From Myxococcota bacterium (GTDB lineage: Bacteria; Myxococcota_A; UBA9160; SZUA-336), in the NCBI GenBank assembly GCA_965247115.1, contig CBDFGR010000002.1:864001-928000 (forward strand): a DNA stretch of 64,000 nt, written 5' to 3'. The notes below the pieces were generated by a model, which did no database searches, was not told the DNA's origin, and saw only the letters and a list, made by a program, of their open reading frames with translations. Shown here piece after piece: positions 1 through 64,000 of this stretch. Each line of letters opens with the position of its first letter. Positions within the stretch are counted from its first letter, which is position 1. A program made the position numbers and the translations under genes.

Positions 1-544
1 CGCTCTGCGCGTCGATGAGCAGGAGCGGATTGGTCTGGACCTCGCGTTCGATCGGCTGCCAGGCGGTATACCAGGCGAAATCGCAGCGCTCAGCCTCGGC
101 ATCGCTGATGACTCCCCTCTCTACCATGAAATTTTGCGCCATCTGCCGCGCGTTCTCTGCACTGTAATCGGAGTGGACGTAGCGTGCGTAGGTGCTGTTG
201 AACTCGGTGGGGTTCTCTGTGCGCACCGAGTGGCGATAGAACTCGACGTGGGCCGGCTGAGTCAGGCGCCGGATCAGGGCCTCGATCTCCGGGTAGTAGA
301 CACGCCTCACTTCGCCGTCGTCACGGAAGTTCCGAACACGGCTGCTGTGCGGAACCAGAGCGAAGCCGTGCCTATCGAGGTCGAGCTCCCCGCGCTCCGC
401 CAGGGGACGAGCGCTCGAGACCTCGACGGTGTGAAAGCTCGTGTAGGCTCTCCGCGTCTCCTTGGACCAGATCCTCGGAATCTCGGCGCGCCCTCGCCAC
501 TCCGGATTCAGGTAGCGGACGTTCGCTTTGACACGCTCCAGCAT
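1..544 (-). CDS. CmcJ/NvfI-family (Fe/2-oxoglutarate-type) oxidoreductase, 3' end runs off the window
   Basis: Manual translation from ATG 544, open to base 1: MLERVKANVRYL...LDLDRHGFALVPH...YYPEIEALIRRLT...YVHSDYS...WQPIEREVQTNPLLLIDAQS. Has the HxD motif and the W-x-P...PL...DA signature. GGGAGG lies upstream. Not in the ORF track. Confidence 0.75.
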   Translation of the reverse strand, partial: MLERVKANVRYLNPEWRGRAEIPRIWSKETRRAYTSFHTVEVSSARPLAERGELDLDRHGFALVPHSSRVRNFRDDGEVRRVYYPEIEALIRRLTQPAHVEFYRHSVRTENPTEFNSTYARYVHSDYSAENARQMAQNFMVERGVISDAEAERCDFAWYTAWQPIEREVQTNPLLLIDAQS

Positions 545-619
545 CCGACGATCCTCCCTGTTGGCCCCCCATTCTAGCGGGTCGGCTGCGCGAGGCACCA
601 GAGGAGGGGGCGCGGTGAT

Positions 620-1147
620 TCACGGCCCGGCGTCGAGACGATGCAACGTGTCGCTGTGGGTAAACTCACCATCTGGGATCGGCTCGGCATCGGGGTCCAG
701 CGCCGGGTTCACGCCGGGAGGGAACACCGCCCCCTTGCTACTCACCGTTGCTGTTTGAAGCTCCTTGTCGAACTTTATGACGTATGTGGCCGCGCCCACT
801 CCGGCGAACGTGCCATCCTCCGGTCGGAAATCGATGTCGACTGCCTTGGCAGTAATCTCTCGTTCTCCGGTCTCTTTCCAGGAACCCAAGGCATTACTGA
901 ACCGCAGGCCAGCGGCCCCGCCGCTGAACTGGATCGAAAGGGTCATGCTCAGGTTGCCGTCCTCACTGATTTGCAGAATCTGTGCTGAATCCTTCTGGAC
1001 TCCTACGTAGGTGCCGGCAATCTTCTTGCCGAGACCGGCTTCGTTGTCAGCCAAGGCCGGGGCCGCGTGGCTCAGCCAAGCGGCCACGGCAAGGAGTGCC
1101 AGGCCCGGCATGGTCACGAAGAAGCTACGAGACGCCAGCATATGCAT
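620..1147 (-). CDS. Secreted hypothetical protein (beta-strand rich)
   Basis: 175-aa ORF with signal-peptide-like N-terminus (..LALLAVAAWLSHAAPALA) and GGGAG upstream. Confidence 0.65.
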   Translation of the reverse strand: MHMLASRSFFVTMPGLALLAVAAWLSHAAPALADNEAGLGKKIAGTYVGVQKDSAQILQISEDGNLSMTLSIQFSGGAAGLRFSNALGSWKETGEREITAKAVDIDFRPEDGTFAGVGAATYVIKFDKELQTATVSSKGAVFPPGVNPALDPDAEPIPDGEFTHSDTLHRLDAGP

Positions 1148-1313
1148 TCTTGATCTCCCTACCCGTAGATGGCGTTAAGCAATCGCAGGGTTCTGTGCGG
1201 TGTACTGCAACATCATAGCCGGAGCAGTCATCCCAACGGTGAAGAGGGTGCCAGCGTGGGTGGACGCAGCACGGGCCGCCGTATAGCCTGGTCCTAGATA
1301 GCAGGGAGACGCG

Positions 1314-2480
1314 ATGACCTACGCTGGACACTTGGAGGTCTACGACGCCGACAGCCACATCATGGAGCTGCCGGACTTCCTCACCGACTATGTTGAGGCT
1401 GACCTGCGCGCCCGGCTCGGGACCACCGACCTGGAGAACATGCCACCAATCCGCGAGTCGATCGATGACATCATCGCGCGCGGTCACAGGCATAGCCCCG
1501 AGCACGTCGCCGAGATCCTCGAGATGGGGGACGGCCTGCTGCGGGGTCCTCGCAATCATGACTCCGTCGGTGCCTTCAACCCGGACGAGCGGCGGCAGGT
1601 GCTGGACATTCTCGGCTTCAGGAAGCAGCTGATTTTCGGGTCCATCGGCTTCTCTCCGGCCCTGTCCCCGAATCGGGACGTCGATTTTCAGTACCGCGCG
1701 GCGAGGGCCTTCAATCGGGCCCTCTCAGACTTCACGCGAGGCGATGGCCGCCTGATGGGTGTGGGCGCCATTGCGCTCGACGATCCCGATCGCGCGACGG
1801 ACGAGCTCGACTTCCTGCTGCAGCAGCCCGGGCTGGCCACGGTGATGATTCCCCACCGCCACTGCGGCGGTCGGTCACCGGGCCACGATGACCTGGATCC
1901 GTTCTGGGCGCGACTGCAGGAGGCGCGCGTCCCCTTTGTCCTGCACGTCGGGGGCGATCCGATTCAGGTCGAGCCCGCCTGGATGAATACGGGCCGCCTC
2001 AAACCCACCGACTGGTTCGGCGGCGGCGAGAACGTGCGCGGGAAAGACATCGTCGTGCTCAATCACGCGCCCGAGATGTTCCTGACCGCGATGATCATGG
2101 ACGGCGTGTTCGAGCGCTTCCCCAGCCTGACGGGCGCGGTCGTCGAGCTCGGCGCCGGCTGGGTGCCCGCTTTTGTGACCAAGATGGACTGGGCGGTCGA
2201 CATCTGGAAGAAGACCGAGCCCGAGCTGGCCAAGCTCTCACGAAAACCATCGGAGACGATCTCGTCGCAGCTGGCCTTCACGCCGTTCGTCTACGAGGAC
2301 GTGGGGGAGCTGATTCGCCAGTCGAACGCCGACCTGTACCTGTTCTCGAGCGACTACCCGCACGCCGAGGGAGGCCGCAACCCGCTCGGGCGCTTCGGAC
2401 GAACTCTGGCCGAGACCGCGGAGGCGGATCGCCAGAAATTCTACTCGGAGAACTTCAAGCGAGTCTTCCCACTCGCGTAG
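1314..2480 (+). CDS. Amidohydrolase family protein (Amidohydro_2-like)
   Basis: DADSH metal motif, GVFERFPSL...VELGAGW, FSSDYPHAEG; RBS GGGAG. Confidence 0.9.
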   Translation: MTYAGHLEVYDADSHIMELPDFLTDYVEADLRARLGTTDLENMPPIRESIDDIIARGHRHSPEHVAEILEMGDGLLRGPRNHDSVGAFNPDERRQVLDILGFRKQLIFGSIGFSPALSPNRDVDFQYRAARAFNRALSDFTRGDGRLMGVGAIALDDPDRATDELDFLLQQPGLATVMIPHRHCGGRSPGHDDLDPFWARLQEARVPFVLHVGGDPIQVEPAWMNTGRLKPTDWFGGGENVRGKDIVVLNHAPEMFLTAMIMDGVFERFPSLTGAVVELGAGWVPAFVTKMDWAVDIWKKTEPELAKLSRKPSETISSQLAFTPFVYEDVGELIRQSNADLYLFSSDYPHAEGGRNPLGRFGRTLAETAEADRQKFYSENFKRVFPLA

Positions 2481-2556
2481 ATCGGCTGTGCTCCAGCGCG
2501 ACTCTGAGCACTCGCCCTGCTCAGTCCGTCACGAATTACCAGATCGTGCGTCATTG

Positions 2557-4581
2557 TCAGCTGTCTCTTCGCTCCAGCTCGAAGTGATCGAGAAACCACC
2601 CGATATATCTCGTGGTTGCATCAATCACCTCCGGAAACGTGCGGACGCCGTGGGTGGCGGTCGGGTACGTTGCGAGCACGGATTCGACGCCTTGCTCAAG
2701 CAGTGAGCGGTGAAATTCGAGCGCCTGCGTCGGGGGCGTGCTTTGGTCGAGCCTGCCCGTCAGCTGCAGCGTCGGCGTCTTTACGTTTGCAGTCAACATC
2801 GCCGGGCTCCGATCGAAGAACTTGCCGCCCTTATAGGCACTGTCCGCCAGAAACAGCTCGTCAAAGAAGGGAATCTGCGACGTGCGGTGCTGGCTATACC
2901 AGTTGGCGACACAGGAAATGGGCACAGCTGCGGCGAAACGATCGTCTTGGGTGATCAGCCAGGCGGACATGAAGCCGCCGTAACTGATTCCCGTAACGCC
3001 GAGGCGATCGGGATCGGCGATCTCCTGCTCCACCATCGCATCGCAACCCGTCAGATAGTCATAGGTGTCTTCGCCGCCCATGTCGCCTTTTACGAGGCGC
3101 GCGAAGTCCTGGCCCCGACCGCTGGAACCGCGAGGATTCGGATACAGCGACGCGATGCCGTGATCGGCCAACACCTTCGCTCCGCCCAAGCGTCCCACCC
3201 ATCGATTGCGGCATTGCCACACCGGGCCGCCGTGGATATCCACAACGAGCGGGAACGGTCCGGCGCCTTCGGGACGAACGAGCCACCCCTGGATTTCGAG
3301 CCCGTCTCGCGCCATCCAGGTCACTGGCTCCGCACCCGCTTGACTGAACGCGGCGTCGCCGCTCCTCTGGCTGGTAAATGACGTCAACACCTTGTACTTC
3401 CCGCCAGATAACTCCACGAGTTCCGGCGCGACATCGTATGACTCACCAATGCCCAGCGCTGCGCCATTCGGTGCTGGCCACACGGATGGATACCAATCGC
3501 CGATCGTTCGATCGGTGCCGCACCAGTGTGTGGTGATTTGTTCGTCACTGACCGAGTACTCTCCAACGACCGTATCGAAGCCGCACTGGCCCGCGTAGAG
3601 CAGGTGGTCGTCATCACGCCAGATCGTGTGCGTCACTTCGACACTGTCCGTATCGACAACACTGACTTTTCCCGAGATCGTATCGATCAGCTTCAACGTA
3701 CCGCAAACGATCATCCGATCACTGCAGACAGCTTCAACGATGCACGCATACGTGCCAGACGGTGAAGCCGCTGGCCAGCCGAGCTGATCTTCGGAAACAA
3801 ACACCGGTCGCAGATTGGCGCCGTCCAGATCGTGACGGATCAGCTTGGACTGATACCAGGATCCTTCGCTATGCGAATCGGATACGACCGACATTATCGC
3901 GTCGTTACCCAGCCAGGTCGCCTCCCAGTAGTTGAGCTCTTCTCGTGAGACCTTCTCCGTCTTGCCCGAGGCGAGCTCATGAACGTAGATGCTGCGCCAA
4001 AGATTCTCGGCATCCCCCGTATCGATCTCCGGCATCCAGTCGGGCAACTCTTCTGCTTTTACCGCAATGGTCCCACCGCCCTGGCAACCTGCCAGGTCGG
4101 CGCCGAAGCCTGCAACACCGAGCAATACTCGCGTGCCGTCCGGTGACCAGTGCAAATACTCGACAAGACCATCGATGGGCGGCGCTTCGCTTGCCTGATC
4201 CAGCGCATCGCTTCTGGCCAGGTAGAGCTGATGATTGCCGGCGCCCCGGCGATCGGAGAGGAACGCGAGCCACTGTCCGTCAGGCGACCAGCGTGGCAAC
4301 CGGTCGCTGTTGTCGGGACAGGGCAGAACGGTCACCGCGCTCGTACCAAGCTCGACCAGGCAGATCCGGGTGATCGGCGATGATGCAAGGTCCTTGAAAA
4401 TTGTTCCGGTTAGTGCCGCGCGCTGGCCGTTTGGCTCCACACACACATCCGCCGCATCGGACACAACGCTGTCACCCGGTGCGTGAATTGCTCGGAAATA
4501 ATCTTCAACCTCTTGGTAGAGCTCCGATTGTCGGATATCGCGATTCATCGACGGTCTCCTCATTTGCGCCTCGGCACGCAA
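2557..4581 (-). CDS. S9 family peptidase (acylaminoacyl/dipeptidyl peptidase), beta-propeller plus alpha/beta hydrolase
   Basis: WSPDG propeller repeats, IHGGP, NPRGSSGRG, nucleophile GISYGG, C-terminal Asp/His; exact start uncertain. Confidence 0.9.
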   Translation of the reverse strand: MRAEAQMRRPSMNRDIRQSELYQEVEDYFRAIHAPGDSVVSDAADVCVEPNGQRAALTGTIFKDLASSPITRICLVELGTSAVTVLPCPDNSDRLPRWSPDGQWLAFLSDRRGAGNHQLYLARSDALDQASEAPPIDGLVEYLHWSPDGTRVLLGVAGFGADLAGCQGGGTIAVKAEELPDWMPEIDTGDAENLWRSIYVHELASGKTEKVSREELNYWEATWLGNDAIMSVVSDSHSEGSWYQSKLIRHDLDGANLRPVFVSEDQLGWPAASPSGTYACIVEAVCSDRMIVCGTLKLIDTISGKVSVVDTDSVEVTHTIWRDDDHLLYAGQCGFDTVVGEYSVSDEQITTHWCGTDRTIGDWYPSVWPAPNGAALGIGESYDVAPELVELSGGKYKVLTSFTSQRSGDAAFSQAGAEPVTWMARDGLEIQGWLVRPEGAGPFPLVVDIHGGPVWQCRNRWVGRLGGAKVLADHGIASLYPNPRGSSGRGQDFARLVKGDMGGEDTYDYLTGCDAMVEQEIADPDRLGVTGISYGGFMSAWLITQDDRFAAAVPISCVANWYSQHRTSQIPFFDELFLADSAYKGGKFFDRSPAMLTANVKTPTLQLTGRLDQSTPPTQALEFHRSLLEQGVESVLATYPTATHGVRTFPEVIDATTRYIGWFLDHFELERRDS

Positions 4582-4688
4582 CCACCAGCATTTTAGTCAC
4601 CGATAAATTCGGGACGCAACGCCGCGATCCCACGCCAGTATCCTCAGTTTAATGGGAAGATCGAATTAGCGGGAATGAGCGAGGAGGG

Positions 4689-5465
4689 ATGAGTTTGGAA
4701 CGGTTCGACATCCAGGGTCGCCATGTGGTCGTGACCGGCGCATCGTCCGGGTTTGGGCATCACTTTGCTGGCCTACTCGCAGGATTGGGTGGTCGTGTCT
4801 CCTTGGGCGCTCGTCGTGTCGATCGGCTGCAAGAACGGGTTGAAGAGATCCGCGCTCTCAGGGGCGAAGCTGCGCCATTCGAGCTGGACGTGACCCGGCG
4901 CGACAGTATCGAGACGTTTCTCAACGCCGCAACCGACACGTTCGGACCGATCGACGTGCTCATCAACAACGCCGGCGTTCAAGCGGGCGCCAAGACGTTC
5001 ACCATGATCGATGAGGAGGATTGGGATTTCGTGCTGGACACCAACCTCAAGGGACCGTGGATGACAAGCCAGTCGTACACGCAGCGAGTCATCGATGGTG
5101 GTTGGGGCGGTGGCAACATCATCAATGTCTCATCGATTACCGATACGCGAACCATCAAAGGTCAGTTTCCTTACGCCGTCTCGAAAAGCGGTCTCACACG
5201 CATGACCGAGGTCATGGCGCTGGAGGCGGCGCGCTACAGAATTCGGGTCAATGCGCTGGCGCCGGGCTACGTTCTAACCGACGTCACGCGGGTACTGCTG
5301 GAAAGCGACCAGGCCGACAACTTCGTCAAGGGCATTCCCATGCGGCGGCTTGGAGAGTTCGAGGACCTAGACGGTCCCTTGTTGTTGCTGGTGTCCGATG
5401 CCTCCTCCTACATGACCGGGTCGGTGATAGTCATCGACGGAGGTCACATTTGCGCTTCGCTGTGA
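4689..5465 (+). CDS. SDR family oxidoreductase
   Basis: TGASSGFG, NNAG, YAVSK; RBS GAGGAGG. Confidence 0.92.
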   Translation: MSLERFDIQGRHVVVTGASSGFGHHFAGLLAGLGGRVSLGARRVDRLQERVEEIRALRGEAAPFELDVTRRDSIETFLNAATDTFGPIDVLINNAGVQAGAKTFTMIDEEDWDFVLDTNLKGPWMTSQSYTQRVIDGGWGGGNIINVSSITDTRTIKGQFPYAVSKSGLTRMTEVMALEAARYRIRVNALAPGYVLTDVTRVLLESDQADNFVKGIPMRRLGEFEDLDGPLLLLVSDASSYMTGSVIVIDGGHICASL

Positions 5466-5504
5466 AGGGCGGCGTGGCAACCCCTCCCCTTGCTCCATCG
5501 CCCC

Positions 5505-5900
5505 TCAGAGCGCCTTGACACCTGCCTCGGCGATCGCCAGGTCGTCCTCCTCGGGAGCACCGCTCACCCCGATTGCCCCGATCATCTTGTCGCCCTGACG
5601 CAGCGGAAGCGCGCCCTTGGCCACCATGAGGCGGCCGCCGCGCATCGTGCTCGCCGCCCGGAACTAGTTCTCGTCTTTGAAGCCATCCAGATCCGCACCC
5701 GAGGCGGAGAAGCTCGCCGACGTGTACGCCAGGCCGTAGGCGAGATCGAAGTTCATGCCGCCGGCCCCTTCCATGCGGCCGATTGCCGAGATATCGCCGG
5801 CGCTGTCAACCACGACGATAGTCACAGGCGTTCCAATCTCCTTGCCCTTGGCAAGCGCTCCGTTGACCACGGTTTGCGCCTGAGCAGATGTAATAGACAT
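5505..5900 (-). pseudogene. GlcG/HbpS-like heme-binding protein interrupted by an in-frame TAG (5664-5666)
   Basis: N-terminal half has VTIVVVDSAG..GRMEGA. The same frame continues past the TAG as FRAASTMRGGRLMVAKGALPLRQGDKMIGAIGVSGAPEEDDLAIAEAGVKAL* (GAIGVSG...D signature), TGA at 5505-5507. 131 codons in total. Confidence 0.75.
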
Positions 5901-6047
5901 GACGGTCCTCCCTTGAAATAGGGCCTTAGTAGGTCATCGAACACCGCAGAGGTCAAGAGGGAATAGCGACGGCGACATCATCCAGCGACCCTGATACGCT
6001 CGTCAGAGCCCAACGAACTGCCTTGAACTCCCTTCCGTTGGAGGTGC

Positions 6048-8135
6048 GTGATGGAAGCTAACGTGGTCAGGCCTACCACTGGCGAGAGACGTCTTCGACG
6101 GATCCTGGTTGCGGGGCTCTGCTTGGGTCTCCTCTCAACACAATCAAAAGAGGTCCGGGCCCAGCAGTCGACGACACATGGTGAATGGCGTAGCTACGCG
6201 AGCGACAAGGCAAACACGAAGTACACGCCTCTGGACCAGATCGATCGTGACAACGTCGGTACGCTTCGCGTTCTCTGGCGCCGGCCAGGCGTGGATCCCA
6301 AGCTCACCCAAGCGTTCCCTGACCTGAACCCATACAACGGTTTCCAGTCAACGCCGCTCATGATTGGCGGCGTACTCTACACATCGAACAGCATCGGATT
6401 GGTGGAAGCGATCGATCCCGGGACCGGCGAGACGCTCTGGATTCAGGAGCCGCTCCATGAGGGATTTCGGGGCATGGCCGGGGTTAGCACACGGGGGGTC
6501 GCTCACTGGAGCAACGGCTCGAGCCGGCGAATCTTCTCGGTGCGAGGCGACTATCTCGTGTCGATGAGCGCGGAGACGGGGAGCCTGGATCGGGACTTTG
6601 GCGACGAGGGGAAGGTGCATCTGAAGAGACCCGGCCCCAGGGGGCCGTTTCCCGCCGGCGGGACGTCAGGCCCTATCGTCGTGGCCGATGTGATCGTCGT
6701 CGGCGGCGGCCGCGGCGACGATTTTCCTGTGCTGAAGGAGTCCGCTGCTGAGGATATCCGCGCCTATGACGTGCGGACCGGCCGTCTGCGCTGGACCTTC
6801 CATGTGGTGCCGCGGACGGGCGAGTTCGGATCCGAGACGTGGGAAGACGACTCCTGGAAGATCGGCGGGGGCATCGGCGCCTGGCCGCCCCTCACCGTGG
6901 ATGAGGAGCTGGGCTACGTCTATCTGCCGCTATCGTCCCCCATGCACAGCTTCTACGGCGGCCACCGGCCGGGACAGAATCTCTACGGCAACAGCCTTGT
7001 GTGCCTCGACGCCAGGACCGGCGAGCGGGTGTGGCACTACCAGCTCGTGCGTCATGACCTGTGGGACTACGATCTGGCGTCGGCGCCGGTGCTCGGCGAC
7101 ATCACCGTCGCTGGGAAGCCCATCAAGGCGGTGATGCAGATCACCAAGCACGGCTTCCTGTTCGTATTCGACCGCGTGACGGGGGAGCCCGTGTGGCCGA
7201 TCGAAGAGCGGCCGGTGCCCGCATCCACAACGCCGGGGGAGAAGGCGTGGCCCACCCAGCCTTTCCCGACCAAGCCAGCCCCGTTCGACCGCCAGGGGCT
7301 TACCGTCGACGATCTGATCGACTTCACGCCGGAGCTACGAGCCGAGGCGCTCGAGATCGTCAAGCCGTACGTGCTCGGGCCGCTCTTCACGCCGCCGTCG
7401 GTGGCGGCTCCGGGCCATACCCAAGGTACGATCAGCGTTCCCGGCGCGTCTGGTGCCGGGAACTGGAACGGTGGGGCATTCGACCCCGAGACGGGCATCT
7501 TCTATGTCGCCTCGCACACGCACCCGTGGGTGAACGATCTCGTCAGGCCCCCAGCGTTGGTCGAGGCGACAACGCCGTACACCCATGGGCCAGCGGCGGA
7601 GGGTCCCCCCGAATACACTCGCCCTTCTTTCGAGCGCCCGCAGGATCTCATGAAGCTTCTTGGCTCCGTGAGTGACGGAGATCCGAGTGACGGCGGAGAT
7701 CAGTACTTTATCTATGGTCCGGGCGGTCTCCCGCTCGTCAAGCCGCCCTATGGGCGCATTACTGCGATCGATCTCAACTCCGGCGAGCACGTGTGGGTCG
7801 CCCCCAATGGAGACGGGCCGCGCAACCACCCGCGCTTGCGGCACCTGAACCTGCCGCCCCTGGGACAGCAGGGCCGAGCGGCGCCTCTCCTCACGAAGAC
7901 GCTGCTCTTCATCGGTGAGGGCGACCCGGTCATAATTTCGACCCCTAGAGGGGGTGGAGGAAACAAGTTTCGCGCCTACGACAAGGCCACGGGCGACGTC
8001 GTGTGGGAGACCGAACTCGCTGCAGGAACCACAGGTGCGCCGATGAGCTACCTGTGGAACGGCAAGCAGTACATCGTGGTTGCCATCGGGGGCGTGGATC
8101 ACGCCGCCGAGTGGGTGGCGCTGGGTCTCCCCTGA
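6048..8135 (+). CDS. PQQ-dependent dehydrogenase (quinoprotein glucose dehydrogenase-like, periplasmic)
   Basis: Signal peptide, YTPLDQIDRDNV, HDLWDYDL, KPPYGRITAIDL, GAPMSY..GKQYIVVA; start approximate. Confidence 0.9.
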   Translation: MMEANVVRPTTGERRLRRILVAGLCLGLLSTQSKEVRAQQSTTHGEWRSYASDKANTKYTPLDQIDRDNVGTLRVLWRRPGVDPKLTQAFPDLNPYNGFQSTPLMIGGVLYTSNSIGLVEAIDPGTGETLWIQEPLHEGFRGMAGVSTRGVAHWSNGSSRRIFSVRGDYLVSMSAETGSLDRDFGDEGKVHLKRPGPRGPFPAGGTSGPIVVADVIVVGGGRGDDFPVLKESAAEDIRAYDVRTGRLRWTFHVVPRTGEFGSETWEDDSWKIGGGIGAWPPLTVDEELGYVYLPLSSPMHSFYGGHRPGQNLYGNSLVCLDARTGERVWHYQLVRHDLWDYDLASAPVLGDITVAGKPIKAVMQITKHGFLFVFDRVTGEPVWPIEERPVPASTTPGEKAWPTQPFPTKPAPFDRQGLTVDDLIDFTPELRAEALEIVKPYVLGPLFTPPSVAAPGHTQGTISVPGASGAGNWNGGAFDPETGIFYVASHTHPWVNDLVRPPALVEATTPYTHGPAAEGPPEYTRPSFERPQDLMKLLGSVSDGDPSDGGDQYFIYGPGGLPLVKPPYGRITAIDLNSGEHVWVAPNGDGPRNHPRLRHLNLPPLGQQGRAAPLLTKTLLFIGEGDPVIISTPRGGGGNKFRAYDKATGDVVWETELAAGTTGAPMSYLWNGKQYIVVAIGGVDHAAEWVALGLP

Positions 8136-8240
8136 GGGGCCAAGATCACGCAGCACGAGACGGGGTGGGATGATCACGCCGACCGCTCACTAGCTGCAGG
8201 CGCCCGCCTCGGGAACGTCCATCGAAGTCGGAGGTCAGTC

Positions 8241-10295
8241 TTGCGCCTCTTCTCGCATCGCAAACGCTCGGCCGCGGCCGGTCCGTTACCAACGGAGCGA
8301 CTGCCCCGGAGAGCCTCGACTGAGGTCTGCCACCCTCTTCCACCTGCGCCACGGGAAGCGGCCGCGCCCGGACCGTGGTGTTATGCCGAAGTCGTGGGCC
8401 CCATCGCCGATGTCTTCCGCGTCTGTCGTCACGCCACGCAGGCGTCGTCTGAGGCACCGATGCCGAGCCTGCAAGCAGCCGTGGACAATCTCAAGGGGTA
8501 CGCGTTCTTCCTCGACGCGGACATGGTCGGGATCTGTTCCGTGCCACGCGACGCCTGGCGCGCCTCTCCGATCCAGGGCCACACGCACGCCCTCGCGGTT
8601 CTTGTCGCCCATCGCAGGCAGATCCGACTCGCCGAGCCGGGCTTCGACTGGATTGCTGGATCGCAGCAAGTAGCGGCCGACATGAGGGCGATGGAGGTCG
8701 CCACAGTCCTGGCCCGCTACATCGGAACGTTGAGTCACGCGGCGACGGCACATACCACCGCGGAAAGCGACGTGGACCTTCACCACGTAGCGCTCGAAGC
8801 GGGCTTGGTCGAGGTCGGCAAGAACGGACTCACGAATCCATTGCTGCGGAGCGGCTACGGGCTGGCGGTGGTCACCACCAGCTTCGATCTCCCAGCCGAT
8901 CGGGCGCTCGCGCCTCGTTCGCCTCTCGAGAACGTCAAAATCCAGTCCGCGTACAGCATCGGCCTGGGCGGGACGCGGGCGAGGTGGCGCAAGCTCGACG
9001 GCCAGGATCGGCCCTGGCATCTCGGCAAGTACCCGATGGAGAAGATCCAGCGTCGGGACGAGACGACGACCCTCATCATCGACGAGGAAGTCCAACGCGT
9101 GCCGGCGAGGCAGAACTTCTTCAGACGCGCGGGCGCAGGAGATCTAGGCCCGCGACCCATGAAGGAGGTCAGGCGCTTCATTGCGAAAGCACCCCATGGT
9201 CTCGCCTCGGCAGACATGCTGGGCCGCCTGAGCCAGCTGCGGGACGGCGAAACGGCAGAGAAGCAGGCTCCGGGTTGCGAGGATCTCGACCGCAATCGCG
9301 ATGCTGTGAAGGCACTCGGGCACTTCCTGGGCGCTGACATGACCGGCGTCTGCGAAGCTCCCCTCCACGCCTGGTACTCGCACCGCGGCGACGGGTCCGA
9401 GATCGTCCCCTGCCACAAGAACGCCATCGTGTTCGTTCTCGACCAGGGCTACGAGACCATGGAGGGGGCGAGCGGCGATGACTGGATCAGCGGTGCCCAA
9501 TCAATGCGAGCCTACCTGAGGGCCGCAATCATCGCGTCGACCCTGGCCGCTCACCTTCGACGCCTGGGATTCTCGGCCCACTCGTACAGCAGCGTGACCG
9601 ACGACCTCAACCACATTCCGCTGCTGCTCCGCGCTGGAATCGGAGAGCTGGTTCTGAACCCCTTCGTCGGGCCTCGCTTCAAGTCCGGTGTGGTCACGAC
9701 GGACTTTCCCATGACTCCGGACAGACCGATCGACTTCGGCCTCCAGGACTTCTGCAGCAAGTGCAACAAGTGCGCGCGGGAGTGTCCAGTGGACGCGATT
9801 CGCTTCGGTGAGAAGACCATGTTCAACGGCTACGAGATGTGGAAGCCGGACGTTCAGCGCTGCGCCTCGTACCGGACCACGAATCAGCGTGGCTCGGCCT
9901 GTGGGCGCTGCATGAAGACCTGCCCGTACAACGCCGAGGGTGTGCTGGCGGAGCGGCCTTTCCAATGGGCGGCGATCAAGCTTCCCTTTGCTCGCAGCTG
10001 GATCGCGCGGCTGGACGACAAAGTGCGCAACGGCTCGATCAATCCGCTGAAGAAGTGGTGGGTCGACATCGAGGTCATCGACGGTCAGCCCGTCGAACCA
10101 CCCAAGGGTGCGAATCGCAGAGAGCTCAGCTTGGAGGCCAAGGTTCGCAAGGACGACAGCTTTGCCATGTTCCCGCCGGAAATCGCGCCGGGTGCGGACC
10201 AAGCCGGGACCTTCCCTATCGATCGCAAGGCGGGGCTTGATGCGGCGCGCAATGCAGAGACCCCGGCGGAGGCGCGGAGGCGCATCAAGAGCTGA
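8241..10295 (+). CDS. rdhA: Catabolic (non-respiratory, NpRdhA-type) cobalamin/Fe-S reductive dehalogenase
   Basis: MRLFS.R.R...GPLP.ERL N-terminus, duplicated B12-type domain (FLDADMVGIC / FLGADMTGVC), DQGYETMEGASGDDWISGAQSMRAY, NPFVGPRFKS, CSKCNKCARECP and C..ACGRCMKTCP; no Tat signal; TTG start. Confidence 0.88.
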   Translation: MRLFSHRKRSAAAGPLPTERLPRRASTEVCHPLPPAPREAAAPGPWCYAEVVGPIADVFRVCRHATQASSEAPMPSLQAAVDNLKGYAFFLDADMVGICSVPRDAWRASPIQGHTHALAVLVAHRRQIRLAEPGFDWIAGSQQVAADMRAMEVATVLARYIGTLSHAATAHTTAESDVDLHHVALEAGLVEVGKNGLTNPLLRSGYGLAVVTTSFDLPADRALAPRSPLENVKIQSAYSIGLGGTRARWRKLDGQDRPWHLGKYPMEKIQRRDETTTLIIDEEVQRVPARQNFFRRAGAGDLGPRPMKEVRRFIAKAPHGLASADMLGRLSQLRDGETAEKQAPGCEDLDRNRDAVKALGHFLGADMTGVCEAPLHAWYSHRGDGSEIVPCHKNAIVFVLDQGYETMEGASGDDWISGAQSMRAYLRAAIIASTLAAHLRRLGFSAHSYSSVTDDLNHIPLLLRAGIGELVLNPFVGPRFKSGVVTTDFPMTPDRPIDFGLQDFCSKCNKCARECPVDAIRFGEKTMFNGYEMWKPDVQRCASYRTTNQRGSACGRCMKTCPYNAEGVLAERPFQWAAIKLPFARSWIARLDDKVRNGSINPLKKWWVDIEVIDGQPVEPPKGANRRELSLEAKVRKDDSFAMFPPEIAPGADQAGTFPIDRKAGLDAARNAETPAEARRRIKS

Positions 10296-11469
10296 CAGAC
10301 GGAGAGAACGAGTCGCTTTTTACAAAGTCCGCGATGCAGCGGAGTGTTGCCATGGTGATGGAAGGTACGACGCTCATCATGAGATCCCCTCCATGAACTG
10401 TCCCCATCACCTGTCTGCATTGAGCATCTACTCCAGCCGAGATGGCCGTCCGGTAGAAGGCGATCCCTTCATCTCTCAGAGGGTCACACTCGTTGACAGA
10501 GATGACGCAGCGACAGAGGCCACGGAGGTCATCGCGAGTAGCAAAGCCAGGCCAGGCCAGTATGTCCTTTCGGTCGTGGGCGTCCTGGCCATAAGCCAGA
10601 GCGCCGTTGCCGCCTCCCATCGATAGGAACAGACCGTTGTTCACACGATCCAGGTGCGAGTCGCCGAGTGCTCCCTCGTGAGTGACCTCTTGCGGCCACG
10701 ATCCGGCGATGTAGGGACACATCGAGAAGAAGCCCTTGGGAAGAAGCTCAGCCTGGGAACCCTCCCGGAGGGCTTTCAGTGCCACAGCAATGGTCAGGTT
10801 TCCGCCGCCGGACTCGCCCGCTACGCACACTTGAGCGCGGTCAATGCCGAGGTCATCGGCGTGGTCGTGTACCCAGCACAGACCGGAGTAACAATCATTC
10901 AGGCCCCCGGGAAAGGGCGACAGATCCGGGGTGGAAGAAGGTGTAGTGCTGTTCCTGAAGTCCACCATCATCACCGCAACGCCAAAATGCCTGGCCAGCA
11001 TCCTGTCAATGCACTTGTACATAGGGTCATCTATGGACCCTGACGCCATTCCCCCTCCGTGAATGTAATAAACGAGAGGAAGAGCACCCTCGTTACTACT
11101 GCTACGAGTCAATCTCATCTTGATCGCGTTGTTGTCCGGCTGGGAGGTTATGTCCGTATCCGTGATCTCCAGCCCTTCCTTGCTCCAAAGAGCCCTCACC
11201 TCGTCGGACGGCCGAGGTGCATTGAGACCCAACTGCTCCATGGGGTCATGGCGAGTCGCGTTTCTTGCTCTGACAAGGTCCTCGCGAGTCTCGTATTGGA
11301 CCTCCTCGGAGTGAGGTAACGTCTTAAAGTCGGCGAACATCGACTTGATGCGAGGGTCGATGCGCGGATCCTCCTGCATGTTTGCGGGGTTTGGAAGACG
11401 CGGATCAGTCCGTGGGTTCTGAGTGTCATTGTTAGAAGCCATGCCCCAGAGCATATGGGCAACAAACAA
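10285..11469 (-). CDS. Alpha/beta hydrolase, HSL-family esterase
   Basis: HGGG oxyanion motif, GESGG nucleophile, ECDPLRDEG, terminal HG; the start may instead be 11442 (MASNND). Confidence 0.9.
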   Translation of the reverse strand: MFVAHMLWGMASNNDTQNPRTDPRLPNPANMQEDPRIDPRIKSMFADFKTLPHSEEVQYETREDLVRARNATRHDPMEQLGLNAPRPSDEVRALWSKEGLEITDTDITSQPDNNAIKMRLTRSSSNEGALPLVYYIHGGGMASGSIDDPMYKCIDRMLARHFGVAVMMVDFRNSTTPSSTPDLSPFPGGLNDCYSGLCWVHDHADDLGIDRAQVCVAGESGGGNLTIAVALKALREGSQAELLPKGFFSMCPYIAGSWPQEVTHEGALGDSHLDRVNNGLFLSMGGGNGALAYGQDAHDRKDILAWPGFATRDDLRGLCRCVISVNECDPLRDEGIAFYRTAISAGVDAQCRQVMGTVHGGDLMMSVVPSITMATLRCIADFVKSDSFSPSVSS

Positions 11470-11537
11470 GGTTTTCCAGCCGGTAGTCTATGCCCCATTG
11501 TGGATGGGTCGTACCCAATTGTGGTGGAGAGTCAGCA

Positions 11538-11867
11538 GTGGCGTTTGACGAAGGAGTGGCCGAACGGCTGCGCGAAATATTCGATGGCCAGCCGGATATC
11601 GTTGAACAGAAGATGTTTGGCGGAATTGCGTTCATGCATTCGGGGAACATGTGCTGTGGAATCGTCAACGACGTCCTGATGGCACGAGTGGGTCCAGACG
11701 CCTACCCGGACGCACTGACGAGACCTTACGCACGCGAAATGGACTTTACCGGGAGATCGATGAAGGGGTTCGTCTACGTCGATCCGGACGGCTTTGCCGA
11801 GGATGATCAACTACGTGAGTGGGTGAGTCTCAGTCTGGCGTTTACTGCCTCGCTGCCGGCAAAATAG
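11538..11867 (+). CDS. TfoX/Sxy N-terminal domain protein
   Basis: MAFDEGVAERLR, KMFGGIAFM..GNMCCG, MDFTGRSMKGFVYV; GGAG upstream of GTG 11538. Confidence 0.85.
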   Translation: MAFDEGVAERLREIFDGQPDIVEQKMFGGIAFMHSGNMCCGIVNDVLMARVGPDAYPDALTRPYAREMDFTGRSMKGFVYVDPDGFAEDDQLREWVSLSLAFTASLPAK

Positions 11868-11919
11868 ATTCACCCCATGAAAACTGACGCGTGGGGTAGC
11901 CTGGGCACAGGAGGATGTC

Positions 11920-12702
11920 ATGAAGAAGGTTCTCTTCGAGAAGCGCGGGGCCGTGGCGTACGTCACGATCAACCGCCCCGAGCGCCTGAACGCCTGTGAC
12001 TTCGAGACGTACGGCTTGCTCAACGACGCCTGGCGTCGCGTGGAAGAAGACGCCGAGGTTCGCGTCGCCCTCTTCACGGGCGCCGGAGAACGCGCGTTCT
12101 GCGCCGGGAGTGACGTCAAGTCTGACTACATCGACAGCGGGGGTGGCCGCCGCGCCGCGGACCGGCGGGACGACGCAAGCGACGCCTTTCCGGGGCTGGC
12201 GAGGGTCCGCAAGCCGATCATCTGTGCGATCAACGGTCACGCGAACGGCGGCGGCCTGGAGCAAGCGCTGGCGTGCGACATCCGCGTGGCGTCCGAGCAC
12301 GCGCAGTTTGGCCTGGGCGAGGTTCGGCTCGGCTGGCTCCCCGGCGGGGGCGGTACCCAGCGGCTCCCCCGCATCTTGCCACTCGGGCGCGCACTCGAGT
12401 TGCTCTACACCGGCAATCGCATCGACGCGGCCGAGGCCCTGCGGCTCGGCCTGGTGGACCACGTGGTGCCGCTCGCCGAGCTCATGTCGAAGGCCGAGTC
12501 AATCGCGGACGAGATCTGCAAGAGCGCGCCCTTGGCGGTACAGCGCATCAAGGAGGTCGCGCTGCGCGGACTCGACTTGCCGCTCGAGTCGGCGCTTCAG
12601 CTCGAGAACGAGGGGTTTCGCTGGCTGATGCAGACCGAGGATGCCATCGAGGGTGCCCTTGCGTTCGCCGAGAAGCGTCCGCCGCGCTGGAGCGGTAAGT
12701 AG
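11920..12702 (+). CDS. Enoyl-CoA hydratase/isomerase
   Basis: INRPERLNA, AFCAGSD, GGGLEQALACDIR, AFAEKRPPRW; RBS GGAGGA. Confidence 0.93.
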   Translation: MKKVLFEKRGAVAYVTINRPERLNACDFETYGLLNDAWRRVEEDAEVRVALFTGAGERAFCAGSDVKSDYIDSGGGRRAADRRDDASDAFPGLARVRKPIICAINGHANGGGLEQALACDIRVASEHAQFGLGEVRLGWLPGGGGTQRLPRILPLGRALELLYTGNRIDAAEALRLGLVDHVVPLAELMSKAESIADEICKSAPLAVQRIKEVALRGLDLPLESALQLENEGFRWLMQTEDAIEGALAFAEKRPPRWSGK

Positions 12703-12787
12703 GACCGTCTCCTCTGTTGGCCTGTGGCCGGTATGATGATAGATCAGTCCTCGTAGAGACCCATAGCAGCGGACTTCGGAGGAGCGA

Positions 12788-14830
12788 ATGCCGAATCTCA
12801 GAGTAGCCGTCGACATCGGCGGTACGTTCACCGATATCTGCATCCTGGACGAGTCGACGGGGAAGATTCGGGTAGCCAAGACCGGCTCGACCCCGGACGA
12901 CCCGCTAGAGGGAGCCATGAAGGGGCTCCAGGATGCCAGCGTGGATCTGTCGGAGGTGACGCTCCTCTCCCACGGCACCACCATCGCGACCAACGCACTG
13001 ATCACGCGGCGCTTTCCACCCGCCGCGATGGTGTGCACGCGGGGCTACCGCGACGTGATCGAGATCCGGCGCGCCAACAAGGAAGATCTCTGGGACCTCT
13101 ACAAGGACGTCGCGCAGCCCTATGTCCGCCGCCGAGACCGGCTGGTCGTGAGCGAGCGCGTCGATCACGCGGGCCGCGTCGTCGAGCCACTCGACGAGGC
13201 CGAAGCGCGCGAGGTCGCGCGCATCCTCGGCAAGCGCGGCGTTCGCTCCATCGCCGTCTGCTTCATGAATTCCTTCATGAATCCCGCACACGAGCTACGC
13301 ATGAAGGAGATCCTCGCCGAGGCGCTGCCCGAGGTGGAGATTTCGACCTCGGCGGAGACCTTGCCCGAGATCTTCGAGCACGAACGCTTCTCCACGACGG
13401 TGGTGAACTCGATTCTGAGCCCAGTGGTCGGCAGCTACGTGACGCGCATGAGCGAGCAGCTGCGAGAAGGCGGCTACAAGAGCGACCTGCTGATGCTCCA
13501 CAGCGGCGGCGGCGTGATGACGGCCTCCACCGCGAGGCGCTTTGCCGGCCGCCTGGCGGGCTCCGGCATCGCGGCCGGCGCCATCGCCAGCCGGCACATC
13601 GCAAGGCTCTGTGGCTACGAGGACTCGATCGGCCTCGACATGGGCGGCACCAGCTGCGACGTCTCCCTGGTCTCCCGCGGCGAGTCCCGGGTGACCAAGG
13701 ACTGGCAGATCGAATTCGGCTATCCGATCCGCTTTCCCAGCATCGAGGTCCTGACGATCGGCGCCGGCGGCGGCTCTCTGGCGCAGATCGACGCGGCCGG
13801 CTCACTGCGAAGTGGCCCGGAATCTGCCGGAGCCGATCCGGGCCCAGCCTGCTACGGCCGCGGCAACCAGGTGCCCACCACGACGGACGCCAACGTCTTG
13901 CTCGGCCGGCTCGGAACCTCGCTCGCCGGCGGTCAGATCACTCTGGATCGCGCGGCCGCGGAGATCGCAGTCCGTCTGGGCGTGGGAGAACCGCTGAAGC
14001 TGGATAATGATGCCGCCGCCAAGGCGATCATCAGCGTCGCCAACGCGAACATGGCGGACGCCGTGCGCCTGATCTCGATCGGCCGCGGTTACGATCCGCG
14101 TGACTTTGCCCTGGTTGCGTTTGGCGGCGCCGGGGCCCTGCACGGCGCCGCACTCGCGGCAGAGCTCTCGATTCCCACCGTGATCATCCCACCGAACCCC
14201 GGTGTGACCTCCGCCCTGGGTTGCCTGCTGGTCGACATCCGCCACGACCTCGCCCATAGCTACCTCAAGCCCGCGGCAGAGGCCGATGTTGCGGACATCG
14301 AAGCGCGCTTCGCCGAGCTGGAGCGGGAGGCTCACATTCGACTCGAAAAGGAGGACGTAGCCCCCGAGAACATGGCGCTGCAGCGCTCGATCGACATGAT
14401 GTACCAGGGACAGTGGCGCTCGCTGAGCGTTCCGGTGGGCGCGCCCTTCGAGTCGATCGAGAGCGCGACCGAGGCGTTCCACCGCGACCACGAGCGGGAG
14501 TACGCCTATCGGCGAGACGACGCGCCGATCGATCTCTTCCGTCTCAACCTCTCCGCGGTGGGCATCACTCCCAAGGCGGAGCTGGTCCGACACGCGGGTA
14601 ACGGCTCGAAGCCCAGGCCTTGGGGCAAGCGTCTGGTGAGCTTCCACGGGCTCGAGCGCGCTGTGGAGAGCCCGATCTTTCTGCACGACGAGCTTCCGGC
14701 CGGCGGTCTGATCGAGGGCCCAGCCGTCATCGAGCAGCTCGACTCGACGACGCTGATCCCGCCAGGGGTCCGAGCGGAGACGGACGAGTGGCTCAATCTG
14801 AGAATCCACGTCGCGGAGGCGAAGCGATGA
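12788..14830 (+). CDS. Hydantoinase/5-oxoprolinase subunit A (ATP-dependent lactamase alpha subunit)
   Basis: DIGGTFTD, HGTTIATN, DMGGTSCD, IGAGGGS, GPESAGADPGPACY. Confidence 0.93.
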   Translation: MPNLRVAVDIGGTFTDICILDESTGKIRVAKTGSTPDDPLEGAMKGLQDASVDLSEVTLLSHGTTIATNALITRRFPPAAMVCTRGYRDVIEIRRANKEDLWDLYKDVAQPYVRRRDRLVVSERVDHAGRVVEPLDEAEAREVARILGKRGVRSIAVCFMNSFMNPAHELRMKEILAEALPEVEISTSAETLPEIFEHERFSTTVVNSILSPVVGSYVTRMSEQLREGGYKSDLLMLHSGGGVMTASTARRFAGRLAGSGIAAGAIASRHIARLCGYEDSIGLDMGGTSCDVSLVSRGESRVTKDWQIEFGYPIRFPSIEVLTIGAGGGSLAQIDAAGSLRSGPESAGADPGPACYGRGNQVPTTTDANVLLGRLGTSLAGGQITLDRAAAEIAVRLGVGEPLKLDNDAAAKAIISVANANMADAVRLISIGRGYDPRDFALVAFGGAGALHGAALAAELSIPTVIIPPNPGVTSALGCLLVDIRHDLAHSYLKPAAEADVADIEARFAELEREAHIRLEKEDVAPENMALQRSIDMMYQGQWRSLSVPVGAPFESIESATEAFHRDHEREYAYRRDDAPIDLFRLNLSAVGITPKAELVRHAGNGSKPRPWGKRLVSFHGLERAVESPIFLHDELPAGGLIEGPAVIEQLDSTTLIPPGVRAETDEWLNLRIHVAEAKR

Positions 14831-16818
14831 GCCAGCAGTACACGGGAAGTTCACTCGATCCGGTCACGTTCGAAGTTCTCAAGAACTCGTTCATCACGAC
14901 CGTGGACCAGATGGCCGAGCAGGTTCTCAGGACCTGCTACTCCTTCGTCATCTACAACCGCGATTTCTCCTCCGCGCTGAACGACGCGAACGGTGATTCC
15001 GTCGCCCAGGGGAACATGGATCTCGCCGCCCACGTGGGCACCCTGCACTACACCTGCAAGGAAGTGATCCGCTTCTTCTCGGGCCGGATGAAGCCCGGTG
15101 ATGTCTACATGATCAACGATCCATACGCTGGCGGGACCCACTTCAACGACGTCCGGTTGATCCGACCGATCTTCGTGCACGACGAGCTCATCGGCTTCAG
15201 CCAGTCCAACGGTCACTGGTCCGACATCGGCGGGAGCGTGCCGGGGTCCTTCGACGTGCTGGCCAAGGAGATGTTCCGCGAGGGCGTGCGCATCACGCCG
15301 GTTCGCGTCTTCGACGGCGGGGAGTTCCGAGACGACGTGGCGCACCTGATCGCCGCCAACACGCGCGATCCCGTTTCGGTGATCGGAGACATGCGCGCCC
15401 AGGCCGAGGCGACGCGGGTGGCCGAGAGGGAGATCCAGAGGCTCGTGGAGAAGTACGGCGTGAAGACCGTGCTCAGCGGCTTTGCGGAGGTACAGGACTA
15501 CGTCGAGCGCGCCACCCGCCAGCGGATCGCCGAGGTTCCCGACGGGACCTGGGAGAGCGAGGACTACATCGACCGCGACCCGGCGGGCGAGGAAGGACTG
15601 ATTCCGATCAAGGTCAAGCTGACCATCCAGGGAGACGAGGTCACCTACGACTTCACGGGCAGCCACCCGACCATCGAAACGCTCTACAACTCCGCTTTCG
15701 GGGGCACCTTCTCGGCGATCGTGTCGGGCATGAAGACCTTCTTTCCCGATCTGCCACTGAACTCCGGCTTCTATCGGCCGATCAAGCTAGTGGTGCCGGA
15801 GGACACCGTGGTGTCTGCGCGCTGGCCTGTGGCGGTGACCGGGTTCATCATGCCCTTCGAGAAGATCATGAACGCGACCTACGAGATCTGGTCGCAGATC
15901 GTGCCGGAGCGCGCGGTCGCCTGCAGCTTCAACATCGAATATCTGCTGACCGGAGGGCGCGACACGCGGTCCGCGGAGAAGCCGACCTTCATGTTCTACG
16001 ATTGGCTTCCCGGCGGCTGGGGCGGGCGCAACGGCCTGGACGGGTGCAACGTCACGACCGCTTGTTTCGGCACGGGCCTGATGACGCAGCCAGTCGAGGG
16101 GCAGGAGCGGCTCAACCCGATCTTGGCGAACGAGTGCCAGCTCCTCACGGACTCCGCGGGGCCAGGGAAATGGCGGGGCGGCGTCGGCCTGGTCAAGACC
16201 AGCACGATCGGCGCCGCGGAACGCACGGTGATCTCCTACATCTGTGACCGCGAGCGCGCGATCGTCTGGGGGACCGAGGGCGGGCTGCCCTCCATGCCCC
16301 AGGGGCTCTGGCTCCAGCGTGCGGGCTCGGACAAGCGCGATTGGCTCGGGTCGATGTTCTCCGACGTTCCGATCGGGTCAGGAGACGTCTTCAGCCGACC
16401 CACCGCGGGCGGCGGTGGCCTCGGCGATCCGCTGGAGCGCGACCCCGAGGCCGTGATGCGGGACGTCGAGGACGACTACGTGTCCATCGGGCGGGCGAAA
16501 CGGGACTACGGCGTGGTGCTCGACATCGTGGACGCGGATCTCGCGCAGTACTCGATCGACCTCGAGGCGACGCGGGCCGAGCGCGCTCGGATTGCCGGAG
16601 CGCGCAAGGGCTGGCTGAAAGAAGACCCGGAGCAGGTGGCGAAGCGCTACCGAGAAGACGAGCTCAATCAGCTCGACCTGGTGCGCCGTTACGGCGTGAT
16701 CGTCGACTGGGGCAGTGGGGAGCTGCTGCCCAAGACCACCGCGCAGTTTCGCGAGATGATGCAGAGGCGCTCCGCCTCCCACTGGAACGGCGCCCCGGCC
16801 ACGCGGGCGACGTCGTGA
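14827..16818 (+). CDS. Hydantoinase B/oxoprolinase subunit B
   Basis: ATGA overlap with subunit A; LDPVTFEVL, NDPYAGGTHFND, HWSDIGG, GGGGLGDPLERDP. Confidence 0.93.
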   Translation: MSQQYTGSSLDPVTFEVLKNSFITTVDQMAEQVLRTCYSFVIYNRDFSSALNDANGDSVAQGNMDLAAHVGTLHYTCKEVIRFFSGRMKPGDVYMINDPYAGGTHFNDVRLIRPIFVHDELIGFSQSNGHWSDIGGSVPGSFDVLAKEMFREGVRITPVRVFDGGEFRDDVAHLIAANTRDPVSVIGDMRAQAEATRVAEREIQRLVEKYGVKTVLSGFAEVQDYVERATRQRIAEVPDGTWESEDYIDRDPAGEEGLIPIKVKLTIQGDEVTYDFTGSHPTIETLYNSAFGGTFSAIVSGMKTFFPDLPLNSGFYRPIKLVVPEDTVVSARWPVAVTGFIMPFEKIMNATYEIWSQIVPERAVACSFNIEYLLTGGRDTRSAEKPTFMFYDWLPGGWGGRNGLDGCNVTTACFGTGLMTQPVEGQERLNPILANECQLLTDSAGPGKWRGGVGLVKTSTIGAAERTVISYICDRERAIVWGTEGGLPSMPQGLWLQRAGSDKRDWLGSMFSDVPIGSGDVFSRPTAGGGGLGDPLERDPEAVMRDVEDDYVSIGRAKRDYGVVLDIVDADLAQYSIDLEATRAERARIAGARKGWLKEDPEQVAKRYREDELNQLDLVRRYGVIVDWGSGELLPKTTAQFREMMQRRSASHWNGAPATRATS

Positions 16819-17801
16819 TGGGCGAGGAAACCACGACGATCGCATCTGCCTCTCACCGTCAGACCCGCTACAGCCCGGCGCCGCAGCTCACGTCGGCCAA
16901 GGCCTTGCCACTGCCACCGCCCACAGCGAACCTCGAGCAGGCCCTGCAGGACATTCGAGAGTACGGAGTCTGCCAGCTGACGGATGTGCTGCAGACAGCG
17001 GAGGTCGAGACGCTGCGCGCCATGCTCGACCAGCAGGCCGCCGCCGAGCGGGCGCTTGGCGAGCTTGCGCCACCGACCGGCCAGGAAAACAAGCAGGGGA
17101 TCTCGAACATGGTGAACAAGGGAGCCGTGTTCCTCGACCTGCTCGAGCGCCCCGAGGTCGACCCTCTTGCCGGAATGATGCTGGGCAAGAGCTTCTTGCT
17201 GTCGAGCCTTACGGGCGGGACGTACCACGGACCAACGCACGAGCCGCAACCCCTGCACCGCGACCAGGGACAAGTGCCGGCGACGGTGGATTTCCCGGCT
17301 GCGTGTATCCTGTTCTGGCTCCTCGATGACTTCACGCCCGAACGCGGCAGCACCTGGTTCGTCCCCGGCAGCCATCGCTGGCAGGCCGAGCATCTGGTCG
17401 AGGCGCCCCCGCGGGAGATGGCCGTTCAGAACGAGGCGCCGGCGGGCAGCCTGGTTGTGTGGGACGGAAGGATCTGGCACGGCGCTGGCGCCAACAGGGA
17501 AGGCCACAGCCGGCGCCACATCGCGACCTTCTTCTGTCTGCCCTGGATGCGCCAGCAAGAGAACTGGGGTGTCTCGTGCCTGCAGGAGGTCTTGGACGAG
17601 GCCAGTCCCAAGCTCAAGGCGCGTCTGGGCCTGCAGACCTATGGCACGCTTGGCGGCGTGAACGGCACTGCGACTGGAGACAGGAGATCCGGCTTGGGGA
17701 ACGCGCCGGTCGAGTTCCCCGAGTACATCATCGGCGAGGCCGAAACCCTCCACCCGCTGCGCCGCGTAACGCGCGCCATCCGCGCAGACGGTCAGTCGTA
17801 G
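16818..17801 (+). CDS. Phytanoyl-CoA dioxygenase (PhyH) family Fe/2-OG dioxygenase
   Basis: TGATG overlap with upstream stop; QPLHRDQ, GSTWFVPGSH, WHGAGAN, WMRQQENW. Confidence 0.87.
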   Translation: MGEETTTIASASHRQTRYSPAPQLTSAKALPLPPPTANLEQALQDIREYGVCQLTDVLQTAEVETLRAMLDQQAAAERALGELAPPTGQENKQGISNMVNKGAVFLDLLERPEVDPLAGMMLGKSFLLSSLTGGTYHGPTHEPQPLHRDQGQVPATVDFPAACILFWLLDDFTPERGSTWFVPGSHRWQAEHLVEAPPREMAVQNEAPAGSLVVWDGRIWHGAGANREGHSRRHIATFFCLPWMRQQENWGVSCLQEVLDEASPKLKARLGLQTYGTLGGVNGTATGDRRSGLGNAPVEFPEYIIGEAETLHPLRRVTRAIRADGQS

Positions 17802-17811
17802 CCGCTGCACC

Positions 17812-18510
17812 TCACAGGGGTTTCACTGCCTTCTTCGCTGCGTCTCTGATCCGTTTCTCGTCCTGAAAATAGGTCTCCGGGGGTAGCGGGAAGAACTGCT
17901 GCCGCCTGCGCTCGAGCAGCACCTCGAGGCCGCCCCGGTTCGTGAACAGGAGCTTCTCGTTGCGGTCGAAGATGGAGATCGACACGGAAGAGGCGGCAAT
18001 CGTGCCCTTGAACCTGCCCGAGCCCTTGTTCTGGACTCTCTGTTTGGCGCCGTCCCACTTCGCCCTGTCGGCCTCGTACTCCGCGTTGACCACCTGAAGC
18101 CGGATGGCGACGACGGCATCCACCGGGTATCGGAACATCAGCTCGCGATAGCTGTGCTCGCGAACGGCCTGTGTGCGCGCGTTGTCGACCTGGCCGGTAC
18201 TCGCGTTCTGAACCCCCCCGACCTGCTGTTCCATCGTCGCTCTGAGCGTGCGAAGGACCGAGGCGGGGATGACCTCGTAGCCTCGCTTCTCGAGGTGCTT
18301 GGTGATCTCCCCCTGGACGATTACCTCGGCAGAGTCGGGCATTTGAAGCGCTGGCGCGGCATCGATGGGCGACAGTGCCACCACCTTGACGCGGCTCTTG
18401 AACAGCTTCTTGTCCATACGGAAGGGCGAATCGTCGGCCGCGGCCGCGGAGAACGCGAGCAACCCGCAGGTCGTAGTGATCGCCGTCAGGATTCTCGTCA
18501 GCTTCGCCAT
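17812..18510 (-). CDS. Exported hypothetical protein (alpha/beta, possibly CsgG/TolB-N-like fold)
   Basis: Signal peptide; VVALSP...LEKRGYEVI...VDAVV pattern; 4 nt downstream of the M48 gene. Confidence 0.7.
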   Translation of the reverse strand: MAKLTRILTAITTTCGLLAFSAAAADDSPFRMDKKLFKSRVKVVALSPIDAAPALQMPDSAEVIVQGEITKHLEKRGYEVIPASVLRTLRATMEQQVGGVQNASTGQVDNARTQAVREHSYRELMFRYPVDAVVAIRLQVVNAEYEADRAKWDGAKQRVQNKGSGRFKGTIAASSVSISIFDRNEKLLFTNRGGLEVLLERRRQQFFPLPPETYFQDEKRIRDAAKKAVKPL

Positions 18511-18514
18511 CCAC

Positions 18515-19738
18515 TCACCTCATGCTGTCCATGTACGCGCGGATGATGCCCGCGTCGGGGGCATCCTCCGCGAAGCTCAGGTACTGCTCGAACGCGCTCA
18601 TGGCCTCAGCGTTGGCGTGCTGTCTACGATGGGCCATCCCGAGCTCCTTGTAGGCGGGCGCGAAGCCGGAGTCCTTCTCCAGCGCTTTCCGGTAGCGATC
18701 CATACGCGGGGAATAGTCGGGTCCGTCGAGCGCCTCCTTGCGATAGGTCTCCCCGATCAGGAACTCGGCCTCCGGATCCTCCGGCCTCACCGAGATGTAC
18801 TTCGTCAGGGCCGCACGGGCCCGGGCATACTGCTGCTCCTGGATGTCGAGCCGAGCGTTGATGAGCAAGGCGGGCGCGATGCCCCGATAGTAGGACTCCG
18901 ACGCTGGAACCACTCCTGGCTTGTACGCCTGCTTGCTCCTCTTGCGCTCTCTCTTGATCTCTTTCTGGAGGTTCTTGATCCGGTCGTCCAGCTTCGGGTG
19001 GCTGCTCCAGAGCCGGGCTGGATCGGCCACGCCGTAGAACGAGTTGTCGCCAAGGGCCTGGAACCCGAGCAGCGCCTGGTCCCGGGAGTAGTTCGCCTTC
19101 GCCATCAGGACAAGGCCCTCCTCATCGGCCACGTACTCGAGCTTCCGCGAGTAGCCGTTCGTCACGAGGCCCGACCAGAGACCCTCGGTCGAGCCGATCA
19201 GATCGGTATCGATCACGCCCGTCTGCGAGGCCACGGCAACGGTCGCCAAGAGGCCGATCCCCTTGCCGATGATTGATTGCCGTCCCTCGGTGATGAGCTC
19301 GCGGTAGGAGTGACGCTGGAGAAAGTGGGAGATCTCGTGGGCCAGGATCGCGCCGAGCTGAGCCTCGTTTTCCATGCCGGCGAGGAGGCCGGTGTGAACG
19401 GCGATGGTCCCGTACGGGTAGACCCATCCGCCCAGCGTGGGCTCCCTGACCAGGATGAAGTCGAGGTGCATGCCGAGATGATCCAGGCTGGAGCCGAGCA
19501 TCCTGTCCGTGATGGACTCGAGATACGCCTCGACGTGCCGATTGTGGACCATCCTTCCACTGTTGCGCAGGTCATTCTCGTGTCGGCCGGCGATGTCCCA
19601 GAGCTCTGCTTCGTCCGCCTTCGCCGGCAGCTCCTCGAGCTCGGACACCGGATCCACCCTCGCCGCATTCGCCGCCGGCGAGAGAAAGCTGAGCAGAAGA
19701 GCTGCGATCGAAGACAGTCGAACTGCGCCGTTCATCAC
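18515..19738 (-). CDS. M48 family metallopeptidase with C-terminal TPR repeats (BepA/YfgC-like)
   Basis: Signal peptide, EAQLGAILAHEISH, YSRKLEYVAD, SSHPKLDDRI, TPR-like helices. Confidence 0.9.
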   Translation of the reverse strand: MMNGAVRLSSIAALLLSFLSPAANAARVDPVSELEELPAKADEAELWDIAGRHENDLRNSGRMVHNRHVEAYLESITDRMLGSSLDHLGMHLDFILVREPTLGGWVYPYGTIAVHTGLLAGMENEAQLGAILAHEISHFLQRHSYRELITEGRQSIIGKGIGLLATVAVASQTGVIDTDLIGSTEGLWSGLVTNGYSRKLEYVADEEGLVLMAKANYSRDQALLGFQALGDNSFYGVADPARLWSSHPKLDDRIKNLQKEIKRERKRSKQAYKPGVVPASESYYRGIAPALLINARLDIQEQQYARARAALTKYISVRPEDPEAEFLIGETYRKEALDGPDYSPRMDRYRKALEKDSGFAPAYKELGMAHRRQHANAEAMSAFEQYLSFAEDAPDAGIIRAYMDSMR

Positions 19739-22053
19739 TTGATCCTCACCGGGTACACCGCGCGCTTCACGGTGCCATTCTTGTGTTCCACGTTGACCAC
19801 GAGCTGCCAGAGCTCGCTGCCGCTGAACTCTCTAAGGGAAATACTTCCCAGAGTGCCGTCGCGGACGGGAAACTTCAGCTTCCGTCCCACGGACTTCCAT
19901 CCAGCGGGGTTCTCTCCCGCGCCGATCTGCAGCCAGGCGCGCTTGAATATCTCCGCGTCCGCCGTTCCGCTGATCCGCAGCCTGCTCCCGCCGCCTTCCA
20001 CCTGGACGGACTGAACGCGATCGATCGCAGCGGTCACGAAGAACTCAGGATCCACGCTCAGCGCCGTCCGGGCATCCAGCATTCCGAAGCCCGCGTACTT
20101 GTCCTTGCCCGGAAACTCGATGTCTTCCGCCGTCTGGTACAGGATGCGCTCGACATCGCCTACAGTCAGCTCCGGGCTCCTCGCCAGAAGCAGTGACGCG
20201 GTGCCGGTCACGATCGGGGTCGAGAACGATGTCCCGCTGACGTGCAGATAGCGCTTGTCCTCACCGACGTAGTTCGTACCGATCTCGTACTCTTCCGTAC
20301 CCCGGTAGTTCGCATCGGTGTAGCGCGCCCTGAGGCTCAGGACGTCCACGCCAGGAGCCACCAGGTCCACGCGGTCGCCGAAGTTCGAGAAAGCGGCCGC
20401 GCGGTCGTCGGTGTGCGTCGCGCCGACGGTCAGGACGTGCTCGGCGCCAGCGGGGCCGTAGTCTTCCAGCTCGATGCCCTCGTTCCCGGATGCGACGACG
20501 ACCAGCACCCCCTTCTCGTGGGCGTAGTCAAGTGCCGCCTGCTCGATCCGGCTCGTGTGCGGCCCTCCAACGCTGATATTGATGATGCGGGCCCCGTTGT
20601 CCGCCGCGTAGACGATGGCTTCGGCGAGATAGGACGCCCGCGTGGTACCGAAGTTGTTGACCGCTTTCAGCACCATGAGTTTCGCGTGCGGGTTGATGCC
20701 GGCGATACCCGCATCGTTGTTCTGGCTGGCGGCGATGATCCCCCCGACCAAAGTGCCATGACCATCGAAGTCCCAGGGCTTGTTGTGACGACCGAAGAAG
20801 TCCCAGCCGATGATGTCGTCCACAAAGCCGTTGGCGTCGTCGTCGATCCCGTTGTCGGGAATCTCGTCCTCGTTGCGCCAGATGTTCTCGTAGCTGATGT
20901 CGAGGTGATGCCAGTCCAGACCGGTATCGATGACCGCCACCACGACGGGCGCGGCCGTGTCCGGCACCTGATTCCATGCCGAGCTCTCGTCAGCCGTGTA
21001 TCCAACGCGCTTGATGGCCCACTGGTCGTCCATGGGCTGCCCCCAGGAGCCGCCACCATGCCTGCCCGTCCTCTTATAGTTGGGATCCGTCGGAGTCAGC
21101 ACGATCCGACACCAGTCGTTCTCGAAGACGAACTCTGTTACGTAGAGCGTGTTGTAGACGAGACCCAGCTTCAGGTCCTCGAAGTTGAGGGTCGTGAACT
21201 GTCTGTCACCTATGGTGAGCTCGTTCCTGGAGAAACGGCTCAGGGAGTAATGTAGATCGCGCGCCGGCGCCTCGACGGTGATGCTGCCATAGCTGCGACG
21301 GGGCACTGTGAAGTTAAGTGCGTCTGACATCGCATCGGATCCCCCGATGTTCCAAGCGAACCCAGAACGCAGCTGGAACTGCGTATGGCCGTCGTAGCCG
21401 AACGTTCCCCTGATCGGATCTTCGCCCGAACCCTCGTCGGAAGCCTCTGAGTTCGGACCCTGGAAGGAGAAGTCGATGTCGGTGGGCAATACCACGTACT
21501 GCCGCGGGGGAACGTAGAGCTCGAGTTTCGAGGGATCCGGCTCGAGCTGGAGACCGACCCTGGGCGCCAGCTCGAAGCCGCCGTCCCCGTCGTACTGGGC
21601 CTTGGCTCCGAGCATGAGCTCCCCAAATACGTGCGACAAACCGCCATAGTAGAGGTACCCCGGGCCCTCGGAGTCCCACAGTGAACCCCGAGACTCCGCT
21701 CCCGAGCGCCCCCACTTCAGCTTGGAATCATAAGAGAGGTGGAAGTCTCCTGACTCGTTCCCGAGGGCGAAGTTCAGCTTGCCGTAGCCACTGACCAACC
21801 AGGTCGCATCATCCAACGGGGCCGGACTGTCCGTCCCCGCACGATTGCAATCGGCGTCTTGCGTTGCCGCGGCGAAAGCAATCTGCCCTAGTGGCCCGCG
21901 AAAGATCCACGAGCCATCCGTCGGCGAGCCCGGATCGGCAAACGATGCGCCCTCCGGTGTGAAGGCCTGGGTCAGGGACGCCGTGAGGAGCATCGAGATC
22001 ACGAGGCTTGCGGTGCCAGATCGCATAAGCGCACTCATCCGACGACCCCTCAT
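19735..22053 (-). CDS. Secreted S8 (subtilisin-like) serine peptidase with long unassigned N-terminal region
   Basis: Triad VIDTG / DGHGT / SGTSFS, NGIDDDANGFVDDIIGWDF loop, signal peptide; start uncertain within about 15 nt. Confidence 0.9.
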   Translation of the reverse strand: MRGRRMSALMRSGTASLVISMLLTASLTQAFTPEGASFADPGSPTDGSWIFRGPLGQIAFAAATQDADCNRAGTDSPAPLDDATWLVSGYGKLNFALGNESGDFHLSYDSKLKWGRSGAESRGSLWDSEGPGYLYYGGLSHVFGELMLGAKAQYDGDGGFELAPRVGLQLEPDPSKLELYVPPRQYVVLPTDIDFSFQGPNSEASDEGSGEDPIRGTFGYDGHTQFQLRSGFAWNIGGSDAMSDALNFTVPRRSYGSITVEAPARDLHYSLSRFSRNELTIGDRQFTTLNFEDLKLGLVYNTLYVTEFVFENDWCRIVLTPTDPNYKRTGRHGGGSWGQPMDDQWAIKRVGYTADESSAWNQVPDTAAPVVVAVIDTGLDWHHLDISYENIWRNEDEIPDNGIDDDANGFVDDIIGWDFFGRHNKPWDFDGHGTLVGGIIAASQNNDAGIAGINPHAKLMVLKAVNNFGTTRASYLAEAIVYAADNGARIINISVGGPHTSRIEQAALDYAHEKGVLVVVASGNEGIELEDYGPAGAEHVLTVGATHTDDRAAAFSNFGDRVDLVAPGVDVLSLRARYTDANYRGTEEYEIGTNYVGEDKRYLHVSGTSFSTPIVTGTASLLLARSPELTVGDVERILYQTAEDIEFPGKDKYAGFGMLDARTALSVDPEFFVTAAIDRVQSVQVEGGGSRLRISGTADAEIFKRAWLQIGAGENPAGWKSVGRKLKFPVRDGTLGSISLREFSGSELWQLVVNVEHKNGTVKRAVYPVRIK

Positions 22054-22212
22054 GGGCCGCCCCGGCAGAGTATCTCACGAGACTCGGGGTCGGGTCGCTA
22101 CCCTTTCTGATAGCCAAACAAATCCCAGGAGTTACGGATTCAGACGCGTCGGCCCACGCGATTGCTCTACCATGGGGTGGCTGGGTAGTCGACTTGCCGC
22201 AAGGAGCTCGAG

Positions 22213-25200
22213 ATGACACTTGAAAAGGTGCCGGCGACGCCGCTGCTGGTGCTGCTGCTCGTATTTGGACTGAGTGCGCCGGGCTGGGCTGGCTTTAGGG
22301 TGAACACGCCCTCACCGATCACGGTCATCACTGGGGAAGAGGTGGAGCGGCTACCTGCTCGACCCATCACAGACTTCATGAGTCTGGTTCCTGGGGTCTC
22401 GAGCGGGACTGCCGGGGAGCCGACACGGTTTCTCGTAAATGGGATTCGTTCCCCCGAATCGGACCGTCTGATACCCAAGGACGATGTCGAGCGCATCGAG
22501 ATACTGAACGGTTCGACGGCGGCCACGTTGTACGGGGGGGAACTCACTGCCGACGTGATCAACTTCGTCACCAAGGACGACTATTCTGGATTCAACGTCG
22601 GTGGATCCTGGGTATTCCAGAACTTAATGAACTCTTTCAAGGATATCTGGATCTCGACGGAGAATGGCGGAGAGTGCGATACCACGAACGGTGAGCTCCG
22701 GTCTACCTTCACTTTGTTCGACCGTTACGACTTTGGAGGGCCCGACTTTGCGAACGGAGGCAACACGTGGCTGTGGGGAAGTCAGTCGCGGGGGTTTGTG
22801 CAAGGTGGGTATGGATACCCGAAACTCGGGCTTTCGTACCCGGACTTGAGAGACACCGAGTCCATGAAAAGGACCGGCTTCTCAGCTCTCGCGGCCCTGA
22901 CTGAGAGTGTAACGGGCGATCCGTCACTTTCTGAAGGAGCCAAGAGTGGCTTCATGGCTGGGCTGTCTATCGTGCTGGCGTACGGGCCGGATTCCCTGTC
23001 GGATCGGGCGCACAGCTTGGGCCACTTTGACCCTGTCGAGATCTACGGGCAGTTGAGCCAGTACTCGGCAAGTGGGGCCACTGGACCCGCGTTCACGCCA
23101 ACTCCGCAAACACAGACCGACGAAGTGGGTGGTGGCGAGCAACTACTGCCCCAACCGTTCGCGGGCTACAGAATACCCTCGAAGTATCTGTTTGAGAATC
23201 CGAATGATTGCCCGGAAGAGGTTGTGGACAGCGTGCGACCGCTGATCCGTGAGTGGGCTCAGGCTCGCGGTGGTATCAGCTACTCCATGGACTATCTGAG
23301 ATATCAGCTGCAGTCCGGCGGAGACACCGGGGAACAGGTGAGGAAGGCGGAAGAGGCACGCAAGCTGCGAGACCAGAAGAACAACGAGATCAACGATGCG
23401 CTGCGCACGTGCGTGCCTCAGACGGCATCAACGGAGGCATCTGCTCCCACAGCGACCTCCGGCGCTGAAGCACAGAGCGGCTCCTGGGGGCGCTGGAGCG
23501 ATGACTTGAAATTGCAGATCTACTTCTCCCGCAATGAACTGGGAGATGATGGGGCGGTCTACAAAGTACCCGCACCGGACGTTCGCGTAGGTCTCCACCC
23601 CTACAACCCTGATCTTGACGTTGGTATCCCGTGGGGCTTCCGGTCGTCCAGGGACACCGACAACGGGGCCAGCGAGGACGGACATAGCAAGATCACCGCG
23701 GCAGATGGAAGCGTCATCTTTGACATGGATTGGTACGATCCGGGCGTCGCTGCGGGCTTCAGAATGCCCACCGACCGGTCGCTGGTGGAATCGTACGAAA
23801 CGGGCGCAAAGTCGAACTGGACGGTGCGCGTGGACTGGGACACCAGCACGATCAAGCTCCGGTCGCACCTGGAGAAGACCGACAGCTTCGTTCAGCTGTT
23901 TGCGGGACAAGCCCAACAGGGCAGCGCCTCCATACAACATGTTCCAACAGGTCTCTTCGCGAATTATCTGTCGAACGAATTTCCTGTGGGCGGAAATCTC
24001 TATCGGGTATATGACAACATCCCGGAGTATCTCAACCTCGATCTGAGTCAATTGTATTCGATATCGGGACAGACGAGTGTCGAGAACAACTCCTGCGGCG
24101 AATCGGCCCTACCGCAGAATGGCCTCGGATACCTCAGCCAAGCAGCCTCGCCCGTCCAGTCGGTCGAGGACCAGTGGGCTCTGGAGCACGTCGGGTTGAC
24201 GGAAGATGCCGCGTTGTCGGAGACGACGTCCAGCGCTGCCGCGCCGATTGTGATCGGTGTCATCGACACCGGACTCGACTGGAACCATCTCGACTTTGCT
24301 TGGGAGAACATCTGGCGGAACGAAGACGAGATTCCCGACAACGGCGTCGACGATGATGGCAATGGCTACGTGGATGACATCATCGGCTGGGATTTCATGA
24401 ACCAGGACAACAAGCCCTGGGACAACGACGGACACGGGACGTTCGTGTCGGGGATCATCGCCGCGACGCACAACAACAGTGCTGGAATCGACGGGATCGA
24501 CCCGAACGCCAGGGTCATGGTGCTCAAGGCACTCAACAATTTCGGCCGTACGCGTGCCTCGTACGTCGCGCAGGCGATTGTGTACGGAGCCGACAACGGG
24601 GCCCACATCCTGAATGTGAGCGTCTCGGGCGGCGAGGTTCCCGGCGTTGTGATCGACGCCCTGGCCTACGCCATAGGCAAGGGCGTACTCGTGATCACAG
24701 CGGCGGGAAACAGGGGTGAGAATATCGACCGTGGCCCGCCGGGCGGGGTGCCAGGTGTCATGTCCGTGGCGGCGACGGGTCCCGACGGCAAGCGCGCGGC
24801 CTTCTCCAACGTCGGATCGTTGATCAACATCGCCGCGCCAGGGGTGGACATCGTGAGTCTTCGGGCTCGCCGCACGGACTTCATGCTGAACAGTGCCACG
24901 ACCACCTACCAGGCTCGCGATGCCTACCTGGGCGATGACAATCGCTACTACCGTTCAGCCGGAACGTCCTTCGCGACTCCTATCGTCAGCGGCATCGCCT
25001 CTCTGGTCTGGTCGAACCGGCCCGAGCTCACGGCGATACAGGTGCAACGGATCCTCGAGCAGTCGGCCCGAGACGTCGGGACGCCGGGCAGAGACCGCTT
25101 CACCGGCTACGGCGTCGTGGATGCACCGGCCGCTCTCGGGGCCGATCCCGAGTTCTTCGTGGAGGCCGCAATTCTCCAGGCCCGACCAGTGGAGGAGGAC

Positions 25201-25458
25201 GAGCAGGTCTTCGTCCAGGTCTTCGGCTCGGCGGATGCCAACCAGTTCGGCCGCGCGTGGCTCGAGATCGGCGAAGGGGAGGATCCATCCCACTGGATCC
25301 CGATAGGGGATGCTCTCCCCGACACGGTCAGGCTGGGAGTGCTCGGCATGATTCCCGCCGCCCAACTAGATGGCGCAAACGTCTGGACGGTCCGCGTGCT
25401 CGTGGAGCACCAAAACAGCCGGCTGCGAGAAGCGAGATACGTAATCGAGCTCGGATGA
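22213..25458 (+). CDS. Secreted S8 serine peptidase with N-terminal TonB-dependent-receptor plug-like domain
   Basis: Triad IDTG / DGHGT / AGTSFA; N-terminal SPITVITGEEVE...LVPGV...LVNG...IPKDDVERIEILNGSTAATLYG...VINFVTK; RBS AAGGAG. Confidence 0.88.
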   Translation: MTLEKVPATPLLVLLLVFGLSAPGWAGFRVNTPSPITVITGEEVERLPARPITDFMSLVPGVSSGTAGEPTRFLVNGIRSPESDRLIPKDDVERIEILNGSTAATLYGGELTADVINFVTKDDYSGFNVGGSWVFQNLMNSFKDIWISTENGGECDTTNGELRSTFTLFDRYDFGGPDFANGGNTWLWGSQSRGFVQGGYGYPKLGLSYPDLRDTESMKRTGFSALAALTESVTGDPSLSEGAKSGFMAGLSIVLAYGPDSLSDRAHSLGHFDPVEIYGQLSQYSASGATGPAFTPTPQTQTDEVGGGEQLLPQPFAGYRIPSKYLFENPNDCPEEVVDSVRPLIREWAQARGGISYSMDYLRYQLQSGGDTGEQVRKAEEARKLRDQKNNEINDALRTCVPQTASTEASAPTATSGAEAQSGSWGRWSDDLKLQIYFSRNELGDDGAVYKVPAPDVRVGLHPYNPDLDVGIPWGFRSSRDTDNGASEDGHSKITAADGSVIFDMDWYDPGVAAGFRMPTDRSLVESYETGAKSNWTVRVDWDTSTIKLRSHLEKTDSFVQLFAGQAQQGSASIQHVPTGLFANYLSNEFPVGGNLYRVYDNIPEYLNLDLSQLYSISGQTSVENNSCGESALPQNGLGYLSQAASPVQSVEDQWALEHVGLTEDAALSETTSSAAAPIVIGVIDTGLDWNHLDFAWENIWRNEDEIPDNGVDDDGNGYVDDIIGWDFMNQDNKPWDNDGHGTFVSGIIAATHNNSAGIDGIDPNARVMVLKALNNFGRTRASYVAQAIVYGADNGAHILNVSVSGGEVPGVVIDALAYAIGKGVLVITAAGNRGENIDRGPPGGVPGVMSVAATGPDGKRAAFSNVGSLINIAAPGVDIVSLRARRTDFMLNSATTTYQARDAYLGDDNRYYRSAGTSFATPIVSGIASLVWSNRPELTAIQVQRILEQSARDVGTPGRDRFTGYGVVDAPAALGADPEFFVEAAILQARPVEEDEQVFVQVFGSADANQFGRAWLEIGEGEDPSHWIPIGDALPDTVRLGVLGMIPAAQLDGANVWTVRVLVEHQNSRLREARYVIELG

Positions 25459-25477
25459 CAGCCGGAGAGGAACAAAG

Positions 25478-27346
25478 ATGAAGTGGTTTGGTTTGGCATC
25501 TCTCGTCGTTGCGGTGTCGCTGCCGATGGTGAGCCGCGCGCAAGTGACGTCCGACCGGTGGCTCTTCCTGTTCGAGCAGCGGTGCGCGGTCTGTCATGGA
25601 ACCGAGAGCTTGGTTCCCAACGCGGTCAGTCGCGAAGCGTTCAGAATGTTCTCCCCGGAGCGGGTGCTCGAGGCGCTGACGACCGGCTCGATGGCGCCCA
25701 ACGCGAGCGCCCTGACAGATGAGGAGAAGCGCGGCTTGGCCGAGTACGTGACCGGTCGTCCCTTCGGCAACGTGGCGGACCGCTCTGCGCAAGCCATGCC
25801 GAACCGCTGCGGCCCTGACCTGGCGATGGGCGATCCGTCGACCGGCCCGCGCTGGAACGGGATGAGCCCCGATCCCACGACGAGCGCGCGCTTTCAGTCT
25901 GCGGCTGCCGCAGGGCTCTCGGCCGAGCAGGTGCCGCGACTGCGGCGCAAGTGGGCGTTTGGATTTCCGGATGGCAGTGCGGTCCGGGGCCAGCCGACGG
26001 TGGTCGGCGGTCGGGTGTTCATGGGCAGCGACAACGGAATGGTGTACGCGCTCGACGCGCGCAGCGGCTGCGTGCACTGGTCCTTCGAGGCAGGGAAAGC
26101 GGTGGTGACGGCCGTCAGCGTAGGGACGGTGCCCGGCACGCGCGATCGCTACGCGGCCTATTTCGGGGACTACCGGGCGAACGTGCACGCGGTCGACGCC
26201 GAGACGGGCGAGCAGCTGTGGACGACGCGCGTGGACGAACACGAGACGACGTACATCACGGGCTCGCCGGTGCTCGACAGCAAGGGCGAGCGCCTCTATG
26301 TGCCAGTTGGTTCATGGGAGGAAGGTCCCGGCCTGGCCAACCCAACGTACGAGTGCTGCACGTCGCAGGGCAGCGTACTGGCCTTGGACGCGAAGAGCGG
26401 ACGGCAGATCTGGAAGACATACACGATCCCCGAGCGCCCCCGGCCGATCAGGAAGAACTCCATCGGCACGCAGCTCTACGGCCCAGCGGGTGCCGGGGTC
26501 TGGGCGGCGCCCACGCTCGACTACAGGCGCGGGGTCCTCTACGTCGGTACGGCCAACGGCTATATCGATGTGCCGGATGCGGGATCCAGTGACGCCATCA
26601 TTGCCTTCGACCTCGACACCGGCGAGAGGCGCTGGTCGACCCAGCTGCTGGCCGGCGATTTGAACTGCCCAGGACTCTTAAGTGATGCGCGCCGGACACT
26701 CTGTCCCGGCTTCGTCATGACTGCCAACGACGATGTGTCCGGGTCTCCGGTCCTGTACACGCTGCCGAACGGTCGCCAGATCCTGATTGCGGGGCAGGAG
26801 AGCGGAAGAATCACGGCCCTGGATCCCGACAACAACGGCGCGGTGCTGTGGGTGGCGCAGGCAGGGGACGTATTGGAGACCCCGGCACGAGGCTCAGGCA
26901 TGGGAGCCGCCGCGGATGGAGAGCTCTACTACAGGTCCATCGCACTACCCGACCAGGCCGGTGGGATGGCCGCGCTCCGACCCGCGACGGGCGAGCGGAT
27001 CTGGTACACCACCCACCCGAAGCCCACGAACTGCTCCGACCCCGAGGCGGACTGGTGTAGCTCGGGACTGTTCGGGGCGGCAACGGTCATCCCCGGCGTC
27101 GTTTTCGCAGGGGCGAGAGATGGCACGCTGCGCGCGTACTCGACGGACGACGGCGAGATCTTGTGGGAATATCACACGATGCAGGAGTACGAGACGGTGA
27201 ACGGCGTCCGGGCCAAGGGGGGCTCGATCAGCGGCCATGGGCCGGCGATCGTCGGGGGCATGCTATTCATGGGCTCCGGGTACAGTGTTGGCTCGGGAGC
27301 GTCGGTACGGCCGGGGAACGTCCTCATCGCATTTGGCGTCGAGTAG
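25478..27346 (+). CDS. Quinohemoprotein dehydrogenase (cytochrome c plus PQQ propeller), polyvinyl-alcohol-dehydrogenase-like
   Basis: Signal peptide, CAVCH heme motif, LRRKWAFGFP, YECCTSQGS, GPAGAGVW, GNVLIAF. Confidence 0.87.
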   Translation: MKWFGLASLVVAVSLPMVSRAQVTSDRWLFLFEQRCAVCHGTESLVPNAVSREAFRMFSPERVLEALTTGSMAPNASALTDEEKRGLAEYVTGRPFGNVADRSAQAMPNRCGPDLAMGDPSTGPRWNGMSPDPTTSARFQSAAAAGLSAEQVPRLRRKWAFGFPDGSAVRGQPTVVGGRVFMGSDNGMVYALDARSGCVHWSFEAGKAVVTAVSVGTVPGTRDRYAAYFGDYRANVHAVDAETGEQLWTTRVDEHETTYITGSPVLDSKGERLYVPVGSWEEGPGLANPTYECCTSQGSVLALDAKSGRQIWKTYTIPERPRPIRKNSIGTQLYGPAGAGVWAAPTLDYRRGVLYVGTANGYIDVPDAGSSDAIIAFDLDTGERRWSTQLLAGDLNCPGLLSDARRTLCPGFVMTANDDVSGSPVLYTLPNGRQILIAGQESGRITALDPDNNGAVLWVAQAGDVLETPARGSGMGAAADGELYYRSIALPDQAGGMAALRPATGERIWYTTHPKPTNCSDPEADWCSSGLFGAATVIPGVVFAGARDGTLRAYSTDDGEILWEYHTMQEYETVNGVRAKGGSISGHGPAIVGGMLFMGSGYSVGSGASVRPGNVLIAFGVE

Positions 27347-27422
27347 AGGGCCTGGCCGTAGGTTTCGACTGGGAGGTTGGAAGGGATAGAATGGACGGCG
27401 AACCCCGCGAGGAGAGAACCCC

Positions 27423-28271
27423 ATGGAACTAGGCGTGATGATCTTCCCCACCGACAAGTCGATCCAACCGGTCGAGCTCGCCAAAGCGGCGGAGGATCGC
27501 GGCTTCGAGTCGCTCTGGTTTCCAGAACACAGCCACATCCCCGTGAGCCGCAAGACCCCGTGGGGCGGCGCCAAGGACATGCCGCCGCTCCCGGAGGAGT
27601 ACTGGCGCAGCCACGACCAGTTCATCGCCCTGGCGGCCTGCGCGGGGGTCACCGAGAACCTGAAGCTCGGCACCGGCATCTGTCTCGTCGCGCAACGAGA
27701 CCCGGTATGGCTGGCCAAGGAGGTCGCGAGCCTCGACCTGATCTCGGGGGGCCGTTTCCTTTTCGGCATCGGCTACGGCTGGAACCGCGAGGAGATGCGC
27801 AACCACGGCCTGGACTTCAAGCTGCGCCGCGAAATCTTGCGCGAGAAGATCCTGCTCATGAAGGAGATCTGGACAAAGGACGAGGCCAGCTTCTCGGGCG
27901 AGCACATACAGTTCGAGAAGAGCTGGTCGTGGCCGAAGCCGGTCCAGAAGCCCCACCCGCCGATCATTCTCGGCGCCGCGGCAGGGCCCAAGACCTTCCC
28001 TCACATCATCGAGTTTTGCGACGGCTGGATGCCGGTCGGTGGGCTACACGACTTCGAAGGCGGGCTCAAGGGTCTGGAGAGCGCGTGCAAGGACGCGGGC
28101 CGTGACCTGGACTCGCTCGAGCTCGGTGTGTTCTATGCGGGGGGCGTAGACACGGATCAGCTCAAGACTCTGCCCGACGCCGGGGTAAAGCGCGCGGTCC
28201 TGCCCCTTCCATCCAAGTCGGCGGAGGACGTGCTTCCGCTACTGGACGAATACGCAAAGCTGCTCGGCTGA
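27423..28271 (+). CDS. LLM-class (probably F420-dependent) oxidoreductase
   Basis: GFESLWFPEHSHIPV, LAKEVASLDLISGGRF, GWNREEM, PKPVQKPHPP. Confidence 0.92.
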   Translation: MELGVMIFPTDKSIQPVELAKAAEDRGFESLWFPEHSHIPVSRKTPWGGAKDMPPLPEEYWRSHDQFIALAACAGVTENLKLGTGICLVAQRDPVWLAKEVASLDLISGGRFLFGIGYGWNREEMRNHGLDFKLRREILREKILLMKEIWTKDEASFSGEHIQFEKSWSWPKPVQKPHPPIILGAAAGPKTFPHIIEFCDGWMPVGGLHDFEGGLKGLESACKDAGRDLDSLELGVFYAGGVDTDQLKTLPDAGVKRAVLPLPSKSAEDVLPLLDEYAKLLG

Positions 28272-28309
28272 CTCACGGAGGGCGACAGCGTCGCCGTTCG
28301 CATCAGCTC

Positions 28310-28666
28310 CTAGCGTACCCGGTACAGACCCTGGAGCCGTGTGTAGATTTTCGAGTTCAAGGGAGCGAGGATTTCCCTGAGCTGCGGCGAGGGGTCGCCG
28401 AACACCTCTTCGGACAGTTCACCCAACCCGAGGAGTCTGTCGAGGACGTCACCAAGGTTGTCTACGTGGTCCAGCACAGCTTCGGAGCTGGCATAGGTTT
28501 CGAGGATCACGCACTCGGTCTCGTCGGCGTTCAGGAAGAAGTCGTATTGGAGGGTCCCGGTGTCCTTCTCCTTGGTGATGGCCATACACTCGGCAGCGGT
28601 CGCTTTGAACTCGTCCAGCTTGCCTGGGTGGATCTTGATGTGATCATGGAAATAAAGCGTGCTCAT
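28310..28666 (-). CDS. Antibiotic biosynthesis monooxygenase (ABM) domain protein
   Basis: PGKLDEFK..KDTGTLQYDFF..ETYASSEAVLDH; GGAG RBS. Confidence 0.8.
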   Translation of the reverse strand: MSTLYFHDHIKIHPGKLDEFKATAAECMAITKEKDTGTLQYDFFLNADETECVILETYASSEAVLDHVDNLGDVLDRLLGLGELSEEVFGDPSPQLREILAPLNSKIYTRLQGLYRVR

Positions 28667-28722
28667 GTCGGCTCCAGCTAAGCCGTGACGATAGCACCTC
28701 GCGGTGCAGCCGGACTCGCTCT

Positions 28723-29457
28723 CTAAGGGAGCTGGCGAAACTCGGCGCCGAGCAGCGGGTGCGGGCCCTCTGGAAGCAGCAGCGACCGTTCGGAGCGGAG
28801 CTCGATTGCCACCGACGCGTCGGCGGCGCCGTGCTCGAGCCCGACCACTACGCGCATGCCCGAACCCGGCCAGCTGAAGCGCAGCTCGCCGGGGGTTTCC
28901 TCCAGCTCCGCTTCGAGCAGCTCAGCCCATTGGCGGACTGCACGACCCCGATCGCTTGTGCGCAGGCGCACGCCCACGAGCCTGACCGGCGGCGGAGACA
29001 CGGCCGGCTCTTCGAAGGGAGGAGTTGCCTCGTAGTCGTGCTCGTGCTCGTGGTCGGCGTCGTGACGCGACTCGACCATCTGCACGACGATTCCCATTGC
29101 CTGCTTGGGGTGCAGGAATGCCTCGCTCCACTGCGAGTCGCTATCGCGATACCCGACGATCCCGTAGCCAAACGACTCGGCCCGCTCACAGCTGGCGCGC
29201 AAGGACGGCACGTAGAAGGTCACGTGGTGGATGCCGGGACCGTTCCGGTCGAGAAAACGGTGCACGAAGCCGCCCGGCGAGCCGTCGGGCTCGATGACCT
29301 CGAGTCGACCACCGTTCGCGTAGTCCCAGTGCCACCAGCGATACTCTCCATCCGATCCCCCGAAGCCACTCCGCCCTCCGAGCTCCCCGACAAGGAAGGC
29401 CAGCGCAGCCTCGATTCTAGGCGCGGCAATGGCGATGTGATCGAAGGCTACGGGCAC
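28723..29457 (-). CDS. VOC/glyoxalase family protein (methylmalonyl-CoA epimerase-like)
   Basis: FDHIAIA, LEVIEP, RFLDRNGPGIHHVTF, EAFLHPK..GIVVQ. Confidence 0.85.
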   Translation of the reverse strand: MPVAFDHIAIAAPRIEAALAFLVGELGGRSGFGGSDGEYRWWHWDYANGGRLEVIEPDGSPGGFVHRFLDRNGPGIHHVTFYVPSLRASCERAESFGYGIVGYRDSDSQWSEAFLHPKQAMGIVVQMVESRHDADHEHEHDYEATPPFEEPAVSPPPVRLVGVRLRTSDRGRAVRQWAELLEAELEETPGELRFSWPGSGMRVVVGLEHGAADASVAIELRSERSLLLPEGPHPLLGAEFRQLP

Positions 29458-29485
29458 GGGCGGCAGCTGTTATAGCATTCGCCTC

Positions 29486-30706
29486 GTGTCGATCGAGTCC
29501 CGCCCGACGCCGAGACGCGAGGGGCCCCTAGCGCCGTTCGGCCTTCCCGCGTTCCGACGGCTCTGGACGGCGGGCGTACTGTTCTCGCTCGGGCAAATGA
29601 TGGAGCGCACCGCGATTGGCTGGTTCGTGCTCGATCTGACCGGGTCCGTCTTCCTGACGGCGCTGGCCTGGTCGGTACGTAGCATCCCGAACGTTTTCTT
29701 CGGCCCGATCGCGGGCGCTCTCGCAGATCGCTACTCGCGCCGAGTCCTGCTTGCAACAAACGCGTGCGTTCGCGCTTCCATCGTGACCGTGCTCGGTCTC
29801 GTCGCGGGAGGCGAGGAGGCGGTGCTGCAGATCCTCGTCCTCGTCGGGCTGAGCGGCGTAACGATGACCGTGCAGACCGCCGCCCTGCAGTCGCTCGCGG
29901 GAGATGTGGCCGGAGCCGGCCGCCTCGCCAGCGCCATCAGCCTCGTCTCGTTCGGCGCTCGCTCGGTGGGCGCCGTCGGCGCCCTCGCGAGCGGTTTTCT
30001 GATCGCCGGGATCGGTGCATCCGGGACCTTCCTGCTCGCGGCCGCGCCGCTCGTACTCAGTGCACTACTGTTCGCCTCTGTGCCTTCCCCGGCACGCGCG
30101 CCATCGAACGCCAGGCTCTCTGCCGACGTGCTCGAGGGACTGCAAACGATCGTTCGCGTCCCTATCGTCGGGCTTCTGCTCGGCCTGATGGTAGTTGTGG
30201 AAATCCTGGGCTTCTCCTTCAACGCGCTCCTCCCGGCCGTTGCAGACCTGCTCCTAGGCGTAGGGCCTGAGGGCCTCGGGACCCTGATGTCTGGAGCTGC
30301 GCTCGGCTCGATGGCCGGGACGGCGTTTCTCGCGCTTGCCCACCGCTCGCCGAAGGGACCACTGCTGCTCGGCGCCGTGTCGCTCTTTGGCGTGCTCCTC
30401 GTCGGTCTTGCGGTATCTCAGAGCTTCCTGCTCTCGATGCTCATCGTCGGCGCCGTGGGCGCGATGGCCGCAATGGTCGACGCGCTCGAATGGATGTTGC
30501 TCCAAGCGAGCGTCGACGAGCGCTTGCGGGGCCGAGTGCTAGGCGCCTGGAACCTGGCGATCGGCTGGGGCTGGATCGGACCCGTAGTGCTCGGAGCACT
30601 CGCCGAGTGGATCGGCGTAGAGAACGCCCTCGCTCTTTCGGGAGCACTGCTCGCCCTGACGGGTGCCCTGGTCGCGTCCCAGTCGCGGCTCCTGCGCCAG
30701 GCGTGA
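29486..30706 (+). CDS. MFS transporter
   Basis: About 12 hydrophobic segments, GALADRYSRR, LRGRVLG. Confidence 0.9.
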   Translation: MSIESRPTPRREGPLAPFGLPAFRRLWTAGVLFSLGQMMERTAIGWFVLDLTGSVFLTALAWSVRSIPNVFFGPIAGALADRYSRRVLLATNACVRASIVTVLGLVAGGEEAVLQILVLVGLSGVTMTVQTAALQSLAGDVAGAGRLASAISLVSFGARSVGAVGALASGFLIAGIGASGTFLLAAAPLVLSALLFASVPSPARAPSNARLSADVLEGLQTIVRVPIVGLLLGLMVVVEILGFSFNALLPAVADLLLGVGPEGLGTLMSGAALGSMAGTAFLALAHRSPKGPLLLGAVSLFGVLLVGLAVSQSFLLSMLIVGAVGAMAAMVDALEWMLLQASVDERLRGRVLGAWNLAIGWGWIGPVVLGALAEWIGVENALALSGALLALTGALVASQSRLLRQA

Positions 30707-30791
30707 AGCCAGCGCAGACCTCGGCGCGAGCGCGAGGCGACCTCCAGCACCCTCCTGCTAGAAGAGACGGACTGCGCCGAGCGATCCGCCG

Positions 30792-31517
30792 CTATGCCGA
30801 GGGGGCGGGCCGGGCGCGCTGGTTGTAGAGCATGCTCCGGCGCCGCTCGATCTCCTCTGGCGAGAGCTTCGAGAAGTCCTCGCGCAGGTCGTCGCCGACC
30901 GCCATCCCGCGCTTGACGGCAGGCCGCTCACCCAGCTCTTCGAACCAGCGTTTGAAGTACACAAACTCGTTGATGTCCTGGCCCTGGTTCTCCCAGCCAG
31001 CGCACCACGGGTAGCTGATCATGTCTGCGATCGTATACTCGTCGCCGGCGAGGTAGGGTCGATCGTAGAGCCGATTGTTCAGCACGCCGTACAGTCGGTT
31101 CGCCTCGTCCGTGAACCGCCGCACGGCGTAGGCCTGGTCGCCCTGCTCTTCGCCCAGCCGGCGAAAGTGGCCGCACTCGCCCAGCTTTGGTCCCTGATTT
31201 GCCATCTGCCAGATGACCCACTGGCAGACCTCATACCTCCGACGGGGATCCTGGGGCCAGAAGCGACCCATCTTCTCGGCGACATACATCATCATGGCGC
31301 CGGACTCGAAGAGGGCAATCGGCTCTCCACCACCGATCGGATCGTGGTCGACCAGGGCCGGCATCCTGTTGTTCGGGCCGATATTCAGGAACTCCTCGGT
31401 GAACTGATCGCCGCGCCCGATGTTGCACGGGACGATCTTGTAGTCGATGCCGAGCTCCTCGAGCAGGATCGTGACCTTCTTGCCGTTCGGGGTCGGCCAG
31501 TAGTGGAGATCGATCAT
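30792..31517 (-). CDS. Glutathione S-transferase, YfcG/YghU (Nu class)-like
   Basis: MIDLHYWPTPNGKK, PNNRMPAL, FESGA, YTIADM. Confidence 0.92.
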   Translation of the reverse strand: MIDLHYWPTPNGKKVTILLEELGIDYKIVPCNIGRGDQFTEEFLNIGPNNRMPALVDHDPIGGGEPIALFESGAMMMYVAEKMGRFWPQDPRRRYEVCQWVIWQMANQGPKLGECGHFRRLGEEQGDQAYAVRRFTDEANRLYGVLNNRLYDRPYLAGDEYTIADMISYPWCAGWENQGQDINEFVYFKRWFEELGERPAVKRGMAVGDDLREDFSKLSPEEIERRRSMLYNQRARPAPSA

Positions 31518-31584
31518 CGCCGGTGGTCCTCCCTGTGGAAGCGTGTGTGCCCATCATACATGCGATGGACGGGTACGCGGGAGC

Positions 31585-32058
31585 TCAGGATCCCGTCGAC
31601 AAGTCTTCAGACTGGGGAGCCATGCCCTTCTCGGTGAGCTCCCGCATTGCATCGTCGCTCTTCTTCATGCCATCTAGGCCCATGCCGCGGAGCACGTGGT
31701 GCGCCTTGGTGAACTGGATGTTCTCGTAGCCGACGATCTCGATGCGGTTGCCCCAGGGATCGAGGAAATCGAGAAAGCGACCGGACAGGATCTCGACGCC
31801 CATCTCCCCGAGCGCGCTGCGGACGGCCTCCTTGTCGGAGACCACGAGACCGAAGTGGCGACCATCGTCGGGCCCCTGGCGCCTGCCCTTCTGCAGCGCC
31901 AGGAACTGGTCACCAAGGTCGACGAAGGCCATGCTCTCGCTCTTGCCCCGTAGCTCGAAGTCGACGAAGCCGCCGTAGAACTCGAGCGCCTCGTCGATGT
32001 CGCCCACTTCCAGCGCCACGTGGTTGAACCCCACGGCCCGCGCTCTGATCCTTCCCAT
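31585..32058 (-). CDS. VOC family protein
   Basis: GFNHVALEV, HFGLVV, FLDPWGNRIEIV; AGGAGG before ATG 32058. Confidence 0.87.
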   Translation of the reverse strand: MGRIRARAVGFNHVALEVGDIDEALEFYGGFVDFELRGKSESMAFVDLGDQFLALQKGRRQGPDDGRHFGLVVSDKEAVRSALGEMGVEILSGRFLDFLDPWGNRIEIVGYENIQFTKAHHVLRGMGLDGMKKSDDAMRELTEKGMAPQSEDLSTGS

Positions 32059-32170
32059 CGCGATGCCTCCTTGCGGACCCGACCGTAGGGTACCATCCAC
32101 CACAGCCGGGTCTTGGTCGGATGTACGGGCTAGAGTCCCGACGGCCTGGCGGCACGGAGGGGGAAGCTCG

Positions 32171-34012
32171 GTGGCGAAAGAACGAGCAGGCGACGGCAGG
32201 AAGAGGGAGAGCCGCTATACGCGCCGAGGAGCGCTCTTCATCCTAGCGGCCACTGGCGGCTTCATCGTCTTCGAGGTTCTGAGAGAGTGGCTGTTCCCGG
32301 AGCTGACAAAGTGGGAGTCCCGCGCGGTCAGCATCGTACTCATGGTCGCGGTGAGCACACTCGCCGTCCTCTACCTCTCGCGCATCCTGGGGACCCAGGA
32401 GCGCACTACAGCGCGCATCCTGCAACAGAATCTCGAACTCAGCCTGGCCGATGCGTCTTCGCAGGCAAGCAAGGAGCACGTTCGACGACTTCTGGAGCAG
32501 ACCTCTGCCATCCCCTGGGAGGCCGACCCAGAGACCTGGATGTTCAACTACGTGGGACCCCAGGCCGTCAGGGTCTTCGGCTACCCACTCGAGGCCTGGT
32601 ACGAGGAGGGCTTCTGGGAGCAGCACCTGCACCCTGACGATCGAGAGCGCGCGGTGGCCTTCTGTGCCGAGGGCATGAGGCGCAACGACAAGTTCGAGAT
32701 GGAGTACAGGATGCTGAACTCGAAGGGCGAGATGGTCTGGCTTCACGATTTCTTCAGCGTGGAGTTCGAGGACGGGAAGCCGAAGTCCCTTCAGGGCTTC
32801 ATGATGGATATCACCGAGCGCAAGCGGTCTGACGAGGAGCTGTCCGAGCGCCTGACCTTCGAGAAGCTGATCTCCGAGCTGTCCGCCTCGCTGATCGACC
32901 TCCCCACCGACCAGTTCGACCCGACTCTGAACGCGATACTGCGCCGCGTGGGCGTGTTCATGGACGTGGATCGCTGCGGCGTCGCGCAGTTCGTCGAAGA
33001 CAAGACAGAAGTACGGATCACCCACATATGGACCGCGAAGGGGAGGCGCACGCCCCCGGGGAAGGCGCAGATGCGGGTCGATCTATCGTGGTTCGCGCGC
33101 CGCATGATCCAAGGCAAACATCTCACCTTCAACAGCTTGAGCGAACTCCCCGCGGAGGCAGGAGGGGAGCGCGTATACCTCGAACGCTTCGGGGTCCGTG
33201 CCGGTGTCGTCGTTCCGTTGGCCTCAGCAGAGGGCGTGATCGGGCTCTTCTCGGTCCAGATGTTGCGCGCGGAGCGAAGCTGGTCCGAGGAGGACCTGCG
33301 CCGACTACAGCTCGTCGGCGAGATCATCGGTAACGCCCTCCTACGTCAGCGCTCCGAAGCCACGCTGCGGGGGCTCAGCGGGCGGCTGATCCAGGCGCAA
33401 GAAGACGAGCGTACCCGCATCGCCCGCGAGCTTCACGACGATGTCGGCCAGCGGCTGGCGCTCCTCTCGCTGGATCTGCACAAGCTGGGCTCGAGCCCCA
33501 GCGATCCCGACCAGGTCTACCTTCGTAGCGCGGAGCTCGTGCGCCGCGTGAACGAGCTGTCGGGTGACGTGCAGAGCGTTGCCTACAACCTCCATCCGGC
33601 GCAGCTCGAGCATCTCGGCCTCGGACCTGCTGTCGAGGGCCTCTGCAAGGGACTGATTGCCAGACACGACCTGCGCATCAAGCTCGACCTGCACGAGTTG
33701 CCCGAGCTCTCGGATGCGGTCGCGCTGTGCCTGTACCGCATCACCCAGGAGGCCCTGCAGAACGTCGTCAAGCACAGCGGCGCAGACGCGGCGCGGGTCG
33801 AGCTATGGGAAGACGAGGACGCGATCATCCTGCGGATCTCCGACACCGGATCGGGCTTCGAGCCCGGCTCGCCGCAGGGGGGCGGCTTCGGCCTCGTCAG
33901 CATGCGGGAGCGGCTGCGGCTCGTCGACGGCCAGCTCACGATCGAGTCGTCGCCGGGGACCGGAACGCGCCTCGAGATCCGCGTGCCGACCACTCCCGCG
34001 GACGCCGGCTAG
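32171..34012 (+). CDS. Membrane PAS-GAF sensor histidine kinase (HisKA_3/NarX-type)
   Basis: Two TM helices, PAS (HLHPDDRE), GAF, ERTRIARELHDDVGQ, QEALQNVVKHS, DTGSGF, GFGLVSMRER; start approximate. Confidence 0.9.
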   Translation: MAKERAGDGRKRESRYTRRGALFILAATGGFIVFEVLREWLFPELTKWESRAVSIVLMVAVSTLAVLYLSRILGTQERTTARILQQNLELSLADASSQASKEHVRRLLEQTSAIPWEADPETWMFNYVGPQAVRVFGYPLEAWYEEGFWEQHLHPDDRERAVAFCAEGMRRNDKFEMEYRMLNSKGEMVWLHDFFSVEFEDGKPKSLQGFMMDITERKRSDEELSERLTFEKLISELSASLIDLPTDQFDPTLNAILRRVGVFMDVDRCGVAQFVEDKTEVRITHIWTAKGRRTPPGKAQMRVDLSWFARRMIQGKHLTFNSLSELPAEAGGERVYLERFGVRAGVVVPLASAEGVIGLFSVQMLRAERSWSEEDLRRLQLVGEIIGNALLRQRSEATLRGLSGRLIQAQEDERTRIARELHDDVGQRLALLSLDLHKLGSSPSDPDQVYLRSAELVRRVNELSGDVQSVAYNLHPAQLEHLGLGPAVEGLCKGLIARHDLRIKLDLHELPELSDAVALCLYRITQEALQNVVKHSGADAARVELWEDEDAIILRISDTGSGFEPGSPQGGGFGLVSMRERLRLVDGQLTIESSPGTGTRLEIRVPTTPADAG

Positions 34013-34034
34013 CTGCTACGGGATCTGCCGCCGC

Positions 34035-34673
34035 CTAGGGACGTGTCCTGCCCCAGCCGTTCCAGTAGGTCACCTCGCGGGCGGGTCGCCGGTCCGCCGG
34101 ACGCAGGACCGCGTCGCGCACGTATCCGACCGGGAGCAGCACGGTCTGTGTCACGTCGTCGGGAATTCCGAGCACGTCGGCGGCTTCGCGCTCGTGCATC
34201 AGGTGTAGCGTGGTCCACGTCGCACCGAGCCCGCGGGCTCGAAGAGCCAGCATGAGCGACCAGGCCGCCGGAAGGATGGACCCGTAGAGGGCCACCTGCT
34301 GGGCGACGTTTCCCGCTTCCGCGCGCCCGTGGATGCACGCCAGAATGAGAGCGGGGAATTGGTGCAAGCGTTCCGCGAGACTGCGCTGCGCCGGCCGGAT
34401 CTCGCTCACGGACTCGCCGTCGCGGGCTGCAGCCTGAGCCTGCGTCGCGTAGGTCGCGAGCGCACGCCGGTACAGCTCCGCAATCGCGGCCTTGGGAGAG
34501 GGGTCGGTGATGACCATGAAGCGCCAGCTTTCGCGCTTCGCGCCGGTCGGTGCCTGTGTCGCGATGTCGATGCACTCCTCGATGATCTCTGCCTCCACGG
34601 CACGCTCGAGATCGAGGCGACGGCGCACCGACCGAGTCGTGGTGAGCACGTAATCGACTGCGTCGAGATCCAT
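34035..34673 (-). CDS. Nitroreductase family protein
   Basis: LTTTRSVRRRLD, QAPTG..SWRF, LALRARGLGATWT. Confidence 0.9.
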   Translation of the reverse strand: MDLDAVDYVLTTTRSVRRRLDLERAVEAEIIEECIDIATQAPTGAKRESWRFMVITDPSPKAAIAELYRRALATYATQAQAAARDGESVSEIRPAQRSLAERLHQFPALILACIHGRAEAGNVAQQVALYGSILPAAWSLMLALRARGLGATWTTLHLMHEREAADVLGIPDDVTQTVLLPVGYVRDAVLRPADRRPAREVTYWNGWGRTRP

Positions 34674-34764
34674 CCGACTCTAGGATAGCGGGAAGTCGCG
34701 CTCCGCGCGCCACACGGTACCTGACTCACGCGGTATCATCCCCGCCGGAGACGGAGGGAGCTGC

Positions 34765-36060
34765 GTGATTCCGAGACTGGCAGCTACTGCGCCATTCTAT
34801 GGATGGCGCATCGTCGCCGCCATATTCGTCATGCTCGCCGTCTCTTCAGGGCTCGGCTTCTACAGCATGGCCGTGTTCCTCGAGGCGCTCACGACCCAGC
34901 AGGACTTCTCTGTAAGTGCCGTGTCGGGCGCGACAGCACTGCTGTTTGTCGTTAGCGGGATCAGCGGGGTCTTCATCGCCGGTCTGATCAGACGCTACGA
35001 CCCCCGACTGCCCATTGCAGTAGGAGCCCTGATCGCCTCGATTGCGCTGGTACTCATCGGTCGGGCTCAGGAACTGTGGCAGATCTACGCAGCTTACACA
35101 CTTTTCGGTGTTGGACAAGCGGCGTCGTCGCTGGTGCCAGGAACGACCCTCCTAACCCGCTGGTTCGTCCGCCGGCGCGCGGTCGCGATCTCGCTGGCCT
35201 CCACCGGACTCTCCGTTGGTGGTGTGGTGCTCACGCCGCTGGCGGCTGCCGGGATCCAAGAATACGGCATGGAGGTAACAACGCTCTGGATGGCCATCGC
35301 CTACCTGGTCGGGATCGTTCCCGTGACGGCCGTGGTCCTGCGCCCGTACCCTGCAACGCTGGGTCTGCTTCCCGACGGCGATCGGGCGTCGGGATTGGAG
35401 GAGTCATTCGAATCCTCCGGGACGAGGCTGCGACACGTGCTGTCGTCCCGCTTCTACGTGGCGATGACCGTCGGCTTCGCCTTCGTAATGGCGGCGCAGG
35501 TCGGTGGGATCGCCCATCAGTTCAAGCTCGTCGCTACGCGGGTCGATGCGACCTTCGCCGCCATCGCTGTGTCCGCGCTCGCGGCAACGAGCATCGTCGG
35601 ACGACTCACGGGCGGCTGGCTCGTGACCGTGATCTCCATGCGTGGCTTCACCGTTGCGATGACCCTGCTGCAGGCTGTAGCCCTCGTGATTCTGGGCCTG
35701 AGCCAAACTCCAGCTGCGCTACTCGCTGGCACGCTCGTCCTCGGCGTCACCATGGGCAACCTGCTGATGCTGCAGCCGCTGCTCCTGGCAGAAGCCTTCG
35801 GCGTTCGGGACTACAGCCGCATCTACGCCATCAGCTACCTCGTCTCGACCGTTGGACTCGCGGCCGGCCCCTGGGTCATGGGCCTGCTTCACGACGCTGC
35901 AGGCGGCTACACCGAGGCCTTCCTGATTGGTGGGCTCGTCTCGATCGTGGCGACGGTGTGCTTGCTGGCAGCGGGACCGCTCGCCGCCGCGCGCGGCGCT
36001 GAGTCAGTGCCAGCGGCTCGGCCGGTCGCGCAGGGCATCGGAGCCGAGCACGATACATAG
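34765..36060 (+). CDS. MFS transporter (OFA/MCT-like)
   Basis: FYGWRIV, RWFVRRRAVAI, EAFGVRDYSRI; about 12 TM segments. Confidence 0.9.
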   Translation: MIPRLAATAPFYGWRIVAAIFVMLAVSSGLGFYSMAVFLEALTTQQDFSVSAVSGATALLFVVSGISGVFIAGLIRRYDPRLPIAVGALIASIALVLIGRAQELWQIYAAYTLFGVGQAASSLVPGTTLLTRWFVRRRAVAISLASTGLSVGGVVLTPLAAAGIQEYGMEVTTLWMAIAYLVGIVPVTAVVLRPYPATLGLLPDGDRASGLEESFESSGTRLRHVLSSRFYVAMTVGFAFVMAAQVGGIAHQFKLVATRVDATFAAIAVSALAATSIVGRLTGGWLVTVISMRGFTVAMTLLQAVALVILGLSQTPAALLAGTLVLGVTMGNLLMLQPLLLAEAFGVRDYSRIYAISYLVSTVGLAAGPWVMGLLHDAAGGYTEAFLIGGLVSIVATVCLLAAGPLAAARGAESVPAARPVAQGIGAEHDT

Positions 36061-36888
36061 GGCCTCGAAGCGGTCCCTCGGCACGCCCTGCCACTCGAGA
36101 TCGTCCAGCGACTCCGTGAGTGGGACATCGTCTACGAGCGTCGCGAGGTGCTTGTAGAGGGCGACCTCCTCCCGCATCTCGGCGAGCACACCGGCGAGCC
36201 TGCTCGCGCCGCGTACCTTGACCTCCCACTTCTCCGCGTCGTCCGGAATCGCCTCGACCGAGCCGTAGTGCGAGAGCAGCGCGCTGGCCGTCTTCGCTCC
36301 GAAGCCGGGAAGACCCGGGATCCCGTCTGCATCGTCTCCGACGAGTGCGAGATAGTCGGGCACGCTCTCTGGCGCTACACCGCTGCGCGCGCGCACGCCC
36401 GCCTCGTCGAGCAGCCGCTCACGCACGCGATCCACCTGCACGACCTGCCCCCCCACGACGCACTGACCGAGATCCTTGTCTGGCGTCAGGATGCGAACCT
36501 GTTCGACCTCGTCACGCCAGCGGAGGGCGGCCGTCGCCAGCGCGTCGTCTGCCTCCCAGCGATCCATGGACCAGACGACGATTCCGAGCGCCTCTGCCGC
36601 TTCCTCGACGAGATCGAATTGTGCCCTCAGCGCCGGGTCCACGCCGTCACCCGTCTTGTAGCCTGCAAAGAGCTCATTGCGGAAGGACACGATCGGGTTG
36701 TCGAACGCGATCCCCAGGTGGGTCACGTCTTCTGCGGGATCCTCGAGGAGCCACAGCATGGACAGCGCGAAGCCCAGCGTGGCCTTGACATCCTGGCCGC
36801 CGGGGGAGACGTGCTCGGGCCGCTTCGAGTAGTGAGCGCGAAACAGCTCGTACGTGCCGTCGACCAGGTGCAGACGCGCGCAGCTCAA
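36004..36888 (-). CDS. Stand-alone 5'-3' exonuclease / flap endonuclease (PolI 5' nuclease-like)
   Basis: LVDGTYELFRA, FRNELFAGYK, EADDALA, DKDLGQ, LVGDDADGIPGLPGFGAKTA. Confidence 0.92.
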   Translation of the reverse strand: MSCARLHLVDGTYELFRAHYSKRPEHVSPGGQDVKATLGFALSMLWLLEDPAEDVTHLGIAFDNPIVSFRNELFAGYKTGDGVDPALRAQFDLVEEAAEALGIVVWSMDRWEADDALATAALRWRDEVEQVRILTPDKDLGQCVVGGQVVQVDRVRERLLDEAGVRARSGVAPESVPDYLALVGDDADGIPGLPGFGAKTASALLSHYGSVEAIPDDAEKWEVKVRGASRLAGVLAEMREEVALYKHLATLVDDVPLTESLDDLEWQGVPRDRFEALCIVLGSDALRDRPSRWH

Positions 36889-36959
36889 TGGACCTTGACT
36901 CCCATTCCTGATCGGCTGAGTGCCGAGTATCGCCGGGTCGGACCAGCGGAGCTTCGCCC

Positions 36960-37472
36960 CTACTCTCCTCGGAAATCCGCGTCCGGGACGCTCTTGCGCA
37001 TCAGCTCGCGGATGGTCTGGCGCAGCTCCTCTGGTGTCGGGCGGCCGACGAAGTACCAGCCGTTGAAGATGCGGTCGATGGTCAGGTCCGGGAGCAGCGC
37101 AAAGGTAAAGGGAACCGGGAGGGGACCGTGACGCTTGTCTGTCGTCTCCCGTATCCCGAGCTCGTCTGTCAGGTGCAGCCCTTCGTCACTCAGAAAGGTG
37201 TAACGGGCTCCGAGACCAGCCTTGAAGGCGGCCTGGACTCGTGGGGGGTCGACGGATATGACGGCGATGCGGCAATAGGCGACATCCGTGGCTCGGTGGA
37301 GCTGGACCAGCTCCTGCAGTTGGACCTGTCATTTGGGTCACCAGGGGCCGCGATAGAACGCGAGGATGAGCGGCTGGCCGTTGGCGACCTCTTCGATCGA
37401 CACTTCTCGCTCCCGGTCGTCGACCAGGGTCATGGAGGGGAATTTCTGGCCTACTTCGTAGCGGAGTGGCAT
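36960..37472 (-). CDS. AhpC/TSA-like redoxin, predicted selenoprotein with UxxU motif (Sec45, Sec48), 170 aa
   Basis: AGGAGG plus ATG 37472: MPLRYEVGQKFPSMTLVDD...PLILAFYRGPW-TGA-CCC-AAA-TGA-QVQLQELVQL...IAVISVDP...FLSD...PFTFALLPDLTI...GRPTPEELR...TAG. Thioredoxin-fold features continue in frame after both TGAs. SECIS-like hairpin downstream. Confidence 0.85.
37298..37314 (-). promoter_or_regulatory. Candidate bacterial SECIS hairpin
   Basis: mRNA GGAGCUG-GUC-CAGCUCC, perfect 7-bp stem with GGUC at the apex; loop starts 22 nt after the second UGA and 31 nt after the first. Confidence 0.65.
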
Positions 37473-37621
37473 GGCGCAACCTCCTGCGACGGGAACGGGG
37501 TCATACTAGAACGATCGACGTGCCGGGCATTCGGACATGGTTGGGGTCCTTGGCCCTGAGAGAATGTCTATCTTAGGACTCAAGGTGTGGCCCACGTCAA
37601 GCGGTGCGTGTCCGTGATGCC

Positions 37622-37655
37622 GTCAGCGCTCGGGGAAACGTCCCCGAGCGCCGAC
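37622..37655 (-). terminator. Strong GC-rich stem-loop 3' of the LLM gene (no U tract; terminator/pause or mRNA-stabilising hairpin)
   Basis: GCGCTCGGGGA-AACG-TCCCCGAGCGC, 11-bp perfect stem that extends to 15 bp with one G-U pair on the minus strand; 9 nt after the stop at 37665. Confidence 0.55.
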
Positions 37656-37664
37656 TCCCTGCCT

Positions 37665-38582
37665 CTACGTTTGTCTGGGGTCGTACTGGTCGAGCTGTGG
37701 GGGGATTTCTTTGAGGAAGCGCTGCATGTGGGTTCTGGTTTTTTGGAGGTCGGGGGTGTTTGTGTCGAGGATGAGGTCGGTGGCGCCGGCGTCCTTGTAG
37801 GCGCGGACGGTTTCGGTGATTTCTTTTTGGGTACCGCGGCAGGTGCGGCGGTCTTCTGGGGGGCGGGCGTTGGGGGTGTCGAGGAATTCGAGGACGACGC
37901 GGACGGCGATGGGGAGGTCGTCGGGGCGGTCGGCGTTGCGCAGGGCTTCTCGGAGCTGCTCGGTCTTCGGGGCGAGCTCGGCGGGAGAGAGGCTCAAGGG
38001 GTGCCAGCCGTCGCCAAGGCTGGTGACCCGGCGAAGTGCAGCTCGGCTGTTGCCACCGATCCAGACCGGGGGGTGTGGTTTCTGGGCGGGTTTTGGGGAA
38101 AAGGGCAAGTCGCGGAAGCGATAGCGCTGGCCCTGGAAGTCGGGGGTGCCGCCCGACCAGAGCTCGAGCAGCGCTTGCAGGGTCTCATCGGTGATGGCGC
38201 CGCGGGCCTCGTACGGGACGCCGAGAGCCTGGTACTCGTCGGGGGCTGCGCCGACACCTACTCCCAGCGTGACGCGGCCACGGGAGAGCTGGTCGATAGT
38301 GGCGAGGGTCTTTGCGAGCCTGGCTGGGTGGTGCCAGGGCAGGACGAGGACCGACGTGCCCAGTCGAACGCGGGTCGTGGCGGCGGCGATGATGGAGAGG
38401 ATGGTGAGGGCCTCGTGGTAGGGGCGCTGTCCCAGCCGCTCCGCAACATAGGAGGCGTGAAAGAGGTGCTCGCTCACCCACACGGAGTCGTAGCCCAGCT
38501 GCTCCGCGAGGCGGGCCAGCTCGAGCAGCTCGGCGGGGTCTTCGATGCCCTGGTTGTTCGGTACGCAGAATCCGAAGCGCAT
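37665..38582 (-). CDS. LLM-class (probably F420-dependent) oxidoreductase
   Basis: MRFGFCVP, GYDSVWVSEH, LAKTLATIDQLSRGR, PKPAQKPHPPVWIGG. Confidence 0.92.
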   Translation of the reverse strand: MRFGFCVPNNQGIEDPAELLELARLAEQLGYDSVWVSEHLFHASYVAERLGQRPYHEALTILSIIAAATTRVRLGTSVLVLPWHHPARLAKTLATIDQLSRGRVTLGVGVGAAPDEYQALGVPYEARGAITDETLQALLELWSGGTPDFQGQRYRFRDLPFSPKPAQKPHPPVWIGGNSRAALRRVTSLGDGWHPLSLSPAELAPKTEQLREALRNADRPDDLPIAVRVVLEFLDTPNARPPEDRRTCRGTQKEITETVRAYKDAGATDLILDTNTPDLQKTRTHMQRFLKEIPPQLDQYDPRQT

Positions 38583-38636
38583 CGCTCCAGCCTACCATCT
38601 GGCCAGGAGTGGTAGATTCAACGCGACGGAGGTGCC

Positions 38637-39881
38637 ATGACCGCGCCACTCTCGCTAGCGAGCATCGACATCATCGGACCCGATACGTTCGCCGCCGATG
38701 GCTACCCGCACGAGGCATGGAAGCAGCTGCGCCGGGACGCGCCCGTTTTCTACTGGGACCGGGAGATCGGATGCAAGGCATTCTGGGCAATCACGAAGCA
38801 CGCGGACGTCGTCGCGATCTCGAAGCAGCCGCGACTGTTCCGCAACGGGCCCAGACTGGCCGTCTTTCCGGAGGGGCCACCAGCCGAAGAGCAGAACGAA
38901 CGCCCTCACCACCTGCTCAACATGGATCCGCCCGAACACGGCCGCTACCGAAGGGTGTCCAGCACCTGGTTCACACCGAGGGCCATCGAGAGCCGGCGTC
39001 CGGCGATCGAGGAGCTGTCGAAGCAGCTGCTCGACGAGCTGTCCTCCCGCAGCGAGGCCGACTTCGTCGGGGATTTCGTCGCACCGCTCACGCTCTCGGT
39101 CCTCGCCGACATGCTCGGCGTTCCTCGGGACGACTGGCGCGCGATGTTCGACTGGACAAACCAGATCGTCGGCTCGGCCGATCCGGAGTTCCGTCCCGAG
39201 GGCGCCGACTCGCAAGCGACTGCAGCCAAGGCCAGGGAGTCGCTGTTCCACTACTTCCTCGAGCTCGCCGAGCGGCGACGCGCCGAGCCGGGCGACGACA
39301 TGCTGAGCGTGCTCGCGAACGCCGAGGTCGGAGGCCGTCCCATCCCGACGTTCGAGCTGCTCTCGTACTGCCAGCTTCTGGTCGTCGCCGGCAACGAGAC
39401 CACGCGGAACGCGGCGAGCGGCGGCTTGCTCGCACTGATCGAGAACCCCGGAGAGCTCGACAAGCTCCGGCGCGATCCCTCGCTCACGAACTCCGCTGTC
39501 GAGGAGATCGTCCGTTGGACCTCGCCCGTCATCCAGTTCTGCCGCACGCCGGTCGAGGACGTCGAGATCCGCGGGCAGAAGATCCGAGCGGGCGAGTCCC
39601 TCTGCCTGCTCTACGCCTCGGCCAACCGCGATGAGGAGGTCTTCGACGCCCCCGACGAGTTCCGGGTCGAGCGCCAGCCGAACCCCCACGTGGGCTTCGG
39701 GATCGGCGAGCACTTCTGCCTTGGAGCCAACCTCGCGAGGCTCGAGCTCCGCGTCATCGTGCGGCAGCTGGCGGAGCGCCTCGTCGCGCTCGAGCTCGGG
39801 GGCCCCTTCGAGCGCATGCGCTCGAGCTTTCTCGGCGGCGTAAAACGGATGCCGATCCGCTACGAGCTCAAGGCCGGCTGA
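38637..39881 (+). CDS. Cytochrome P450
   Basis: MDPPEHGRYR, AGNETT (I helix), EEIVR (ExxR), FGIGEHFCLG heme ligand. Confidence 0.95.
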   Translation: MTAPLSLASIDIIGPDTFAADGYPHEAWKQLRRDAPVFYWDREIGCKAFWAITKHADVVAISKQPRLFRNGPRLAVFPEGPPAEEQNERPHHLLNMDPPEHGRYRRVSSTWFTPRAIESRRPAIEELSKQLLDELSSRSEADFVGDFVAPLTLSVLADMLGVPRDDWRAMFDWTNQIVGSADPEFRPEGADSQATAAKARESLFHYFLELAERRRAEPGDDMLSVLANAEVGGRPIPTFELLSYCQLLVVAGNETTRNAASGGLLALIENPGELDKLRRDPSLTNSAVEEIVRWTSPVIQFCRTPVEDVEIRGQKIRAGESLCLLYASANRDEEVFDAPDEFRVERQPNPHVGFGIGEHFCLGANLARLELRVIVRQLAERLVALELGGPFERMRSSFLGGVKRMPIRYELKAG

Positions 39882-39952
39882 GGCGCGGCGAGCCCAAGGG
39901 ACCGCAAGCGGAACGCAGCTTGGGTGCAGCTGCGGTCCCTGGTGGAACGAAC

Positions 39953-40558
39953 CTACTGGCCTTCTTCGCCTCCGCGGGAGCCCCGCCCGCCTCCGTGCTT
40001 GTGACCGGCGTCTCCGCGCCGCTCCATCCGATGGCGGCGCGCCTGCCGGGCTTCCTGCCGTTCGGCGTCGCTGAGCGCGCCATCACCGTCGGAGTCGTGG
40101 CGCTCGAGCATGCGCTGTTCGCGCGCCCCGCGCGCCACCGTCCGCTCGTCCTCGCTCAGCTGGCCATCACCGTCGGAGTCGTACCTCTCGAGCGCGTGGG
40201 CGTGGCGGCGGTCCTTGCGGTCTTCCCTGGCGAGCTGCCGTTCGTCCCGGCTGAGCGTCCCATCTCCGTCGCTGTCGTACCTGTCCAGCACGTGCTGGCG
40301 GCGCAGTTCTCCGCGCGCCTGGCGCGCCGCCGCACGCTCGTCCGCGTCGAGCTCGCCGTCGCCGTTCGCATCGAAGCGCTCTAGGGCGCGTTCGTGCATC
40401 GACTCCTTTGCCGCCGAGCGCTCGGACTCATCGAGGCGACCGTCGCCGTCCAGATCGAACTCCTCCAGCAGCCGGGGCGGGCCGCCCTCGTCCGCGAGGG
40501 CCGGCAGGGCCCACATGCCAAGGGCAACAGTCACCGCTAACGTCCAGAGTGTCTTCAT
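39953..40558 (-). CDS. Secreted multi-EF-hand calcium-binding protein
   Basis: Signal peptide MKTLWTLAVTVALGMWALPALA; five DxDGDGxLxxxER loops; GGAGG RBS. Confidence 0.85.
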   Translation of the reverse strand: MKTLWTLAVTVALGMWALPALADEGGPPRLLEEFDLDGDGRLDESERSAAKESMHERALERFDANGDGELDADERAAARQARGELRRQHVLDRYDSDGDGTLSRDERQLAREDRKDRRHAHALERYDSDGDGQLSEDERTVARGAREQRMLERHDSDGDGALSDAERQEARQARRHRMERRGDAGHKHGGGRGSRGGEEGQ

Positions 40559-40642
40559 CAGTACCTCCGCAGCTCGTGTACCCGTGTAACCGGCAAGGAG
40601 CACTGCGGTTGCGGAGCCAACCTCTGCCGCCTGGCTGCTCGA

Positions 40643-40957
40643 CTACAGCTCGTCGCGGTACTTGAACACGTACGAGAGGCCATGCTTTGCGAAGGCACGG
40701 CAGGCCTTGTCCTTGAAGTCAATGGCCTTCTCCCACTCGTCGAGATCGTAGACGTCCCGCTCCGCGACGACGCGGATCTCGCGGACCACCCGCTCTTCGA
40801 GCCCCAGCTTCTCCCCGATCTCGCGATCGGATAGGCCTCGGGTACGCTCGGCGGCAGGCAAGTGCTCCTGGACGTTAACCTGGAAGGAATTGCTCAAGCG
40901 CAGGACCTCGTTCTTGTGCCGCTCGTAAATTTCGGGTTCGATGAAGAAGAAGCCCAT
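40643..40957 (-). CDS. Small hypothetical protein with HTH-like segment
   Basis: 104 aa from ATG 40957 with AGGAG RBS; GLSDREIGEKLGLEERVVREI. Confidence 0.75.
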   Translation of the reverse strand: MGFFFIEPEIYERHKNEVLRLSNSFQVNVQEHLPAAERTRGLSDREIGEKLGLEERVVREIRVVAERDVYDLDEWEKAIDFKDKACRAFAKHGLSYVFKYRDEL

Positions 40958-40970
40958 CGATTTCTCCTGA

Positions 40971-41849
40971 TCACTTCTTGGTACGGTACTCGGCGCCAAC
41001 GGGACAGACGCGAACGCACTCGTAGCACTGGCCCTGGCTCTGTGCTGAATACGTCATGGACCACAGAGTGCGCGTGAAGAAACTGCTGTAGAGAATCATC
41101 TTGCGCTCCTCCGTATCCTCGGCGTTCAATGCCGCCTCGAGCCCCTTCTGGAAGCCGGGAATCCAGTAGGTGTGCACGCGAGACGTGCAGCGAGCCACGT
41201 CGTAGCTCCGTTCGGCAATCTGACCGTCCTCGATCTTGCCGCCAAGGCAGCCGCCCGACTTGATGGGGCACACGCGAAGACAGGGCGTGGTCCCCTCCGC
41301 TTCCCACATCTCCAGACACGGGGGCGCCGGGCAGGCTGGCGTGGCCTCGGGACCGTCCACGTCGAAGGGAAAGGTGGTCACGATCGCCGCATGGAAGAGC
41401 ATGCCGTACTCGCGATGGAGCACCGGTCCCGCGAGGCTACGCGATCCGCAGCCCGCCTGCCCCGCGGCGTACGCGATGCTCAGGAAGGGTCGGTTCCCCT
41501 TGTTCACACCGGGGGGAACGAACAGTGCGTAGTAGCCGAAGTGGCTCTCGATGAACTTCGCCATCCTGAGCCCGAGGGAGTTGATCCGGTCGCTCGTGCC
41601 CATGGTTTCCTGGTGCTCTGCGAGCGGGCTCACCCAATCCGCGGCTCGCGGCGGGTTCCCTCCGACGACGACCACGCTGCGCGCCCCCGGTAGAAGATCT
41701 CGCGGCCGAAAGCCCTCGGGCGCCTCCGTAAAGGCCTGCGCGTCGGCGACGCCGCAGACGAGCGCCCCACCGTCGAGAGCAAAGGCCTTCAGCTCCCTTG
41801 TGGCTCCGGTCGGATCGCTCTTCGCATCCGTGTGGGCGGCGCGTGTCAT
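40971..41849 (-). CDS. QueG/reductive-dehalogenase-fold 4Fe-4S (probably cobamide-binding) protein, paralog B
   Basis: GALVCGVA, PRDLLPGARSVVV, AAGQAGCG..SL...LHREYG...AIVTT, C-x4-C-x11-C-x3-CP, YDVARC, CYECVRVCP; ATGA overlap with upstream paralog. Confidence 0.8.
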   Translation of the reverse strand: MTRAAHTDAKSDPTGATRELKAFALDGGALVCGVADAQAFTEAPEGFRPRDLLPGARSVVVVGGNPPRAADWVSPLAEHQETMGTSDRINSLGLRMAKFIESHFGYYALFVPPGVNKGNRPFLSIAYAAGQAGCGSRSLAGPVLHREYGMLFHAAIVTTFPFDVDGPEATPACPAPPCLEMWEAEGTTPCLRVCPIKSGGCLGGKIEDGQIAERSYDVARCTSRVHTYWIPGFQKGLEAALNAEDTEERKMILYSSFFTRTLWSMTYSAQSQGQCYECVRVCPVGAEYRTKK

Positions 41850-42605
41850 TTCAGGCGGCGATGCTCCCGTCCCACCGGGCACACGCGCATGCACTCGAAA
41901 CACTGGGCGACGCTCTCCTTGTAGTGGCCCACCGCGGAGAGGGACTGGGTGAAGAAGTCCGAGTAGATCATGGCCTTGCGCCGGGCCGGGTCCTCGTCGC
42001 TCGTGATCTGAACGAGCGCCTTCTGCACGCTCCCCACGCCAAAGTTCATGGCGCGCGCGGTGCAGCGTTCCCGATCGTAGTAGGAGTAGGAGATACCGCC
42101 GTCGTCACCGAGCGCCCCGTCGAGGCAACCACCCTCGTCCTTCGGACACGACGCCAGGCACGGCGTCGTCCCGAGCTCGCGGTACATCTGCACGCAGGGC
42201 GGCGAGGGAACGCGTCCCGAGTCCCGCCAGTACCGCCGCCAGCATCATGCTCATGGGGGGCGTATGGCCCCCCGTCGGGAGCGAAGGCGCCTGGAGCGCT
42301 CCGTACCCGTACTCGCTCTCGATGAAGTCGCACATCACGTGGATCGCGACGTTCTCGCGGAAGTCGTAGCCCGTGATCTCCATCACGCGGTGGTCCGAGC
42401 ACTTCCATGCCCCTGCGGTCGGCCCCTGGTTGCCCGCTACCAGAACGCTCCTCGCCCCGGGCAGCACGTCACCGGGGCGATGCCCTTCCGGGACGAATTC
42501 GTTGAACGCGTCTGCCGGCGCCACGCCGATGACCAGGGCGCCGGCCTTTCGACCCACGTCCTTGATGCGCTCAGTGACGGCTGCCGTGTCGACCATCTCG
42601 GACAC
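41846..42605 (-). pseudogene. QueG/RdhA-fold 4Fe-4S protein, paralog A, frameshifted by an internal deletion near 42197
   Basis: ORFs 42105-42605 (N half) and 41846-42193 (C half, CFECMRVCP) both align by eye with paralog B; about 36 codons are missing between ..RSLAA and CVQMY.. Confidence 0.75.
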
Positions 42606-42626
42606 CGCCCATCTTACCGCCTCCCG

Positions 42627-43622
42627 CTAGAGATGGAGCGGCCAGATTGCGTTCAGCACCAGACCGAGGGCGAAGAGCCCTCCCGCCTGACGGGTCAGCA
42701 CGAACGCGGCGCTGACGTACCAGAGCGGCCAGACCGAGTAGTTCTCGGGTGGCGTATCGGGCTTTGGCCGGTCGTAGAAACGGAGCGTCTTCCGCAGCCG
42801 CGGTGCGGCCGCGAGCACGAGCAGCGTCCAGATTCCAAGGGTACCGGCCAGGACCAGAGCGATCACTCCGGCGAAGAAGCCAAGCATGAGGCCCTGATTC
42901 ACACGTCTGGAGAGGGGATCACCCAGCAGGACCGGGAGCGTATGGATCCCCTTCTCCCCGTCGAGCTCGATCTTGTCGATGTGCTTGCCGAACAACACGG
43001 TCGTGACGAGCAGTCCGTAAGGGAGCGAGGCTGCCCAGACCCAGCCGGGAAGTTGCCCGGCTGTCACGAAGTACGTGCCCGCGATCATGAGCGGACCCCA
43101 GATGACGAACACCGAGGGCTCGCCCAGACCGTGGTGCTTTAGGCGCAGCGGCGGTGCCACGTAGAAGACACTGAGAAAGAAGCCCGCCAGCGCAAAGGCG
43201 GCGGCCTCCCAGCCGCGCAGCCAGGTCAGTCCCAGCGCCACCCCGACTCCCGCCACGTTCACGACCGCGATCGCCAGAAGAAGCTGAGCTTTCGAGATCC
43301 AACCGGAGAGGACCGGATGTGGGGCGTACAGGGCCCGAGCGTAGTCCGGGGTGTCGACTCCGGACTCCATGTCGAAGTAGTCGTTCATCAGGTTGTTGCA
43401 GGCATGCGCCAGCAGCAGCCCGAGCGCGGCAAGGCACCATGGCAGCAGCTCCGCGTTGCCAGCGGGGATCGCGAGCAGCCCCCCGATCGCGCTCGCGAAG
43501 AACGTCATGGGGAAGACCGACGCCCGCGTCATGATGATCCACTTGGAGACCGTGTCGGCCTCCACCCCCTCGGGCAGATTGGTCGTCTGGAAAGCCGTGA
43601 TCCAGTTCGAGGTCAGAGCCAT
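42627..43622 (-). CDS. menA: UbiA-family prenyltransferase, MenA-like (1,4-dihydroxy-2-naphthoate prenyltransferase)
   Basis: NNLMNDYFD..GVD, YVAPPLRLKHHGLGE, HIDKIELD..KGIHTLPV; multiple TM helices. Confidence 0.75.
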   Translation of the reverse strand: MALTSNWITAFQTTNLPEGVEADTVSKWIIMTRASVFPMTFFASAIGGLLAIPAGNAELLPWCLAALGLLLAHACNNLMNDYFDMESGVDTPDYARALYAPHPVLSGWISKAQLLLAIAVVNVAGVGVALGLTWLRGWEAAAFALAGFFLSVFYVAPPLRLKHHGLGEPSVFVIWGPLMIAGTYFVTAGQLPGWVWAASLPYGLLVTTVLFGKHIDKIELDGEKGIHTLPVLLGDPLSRRVNQGLMLGFFAGVIALVLAGTLGIWTLLVLAAAPRLRKTLRFYDRPKPDTPPENYSVWPLWYVSAAFVLTRQAGGLFALGLVLNAIWPLHL

Positions 43623-43637
43623 CGTGCGCCTCTCCCC

Positions 43638-45077
43638 CTAATCCCAGACAGGTGGCTTGCGACCGATCCAGGGCCGGGCGCGCTCCAGCTGTCCGGCAAC
43701 GCGGTACAGGAGCCCCTCGTCCCCGAAGCGCCCTGTGAACATCACTCCGAGTGGAAGCCCGGCGCTGCTCTGACACAACGGCAGCGAGACGGACGGTTGT
43801 CCGGTGGCGTTGAAGATCGGCGTGAACGGCAGGTATTCGAGCATCGGTCGAAAGGCACGCTCGAAATCTCCCTCGTTCGTGTCGAACGTCCCCAGCTTTA
43901 CGGGTGGCAACGCGAGTGTGGGCGTGAGCCAGGCGTCGACGTCCTCGAAGAAGGCCGCGATCTGACGAGACAGCCGCTGGATCATCGAGATCGCGAGCTG
44001 GAAGTCGGAGCCGGAGATCTGCTTACCCCGCTCGTAGAGGCCCCACGACAGTGGCTCGAAGAGCTCCGGCGAGGGCGTGCGGCCGAGGGCTCGCGCGGCG
44101 CCGTCGATCCCTGCGGCGTTTCCCACCGCCCAGATGTCCAGAAAAGCCTGCTCGAACGCGTCCACCGAGAACTCCGGCTTGCGTTCCTCTACCTCGTGTC
44201 CGAGCTCGCTGCAGAGCCGCGCGACGTCCCCTGCCGCGGCCGAGCACTCCGAATCGATCTGCCCGCCGCGCAGGTTGCCTGTCCAGCACGCGATGCGGAG
44301 TCGGCCGGGGTCGCGCGAGACCTCTTCCAGATAGGGACGCTCGGGCGGGGGCGCCCAGTACGGATCCCCGACATCGGGACCCGCCGTGCAGTCGAGGACT
44401 GCGGCGCTGTCACGCACCGTGCGGGTGACTACGTGTTCGCAGCCCAGGCCGCCGAGCGAGTCGCCGAGCAGCGGCCCCAGCGGATTCCGCGCCCGCGTTG
44501 GCTTCATCCCGACGAGCCCGCAGCACGAGGCGGGAATCCGGATCGAGCCTCCACCGTCGTTCGCGTGGGCGAGCGGAACGATCCCGGCCGCGACGGCGGC
44601 TGCCGAGCCACCGCTCGATCCACCGGTGGAGTGGTTTGTGTCCCACGGGTTCCGCGCAGCTCCGTAGAGCTGCGGCTCGGTCGTCGGCATGGTTCCTAGC
44701 TCTGGGACGTTGGTCTTGCCGAGCGGGATCAGACCGGCGCGCTTGTAGCGGACGACGAGCTCGGCATCCTGCGCGGCGACGGAGCCCTGCATGAAGCGAC
44801 TTCCGAGCGTCGTGGGAACGCCCTCGTGATCACCCAGGATGTCCTTGAGCAGGAACGGAACGCCCTGGTACGGTCCGCCAGCGCGGGCTGCTGGCTGACT
44901 GGCCGCCCGTTCGCGCGCCAGCTCGTACATTGGTGTGACGACGGCGTTCAGAACGGGATTGTGTCTCCCGATTCGCTCGATCGCTTCTTCCACGAGCTCT
45001 GACGCGCTGACCTCGCCGCGGGAAACGAGCTCTGCCAGGCCCAGCCCGTCGTAGGATGCGAATTCCGAAAACCCCAT
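43638..45077 (-). CDS. Amidase (amidase-signature family)
   Basis: [48 protein letters not shown] before ATG 45077. Confidence 0.93.
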
Positions 45078-45139
45078 GCGCACCTCCTCCGCGCCAGTCT
45101 GAGCCGAAGGGCGCAAGCCTTCAAGCAGCTTTGGCAACC

Positions 45140-45439
45140 GTGACTCCCCGCTGGCCCGCTCCCGCGTATCGCGTCTACCTGACGCTCGGGGCGAGCTCGG
45201 CGTTCTTCTTCTCGACCTACAGCACGCTCTCGGCCATCTACCGCATCCAGCAGGCGGGCCTCGACCCGCTCCAGCTCGTGCTGGTGGGAACCGCGTTCGA
45301 GCTGAGCACCTTCCTCTTCGAAGTGCCGACCGGAGTCGTGGCCGACACCATCAGCCGTCGCCGCTCGGTGATCATCCTGATCATGCCCGCCGTCGTGCTC
45401 TATGCGTGGGGAGCCCGGCGATCGGCTGACCGGCGGTAG
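45140..45439 (+). pseudogene. MFS transporter remnant (first ~80 aa joined to a C-terminal-like tail)
   Basis: GLDPLQLVLVGTAFELSTFLFEVPTGVVADTISRRRSVII is a typical TetA(P)-like MFS N-terminus, but the ORF ends about 20 aa later. Confidence 0.7.
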
Positions 45440-45472
45440 GCCTCGCACGACTCGGGTGATACGATCGCGCGG

Positions 45473-46105
45473 ATGTCGGCGCCGATCGAACAGAGGCTGA
45501 ACCGCTGGCTGAGTGAGGAGCACGGGATCGAGGAGCCCCGTCGCGTCGTGCGCGCCAGTAGCGAGCGTATCCTGGTCTCCAAGGTCGCGCCCCACTTCGC
45601 GTTGGACCTGTTCCAGCTGGTTGAGCTCACGCCCGAGCTGTTCGAGGAGGCACACGTGATCGAGGCCTGCGCAGCTCGGGCTCGACGTGCCGATCCCGCA
45701 ACTCCGCGCAGCGAGAACTGGCGTTCCGCCCTGCACACGCTGCTCTCCCAGCTCGGAACGCTACGGGGGTTGCCCGACGACCGCCTCGCTGAGATACGCG
45801 TGGGGATCGACTCCGTCTTTGCGGTTCTGGAGTCCGTGCTCTGGACGCACCCGCGGCTCGCCGACCGCTACGTGCCGAACGAAGGAGAGATCGCGGCGTA
45901 CCGCGAGTGTGTCACCCGCCTCGATCGCGACCACGGTCTCTTCACGCGTACTTATGGCCAGTTCGAGGGTCGCAGGGTCGAGAACCACTGCCCAGGTGCC
46001 GCGCTCGCGCGCACGCTCCTGGCGCACGCGTGGCGCGCTTGTACGGGCACGCCGGTCCCAGACTCTGGCTCCGAGCACGCGCATACCGAGCCCGCCTGCA
46101 CGTGA
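45473..46105 (+). CDS. Hypothetical protein
   Basis: 210-aa ORF with typical codon usage; GTGA overlap with the next gene; TACGAT 7 nt upstream. Confidence 0.7.
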   Translation: MSAPIEQRLNRWLSEEHGIEEPRRVVRASSERILVSKVAPHFALDLFQLVELTPELFEEAHVIEACAARARRADPATPRSENWRSALHTLLSQLGTLRGLPDDRLAEIRVGIDSVFAVLESVLWTHPRLADRYVPNEGEIAAYRECVTRLDRDHGLFTRTYGQFEGRRVENHCPGAALARTLLAHAWRACTGTPVPDSGSEHAHTEPACT

Positions 46106-47355
46106 CCGAGCGGTTGCCGGCAGCAGACAGCGAGTCACCCGCTGGAAGCCCGGAGGGTGCGCTCTCCGACCTCGTCATTCTCGAGTGCGTCGGAGGTGTC
46201 GCCGGGGCATTCTGCGGCAAGGCGTTTGCCGACCTGGGCGCCGACGTGATCAAGGTCGAACCGCCCGATGGCGACCCGAGTCGCCGCGACGGCCCGTTCC
46301 CGAACGACGAGCCGCACCCGGAAAAGAGTGGCCGCTTCTTGTACCTGAACGCGAACAAACGAGGCATCACGCTGAACCTCGAGTCCCCGCGGGGACGCGA
46401 CGTTCTGCGCGAGCTAACGCGCTCGGTCGACGCCCTCATCATCGATTGGGCGCCAAAGGCGCTACACGAGGCTGGGCTCGAGTGGGAGCGCCTGCACGAG
46501 GGGAACCCTCGCCTCGTGCAGAGCTGCATCAGCCCGTACGGGCTGACCGGCCCGTACTGCGACTACAAGGGTACGAACCTGACCGCGTACCACGTTGGAG
46601 GGCTGGGCCGCGAGACGCCCTACAACCAGGTGACCGACCTGGAGGCCGAGCCTCCCCTCCTCGGTGGCGGGTTTCAGGCGGAGTTCCTCACGGGCTGGAC
46701 GGCAGCGACGACGTTGCTCGCGGCACTGTGCGCGCGAGATCTGACCGGCACAGGTCAGCTCGCCGACGTGGGGGCGATGGAGTCCGTGGCCAACCTGCTG
46801 AGGGTGACGCTCGCGGCAGCGAGCTACACCGGACGCAACCCGACGCGCGAGAAGGCGGGCTTCGGCTGGGTGCAGCCGTGCAAGGATGGCCATGTGTCGC
46901 TCTCCCCCTTCACGCTCGACCACTGGTTCGCGCGCTTCAAGCAGATGGCGGGCAAGCCCGACTGGGCGGAGGAGGAGGTGTTCGGAAGCCTGCGCAGCCG
47001 GTTGGAGAACGCCGACGTGCTGGAGACGCTGTCAGAGCAGTGGCTCGCCGACCGCTCGCGGAGCGAGGTCTACGAGCTGGCGCTCGAGCACAAAGTCCCC
47101 GGCTTTCCGGTCCAGAGCATGCGGGAGGTGGTGGAGTCCGAGCAGCTGCGTGCGCGCGAGTTCTTTGTCGAGGTCGACCACCCACTTGCCGGTCGCGTGG
47201 AGCAGCCCGGCCCACCTGCCCGCTACTCGAAGACTCCCTGGCAGATTCGGCGTCCGGCACCGCTGCTTGGACAGCACACGCGGGAGGTGCTGTGTGCTGC
47301 ACTGGGGTATACCGGAGCAGACGTGGTTGCACTCCGGCGGACGGGGATCGTGTGA
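46102..47355 (+). CDS. Class III (CaiB/BaiF) CoA-transferase, probable non-catalytic subunit
   Basis: ADLGADVIKVEPPDGD, LNANKRGITLNL, APLLGQHT; has FQAEFLTG where the catalytic Asp is expected. Confidence 0.9.
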   Translation: MTERLPAADSESPAGSPEGALSDLVILECVGGVAGAFCGKAFADLGADVIKVEPPDGDPSRRDGPFPNDEPHPEKSGRFLYLNANKRGITLNLESPRGRDVLRELTRSVDALIIDWAPKALHEAGLEWERLHEGNPRLVQSCISPYGLTGPYCDYKGTNLTAYHVGGLGRETPYNQVTDLEAEPPLLGGGFQAEFLTGWTAATTLLAALCARDLTGTGQLADVGAMESVANLLRVTLAAASYTGRNPTREKAGFGWVQPCKDGHVSLSPFTLDHWFARFKQMAGKPDWAEEEVFGSLRSRLENADVLETLSEQWLADRSRSEVYELALEHKVPGFPVQSMREVVESEQLRAREFFVEVDHPLAGRVEQPGPPARYSKTPWQIRRPAPLLGQHTREVLCAALGYTGADVVALRRTGIV

Positions 47356-48566
47356 TGCCACAGCCTCTGGAGGGAGTGCGTGTTGCGGACTTCGGCTGGA
47401 TCCTGGCCGTGCCTCACGCCACCGCATGGCTCGGTTGCCTCGGAGCCGAGGTGATCCACATCGAGTCCATGGCGCGCCCCGACGTGGTTCGCATGTTCCC
47501 CGGCTCGGGGCCAGACGGCCAGGACGGCATTAATCGGAGCGGCGCCTTCAACGGGCTCTCCTACAGCAAGAAGAGTGTCACGCTGGACCTCTCCACCGCG
47601 CGCGGCGTCGAGCTGGCGAAGCAGCTCGTTGCGCGCTGCGACTTGGTGACGGAGAACTTCACGCCCGGTGTGATGAAGCGACTGGGCCTCGACTACGAAC
47701 AGCTGCGGGAGATCAAGCCCGACCTGGTCATGCTCTCCGGCTCCCCTCTCGGACAGACGGGTCCGCAGCGGCGGGCCACCGGCTGGGGGCCGAATACCCA
47801 GGCCTTCGCGGGCCTCCCCTACCTGACGGGCTACGTCGACGGTCCGCCCGTGGGCCTCGGCGGCTTCTATCCGGACTTCATGGTCGGCGTGTCCATGGTC
47901 TTCTCGCTTCTGGCGGCGCTGCGCCACCGCGCCCGCACGGGCGAGGGACAGCACATCGAGCTCGCCATGGCAGAGACGGTCGCCTCGATGATCCCCGACG
48001 CGCTGCTCGATTACACCATGAACGGTCGCGAGCCGACCCGCAGCGGGAACCGTCATCCCGGCATGGCACCTCACGGCGTCTATCCCTGCAAGGGCGAGGA
48101 TAAGTGGGTGGCGATTGCCGTGGCGAACGACGCGGAATGGCAGACGTTGCGCCGTGTACTCGGAGACCCGGAGTGGACCCGAGGCCCAGAGCTCGACGAC
48201 ACCTTTGGCCGGCTTCACCACCAGGAGCAGATCGACGCGGGACTCTCGGAATGGACCCGAGAACGGAGCCACTACAACGTGATGCACGAGCTACAGGCCG
48301 AGGGCATTGCAGCGGCGCCCTGCCTCGACGCACGGGAGCTGGCCGAAGATCCGCAGCTGCGGGCGCGGGGGCTGCTCGTGCAGATCGACCACCCCGAGGT
48401 AGGCGCGCGCGCGGTTGCGGGGCTGCCGGGCCGGTATAGCGACATGGAGTACGCCTACGCTCCAGCGCCGCTGCTGGGCCAGCACAACCACGAGGTGCTC
48501 TGCGGACTCCTCGGGATCCCTGCCGAAGAGCTCGAGGAGCTAACCGAGCAGCAGGTCGTGTTCTGA
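47355..48566 (+). CDS. Class III CoA-transferase, catalytic subunit
   Basis: PLEGVRVADF, KKSVTLDL, ENFTPGVMKRLGLDY, YPDFMVG (Asp); TGATG coupling. Confidence 0.92.
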   Translation: MPQPLEGVRVADFGWILAVPHATAWLGCLGAEVIHIESMARPDVVRMFPGSGPDGQDGINRSGAFNGLSYSKKSVTLDLSTARGVELAKQLVARCDLVTENFTPGVMKRLGLDYEQLREIKPDLVMLSGSPLGQTGPQRRATGWGPNTQAFAGLPYLTGYVDGPPVGLGGFYPDFMVGVSMVFSLLAALRHRARTGEGQHIELAMAETVASMIPDALLDYTMNGREPTRSGNRHPGMAPHGVYPCKGEDKWVAIAVANDAEWQTLRRVLGDPEWTRGPELDDTFGRLHHQEQIDAGLSEWTRERSHYNVMHELQAEGIAAAPCLDARELAEDPQLRARGLLVQIDHPEVGARAVAGLPGRYSDMEYAYAPAPLLGQHNHEVLCGLLGIPAEELEELTEQQVVF

Positions 48567-48585
48567 GCAGAGTGCTCGCGCCGGC

Positions 48586-49347
48586 TCAGGAGATGCTGCG
48601 CCCTCCGTCGACGTCGAGACAGACGCCCGTCAGGAACTCGGCGTCGTCCGAGGCGAGGAACGCGATCGCCGCTGCGACGTCGCGAGGCTCCGCCAGGCGT
48701 CCCATGGGGATACCGCGGATGAGCGCGGCTCGCGCGCGCTCGGTCAGCGTTTCCGCGCCCGTCGCCCCCTTCATGAAGTTCGTCTCCGCAGCGACGGGAT
48801 TGACCGCGTTCACACGAATCTCGGGCGCGAGCTCGACTGCAAGACCGCGCGTGAGTGTAACCACCGCAGCCTTGGTCGCATTGTAGGCGGTCACGTTCGG
48901 GCGCGGTGCCACGGCACCGATCGACGCCGTGTTCACGATCACGCCAGCTCCGCGAGCCTTCATCACCGGAATCGCGTACTTCGCCCCCAGGTAGACGCCC
49001 TTCACGTTCACCGCGAACACCCGGTCGAACTCCTGCTCAGGTAGCTCTTCGAGCGGCATTCCCAGGTGTGAGAAGCCAGCGTTGTTCACGAGCACGTCCA
49101 GACCATCGAAGCGCCGGACGCTGACATCCACCATGGCAGCCACATCCTCGGAGCGCGAGACGTCGGTGCGGGCGAAGAGTGCACGTCCCCCGTCCGATTC
49201 GATCGCCGCCACGACTTCCTTGCCACCCGCCTCGTCGATGTCGGCCACCACGACCGCCGCCCCCTCGATAGCGAAGCGCCTGGCGATCGCCGCACCGAAG
49301 CCCGAGGCGGCTCCGGTGACGACCGCGACCTTGGACTGAAATCTCAT
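48586..49347 (-). CDS. SDR family oxidoreductase
   Basis: TGAASGFG, NNAG, YNATK, VDGGRSI; ATGA overlap with the thioesterase. Confidence 0.92.
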   Translation of the reverse strand: MRFQSKVAVVTGAASGFGAAIARRFAIEGAAVVVADIDEAGGKEVVAAIESDGGRALFARTDVSRSEDVAAMVDVSVRRFDGLDVLVNNAGFSHLGMPLEELPEQEFDRVFAVNVKGVYLGAKYAIPVMKARGAGVIVNTASIGAVAPRPNVTAYNATKAAVVTLTRGLAVELAPEIRVNAVNPVAAETNFMKGATGAETLTERARAALIRGIPMGRLAEPRDVAAAIAFLASDDAEFLTGVCLDVDGGRSIS

Positions 49348-49781
49348 CGGGGATCTCGGATCGTCACGGTACCCTGGGCGATCCCGACAAGCCGCCCCTC
49401 GTTCGTCACGTCGATCCTCACGACCGCCATCCTGCGGGTCATGGAGATCACGCTGGCGTCCGCAGCGATGGTTCCCGTGCTCACTGGGGCGAGCAGGTTG
49501 ATCTTGAACTCGGTTGTTGCGGCCCATTGCCCCTTCTTCATGAGCGGGTAGCAGACACAGCCGAGTACGTGATCGCAGACCGCCGAGAGCACACCGCCGT
49601 GGATATTCCCGAAGCCCGTCTGCAGCTCCTCGAAGACGTCCATCTCCACGCGCATCGTGCCGGGGCCGACGTCGACGATGTCGAGGCCGAGATACTTCGG
49701 GAGGCCCGTGACCCGACCAGCGGACTTCAGAAAGGCTTCGGCGATCTTCGCATCGTAGCGGTCCTCAAAGCCCTGACCCAT
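49344..49781 (-). CDS. PaaI family thioesterase
   Basis: GNIHGGVLSAVCD, TTEFKINLLAPV; AGGAGG RBS. Confidence 0.9.
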   Translation of the reverse strand: MGQGFEDRYDAKIAEAFLKSAGRVTGLPKYLGLDIVDVGPGTMRVEMDVFEELQTGFGNIHGGVLSAVCDHVLGCVCYPLMKKGQWAATTEFKINLLAPVSTGTIAADASVISMTRRMAVVRIDVTNEGRLVGIAQGTVTIRDPR

Positions 49782-49863
49782 TCGATCCTCCTGGGGCGCC
49801 GGGGCGCCGGGACGTTCACGATACCACCACCGGAAGCGCGAGGTGATAGCATGCACTGCGGCG

Positions 49864-50700
49864 ATGACGACGGAGTCGAAAGAAACCGGGCCTCGGCGCA
49901 GCCTGCCTCCCGTAGAGGAGCGTGAGTGGAGGCACGTGCTGTGGGATGTCTCCACAGCGGGCGTGCTCTCGATCGTGCTGAACCGCCCTGAGCGACTGAA
50001 CGCGCTCAACTTCCGCCTGCTGCGAGAGGTGCACCAGCTGATCCAGCACGCCCGGAGCGCGCAGGAGATCCGGGTGATCGCGATCCGCGGCACCGGTACG
50101 CGCTCGTTCTGCTCCGGCGACGACCTGAAGGGCATGGAAGGGGAGCCGGGCGTCGACAGCTCCGCGACCGTGCATCACCCGCTGCTGTCGGCGATTCGCG
50201 AGCTTCCGAAGCCCGTCGTCGCCCTGATCCGCGGCTGGGCGCTGGGCCACGGCTTCGAGCTGGCGAACGCGTGCGACCTGCGCCTGTGTGCAGACGACAT
50301 CGAGGTGGGCGACCACCGGACGACCCGCGCGATCGCACTGAATGGCGGAAGCTCGTGGTTCGTCCCGCGCCTCGTCGGGTACGGACGCGCGCTGGAGCTG
50401 CTCATGACGGGCCGACACCTGAAGGCGCAAGAGGCTCTCGAGTGGGGCTGGGCCACCCGCGTCTGGCCCGTGGACGAGTTCGACAAGTGCGCGGCCGAAT
50501 ACGTCGAGATGCTGGCGCGGCTCCCAACCATCACGGCCGGCGTCTACAAGGACGCGATCGAGTTCTCGGCAAATCACAGCCTGCGCGATTCGCTGGCCCA
50601 CGAGCTCGAGGTCGGCGAGCGCAGCCGGAACACGGAGGACGCGCGGGAAGGCTTCGCGTCCTTCCACGAGAAACGGACCCCCAGCTTCAAGGGCCGTTGA
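49864..50700 (+). CDS. Enoyl-CoA hydratase/isomerase
   Basis: LNRPERLNA, FCSGDDL, GHGFELANACDLR, FHEKRTPSFKGR; start approximate. Confidence 0.9.
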   Translation: MTTESKETGPRRSLPPVEEREWRHVLWDVSTAGVLSIVLNRPERLNALNFRLLREVHQLIQHARSAQEIRVIAIRGTGTRSFCSGDDLKGMEGEPGVDSSATVHHPLLSAIRELPKPVVALIRGWALGHGFELANACDLRLCADDIEVGDHRTTRAIALNGGSSWFVPRLVGYGRALELLMTGRHLKAQEALEWGWATRVWPVDEFDKCAAEYVEMLARLPTITAGVYKDAIEFSANHSLRDSLAHELEVGERSRNTEDAREGFASFHEKRTPSFKGR

Positions 50701-51899
50701 GCGCGGACGCACTCGCCGATCTCGTCGTCCTCGACCTAGCCCAGGACGTGGCTGGTCCGTATTGCGCAAAGCTGTTTGCGGACTTTGGCGCAACGGTGAT
50801 CAAGCTGGAGCCCGCGGGCGGCGATCGGGCGCGCGCCCTGCCTCCGCTCAAGGAGGGGGCGCCCGAGGGCGAGGCAAGCGGCGTCTTTGCTTACCTGAAC
50901 GCGAACAAGCGGAGCGCCACGCTGAACGTCGAGACGCCTGCGGCGGGGGACATGTTGCGCCGGCTGGTCGCGAAAGCGGACGTGATAGTCGAGAGCTTCC
51001 CGCCGGGCTGGCTCGACGAGCTCGGCCTCGGCTACGCCGAGCTCCAGGCGCTCCAGCCGGAGCTCGTGATGACGTCGCTCTCGTGGTTCGGGCAGTCGGG
51101 CCCGTATCGCGACTTCGCCGCAAACGACCGCATCATCCACGCGCTGACCGGCGTGGTGCAAGGGATGGGAACCCCTGAAGGCCCTCCGCTCCTCCCGAGC
51201 GGCTACGGGAACCAGTTCGTGGCAGGCACGACGGGGTTCATCGGCAGCATGGGCGCGCTGCACGGACGTCTTGCCGGTCAGGGCGGAAGGCACGTCGATC
51301 AGAGCATCTTCGAGGCCGCGCTCTGCTTCACGGAAGTGGGCGGGGTTGCGGCACAACACAGACAGCTGCGACCGCGGCGACTGGGGATCAACCGCTTCCC
51401 TCCCACGTTCCCTGGCGGCATCTATCCCTGCAAGGACGGCTGGATCGGGATTACAGCGCTAACCCCACCGCAGTGGAAGGCCTTCTGCGTGCTGGTCGAG
51501 CTCCCCGAGCTGGACAGCATGGAGTACGCGACGTCGATCAAGCGGGTCCTCGCGGCAGACACCCTCGAGGCGCGCTTCGGTCCGCGGCTACTCGAGCGCA
51601 GCGCCGACGAATGGCTCGAGCGGGGACAGGCCACCCGGATCCCCTTCGCGCCCGTGCCGACCATGGCGGATCTTCTCCGCCTGCCGAATTTTCGCGAGCG
51701 CGGCGCCTTCGCACCCATCACCCACCCGGACCTCGGCACGTTCGAGGTCCCGACGACACCCTTCCACCTGCTGCGCACCCCCGCGCGGGCCGGGGGCCCC
51801 GTCGCACGACTGGGCCAACACACGACCGAGATCTACCGCGAGCTTCTCCGCGTCGACGAGCCCGAGCTCGCAGAGCTCCGCAGACACGGAGCGGTCTAA
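50697..51899 (+). CDS. Class III CoA-transferase, probable non-catalytic subunit
   Basis: AGPYCAKLFADFGA, LNANKRS; YGNQFVAG lacks the Asp; TTG start overlaps the upstream stop. Confidence 0.88.
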   Translation: MSADALADLVVLDLAQDVAGPYCAKLFADFGATVIKLEPAGGDRARALPPLKEGAPEGEASGVFAYLNANKRSATLNVETPAAGDMLRRLVAKADVIVESFPPGWLDELGLGYAELQALQPELVMTSLSWFGQSGPYRDFAANDRIIHALTGVVQGMGTPEGPPLLPSGYGNQFVAGTTGFIGSMGALHGRLAGQGGRHVDQSIFEAALCFTEVGGVAAQHRQLRPRRLGINRFPPTFPGGIYPCKDGWIGITALTPPQWKAFCVLVELPELDSMEYATSIKRVLAADTLEARFGPRLLERSADEWLERGQATRIPFAPVPTMADLLRLPNFRERGAFAPITHPDLGTFEVPTTPFHLLRTPARAGGPVARLGQHTTEIYRELLRVDEPELAELRRHGAV

Positions 51900-51901
51900 C
51901 C

Positions 51902-53152
51902 ATGACCCGAACGCGGAACGTGGATCGGTTTCTCGACGGTGTGCGGGTCATCGATTTGTCGATGGGGTGGTCCGGGCCGCTGGCGGCGCGGCATCTCGCG
52001 GACATGGGGGCGCAGGTGATCAAGGTCGAGGCCTGTCAGCACCTCGACTGGTGGCGAGGCTGGGAAGGGACGCCCGCCGGTGACGAGTTCGAGGAGTCCG
52101 TGGCCTTCAACACCGCGAACCGGAACAAGCTCGGGATCACGCTCGACCTGACCTCCGAGCTCGGGGTCGCGCTGCTGAAGCGACTGGTCGAGCTCGCAGA
52201 CATCGTGCTGGAGAACAACGCCGCAGGCGTTCTGCCGAGACTCGGACTCGACTACGCGAGCCTGCGCGCGAGAAACCCCGAGCTCATCATGGCGTCGATG
52301 CCAGCCTTCGGGGGCGAGGGGCCCTGGCGCGAGTATCGCGCGTACGGCTCGACGGTGGAGCAGGCCTCGGGTATTCCTCATCTGAACGGCGCGCCTGACG
52401 GACCTCCGACCATGCAGCACGTGGCGCTCGGGGATCCTGTCGCCGGACTGAACGCGGCCTCGGCGCTGCTCGTCGCACTCTGGCACAAAAGACGAACTGG
52501 AGAGGGCCAGCGAATCGATCTCTCCCAGGTCGAGTGCCTGTTCCCCTTGGCCGCGCACGGGCTTCTCGAGCAGTCGCTCAACGGGCGGGCCTTCCAGCGC
52601 CCTGGCAACGAGCTACCCGGTCAAGCTCCATACGGCGTGTACCCCTGCAAGGGCGACGATCGCTGGGTCGCCGTGACCGTGAGCGACGACGCAGCCTGGC
52701 TCGCCCTGTGTACCGCCATCGAACGTCCTGACCTTGCGGACGACCCGAGCCTTCGCGCCAGCGCAGGTCGCGACGCCGCACGCAGCCGCGTCGACGAGGC
52801 TCTCTCCACCTGGACTCGCGAGCACGACCCGGAGACCGTCATGTCCCGGTTTCAGGCAGTGGGGGTCCCGGCCGCCGCCGTTCGCTACACCGGAGAGATG
52901 CTCGCGGACCCGCAGCTGCGCGCTCGAGGCTTCTGGCAGACTCTCGAGCGTGACTTCGTGGGCCCCCTTCCGCATCCGGCAGCGCCGTACCGCTTCCGCG
53001 CAGAGCCGCTTCCCGTGAGCACCCCGGCACCGACGCTCGGCCAGCACAGCCGGCAGGTGCTGACGGAGCTGCTCGGACTGGAGCCCGCGGAGCTCGACGC
53101 GCTCGAAGCCCAGGGAGTCATCGGAACGCGACCTGCGCGCAAGGCGACCTAG
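51902..53152 (+). CDS. Class III CoA-transferase, catalytic subunit
   Basis: LDGVRVIDL, NRNKLGITLDL, LGDPVAG (Asp), APTLGQHS. Confidence 0.92.
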   Translation: MTRTRNVDRFLDGVRVIDLSMGWSGPLAARHLADMGAQVIKVEACQHLDWWRGWEGTPAGDEFEESVAFNTANRNKLGITLDLTSELGVALLKRLVELADIVLENNAAGVLPRLGLDYASLRARNPELIMASMPAFGGEGPWREYRAYGSTVEQASGIPHLNGAPDGPPTMQHVALGDPVAGLNAASALLVALWHKRRTGEGQRIDLSQVECLFPLAAHGLLEQSLNGRAFQRPGNELPGQAPYGVYPCKGDDRWVAVTVSDDAAWLALCTAIERPDLADDPSLRASAGRDAARSRVDEALSTWTREHDPETVMSRFQAVGVPAAAVRYTGEMLADPQLRARGFWQTLERDFVGPLPHPAAPYRFRAEPLPVSTPAPTLGQHSRQVLTELLGLEPAELDALEAQGVIGTRPARKAT

Positions 53153-53161
53153 GCGATAGAC

Positions 53162-53230
53162 ATGCGCCTCGGCATCAAGACGGCTCCACAGCGCACGAGC
53201 TGCGACGAGCTGCGACTCGTACTCTGGTAG
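53162..53230 (+). pseudogene. 22-codon stub resembling the N-terminus of an LLM/F420 oxidoreductase
   Basis: MRLGIKTAPQRTSCDELRLVLW* resembles the MRFGIKTxPQxTTWxxLxxVW start of one LLM subfamily (from memory). Confidence 0.45.
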
Positions 53231-53254
53231 GCTCGAATCCGGGGAGGAACAAGG

Positions 53255-54337
53255 ATGGGCGCCACACAGCTGCACGCCGAGATCGACCCGGACGAGCTCC
53301 GGGCGTATTCGTTCAACGTCTGGAACTTCAAGCAGGGCGAGGTCGTCTCGCTCATGATCCACCTGGGCGACCGTCTCGGTCTGTACCGGGCCCTGGAGGG
53401 CGCGGGCCCGCTCACCGCGGCCGGGCTGGCCGAGCGCACCGGACTCCAGGAGCGTTGGCTACTGGAGTGGCTGCGAAACCAGACGGCCGCGCGCCTGCTG
53501 CGCTACCACGAGGGCGACCGCTTCGAGCTCACGCCAACCGGGGCCGCAGTGCTCGCAGACGAGGAGAGCCGTGCCTTCTCGGCCGGGGCGTTCTCCGAGC
53601 CGACAGGGTCCGGTGTCGTCGACCGGCTGGTCGAGGCGTTCCAGACCGGGATCGGGCTCACGTATCAGGAGCTGGGCCCGAACGCGGCCCATCGCACGGA
53701 GCGCATGCTCGGCCCCTGGGTGCGGCATTCGCTCGTGCCAGAGATCATCCCCGCGCTTCCCGGCGTATCGGCCCGGCTCTCGGCGGGCGGCGTGGCCGCC
53801 GACGTGGGCTGCGGCGCGGGGGTGGCACTGCTCGCCATGGCCGAAGCGTTCCCGAGCGCCGAGTTCCACGGCTACGATCCGAGCGCGCACGCAATCGAGC
53901 GCGCCCGGAGCAACGTAGCCGAGCGCGGCCTGGAGAACGTGCGGCTCCAGGTTGCCGGCGGCGAGGACCTGCCGCGCGAGCCGACCTACGACTTCCTGAT
54001 CACCTTCGACTGCATGCACGACATGACCCGGCCGACCCAGGTCACGGCCGCGATCCGGCGGGCCCTGCGGCCGGACGGGACCTGGCTGATCAAGGACATC
54101 CGGAGCAAGCCGCGTTTCGAGGACAACCTGCGCAACCCGCTACTCGCCATGTTCTACGGCTTCTCCGTGTCGGCCTGCATGTCCTCGGCGCTATCAGAGC
54201 CGGGCGGCGAGGGGCTCGGGACACTGGGCTTCAACCCCGAGGTGGCGGAGAAGATGGTTCGCACAGCGGGCTTCACGCACTTTGTCATGCACGACTTCGA
54301 CGACCCGGGGAATCTCTACTACGAGGTCCGGCCCTAG
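53255..54337 (+). CDS. Class I SAM-dependent methyltransferase with N-terminal wHTH (Rv2258c-like)
   Basis: GDRLGLYRAL, LAERTGLQERWLLEWL, ADVGCGAG, FDCMHD. Confidence 0.9.
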   Translation: MGATQLHAEIDPDELRAYSFNVWNFKQGEVVSLMIHLGDRLGLYRALEGAGPLTAAGLAERTGLQERWLLEWLRNQTAARLLRYHEGDRFELTPTGAAVLADEESRAFSAGAFSEPTGSGVVDRLVEAFQTGIGLTYQELGPNAAHRTERMLGPWVRHSLVPEIIPALPGVSARLSAGGVAADVGCGAGVALLAMAEAFPSAEFHGYDPSAHAIERARSNVAERGLENVRLQVAGGEDLPREPTYDFLITFDCMHDMTRPTQVTAAIRRALRPDGTWLIKDIRSKPRFEDNLRNPLLAMFYGFSVSACMSSALSEPGGEGLGTLGFNPEVAEKMVRTAGFTHFVMHDFDDPGNLYYEVRP

Positions 54338-54349
54338 TCGGAGGGGCGG

Positions 54350-55345
54350 CTAGAACGCGAACTCGTCGGCGGTGAAGGCGTCCAGAGTTGCCTGGAGCTC
54401 GCCGGGGTCTTCGGAGATCGGGGCGATGATGTGCACGTGGATCCCGCCGGCGGCGTACTCCCGGATCCGATCCTGGCAGTACGCCTTGCTCCCGATGATG
54501 CAGATCTGATCGATCAGCTCGTCGGTCAGCGCGCGCGTGGTTCGCTCGCGGGATCGCTCCGCCCAGCCCTCCTCGATCTCCTTCGCCACGTCGTCGTAAC
54601 CCGCCCAGACCAGGAGTTTGTTGTAGACCGGGTTGGCGTAGTAGGGCGCGTGGTGCTTGCGGAAGAGATTGCGCGCGCGGTCGACGTCGTCGGTGACGCA
54701 GACCTGGTGTCGGTCCGCGACCTCGACTTCGGCGGGGTCCTTGCCCGCGCGTCGGGCACCGGCCGCGACGTGCTCCATCATCATGGGCAGCGCGTCGTGC
54801 GGGAACAGGTTGACGATGACGCCGTCGCCGACCCCCGCCGCGGCCTCGAGCATCTTGCCGCGCAGCGCCGCGACGTAGATGGGAACGGGTGGATCGAGTC
54901 CCGGCATGCGGAAGCCGTGGCTGGAGATGGTCTTGCCGTCGAAGTTCGTCTTCTCGCCGGCCAGCATCTGGCGGGTGAGCTCCACCGTCTCGCTCACCCG
55001 CGTCAGCGGCAGGCGCACCTCGACGCCGCTCCAGCCCCCCATGATCATCTGGCTGGAGGAGCCGAGCCCCAGAATGAAGCGGCCGGCGGCGAAGTGCTGG
55101 ATGCTGCCGCACGTCGCGGCGAGCACCGCGGACGAGCGCGTGTAGACCGGGACGATCGCGGTGCCGATCCGGACCCGGTTCGTCCGCTCGGCGACGGCCG
55201 GGACCAGCGTCAAGGAGTCGACGCCGCCGCTGTCAGCGAACCACACGTCATCGTACCCGCGACTCTCGGCGTAGTCGGCCAGGTCGAGGATCTGCTGGAC
55301 GTTGGGACTCGATAGGGTGAGACCGGTTCGCTGGCGTGGAGGCAT
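54350..55345 (-). CDS. LLM-class flavin/F420-dependent oxidoreductase
   Basis: GYDDVWFAD, IGTAIVPVYTR, GRFILGLGSS, PIYVAALRGKML. Confidence 0.9.
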   Translation of the reverse strand: MPPRQRTGLTLSSPNVQQILDLADYAESRGYDDVWFADSGGVDSLTLVPAVAERTNRVRIGTAIVPVYTRSSAVLAATCGSIQHFAAGRFILGLGSSSQMIMGGWSGVEVRLPLTRVSETVELTRQMLAGEKTNFDGKTISSHGFRMPGLDPPVPIYVAALRGKMLEAAAGVGDGVIVNLFPHDALPMMMEHVAAGARRAGKDPAEVEVADRHQVCVTDDVDRARNLFRKHHAPYYANPVYNKLLVWAGYDDVAKEIEEGWAERSRERTTRALTDELIDQICIIGSKAYCQDRIREYAAGGIHVHIIAPISEDPGELQATLDAFTADEFAF

Positions 55346-55475
55346 GCGCCCGATCATACGGGTCGGGCGCCTCTCGCACCAAGTAGGTCCGACGGACGCG
55401 GAACTGCAGCTCCAGAAGCCGCCCCGCGGTGTCCGGGTCTTGAAACACGCGGGGGTGACGCGAGCGCCGAGCGAC

Positions 55476-55504
55476 TTGCACGTCGCGTGACCGGCGGGGA
55501 CAAT
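55476..55504 (+). promoter_or_regulatory. Putative sigma70 promoter for the GFA gene
   Basis: TTGCAC-N17-GACAAT upstream of the AGGAGG RBS and ATG 55533. Confidence 0.45.
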
Positions 55505-55532
55505 GGCCACTTCTCGAATAGGAGGACCTTGG

Positions 55533-55964
55533 ATGAGCGACTCATCGCGCACAAGCGGCTGCGCCTGCGGCGCAGTACAGATCGAGATTAGTGGCGAGCC
55601 CACGGCCATCGCCTACTGCCACTGCGACTCGTGCCGCAGCTGGCTCGGGGCGCCGATCCACGTTGCCAGCCTCTGGTCGACGCCGAACGTGCGCGTCGTG
55701 AAGGGGGAGGAGCGGCTTGGACTGTACAAGCGGACCGAGGCGAGTCACCGGCAGTTCTGCACGTCGTGCGGCACACCTGTGCTCGTCAGGCACCCGGCCA
55801 TCGATCTGACCGATGTGCCCGCAGGCTCGATCGAGGGTCTGGCCGACAAGCCGACGCTGCACGTCAACTACGGCGAGAAGGTTCTCTCAGTCCGCGACGG
55901 TCTGCCCAAGTTCAAGGACTTCCCCAAGGACTTCGGCGGCTCGGGCGACACCCTGCCCGAGTAG
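55533..55964 (+). CDS. GFA (glutathione-dependent formaldehyde-activating enzyme) family protein
   Basis: GCACGAV, CHCDSCR, RQFCTSCG. Confidence 0.92.
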   Translation: MSDSSRTSGCACGAVQIEISGEPTAIAYCHCDSCRSWLGAPIHVASLWSTPNVRVVKGEERLGLYKRTEASHRQFCTSCGTPVLVRHPAIDLTDVPAGSIEGLADKPTLHVNYGEKVLSVRDGLPKFKDFPKDFGGSGDTLPE

Positions 55965-56003
55965 GGCGAAGCGCGTCGCCGACGACGCAGCGGATCGGTT
56001 CCA

Positions 56004-57458
56004 TCAGACCTGCATGGCCGCGAGCTCTTGCTCGGCCTCCTTCTCGAGGATCGTTCCCTTGAAGAAGTCGGGATTTGGCGCGGCGTAGAGCTGCAGCGCG
56101 TGACCGAAGGCGAAGCGGCGGAAGTCCTCGGGAGTGATCAGCTCCTTCTCCACCAGCTCGTACGCTTCCGCCGCGGACTCCGTCATGTCCGTGACGTCCC
56201 AGTGCCCTAGATCGAAGCTCATGATCGCGCGCAGCTGGGACCCGAAGGGATTGAGCTTGCGGTCGAACGCGATCGCCGCGTGCGGGTCGTCTGCCTCGCA
56301 GCCAAAGTAGAAGTGCGAAATGAAGAGGTCCCGAATATCTTCGGCGCTCTCAATCTCCATCGGCGCGAAGTCGTCTCGCAGCGACGGATCGAGCTCCACC
56401 GGCCCTACCGCCAGGCCTCCTTCGAGCTGGTCGAGCTTGCTCCGGGTCGCCTCGTCTCCGTAGCGTTCGAACAGCTCGCGCGCGAGTGCGAGATCCAGGT
56501 TCGCAGGATCCAGGTTCTCCTGGCTGGCCAGGCTGCGCTTGTTCCAGCGTCCCAGAATGTCGGCGTAGAGGCGCGAGCCATTCACGACGCCTCCTTCGAG
56601 GAACGCCACGCGCAGCTTCGGGAAGCGTCGCGTGACGCCACCCATCAGGAGCGACTTGCACAGGACCTCGCCGGCGGCGGCGAAATGGCCCATGTGGTTG
56701 TACATGTAGGTGGAGATCGAGCGGCGATCGTCGAAGCCCATGCCGGACGAGTGCGCGGCGACCGCAAAGCCGAGCTCCTCGCACTTCGCCCAGAAGGGGT
56801 CGTAGTCGTACTCGCTGTCGATCGCGTAGCTATCGAGCCAGGTCACGCGCCGTGCGAGCTCGGGGTACTTCTCTGCGATCCCGGGCACCGGACGTCTCAC
56901 ATAGGCGGGAATCATCGCGACCTTCAACCCGAGGGCCTTGGCGTGCTCGAGCTCCCTCATCCCTTCCTCCGGGGTGTTCAGCGGGACCGCCGCGGCCACT
57001 GTCATGCGGTCGCCGTACTCGGCGTAGGAGGCGGCGGTAAACTCGTTGAAGGCGTGGCAGGCCAGGCGACGAAACTCTTCGTCCCTGATGTGGGGGAAGC
57101 CCAGACCTACCGTCGGGTAGAGCACCGCGAAGTCGAGCCCGAGCTCGTCCATCCGCTCGTGGTAGAGCTTCGGCAGCATCGAGGTGGCCCGGTCCAGCGT
57201 GTTCTTGGTCGGTAGCGCCCACCATGGGGGGCGTGTGGTGCGGTCGCGACGCCGCTCGTCCCAGCTCATCTGGTACCAGTCCTTGCGCCCACTGCGCGCG
57301 CCTCCACCGAAGCGTTCCACGGCCGCGCTGCCCCCAGCCTCCTTCAGGTAGTCGAGAAAGACCGGCGTGAACTCCACGATATGGGAGTCGCCGTCGATCA
57401 GGGGATGGTTCAGTCTGGCCCGAAGCTCGGCCGCCCGCGATGAGACTCCGTTCGCCAT
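56004..57458 (-). CDS. Amidohydrolase family protein
   Basis: IDGDSH, LDFAVLYPT, GGVTRRFPKLRVAFLEGG, YFGCEADD, DLGHWD; AGGAG RBS. Confidence 0.88.
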   Translation of the reverse strand: MANGVSSRAAELRARLNHPLIDGDSHIVEFTPVFLDYLKEAGGSAAVERFGGGARSGRKDWYQMSWDERRRDRTTRPPWWALPTKNTLDRATSMLPKLYHERMDELGLDFAVLYPTVGLGFPHIRDEEFRRLACHAFNEFTAASYAEYGDRMTVAAAVPLNTPEEGMRELEHAKALGLKVAMIPAYVRRPVPGIAEKYPELARRVTWLDSYAIDSEYDYDPFWAKCEELGFAVAAHSSGMGFDDRRSISTYMYNHMGHFAAAGEVLCKSLLMGGVTRRFPKLRVAFLEGGVVNGSRLYADILGRWNKRSLASQENLDPANLDLALARELFERYGDEATRSKLDQLEGGLAVGPVELDPSLRDDFAPMEIESAEDIRDLFISHFYFGCEADDPHAAIAFDRKLNPFGSQLRAIMSFDLGHWDVTDMTESAAEAYELVEKELITPEDFRRFAFGHALQLYAAPNPDFFKGTILEKEAEQELAAMQV

Positions 57459-57524
57459 CTTCACTCCTCCCGCTGGTTGGAGCCACACTATACTCTGTGC
57501 CGAGTCGATTCCGAGGAGAGAGAC

Positions 57525-58112
57525 GTGACCCTAGCCAGCGAGAGGAACGCTGCAATCGCGGGAACGGTGGCCCGAATTCGTCGCCTGGAGAAGGACCCCG
57601 GCATCACCCGCACCGGAGTAGAAGCGATCCGGGAGGCGCTCCTGGAGCTCGCCGCGCGGGAAGAGCTCTTCCCCCCGGAGACCTTCCTGCACTCCGACCC
57701 GGCGACGGCACCGAGCTTGCGCCTCTATCGCCTGTCCGAGGACCCGGATCATCGCTTTGCGCTCTACGCCAACGTCTCGGGCGGGGTCGTCGTCGACAGC
57801 CCACCCCACAACCACGCGACCTGGGCGGTCGTCGTCGGCATGCGCGGGGAGGAGACCAACCGTTTCTACAAGCGAACGGACGACGGGGGTATCGAGCAGG
57901 TCGGTGAGGTGTGCGTGAGCCGCGGGACCGGGGTGGCGATGCTCCCGGACGACCTGCATTCCATCCACATCCGAGGCGACGAGCCCGTGCTGAACTTCCA
58001 CATGTACGGGCGTGGCCTGGAGCAGCTGCACGAGCGACGCTACTTCGACGCGACGGATCGCTCCTGGCTCCCGTTCCCTGCGCTCCGAGAGATCTCCGAC
58101 CTGGACACGTGA
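57525..58112 (+). CDS. Cysteine/thiol dioxygenase-like cupin
   Basis: SPPHNHATWAVVVG..GEE.N..Y, LPDDLHSIH, FHMYG; GAGGAG before GTG. Confidence 0.82.
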   Translation: MTLASERNAAIAGTVARIRRLEKDPGITRTGVEAIREALLELAAREELFPPETFLHSDPATAPSLRLYRLSEDPDHRFALYANVSGGVVVDSPPHNHATWAVVVGMRGEETNRFYKRTDDGGIEQVGEVCVSRGTGVAMLPDDLHSIHIRGDEPVLNFHMYGRGLEQLHERRYFDATDRSWLPFPALREISDLDT

Positions 58113-58115
58113 TCC

Positions 58116-59720
58116 GTGCCGGATTGGGTCAGCCCGCGGCAGCTCGAGCAGTGGCTCCGCGACGGGGACGAGCTCGCCCTGCTCGACGTCCGTGAGCAGG
58201 GGGCGTTCGCCACGGGTCACCTGCTGCTGGCCGCGTGCCTACCGCTGAGCCGACTGGAGCTCGAGGTGGATCGGCTCGTCCCCCGCCGGGGCACGAGGAT
58301 CGCGCTGTGCGACGCGGGCGAGGCGGGCTGCGAGCTCGCCCGCACGGCGGCCGGGCGACTCGTCGAGCTGGGCTTTCGGGAGCCCCACGTTCTGGAACGC
58401 GGCACGGGGGGCTGGCGAAACGCCGGCCACGAGCTCTACACGGGCATCAACGTTCCCAGCAAGGCCTTCGGGGAGCTCGTGGAGCAGCGCTGCGACACCC
58501 CGAAGCTCAGTGCGACCGAGCTCCGAGCGCGCCTGGACCGGGGCGAGAAGATCGCGATCCTCGACTCCCGGCCGCTGGACGAGTACCGGCGCATGTGCAT
58601 CCCGGGGGGAATCGACGTTCCCGGTGCCGAGCTGGTGTATCGCGTTTACGACCTCGTGCCCGATCCGGAGACGCTGGTAGTGGTGAACTGCGCGGGCCGG
58701 ACACGCAGCATCATCGGAGCTCAGTCTCTCATCAATGCGGGCGTGGAGCGGCGCATCGCCGCGCTGGAAAACGGCACGATGGGATGGAGGCTCGCGGGGT
58801 ACGAGCTAGAGCACGGCCAGGAACGGCGCGCTCCCGAGCCGTCCGACGCCGGCTTGCGCAGCGCGCGCAGCGCCGCCCAACGCGTGGCGCGAGCGCTCGG
58901 AGTCAACACCATCGAGCGTGGCGAGCTGGACCGCATGCTCGGCGAGACGGAGCAGCGCACGCTGTACGTGCTCGACGTGCGCTCACCGGAGGAGTTCGAG
59001 GGCGGCCACCTGCCAAGCTCGCGCAGCGCCCCCGGTGGCCAGCTCGTCCAGGCCACGGACGAGTACGTCGCCACGCGCAACGCGCGCATCGTGCTCGTCG
59101 ACGACACGGAAGTGCGTGCCACGATGACCGCGTCGTGGCTGCTCCAGCTCGGCTGGCGCGACGTATGGGTGCTTCGAAACGCGCTCGCAGGTGTCGAGCT
59201 CACGCGCGATGACGCGAAGACTGCCCCGCCCTCGCGCCGGGTGGCGGAGACGCTCTCGCCGGCAGAGCTCCACCGCGCAATCGAGGGCGGCGAGCCGTTC
59301 GTCGTGGTCGACCTCGCTAGCAGCGAGGAGTTTCGCGCGGCCCACGTTCCTGGGGCGTGGTGGGGAGTGCGCGCGCGGCTGCGGAGCTGTCTGGAACGCC
59401 TTCCGACGGCGGAGGGCCTGGTCCTGACCTCGCCCGACGAGAGGCTCGCGCAGCTCGCCGCAGGAGATCTCGGCGAGCACGACAACGTCCGGGTGCTCGC
59501 CGGGGGCACGAACGCCTGGCAGGCCGCAGACCTGCCGACCGAGCAGGGACTGGAGAGGGCAGCAACCGAGGTCGACGACGTGTGGTTTCGACCCTACCAG
59601 CAGCGAGGTGCGATCGAACGCTGGATGCGGGAGTACCTGACCTGGGAGGTGGGTTTGGTCGAGCAGCTGGAGCGCGACGCCGAGGCACCCTTTCGCCCGC
59701 ACGTGCAGGTGCTCCGTTGA
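58116..59720 (+). CDS. Multi-domain rhodanese-related sulfurtransferase
   Basis: Four rhodanese-like repeats (LLDVRE, LDSRP, LDVRS, VVDL), NVPSKAFGELVE, VNCAGRTRSIIG, YLTWEVGLVEQL. Confidence 0.88.
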   Translation: MPDWVSPRQLEQWLRDGDELALLDVREQGAFATGHLLLAACLPLSRLELEVDRLVPRRGTRIALCDAGEAGCELARTAAGRLVELGFREPHVLERGTGGWRNAGHELYTGINVPSKAFGELVEQRCDTPKLSATELRARLDRGEKIAILDSRPLDEYRRMCIPGGIDVPGAELVYRVYDLVPDPETLVVVNCAGRTRSIIGAQSLINAGVERRIAALENGTMGWRLAGYELEHGQERRAPEPSDAGLRSARSAAQRVARALGVNTIERGELDRMLGETEQRTLYVLDVRSPEEFEGGHLPSSRSAPGGQLVQATDEYVATRNARIVLVDDTEVRATMTASWLLQLGWRDVWVLRNALAGVELTRDDAKTAPPSRRVAETLSPAELHRAIEGGEPFVVVDLASSEEFRAAHVPGAWWGVRARLRSCLERLPTAEGLVLTSPDERLAQLAAGDLGEHDNVRVLAGGTNAWQAADLPTEQGLERAATEVDDVWFRPYQQRGAIERWMREYLTWEVGLVEQLERDAEAPFRPHVQVLR

Positions 59721-59775
59721 GTTGGGGTAGGATGGTTCGCAACCAGGCTGCGGAGCACACAGAGGAGCCCCCATC

Positions 59776-61023
59776 ATGACGATGAATGTGAACCCCATCC
59801 CGACGCTGGACGACCGGGTCAACCAGATTCGAATGGCCACGGCGGCGATCGTCAACACCGACATCCTCCCGAACGAGGGCAAGCTCTGGGCCGGGCGTCG
59901 GGGTGAGGCGACCAAGGAGGCCCGCCAACAGGCGCGTGAGCTCCGGCAGCAGATCCAGGACAAGGTCAAGAAGTCGGGACTGTGGGCGCCGCATCTCCCG
60001 GAGGAGTACGGCGGCATGGGCCTCGATTTCCTGCCCCACGCCTACATGAACGAGGTCCTGGCGTACAGCGTGGGCGCCGCGTCGCTTTTCGGTGTGGTGG
60101 CTCCGAATTCCGGCAACCAAAAGATCCTGGTCAAGTACGGCACGAAGGAGCAGAAGAAGAAGTGGCTGCTCCCCCTCGTCGAGGGCACCATGCAGTCGGG
60201 CTTCTCGATGACCGAGCCGGAGAACGCAGGCTCGGACCCGCGCTCGATCCAGACGACGGCCAAGCGCGAGGGCGACGAATGGGTGATCAACGGCCACAAG
60301 TGGTTCACGTCGAACGGGTTTGCCGCGGACTTCCTGATCGTGATGTGCCGGACCGAGGAGGCGAGCACCCGGGGCGAGGTGAACGCCAAGATGACGCAGA
60401 TCATCGTCCCGACCGATACGCCCGGGCTCAACATCGTGCGCGGCGTGGAGGTTTGGGGGCGATCGAGCGACCACTGCGAGATCATCTACGACAACGTGCG
60501 CGTGCCGGCCGAGAACCAGCTCGGCGCCACCGGCTCAGGCCACGCGGCCGCGCAGGATCGCCTGGGAGCCGGGCGCGTCTACCACTGCATGAACTCCGTC
60601 GGCCAGATGTGGCGAGCCTTCAACCTGATGCTGGAGCGCACCATGACCCGGGAGGTGCATGGCGGGCTACTCGAGACCAAGCAGTTCATCCAGGGCTTCA
60701 TCGCCGACTCCTACATCGACATCCAGACAGCGCGCCTGATGACGATCCACTGCGCCGAAAAGATCGACAGCGGGATCGATCCCAGAACCGACATCTCCGC
60801 GCTCAAGATCTACGTGCCGGAGGCGTATCACCGGGTAGTCGACCGCGCCATACAGGTCTGGGGCGCGGCGGGTGTCTCCGGAGATTTGCCGCTGGCTGGG
60901 ATGTACATGGGAGCGCGAACGCTCCGGATCGCGGATGGGCCGGACGAGGTGCACAAGATCCTGATCGCGAAGAACATCCTCAGGCAGTACCACGCCGGCG
61001 AATCTCTGGATTTCGGCAACTGA
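59776..61023 (+). CDS. Acyl-CoA dehydrogenase
   Basis: FSMTEPENAGSD, INGHKWFTS, AIQVWGAAGVS, RIADGPDEVH. Confidence 0.94.
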   Translation: MTMNVNPIPTLDDRVNQIRMATAAIVNTDILPNEGKLWAGRRGEATKEARQQARELRQQIQDKVKKSGLWAPHLPEEYGGMGLDFLPHAYMNEVLAYSVGAASLFGVVAPNSGNQKILVKYGTKEQKKKWLLPLVEGTMQSGFSMTEPENAGSDPRSIQTTAKREGDEWVINGHKWFTSNGFAADFLIVMCRTEEASTRGEVNAKMTQIIVPTDTPGLNIVRGVEVWGRSSDHCEIIYDNVRVPAENQLGATGSGHAAAQDRLGAGRVYHCMNSVGQMWRAFNLMLERTMTREVHGGLLETKQFIQGFIADSYIDIQTARLMTIHCAEKIDSGIDPRTDISALKIYVPEAYHRVVDRAIQVWGAAGVSGDLPLAGMYMGARTLRIADGPDEVHKILIAKNILRQYHAGESLDFGN

Positions 61024-61026
61024 TCC

Positions 61027-61692
61027 ATGGACGTCTACGAGGCTCTCTACACGACGCGCGCCATGCGGCGCGTGAAGCCCGACCCCGTGCCCGCGAACGT
61101 GCAGCGTCGCATCCTGGACGCAGCCATCCGCGCTCCCACCGGCGGGAACGCCCAGAGCTGGCGCTTCCTCCTGGTGGATGCCCCGGAGGTCAAGGGACGG
61201 CTGGGACCGATCTACCGAGCCTGTCTCGAGCAGCTCTTCGACAACGTGTACAAGGCGCAGATCGAGGCGGCGGAGGCTGACCCGACCAAGCCCGCCAGCG
61301 TCGAGTTTCGCAAGATGGTTCGATCGGCCAGGTACCTCGCGCAGAACTTCGAGAAGTGCCCGCTCTTGCTGTTCGCGTTCTCGAAGTTCGACAGCAGCGG
61401 AGGCTCGATCTTTCCCGCCGTGTGGAGCGCGATGCTCGCGGCTCGCGCCGAAGGTGTGGGAAGCGCGTTGACCAGCCTGCTCGCGCTGCGGAGCGATGAG
61501 ACCCAAGAGGTCCTGGGTGTGCCCGAGACTGAGGATTGGCAGATGGTCTGCTGTGTGACCATGGGCTACCCGACGGGTCGCTGGGACGTGGCTCCGCGCA
61601 AGCCTGCGGACAGTGTCGCCTTCCGCAACCAGTGGGGAGGCAACCTGGAGCTCGAGATCCCCGAACCGCTGTGGCCGGCAGATCACGCTTGA
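61027..61692 (+). CDS. Nitroreductase family protein
   Basis: YTTRAMRR, RAPTGGNAQSWRF, MLAARAEGVGS. Confidence 0.9.
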   Translation: MDVYEALYTTRAMRRVKPDPVPANVQRRILDAAIRAPTGGNAQSWRFLLVDAPEVKGRLGPIYRACLEQLFDNVYKAQIEAAEADPTKPASVEFRKMVRSARYLAQNFEKCPLLLFAFSKFDSSGGSIFPAVWSAMLAARAEGVGSALTSLLALRSDETQEVLGVPETEDWQMVCCVTMGYPTGRWDVAPRKPADSVAFRNQWGGNLELEIPEPLWPADHA

Positions 61693-61720
61693 AACTCGAA
61701 CCGGACTGGACCGAGGCGAG

Positions 61721-62299
61721 CTACCGTGGCTCGCGGCCCATTGAGTAGAACTCGTCGTTGGGACGCATGGAAATAAAGTTGGCCATGCGGTTGCTCAGGG
61801 CGAAGAACGCGGTGATCCCGGCGATGTCCCAGATGTCTTCGTCGCTGAAGCCGTGCTCGCGCAAGGTCTGAAAGTCGTGATCGCCGATGGATCGGGCGTC
61901 CTTTGAAACCTTCATGGCGAAGGTCAGCATGGCTTTCTCGCGCTCGCTGATATCGGCCTTGAGGTAGTTCGTCGCGACCTGATCGGCGGCGAGGGGGTTC
62001 TTGGCGCGGATGCGCAGGATGGCCCCGTGGGCGACCACGCAGTAGAGGCAGTCGTTGTCGCTGGACGTGGCGACGACGATCATCTCGCGCTCCGCCTTGG
62101 AAAGGCCGCTTTCCTTCTCCATCAATGCGTCGTGATAGGCAAAGAAGGCACGGAACTCCTCCGGGCGATGAGCCAGGGTCAAAAACACATTGGGCACGAA
62201 GCCGGACTTCTCCTCTACGGCGAGAATCCTCTCCACGATGTCTCCTGGCAGGTCATCCATGTCCGGCACGGGGTAGCGGCTGATTGGCGCTGCACTCAC
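61721..62299 (-). CDS. AhpD-like peroxidase-related enzyme (carboxymuconolactone decarboxylase family)
   Basis: GFVPNVF, LSKAEREMIVVATS..NDCLYCVVAHGA, FFALSNRMAN; true start is GTG 62299, not the start of the 633-aa ORF. Confidence 0.92.
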   Translation of the reverse strand: MSAAPISRYPVPDMDDLPGDIVERILAVEEKSGFVPNVFLTLAHRPEEFRAFFAYHDALMEKESGLSKAEREMIVVATSSDNDCLYCVVAHGAILRIRAKNPLAADQVATNYLKADISEREKAMLTFAMKVSKDARSIGDHDFQTLREHGFSDEDIWDIAGITAFFALSNRMANFISMRPNDEFYSMGREPR

Positions 62300-62461
62300 T
62301 TCCAGGGTCCCCTCATCGTTTCGAACAGTGGAGCTTGCTCCGAGCGTACAACGGCTCGGGGGACGGTGGCCAGGTCCGCCGAGGTTTGACGTGGAGTTTC
62401 TCTCCGGATGCTCCGGATCCGGAGCGCCCCAGGAGCTAGACTGGCCGCCTGGAGCAAATGA

Positions 62462-63223
62462 ATGGCCGATCTGCAGCAGTCGTGTGTCCTCATCACCGGC
62501 GCCACCTCCGGCTTCGGAGAGGCAACAGCCCGGCTCTTTGGCAGCGCCGGGGCGCGCGTCGTCATCTCCGGCCGCAGGAGCGATCGGCTCGAGAAGCTCG
62601 CAGCTGAGCTCGGGGGCAAAGCCCACGCCGTACCACTCGACGTGCGCGACCGAGCTGCCGTGTTCCGTGCGGTGGAGGAGCTGCCGCCAGAGTTCGCGGA
62701 GATCAGCATCCTCGTGAACAACGCGGGCCTCGCGGTCGGCCTCGGCCCGGCCCAGGACGTCGATCTGGACGACTGGGAGGCAATGGTCGACACCAACATC
62801 AAGGGTCTGCTGTACTGCTCGCGCGCGGTCCTGCCCGGCATGGTGGCGCGAGACCACGGACACATCATCAATCTGGGGTCGGTGGCTGGAACCTATCCCT
62901 ACCCCGGGGGGAACGTCTACGGCGCAAGCAAGGCCTTCGTCCGCCACTTTTCGCTCGAGCTGCGCGCGGACCTCTTGGGGCACAACGTGCGCGTGACGAG
63001 CATCGAGCCCGGACTGGCCGAGACCGAGTTCTCGCTCGTCCGCTTCAAGGGGGATGCCGAAAAAGCGAAAGCGGTCTACTCCGGAGTGCAGTCCATCACT
63101 CCAGAGGATGTCGCTGCGACGATCCACTTCGTCGCGACCCTGCCGCCCCACGTCAACGTGAACTCGATCGAGCTCATGGCGACGATGCAGGCCTTCTCGT
63201 CCTTCGCGATCCACCGCACCTGA
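62462..63223 (+). CDS. SDR oxidoreductase, YdfG-like NADP-dependent 3-hydroxy acid dehydrogenase
   Basis: TGATSGFG, NNAGLAVG, YPGGNVYGASKAFV, IEPGLAETEFS, LPPHVNVN. Confidence 0.9.
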   Translation: MADLQQSCVLITGATSGFGEATARLFGSAGARVVISGRRSDRLEKLAAELGGKAHAVPLDVRDRAAVFRAVEELPPEFAEISILVNNAGLAVGLGPAQDVDLDDWEAMVDTNIKGLLYCSRAVLPGMVARDHGHIINLGSVAGTYPYPGGNVYGASKAFVRHFSLELRADLLGHNVRVTSIEPGLAETEFSLVRFKGDAEKAKAVYSGVQSITPEDVAATIHFVATLPPHVNVNSIELMATMQAFSSFAIHRT

Positions 63224-63254
63224 GCGGGGGCTGGACCGTTTTGGAGGAGCGCTT

Positions 63255-63683
63255 CTACTTCGGCTTGTCGCGGCGCACCCAGCGACTCGTGCTGCTGACG
63301 TCCTCGATCGGCTCGCCGGATTCCTGCCAGCCCCCGAAGCCCGGCTCCAGGTGCGCCACGTCCGCAAAGCCCATGTCCTGGAGCGCCTTGGCCGCCAGCG
63401 CGGAGCGCCCGCCGGCCGCACAGAAGAGAATGGTGCGCCGACCCTGCTGAAACCAGTCGCGGAAGTAGGGGCTGGCCGGGTCGGCCCAGAACTCCAGCAT
63501 GCCGCGCGGTACGTGCTTCGAGCCCGGGATGGTGCCCAGATCCACGCGTTCCTGCAGCTCCCGGATGTCGGCAAGCAGGACGTCGGCGTCGCCCCTGAGC
63601 TCCTTCGACAGCCTCTCGACACTCAGGTTCTCGATCTCCGCCTTCGCCGCATCCACGGCATCGAAGATGGGCTTGATGGCCAC
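63255..63683 (-). CDS. Single-domain rhodanese-like protein
   Basis: DIRE..E...GTIPGS.HVPRGMLEFWAD, FCAAGGRSALA; GGAGGAG before GTG 63683. Confidence 0.9.
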   Translation of the reverse strand: MAIKPIFDAVDAAKAEIENLSVERLSKELRGDADVLLADIRELQERVDLGTIPGSKHVPRGMLEFWADPASPYFRDWFQQGRRTILFCAAGGRSALAAKALQDMGFADVAHLEPGFGGWQESGEPIEDVSSTSRWVRRDKPK

Positions 63684-63747
63684 GATGGCTCCTCCCCGCT
63701 GTTCCCCGTCGGATGCTGTCACACGGAGGCCGCGCCGGGCAAGCCGA

Positions 63748-64000
63748 TCAGGCCCGACCCGTGACCAGGAACTGCGGCAAGATCGCCAGATAGGTCTGCT
63801 CGACGATGGCCTTCTCGATATCTGCCGCGAGGGCTTCGAGCTCCGTCTCGTCGACACGTCCCGAGGCACGCGCGTAGGTGCGCATGTTTGCGAGTACGGG
63901 ACGCATGTGACCCTCGGTATCCGCGTTCGCGCGGATTTGGATTCCGACCTCTCGAAAACCCGCCCGGCGGAACAGACCGTACAGGCTCCTACCGATCAGC
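63748..64000 (-). CDS. C-terminal fragment of a probable class I SAM methyltransferase (5' end outside the window)
   Basis: Manual translation LIGRSLYGLFRRAGFREV...QFLVTGRA*; the IGRxL..LF..AGF pattern is typical of UbiE-like methyltransferase C-termini. Confidence 0.6.
   Translation of the reverse strand, partial: LIGRSLYGLFRRAGFREVGIQIRANADTEGHMRPVLANMRTYARASGRVDETELEALAADIEKAIVEQTYLAILPQFLVTGRA

Follow-up and report, generated by a model that had tools for sequence, protein, structure and literature searches.

Reviews of selenoproteins list a Prx-like thiol:disulfide oxidoreductase class that carries PF00578, a UxxC or UxxU motif, and one or two selenocysteine (Sec, U) residues (PMC9312934, PMC13188914). 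Both sources also give UxxU for a metal-binding protein, and PMC13188914 adds FmdB. In GOS, a UxxU variant was placed beside UxxC members in the bacterial family Prx-like 2 (PMC2398784). SelL, which reportedly forms a diselenide, uses one SECIS in vertebrates (PMC3316567, PMC13134290, PMC2397514), and how cells reduce a diselenide of very low potential has been raised as an open question (PMC2397514). The bacterial SECIS model has a stem of 4 to 16 bp, a loop of 3 to 9 nt with an early G, a position 16 to 37 nt after the UGA, and an MFE of −7.5 or lower (PMC13188914); a structural paper on SelB gives a spacing of about 20 nt (PMC4605307). Because bacterial Sec insertion needs a roughly fixed hairpin distance, two UGA codons that lie nine bases apart pose a decoding puzzle.

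Here we describe such a gene, a UxxU redoxin, in a window of 64,000 nucleotides, that is, the whole stretch of DNA that was analyzed (Table 1). With a probability of about 0.8, this is an intact and conserved gene in which both UGA codons are likely read as Sec, the U-P-K-U motif is predicted to form a diselenide, and one SECIS-like hairpin likely serves both codons. A sequence-only reading had regarded UxxU motifs as very rare, with SelL as the characterized example. The two-Sec gene itself is supported by the evidence below, but its rarity was overstated, because reviews and GOS already include bacterial UxxU Prx-like proteins beyond SelL.

Gene, reading frame, and predicted fold

The gene is absent from the table 11 ORF list of the window (at least 90 amino acids) and had been proposed as one missed by ORF calling. 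Each element named in that proposal was seen, including an AGGAGG motif separated by a 7-nt spacer from the ATG and, after codon 48, 122 sense codons leading to TAG at 36962-36960. GGAG-type purine-rich motifs also lie 5' of the start codons of homologues. With TGA read as U, the active site is W-U-P-K-U. The read-through protein matches AhpC-TSA (PF00578) over residues 7 to 129 (E value = 1.6e-18; 67.3 bits against a cutoff of 26), a region spanning both TGA codons, as does the match to PF08534. In its AlphaFold model (pLDDT 92, pTM 0.89), residues 45 to 48 open helix 46-62, which is the CxxC position, and a structure search with this model returned BCP/PrxQ as the best match, followed by AhpE, ResA, and 1-Cys Prx. 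No signal peptide was apparent by eye, a promoter and terminator scan found none, and an Rfam search of 36700-37700 gave two matches, both at chance level.

Table 1. Features of the UxxU redoxin locus in window coordinates
Feature	Position	Strand	Evidence
Shine-Dalgarno-like AGGAGG	37480..37485	−	Sequence; homologues with GGAG-type motifs
AhpC/TSA-fold (Prx-like) redoxin gene, 170 codons including two TGA	36960..37472	−	PF00578 match; AlphaFold model
UGA1, codon 45, predicted Sec at first (nucleophilic) CxxC position	37338..37340	−	TGA in 16/16 clade genes
UGA2, codon 48, predicted Sec at second CxxC position	37329..37331	−	TGA in 14/16, TGC in 2/16 clade genes
H1 (UGA2-CAG, variable loop of 4-6 nt, CUG-xx), weak conserved stem containing UGA2	37315..37331	−	Pair counts; Leu52 codon; shuffles
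H2, bacterial SECIS-like (GGARCU stem, GGUC[C/G] loop)	37298..37314	−	6/6 pairs in 14/14 distinct rows

On the same strand, the redoxin gene is flanked by a 5'-3' exonuclease gene (36004-36888) and a luciferase-like monooxygenase gene (37665-38582), an arrangement that is not kept at homologous loci. No partner gene is conserved across the 16 loci beyond close relatives, and therefore genomic context gives no functional clue. Elsewhere in the window, two divergent subtilase (S8) ORFs (19735-22053, minus strand; 22213-25458, plus strand) have matched regions of the same span (4 to 288 of the model) and possibly represent an inverted duplication; one of them has a TonB plug-domain match at its N terminus.

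Conservation of the TGA pair and the host genome

The clade examined comprises 16 full genes, with same-genome duplicates removed and a partial copy (L039) lacking the motif; nothing concluded here depends on locus L100 of the unpublished genome G521. All 16 genes have TGA at codon 45, whereas 14 have TGA and 2 have TGC at codon 48, and none of the 16 contains a further internal stop. Nucleotide identity to the window gene is 65 to 92%, and its TGA pair recurs in 13 other clade genes, the 14 together spanning Myxococcota-type and Acidobacteriota-related genomes and metagenomes. Over all pairs, pN/pS was 0.41 for codons 2 to 44 and 0.22 for codons 60 to 170, values that show purifying selection on both halves of the gene. 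Both TGA codons are also unchanged in assembled contigs, as distinct from raw reads, of three runs (DNA-type or untyped) from three other studies. A single RNA contig spans only 37383-37543, short of the motif, and is no proof of expression.

A pseudogene, or an error of assembly, might likewise present two nonsense codons in a redoxin frame. Standard ORF calling misses the gene, and the protein database, which holds 293 relatives (some labeled SAR324), would at first sight agree, since none of the 120 matches listed starts before codon 50. Such decay or error is nevertheless at odds with a TGA pair shared by 14 genes across genomes and metagenomes that have no other stops, with the contigs of the three other studies, and with the purifying selection, and we consider it already refuted by these conservation data. 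The two TGA codons are thus neither chance nor an assembly artifact, as had been argued from the improbability of two nonsense mutations landing on both CxxC positions. The selection on the downstream half, the invariance of codon 45 in the clade, and the Cys at that position in the sister family (see below) all agree with the earlier suggestion of a probable two-Sec selenoprotein, and on this comparative basis we consider it very likely that the protein is a genuine UxxU selenoprotein. The database fragments start at or after codon 50 and therefore cannot separate UxxU from UxxC. At a minimum, the locus provides an annotation correction for a family present in databases only as fragments.

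The distribution of the clade is patchy: it was found in 4 of the 401 phylum genomes and in 7 of the 201 class genomes (plus two sister-family matches), and also in some relatives of an Acidobacteriota record. A scan of viral contigs gave three pattern matches and no relative, and chance matches dominated a scan for the pattern TGG-TGA-N6-TGA.

The host genome (5.17 Mb, 98% complete) contains the Sec machinery that the two-Sec proposal presupposes, namely, selA (440 bits), selB (257 bits, over the cutoff), selD, which likewise contains a TGA in frame, and one tRNA-Sec(UCA). Genes for selA were found in 10/10 other clade-bearing genomes searched. One or both UGA codons could instead be read as another residue, either as Cys by a tRNA-Cys with a UCA anticodon, which occurs in some Deltaproteobacteria, or as Trp or Gly by an alternative code. 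The TGC at codon 48 of two clade members would fit such a reading, as would three extra, weak UCA candidates that appear at relaxed ARAGORN stringency (C2:533492, C2:1499535, and 1365028, contig assignment uncertain). However, none of these three is among the Rfam tRNA-Sec matches, the one UCA anticodon among 52 tRNAs at default stringency belongs to the tRNA-Sec, and one selB lies over the cutoff. TGA is otherwise the commonest stop in this genome (944/1804 long-ORF ends), which argues for no alternative code. We consider a non-Sec reading highly improbable.

Other candidate selenoproteins in the host were chosen by motif from a codon-usage screen, which is noisy and served only for this choice, and were then submitted to family scans. 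All 17 motif-picked single-TGA candidates match a Pfam or NCBIfam family on read-through, and at least 15 of the 17 are redox or selenoprotein types (loci L106-L122 and L010), including Prx (TxxU), three Prx-like, three PrdB-like, four UGSC, two DsbA-like, GPx, and AhpD/YciW-like proteins, in addition to SelD. Therefore, the host is selenoprotein-rich. L117 (C3, TGA at 1389615, minus strand) is a DUF411-family gene with T-U-G-C-C at a motif of the metal-binding type and, at +21, a SECIS-like hairpin; the parts of the selenoprotein review table covered here make no mention of DUF411. L122 (C3, TGA at 2010271, minus strand) carries an in-frame TGA in a PQQ-dependent dehydrogenase, at the usual Cys position in W-I-U-P-G, and is possibly an unlisted selenoprotein or a broken gene.

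Hairpins H1 and H2 and the proposed decoding of both UGA codons

The consensus of H2 is GGARCU-GGUC[C/G]-AGYUCC, and its loop begins 20 nt past UGA2 and 29 nt past UGA1. One of the six conserved pairs varies among G-C, G-U, and A-U, and this covariation, confined to one pair, is not beyond that of shuffles (59/500). Folding energy in the window is −10.0 kcal/mol, and the stem alone scores only −6.7 in 4 of the 16 clade genes. With its loop at +20/+29, the window H2 agrees with the consensus SECIS model of PMC13188914. Synonymously invariant codons make up 6 of the 8 conserved codons in 49-58 versus 4 of 114 elsewhere, a difference whose P value overstates its significance, as the sequences are related.

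Paralogues with a single UGA have a hairpin loop at +16 to +24 in 23/23 loci, counting one of the two best hairpins per locus across about six subfamilies that are not independent, and several of them have, at +20, a hairpin nearly identical in sequence to H2. In the host candidates, the loop lies at +16 to +23 in 14/16, at +11 in one, and at +27 in selD, the hairpin of which has a long lower stem. The two UxxC members of the clade, which have UGA1 only, keep H2 at +29 together with a 4-bp H1, and at one UxxC locus (L025) both best hairpins are H2. Therefore, H2 likely acts on UGA1 at this longer spacing, and a single SECIS-like hairpin likely serves both codons. In the decoding that we propose, the SelB/Sec-tRNA complex would bind H2, which would lie at the usual spacing for UGA2 and 9 nt farther for UGA1.

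H1 fills the gap between the two. All 14 distinct rows retain the three core pairs and 5 to 9 of them the outer pairs, with no two-sided compensatory change among these rows. It is weak in the window (−2.5 kcal/mol), and its pairing probability falls below 0.4 in 3 of 15 sequences, where other folds win. The H1 segment exceeds synonymous shuffles in structure in all 15 sequences, ranking at percentiles of 0.03 to 0.19 (median of about 0.09; above 0.1 in 7/15), and this median is below those of all 54 control windows, the best of which has a median of 0.15. The Leu52 codon, which lies outside the H2 stem, is CTG in 15/15 sequences, whereas beyond codons 49-58 there are 14 conserved Leu codons, none of them invariant. 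Furthermore, although codon 53 encodes three different amino acids, its third base is maintained, as are the CAG/CUG pairs. H1 was rejected as a second SECIS for UGA1 because its loop begins too near (+12/13, under the 16-nt minimum) and the loop-opening G is not conserved.

According to work on the mRNA entry site of the ribosome, a stem may remain folded when it begins 6 to 7 nt past the A-site codon. It is conceivable that the two hairpins act as a switch, with the SECIS in register for UGA2 and H1 aligning it for UGA1, in a UxxU motif that arose independently from a one-cysteine CxxD/E motif. With UGA1 in the A site, H1, a short stem that would lie just beyond the ribosome, may form and absorb the slack, and the advancing ribosome would then melt H1, with UGA2 inside it. 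The step at UGA1 is the weaker part of this scheme, and we put forward both the switch and the slack-absorbing role of H1 tentatively, as somewhat doubtful. If true, the switch would explain how bacteria insert two Sec residues three codons apart despite a set SECIS distance.

On the other hand, a helper hairpin may be unneeded for UGA1, because +29 is inside the 16- to 37-nt range and the host selD loop lies at +27. H2 would then serve both Sec codons by tolerance of spacing alone, through a flexible winged-helix hinge of SelB that is said to accommodate different spacings (PMC4605307), and H1 would be a side effect of codon bias and of constraint on the protein. The positions of both codons within the consensus range and the lack of compensatory changes in H1 favor this simpler account; the invariant Leu52 CTG, the constraint at codon 53, and the rank of the H1 segment ahead of every control window are harder to reconcile with it, and we judge its chances to be just short of even.

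The product could also be mostly a one-Sec or a regulated one, in which UGA1 is poorly decoded, most ribosomes terminate at one of the two UGA codons (45 or 48), and full-length protein requires abundant selenium. Recoding twice in succession would be an inefficient process, and UGA1 is outside the usual spacing. Yet both halves of the gene are under purifying selection, the only in-frame ATG, GTG, or TTG past codon 48 is codon 158, leaving no alternative start between the two, and the 44-residue stop product would, from the model, be a mere fragment of the fold. We regard this possibility as unlikely, although it is compatible with the preferred two-Sec reading, from which it differs in degree.

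In the literature searched, which took in a minority of subscription papers, we found no account of a single bacterial SECIS acting on two neighboring UGA codons, and searches on UxxU gave none either. A layout like that of H1 and H2 was sought in another UxxU family, NF041115, for which 0/301 genomes had a match over the cutoff and none of 150 among the matches listed had an internal stop. The compact and widespread gene suits a direct reporter test, for which the UxxC members and the CxxD/E sisters offer natural controls.

Ancestry, predicted function, and relation to known families

Among 150 cluster representatives, 104 cover the motif, comprising 93 with CxxD/E, 2 distant ones with CxxC, and 9 others. 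In the sister-family rows, the codon-45 position is Cys in 41/43 and the codon-48 position is Asp or Glu in 43/43. The relatives with CPK[D/E] to which the sequence-only reading had compared the protein are thus real, and they form the sister group in our tree (88 rows, midpoint root, with 12 bacterial NF040769 SelL-related rows and no authentic animal SelL). Support is 97/93 for the UxxU clade and 100/99 for its union with the CxxD/E family; SelL-related proteins are separate at 100/99, and UxxC paralogues lie further out. When the motif was masked, the two UxxC members grouped with two UxxU members (97/98), which suggests a possible reversion from UxxU to UxxC, but UxxU monophyly is not rejected by an AU test (p = 0.42).

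Because the protein scores below the cutoff of the SelL-related model and groups as sister to the CxxD/E redoxins, its UxxU motif likely arose separately from the SelL-related proteins, in a lineage sister to one-cysteine redoxins. The earlier claim of independence from SelL accordingly stands for bacterial SelL-related proteins, whereas an origin apart from true SelL is an extrapolation, since authentic SelL is not in the tree; a search for authentic long SelL found none, which is weak evidence.

Our best guess is that the UxxU redoxin functions as a cytoplasmic diselenide/diselenol thiol/selenol-disulfide oxidoreductase rather than as a classical peroxiredoxin. By analogy with the diselenide of SelL (PMC13134290, PMC2397514), the oxidized protein would contain a diselenide. 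P121 is invariant in 24/24 clade rows and occupies what we take to be the site of the Prx catalytic Arg or the thioredoxin cis-Pro, suggesting a thioredoxin-type cis-Pro loop. Cys67 was considered as an essential resolving cysteine and rejected because, although invariant in 15 DNA-derived genes, it is kept in only 17/24 clade rows. The UxxU redoxin may be a convenient small model for the cellular reduction of a diselenide.

Among true peroxiredoxins, BCP/PrxQ is the best match in both sequence and fold. The active Cys of BCP falls opposite codon 48, its Thr/Ser falls opposite codon 45, and the PxxxT/SxxC(U) motif of Prx is lacking, as R41 and U45 occupy the P and S/T positions (alignment to 2cx3); the NF006960 score is 34.8 against a cutoff of 140. 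The unnamed sister family of one-cysteine AhpC/TSA redoxins (CPK[D/E]/CPRD) is closer, at about 35 to 50% identity, and shares RG..CP[K/R], D96, P121, and G[W/Y].{2}GRP with the UxxU clade. It differs in having one Cys plus Asp or Glu (93/104 motif-covering representatives) in place of U..U, and the hairpin with the GGUC[C/G] loop is absent in three sister-family genes checked. This sister family (P0135 and others) is widespread, and with the UxxU redoxin as query no NCBIfam or PDB representative specific to this sister family was found; one of its members carries a fused cold-shock domain.

As in SelL, two Sec residues would stand two residues apart in a peroxiredoxin-like fold, the UxxU here being known from DNA. 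Unlike the SelL-related homologues, which carry PF13911 (AhpC-TSA_2) in 120/120 among those listed, the UxxU redoxin has no PF13911 match at an E value of ≤0.1 (the P0282 control scores 47.6 bits). It scores 34.1 bits with NF040769 (SelL-related redox protein) against a cutoff of 120, and the alignment of its profile with the SelL-related profile is confined to about 100 columns at the N terminus, at 22%. Among class relatives (L065-L094), many NF040769 SelL-related genes have one in-frame TGA (RH..UxxC), and their database copies are mostly truncated after it. In one genome (G476; L096 and L101), two UxxC copies have identical scores, as do two selA matches, probably reflecting a duplicated assembly segment. 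GOS Prx-like 2 is a different sequence family, with a TQG-U-AG-U type of context and weak similarity to SelP-N (PMC2398784).

The closest parallel is with the catalogued Prx-like oxidoreductases, which, as far as the review entries describe them, have PF00578, Sec at the CxxC positions with UxxU allowed, and a coding-region SECIS. The UxxU redoxin likewise has PF00578, conserved UGA at the CxxC positions with Cys homologues, SelA/SelB/SelC/SelD in the host, and a SECIS-like hairpin. The reviews give one representative accession for that class, and so may silently include this branch; the strings UPKU, GPWU, PKUQ, and PKUR do not occur in the text-form GOS supplements. In contrast to the catalogued proteins, however, this branch (GPW-U-PK-U, FNGWYFVGRP) is nearest to CxxD/E rather than CxxC redoxins. 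Overall, the kind of protein is already known and the branch at 37472-36960 appears to be a distinct variant of it, and what we infer to be new is the recoding geometry, in which H2 lies at +20/+29 with H1 filling the gap.
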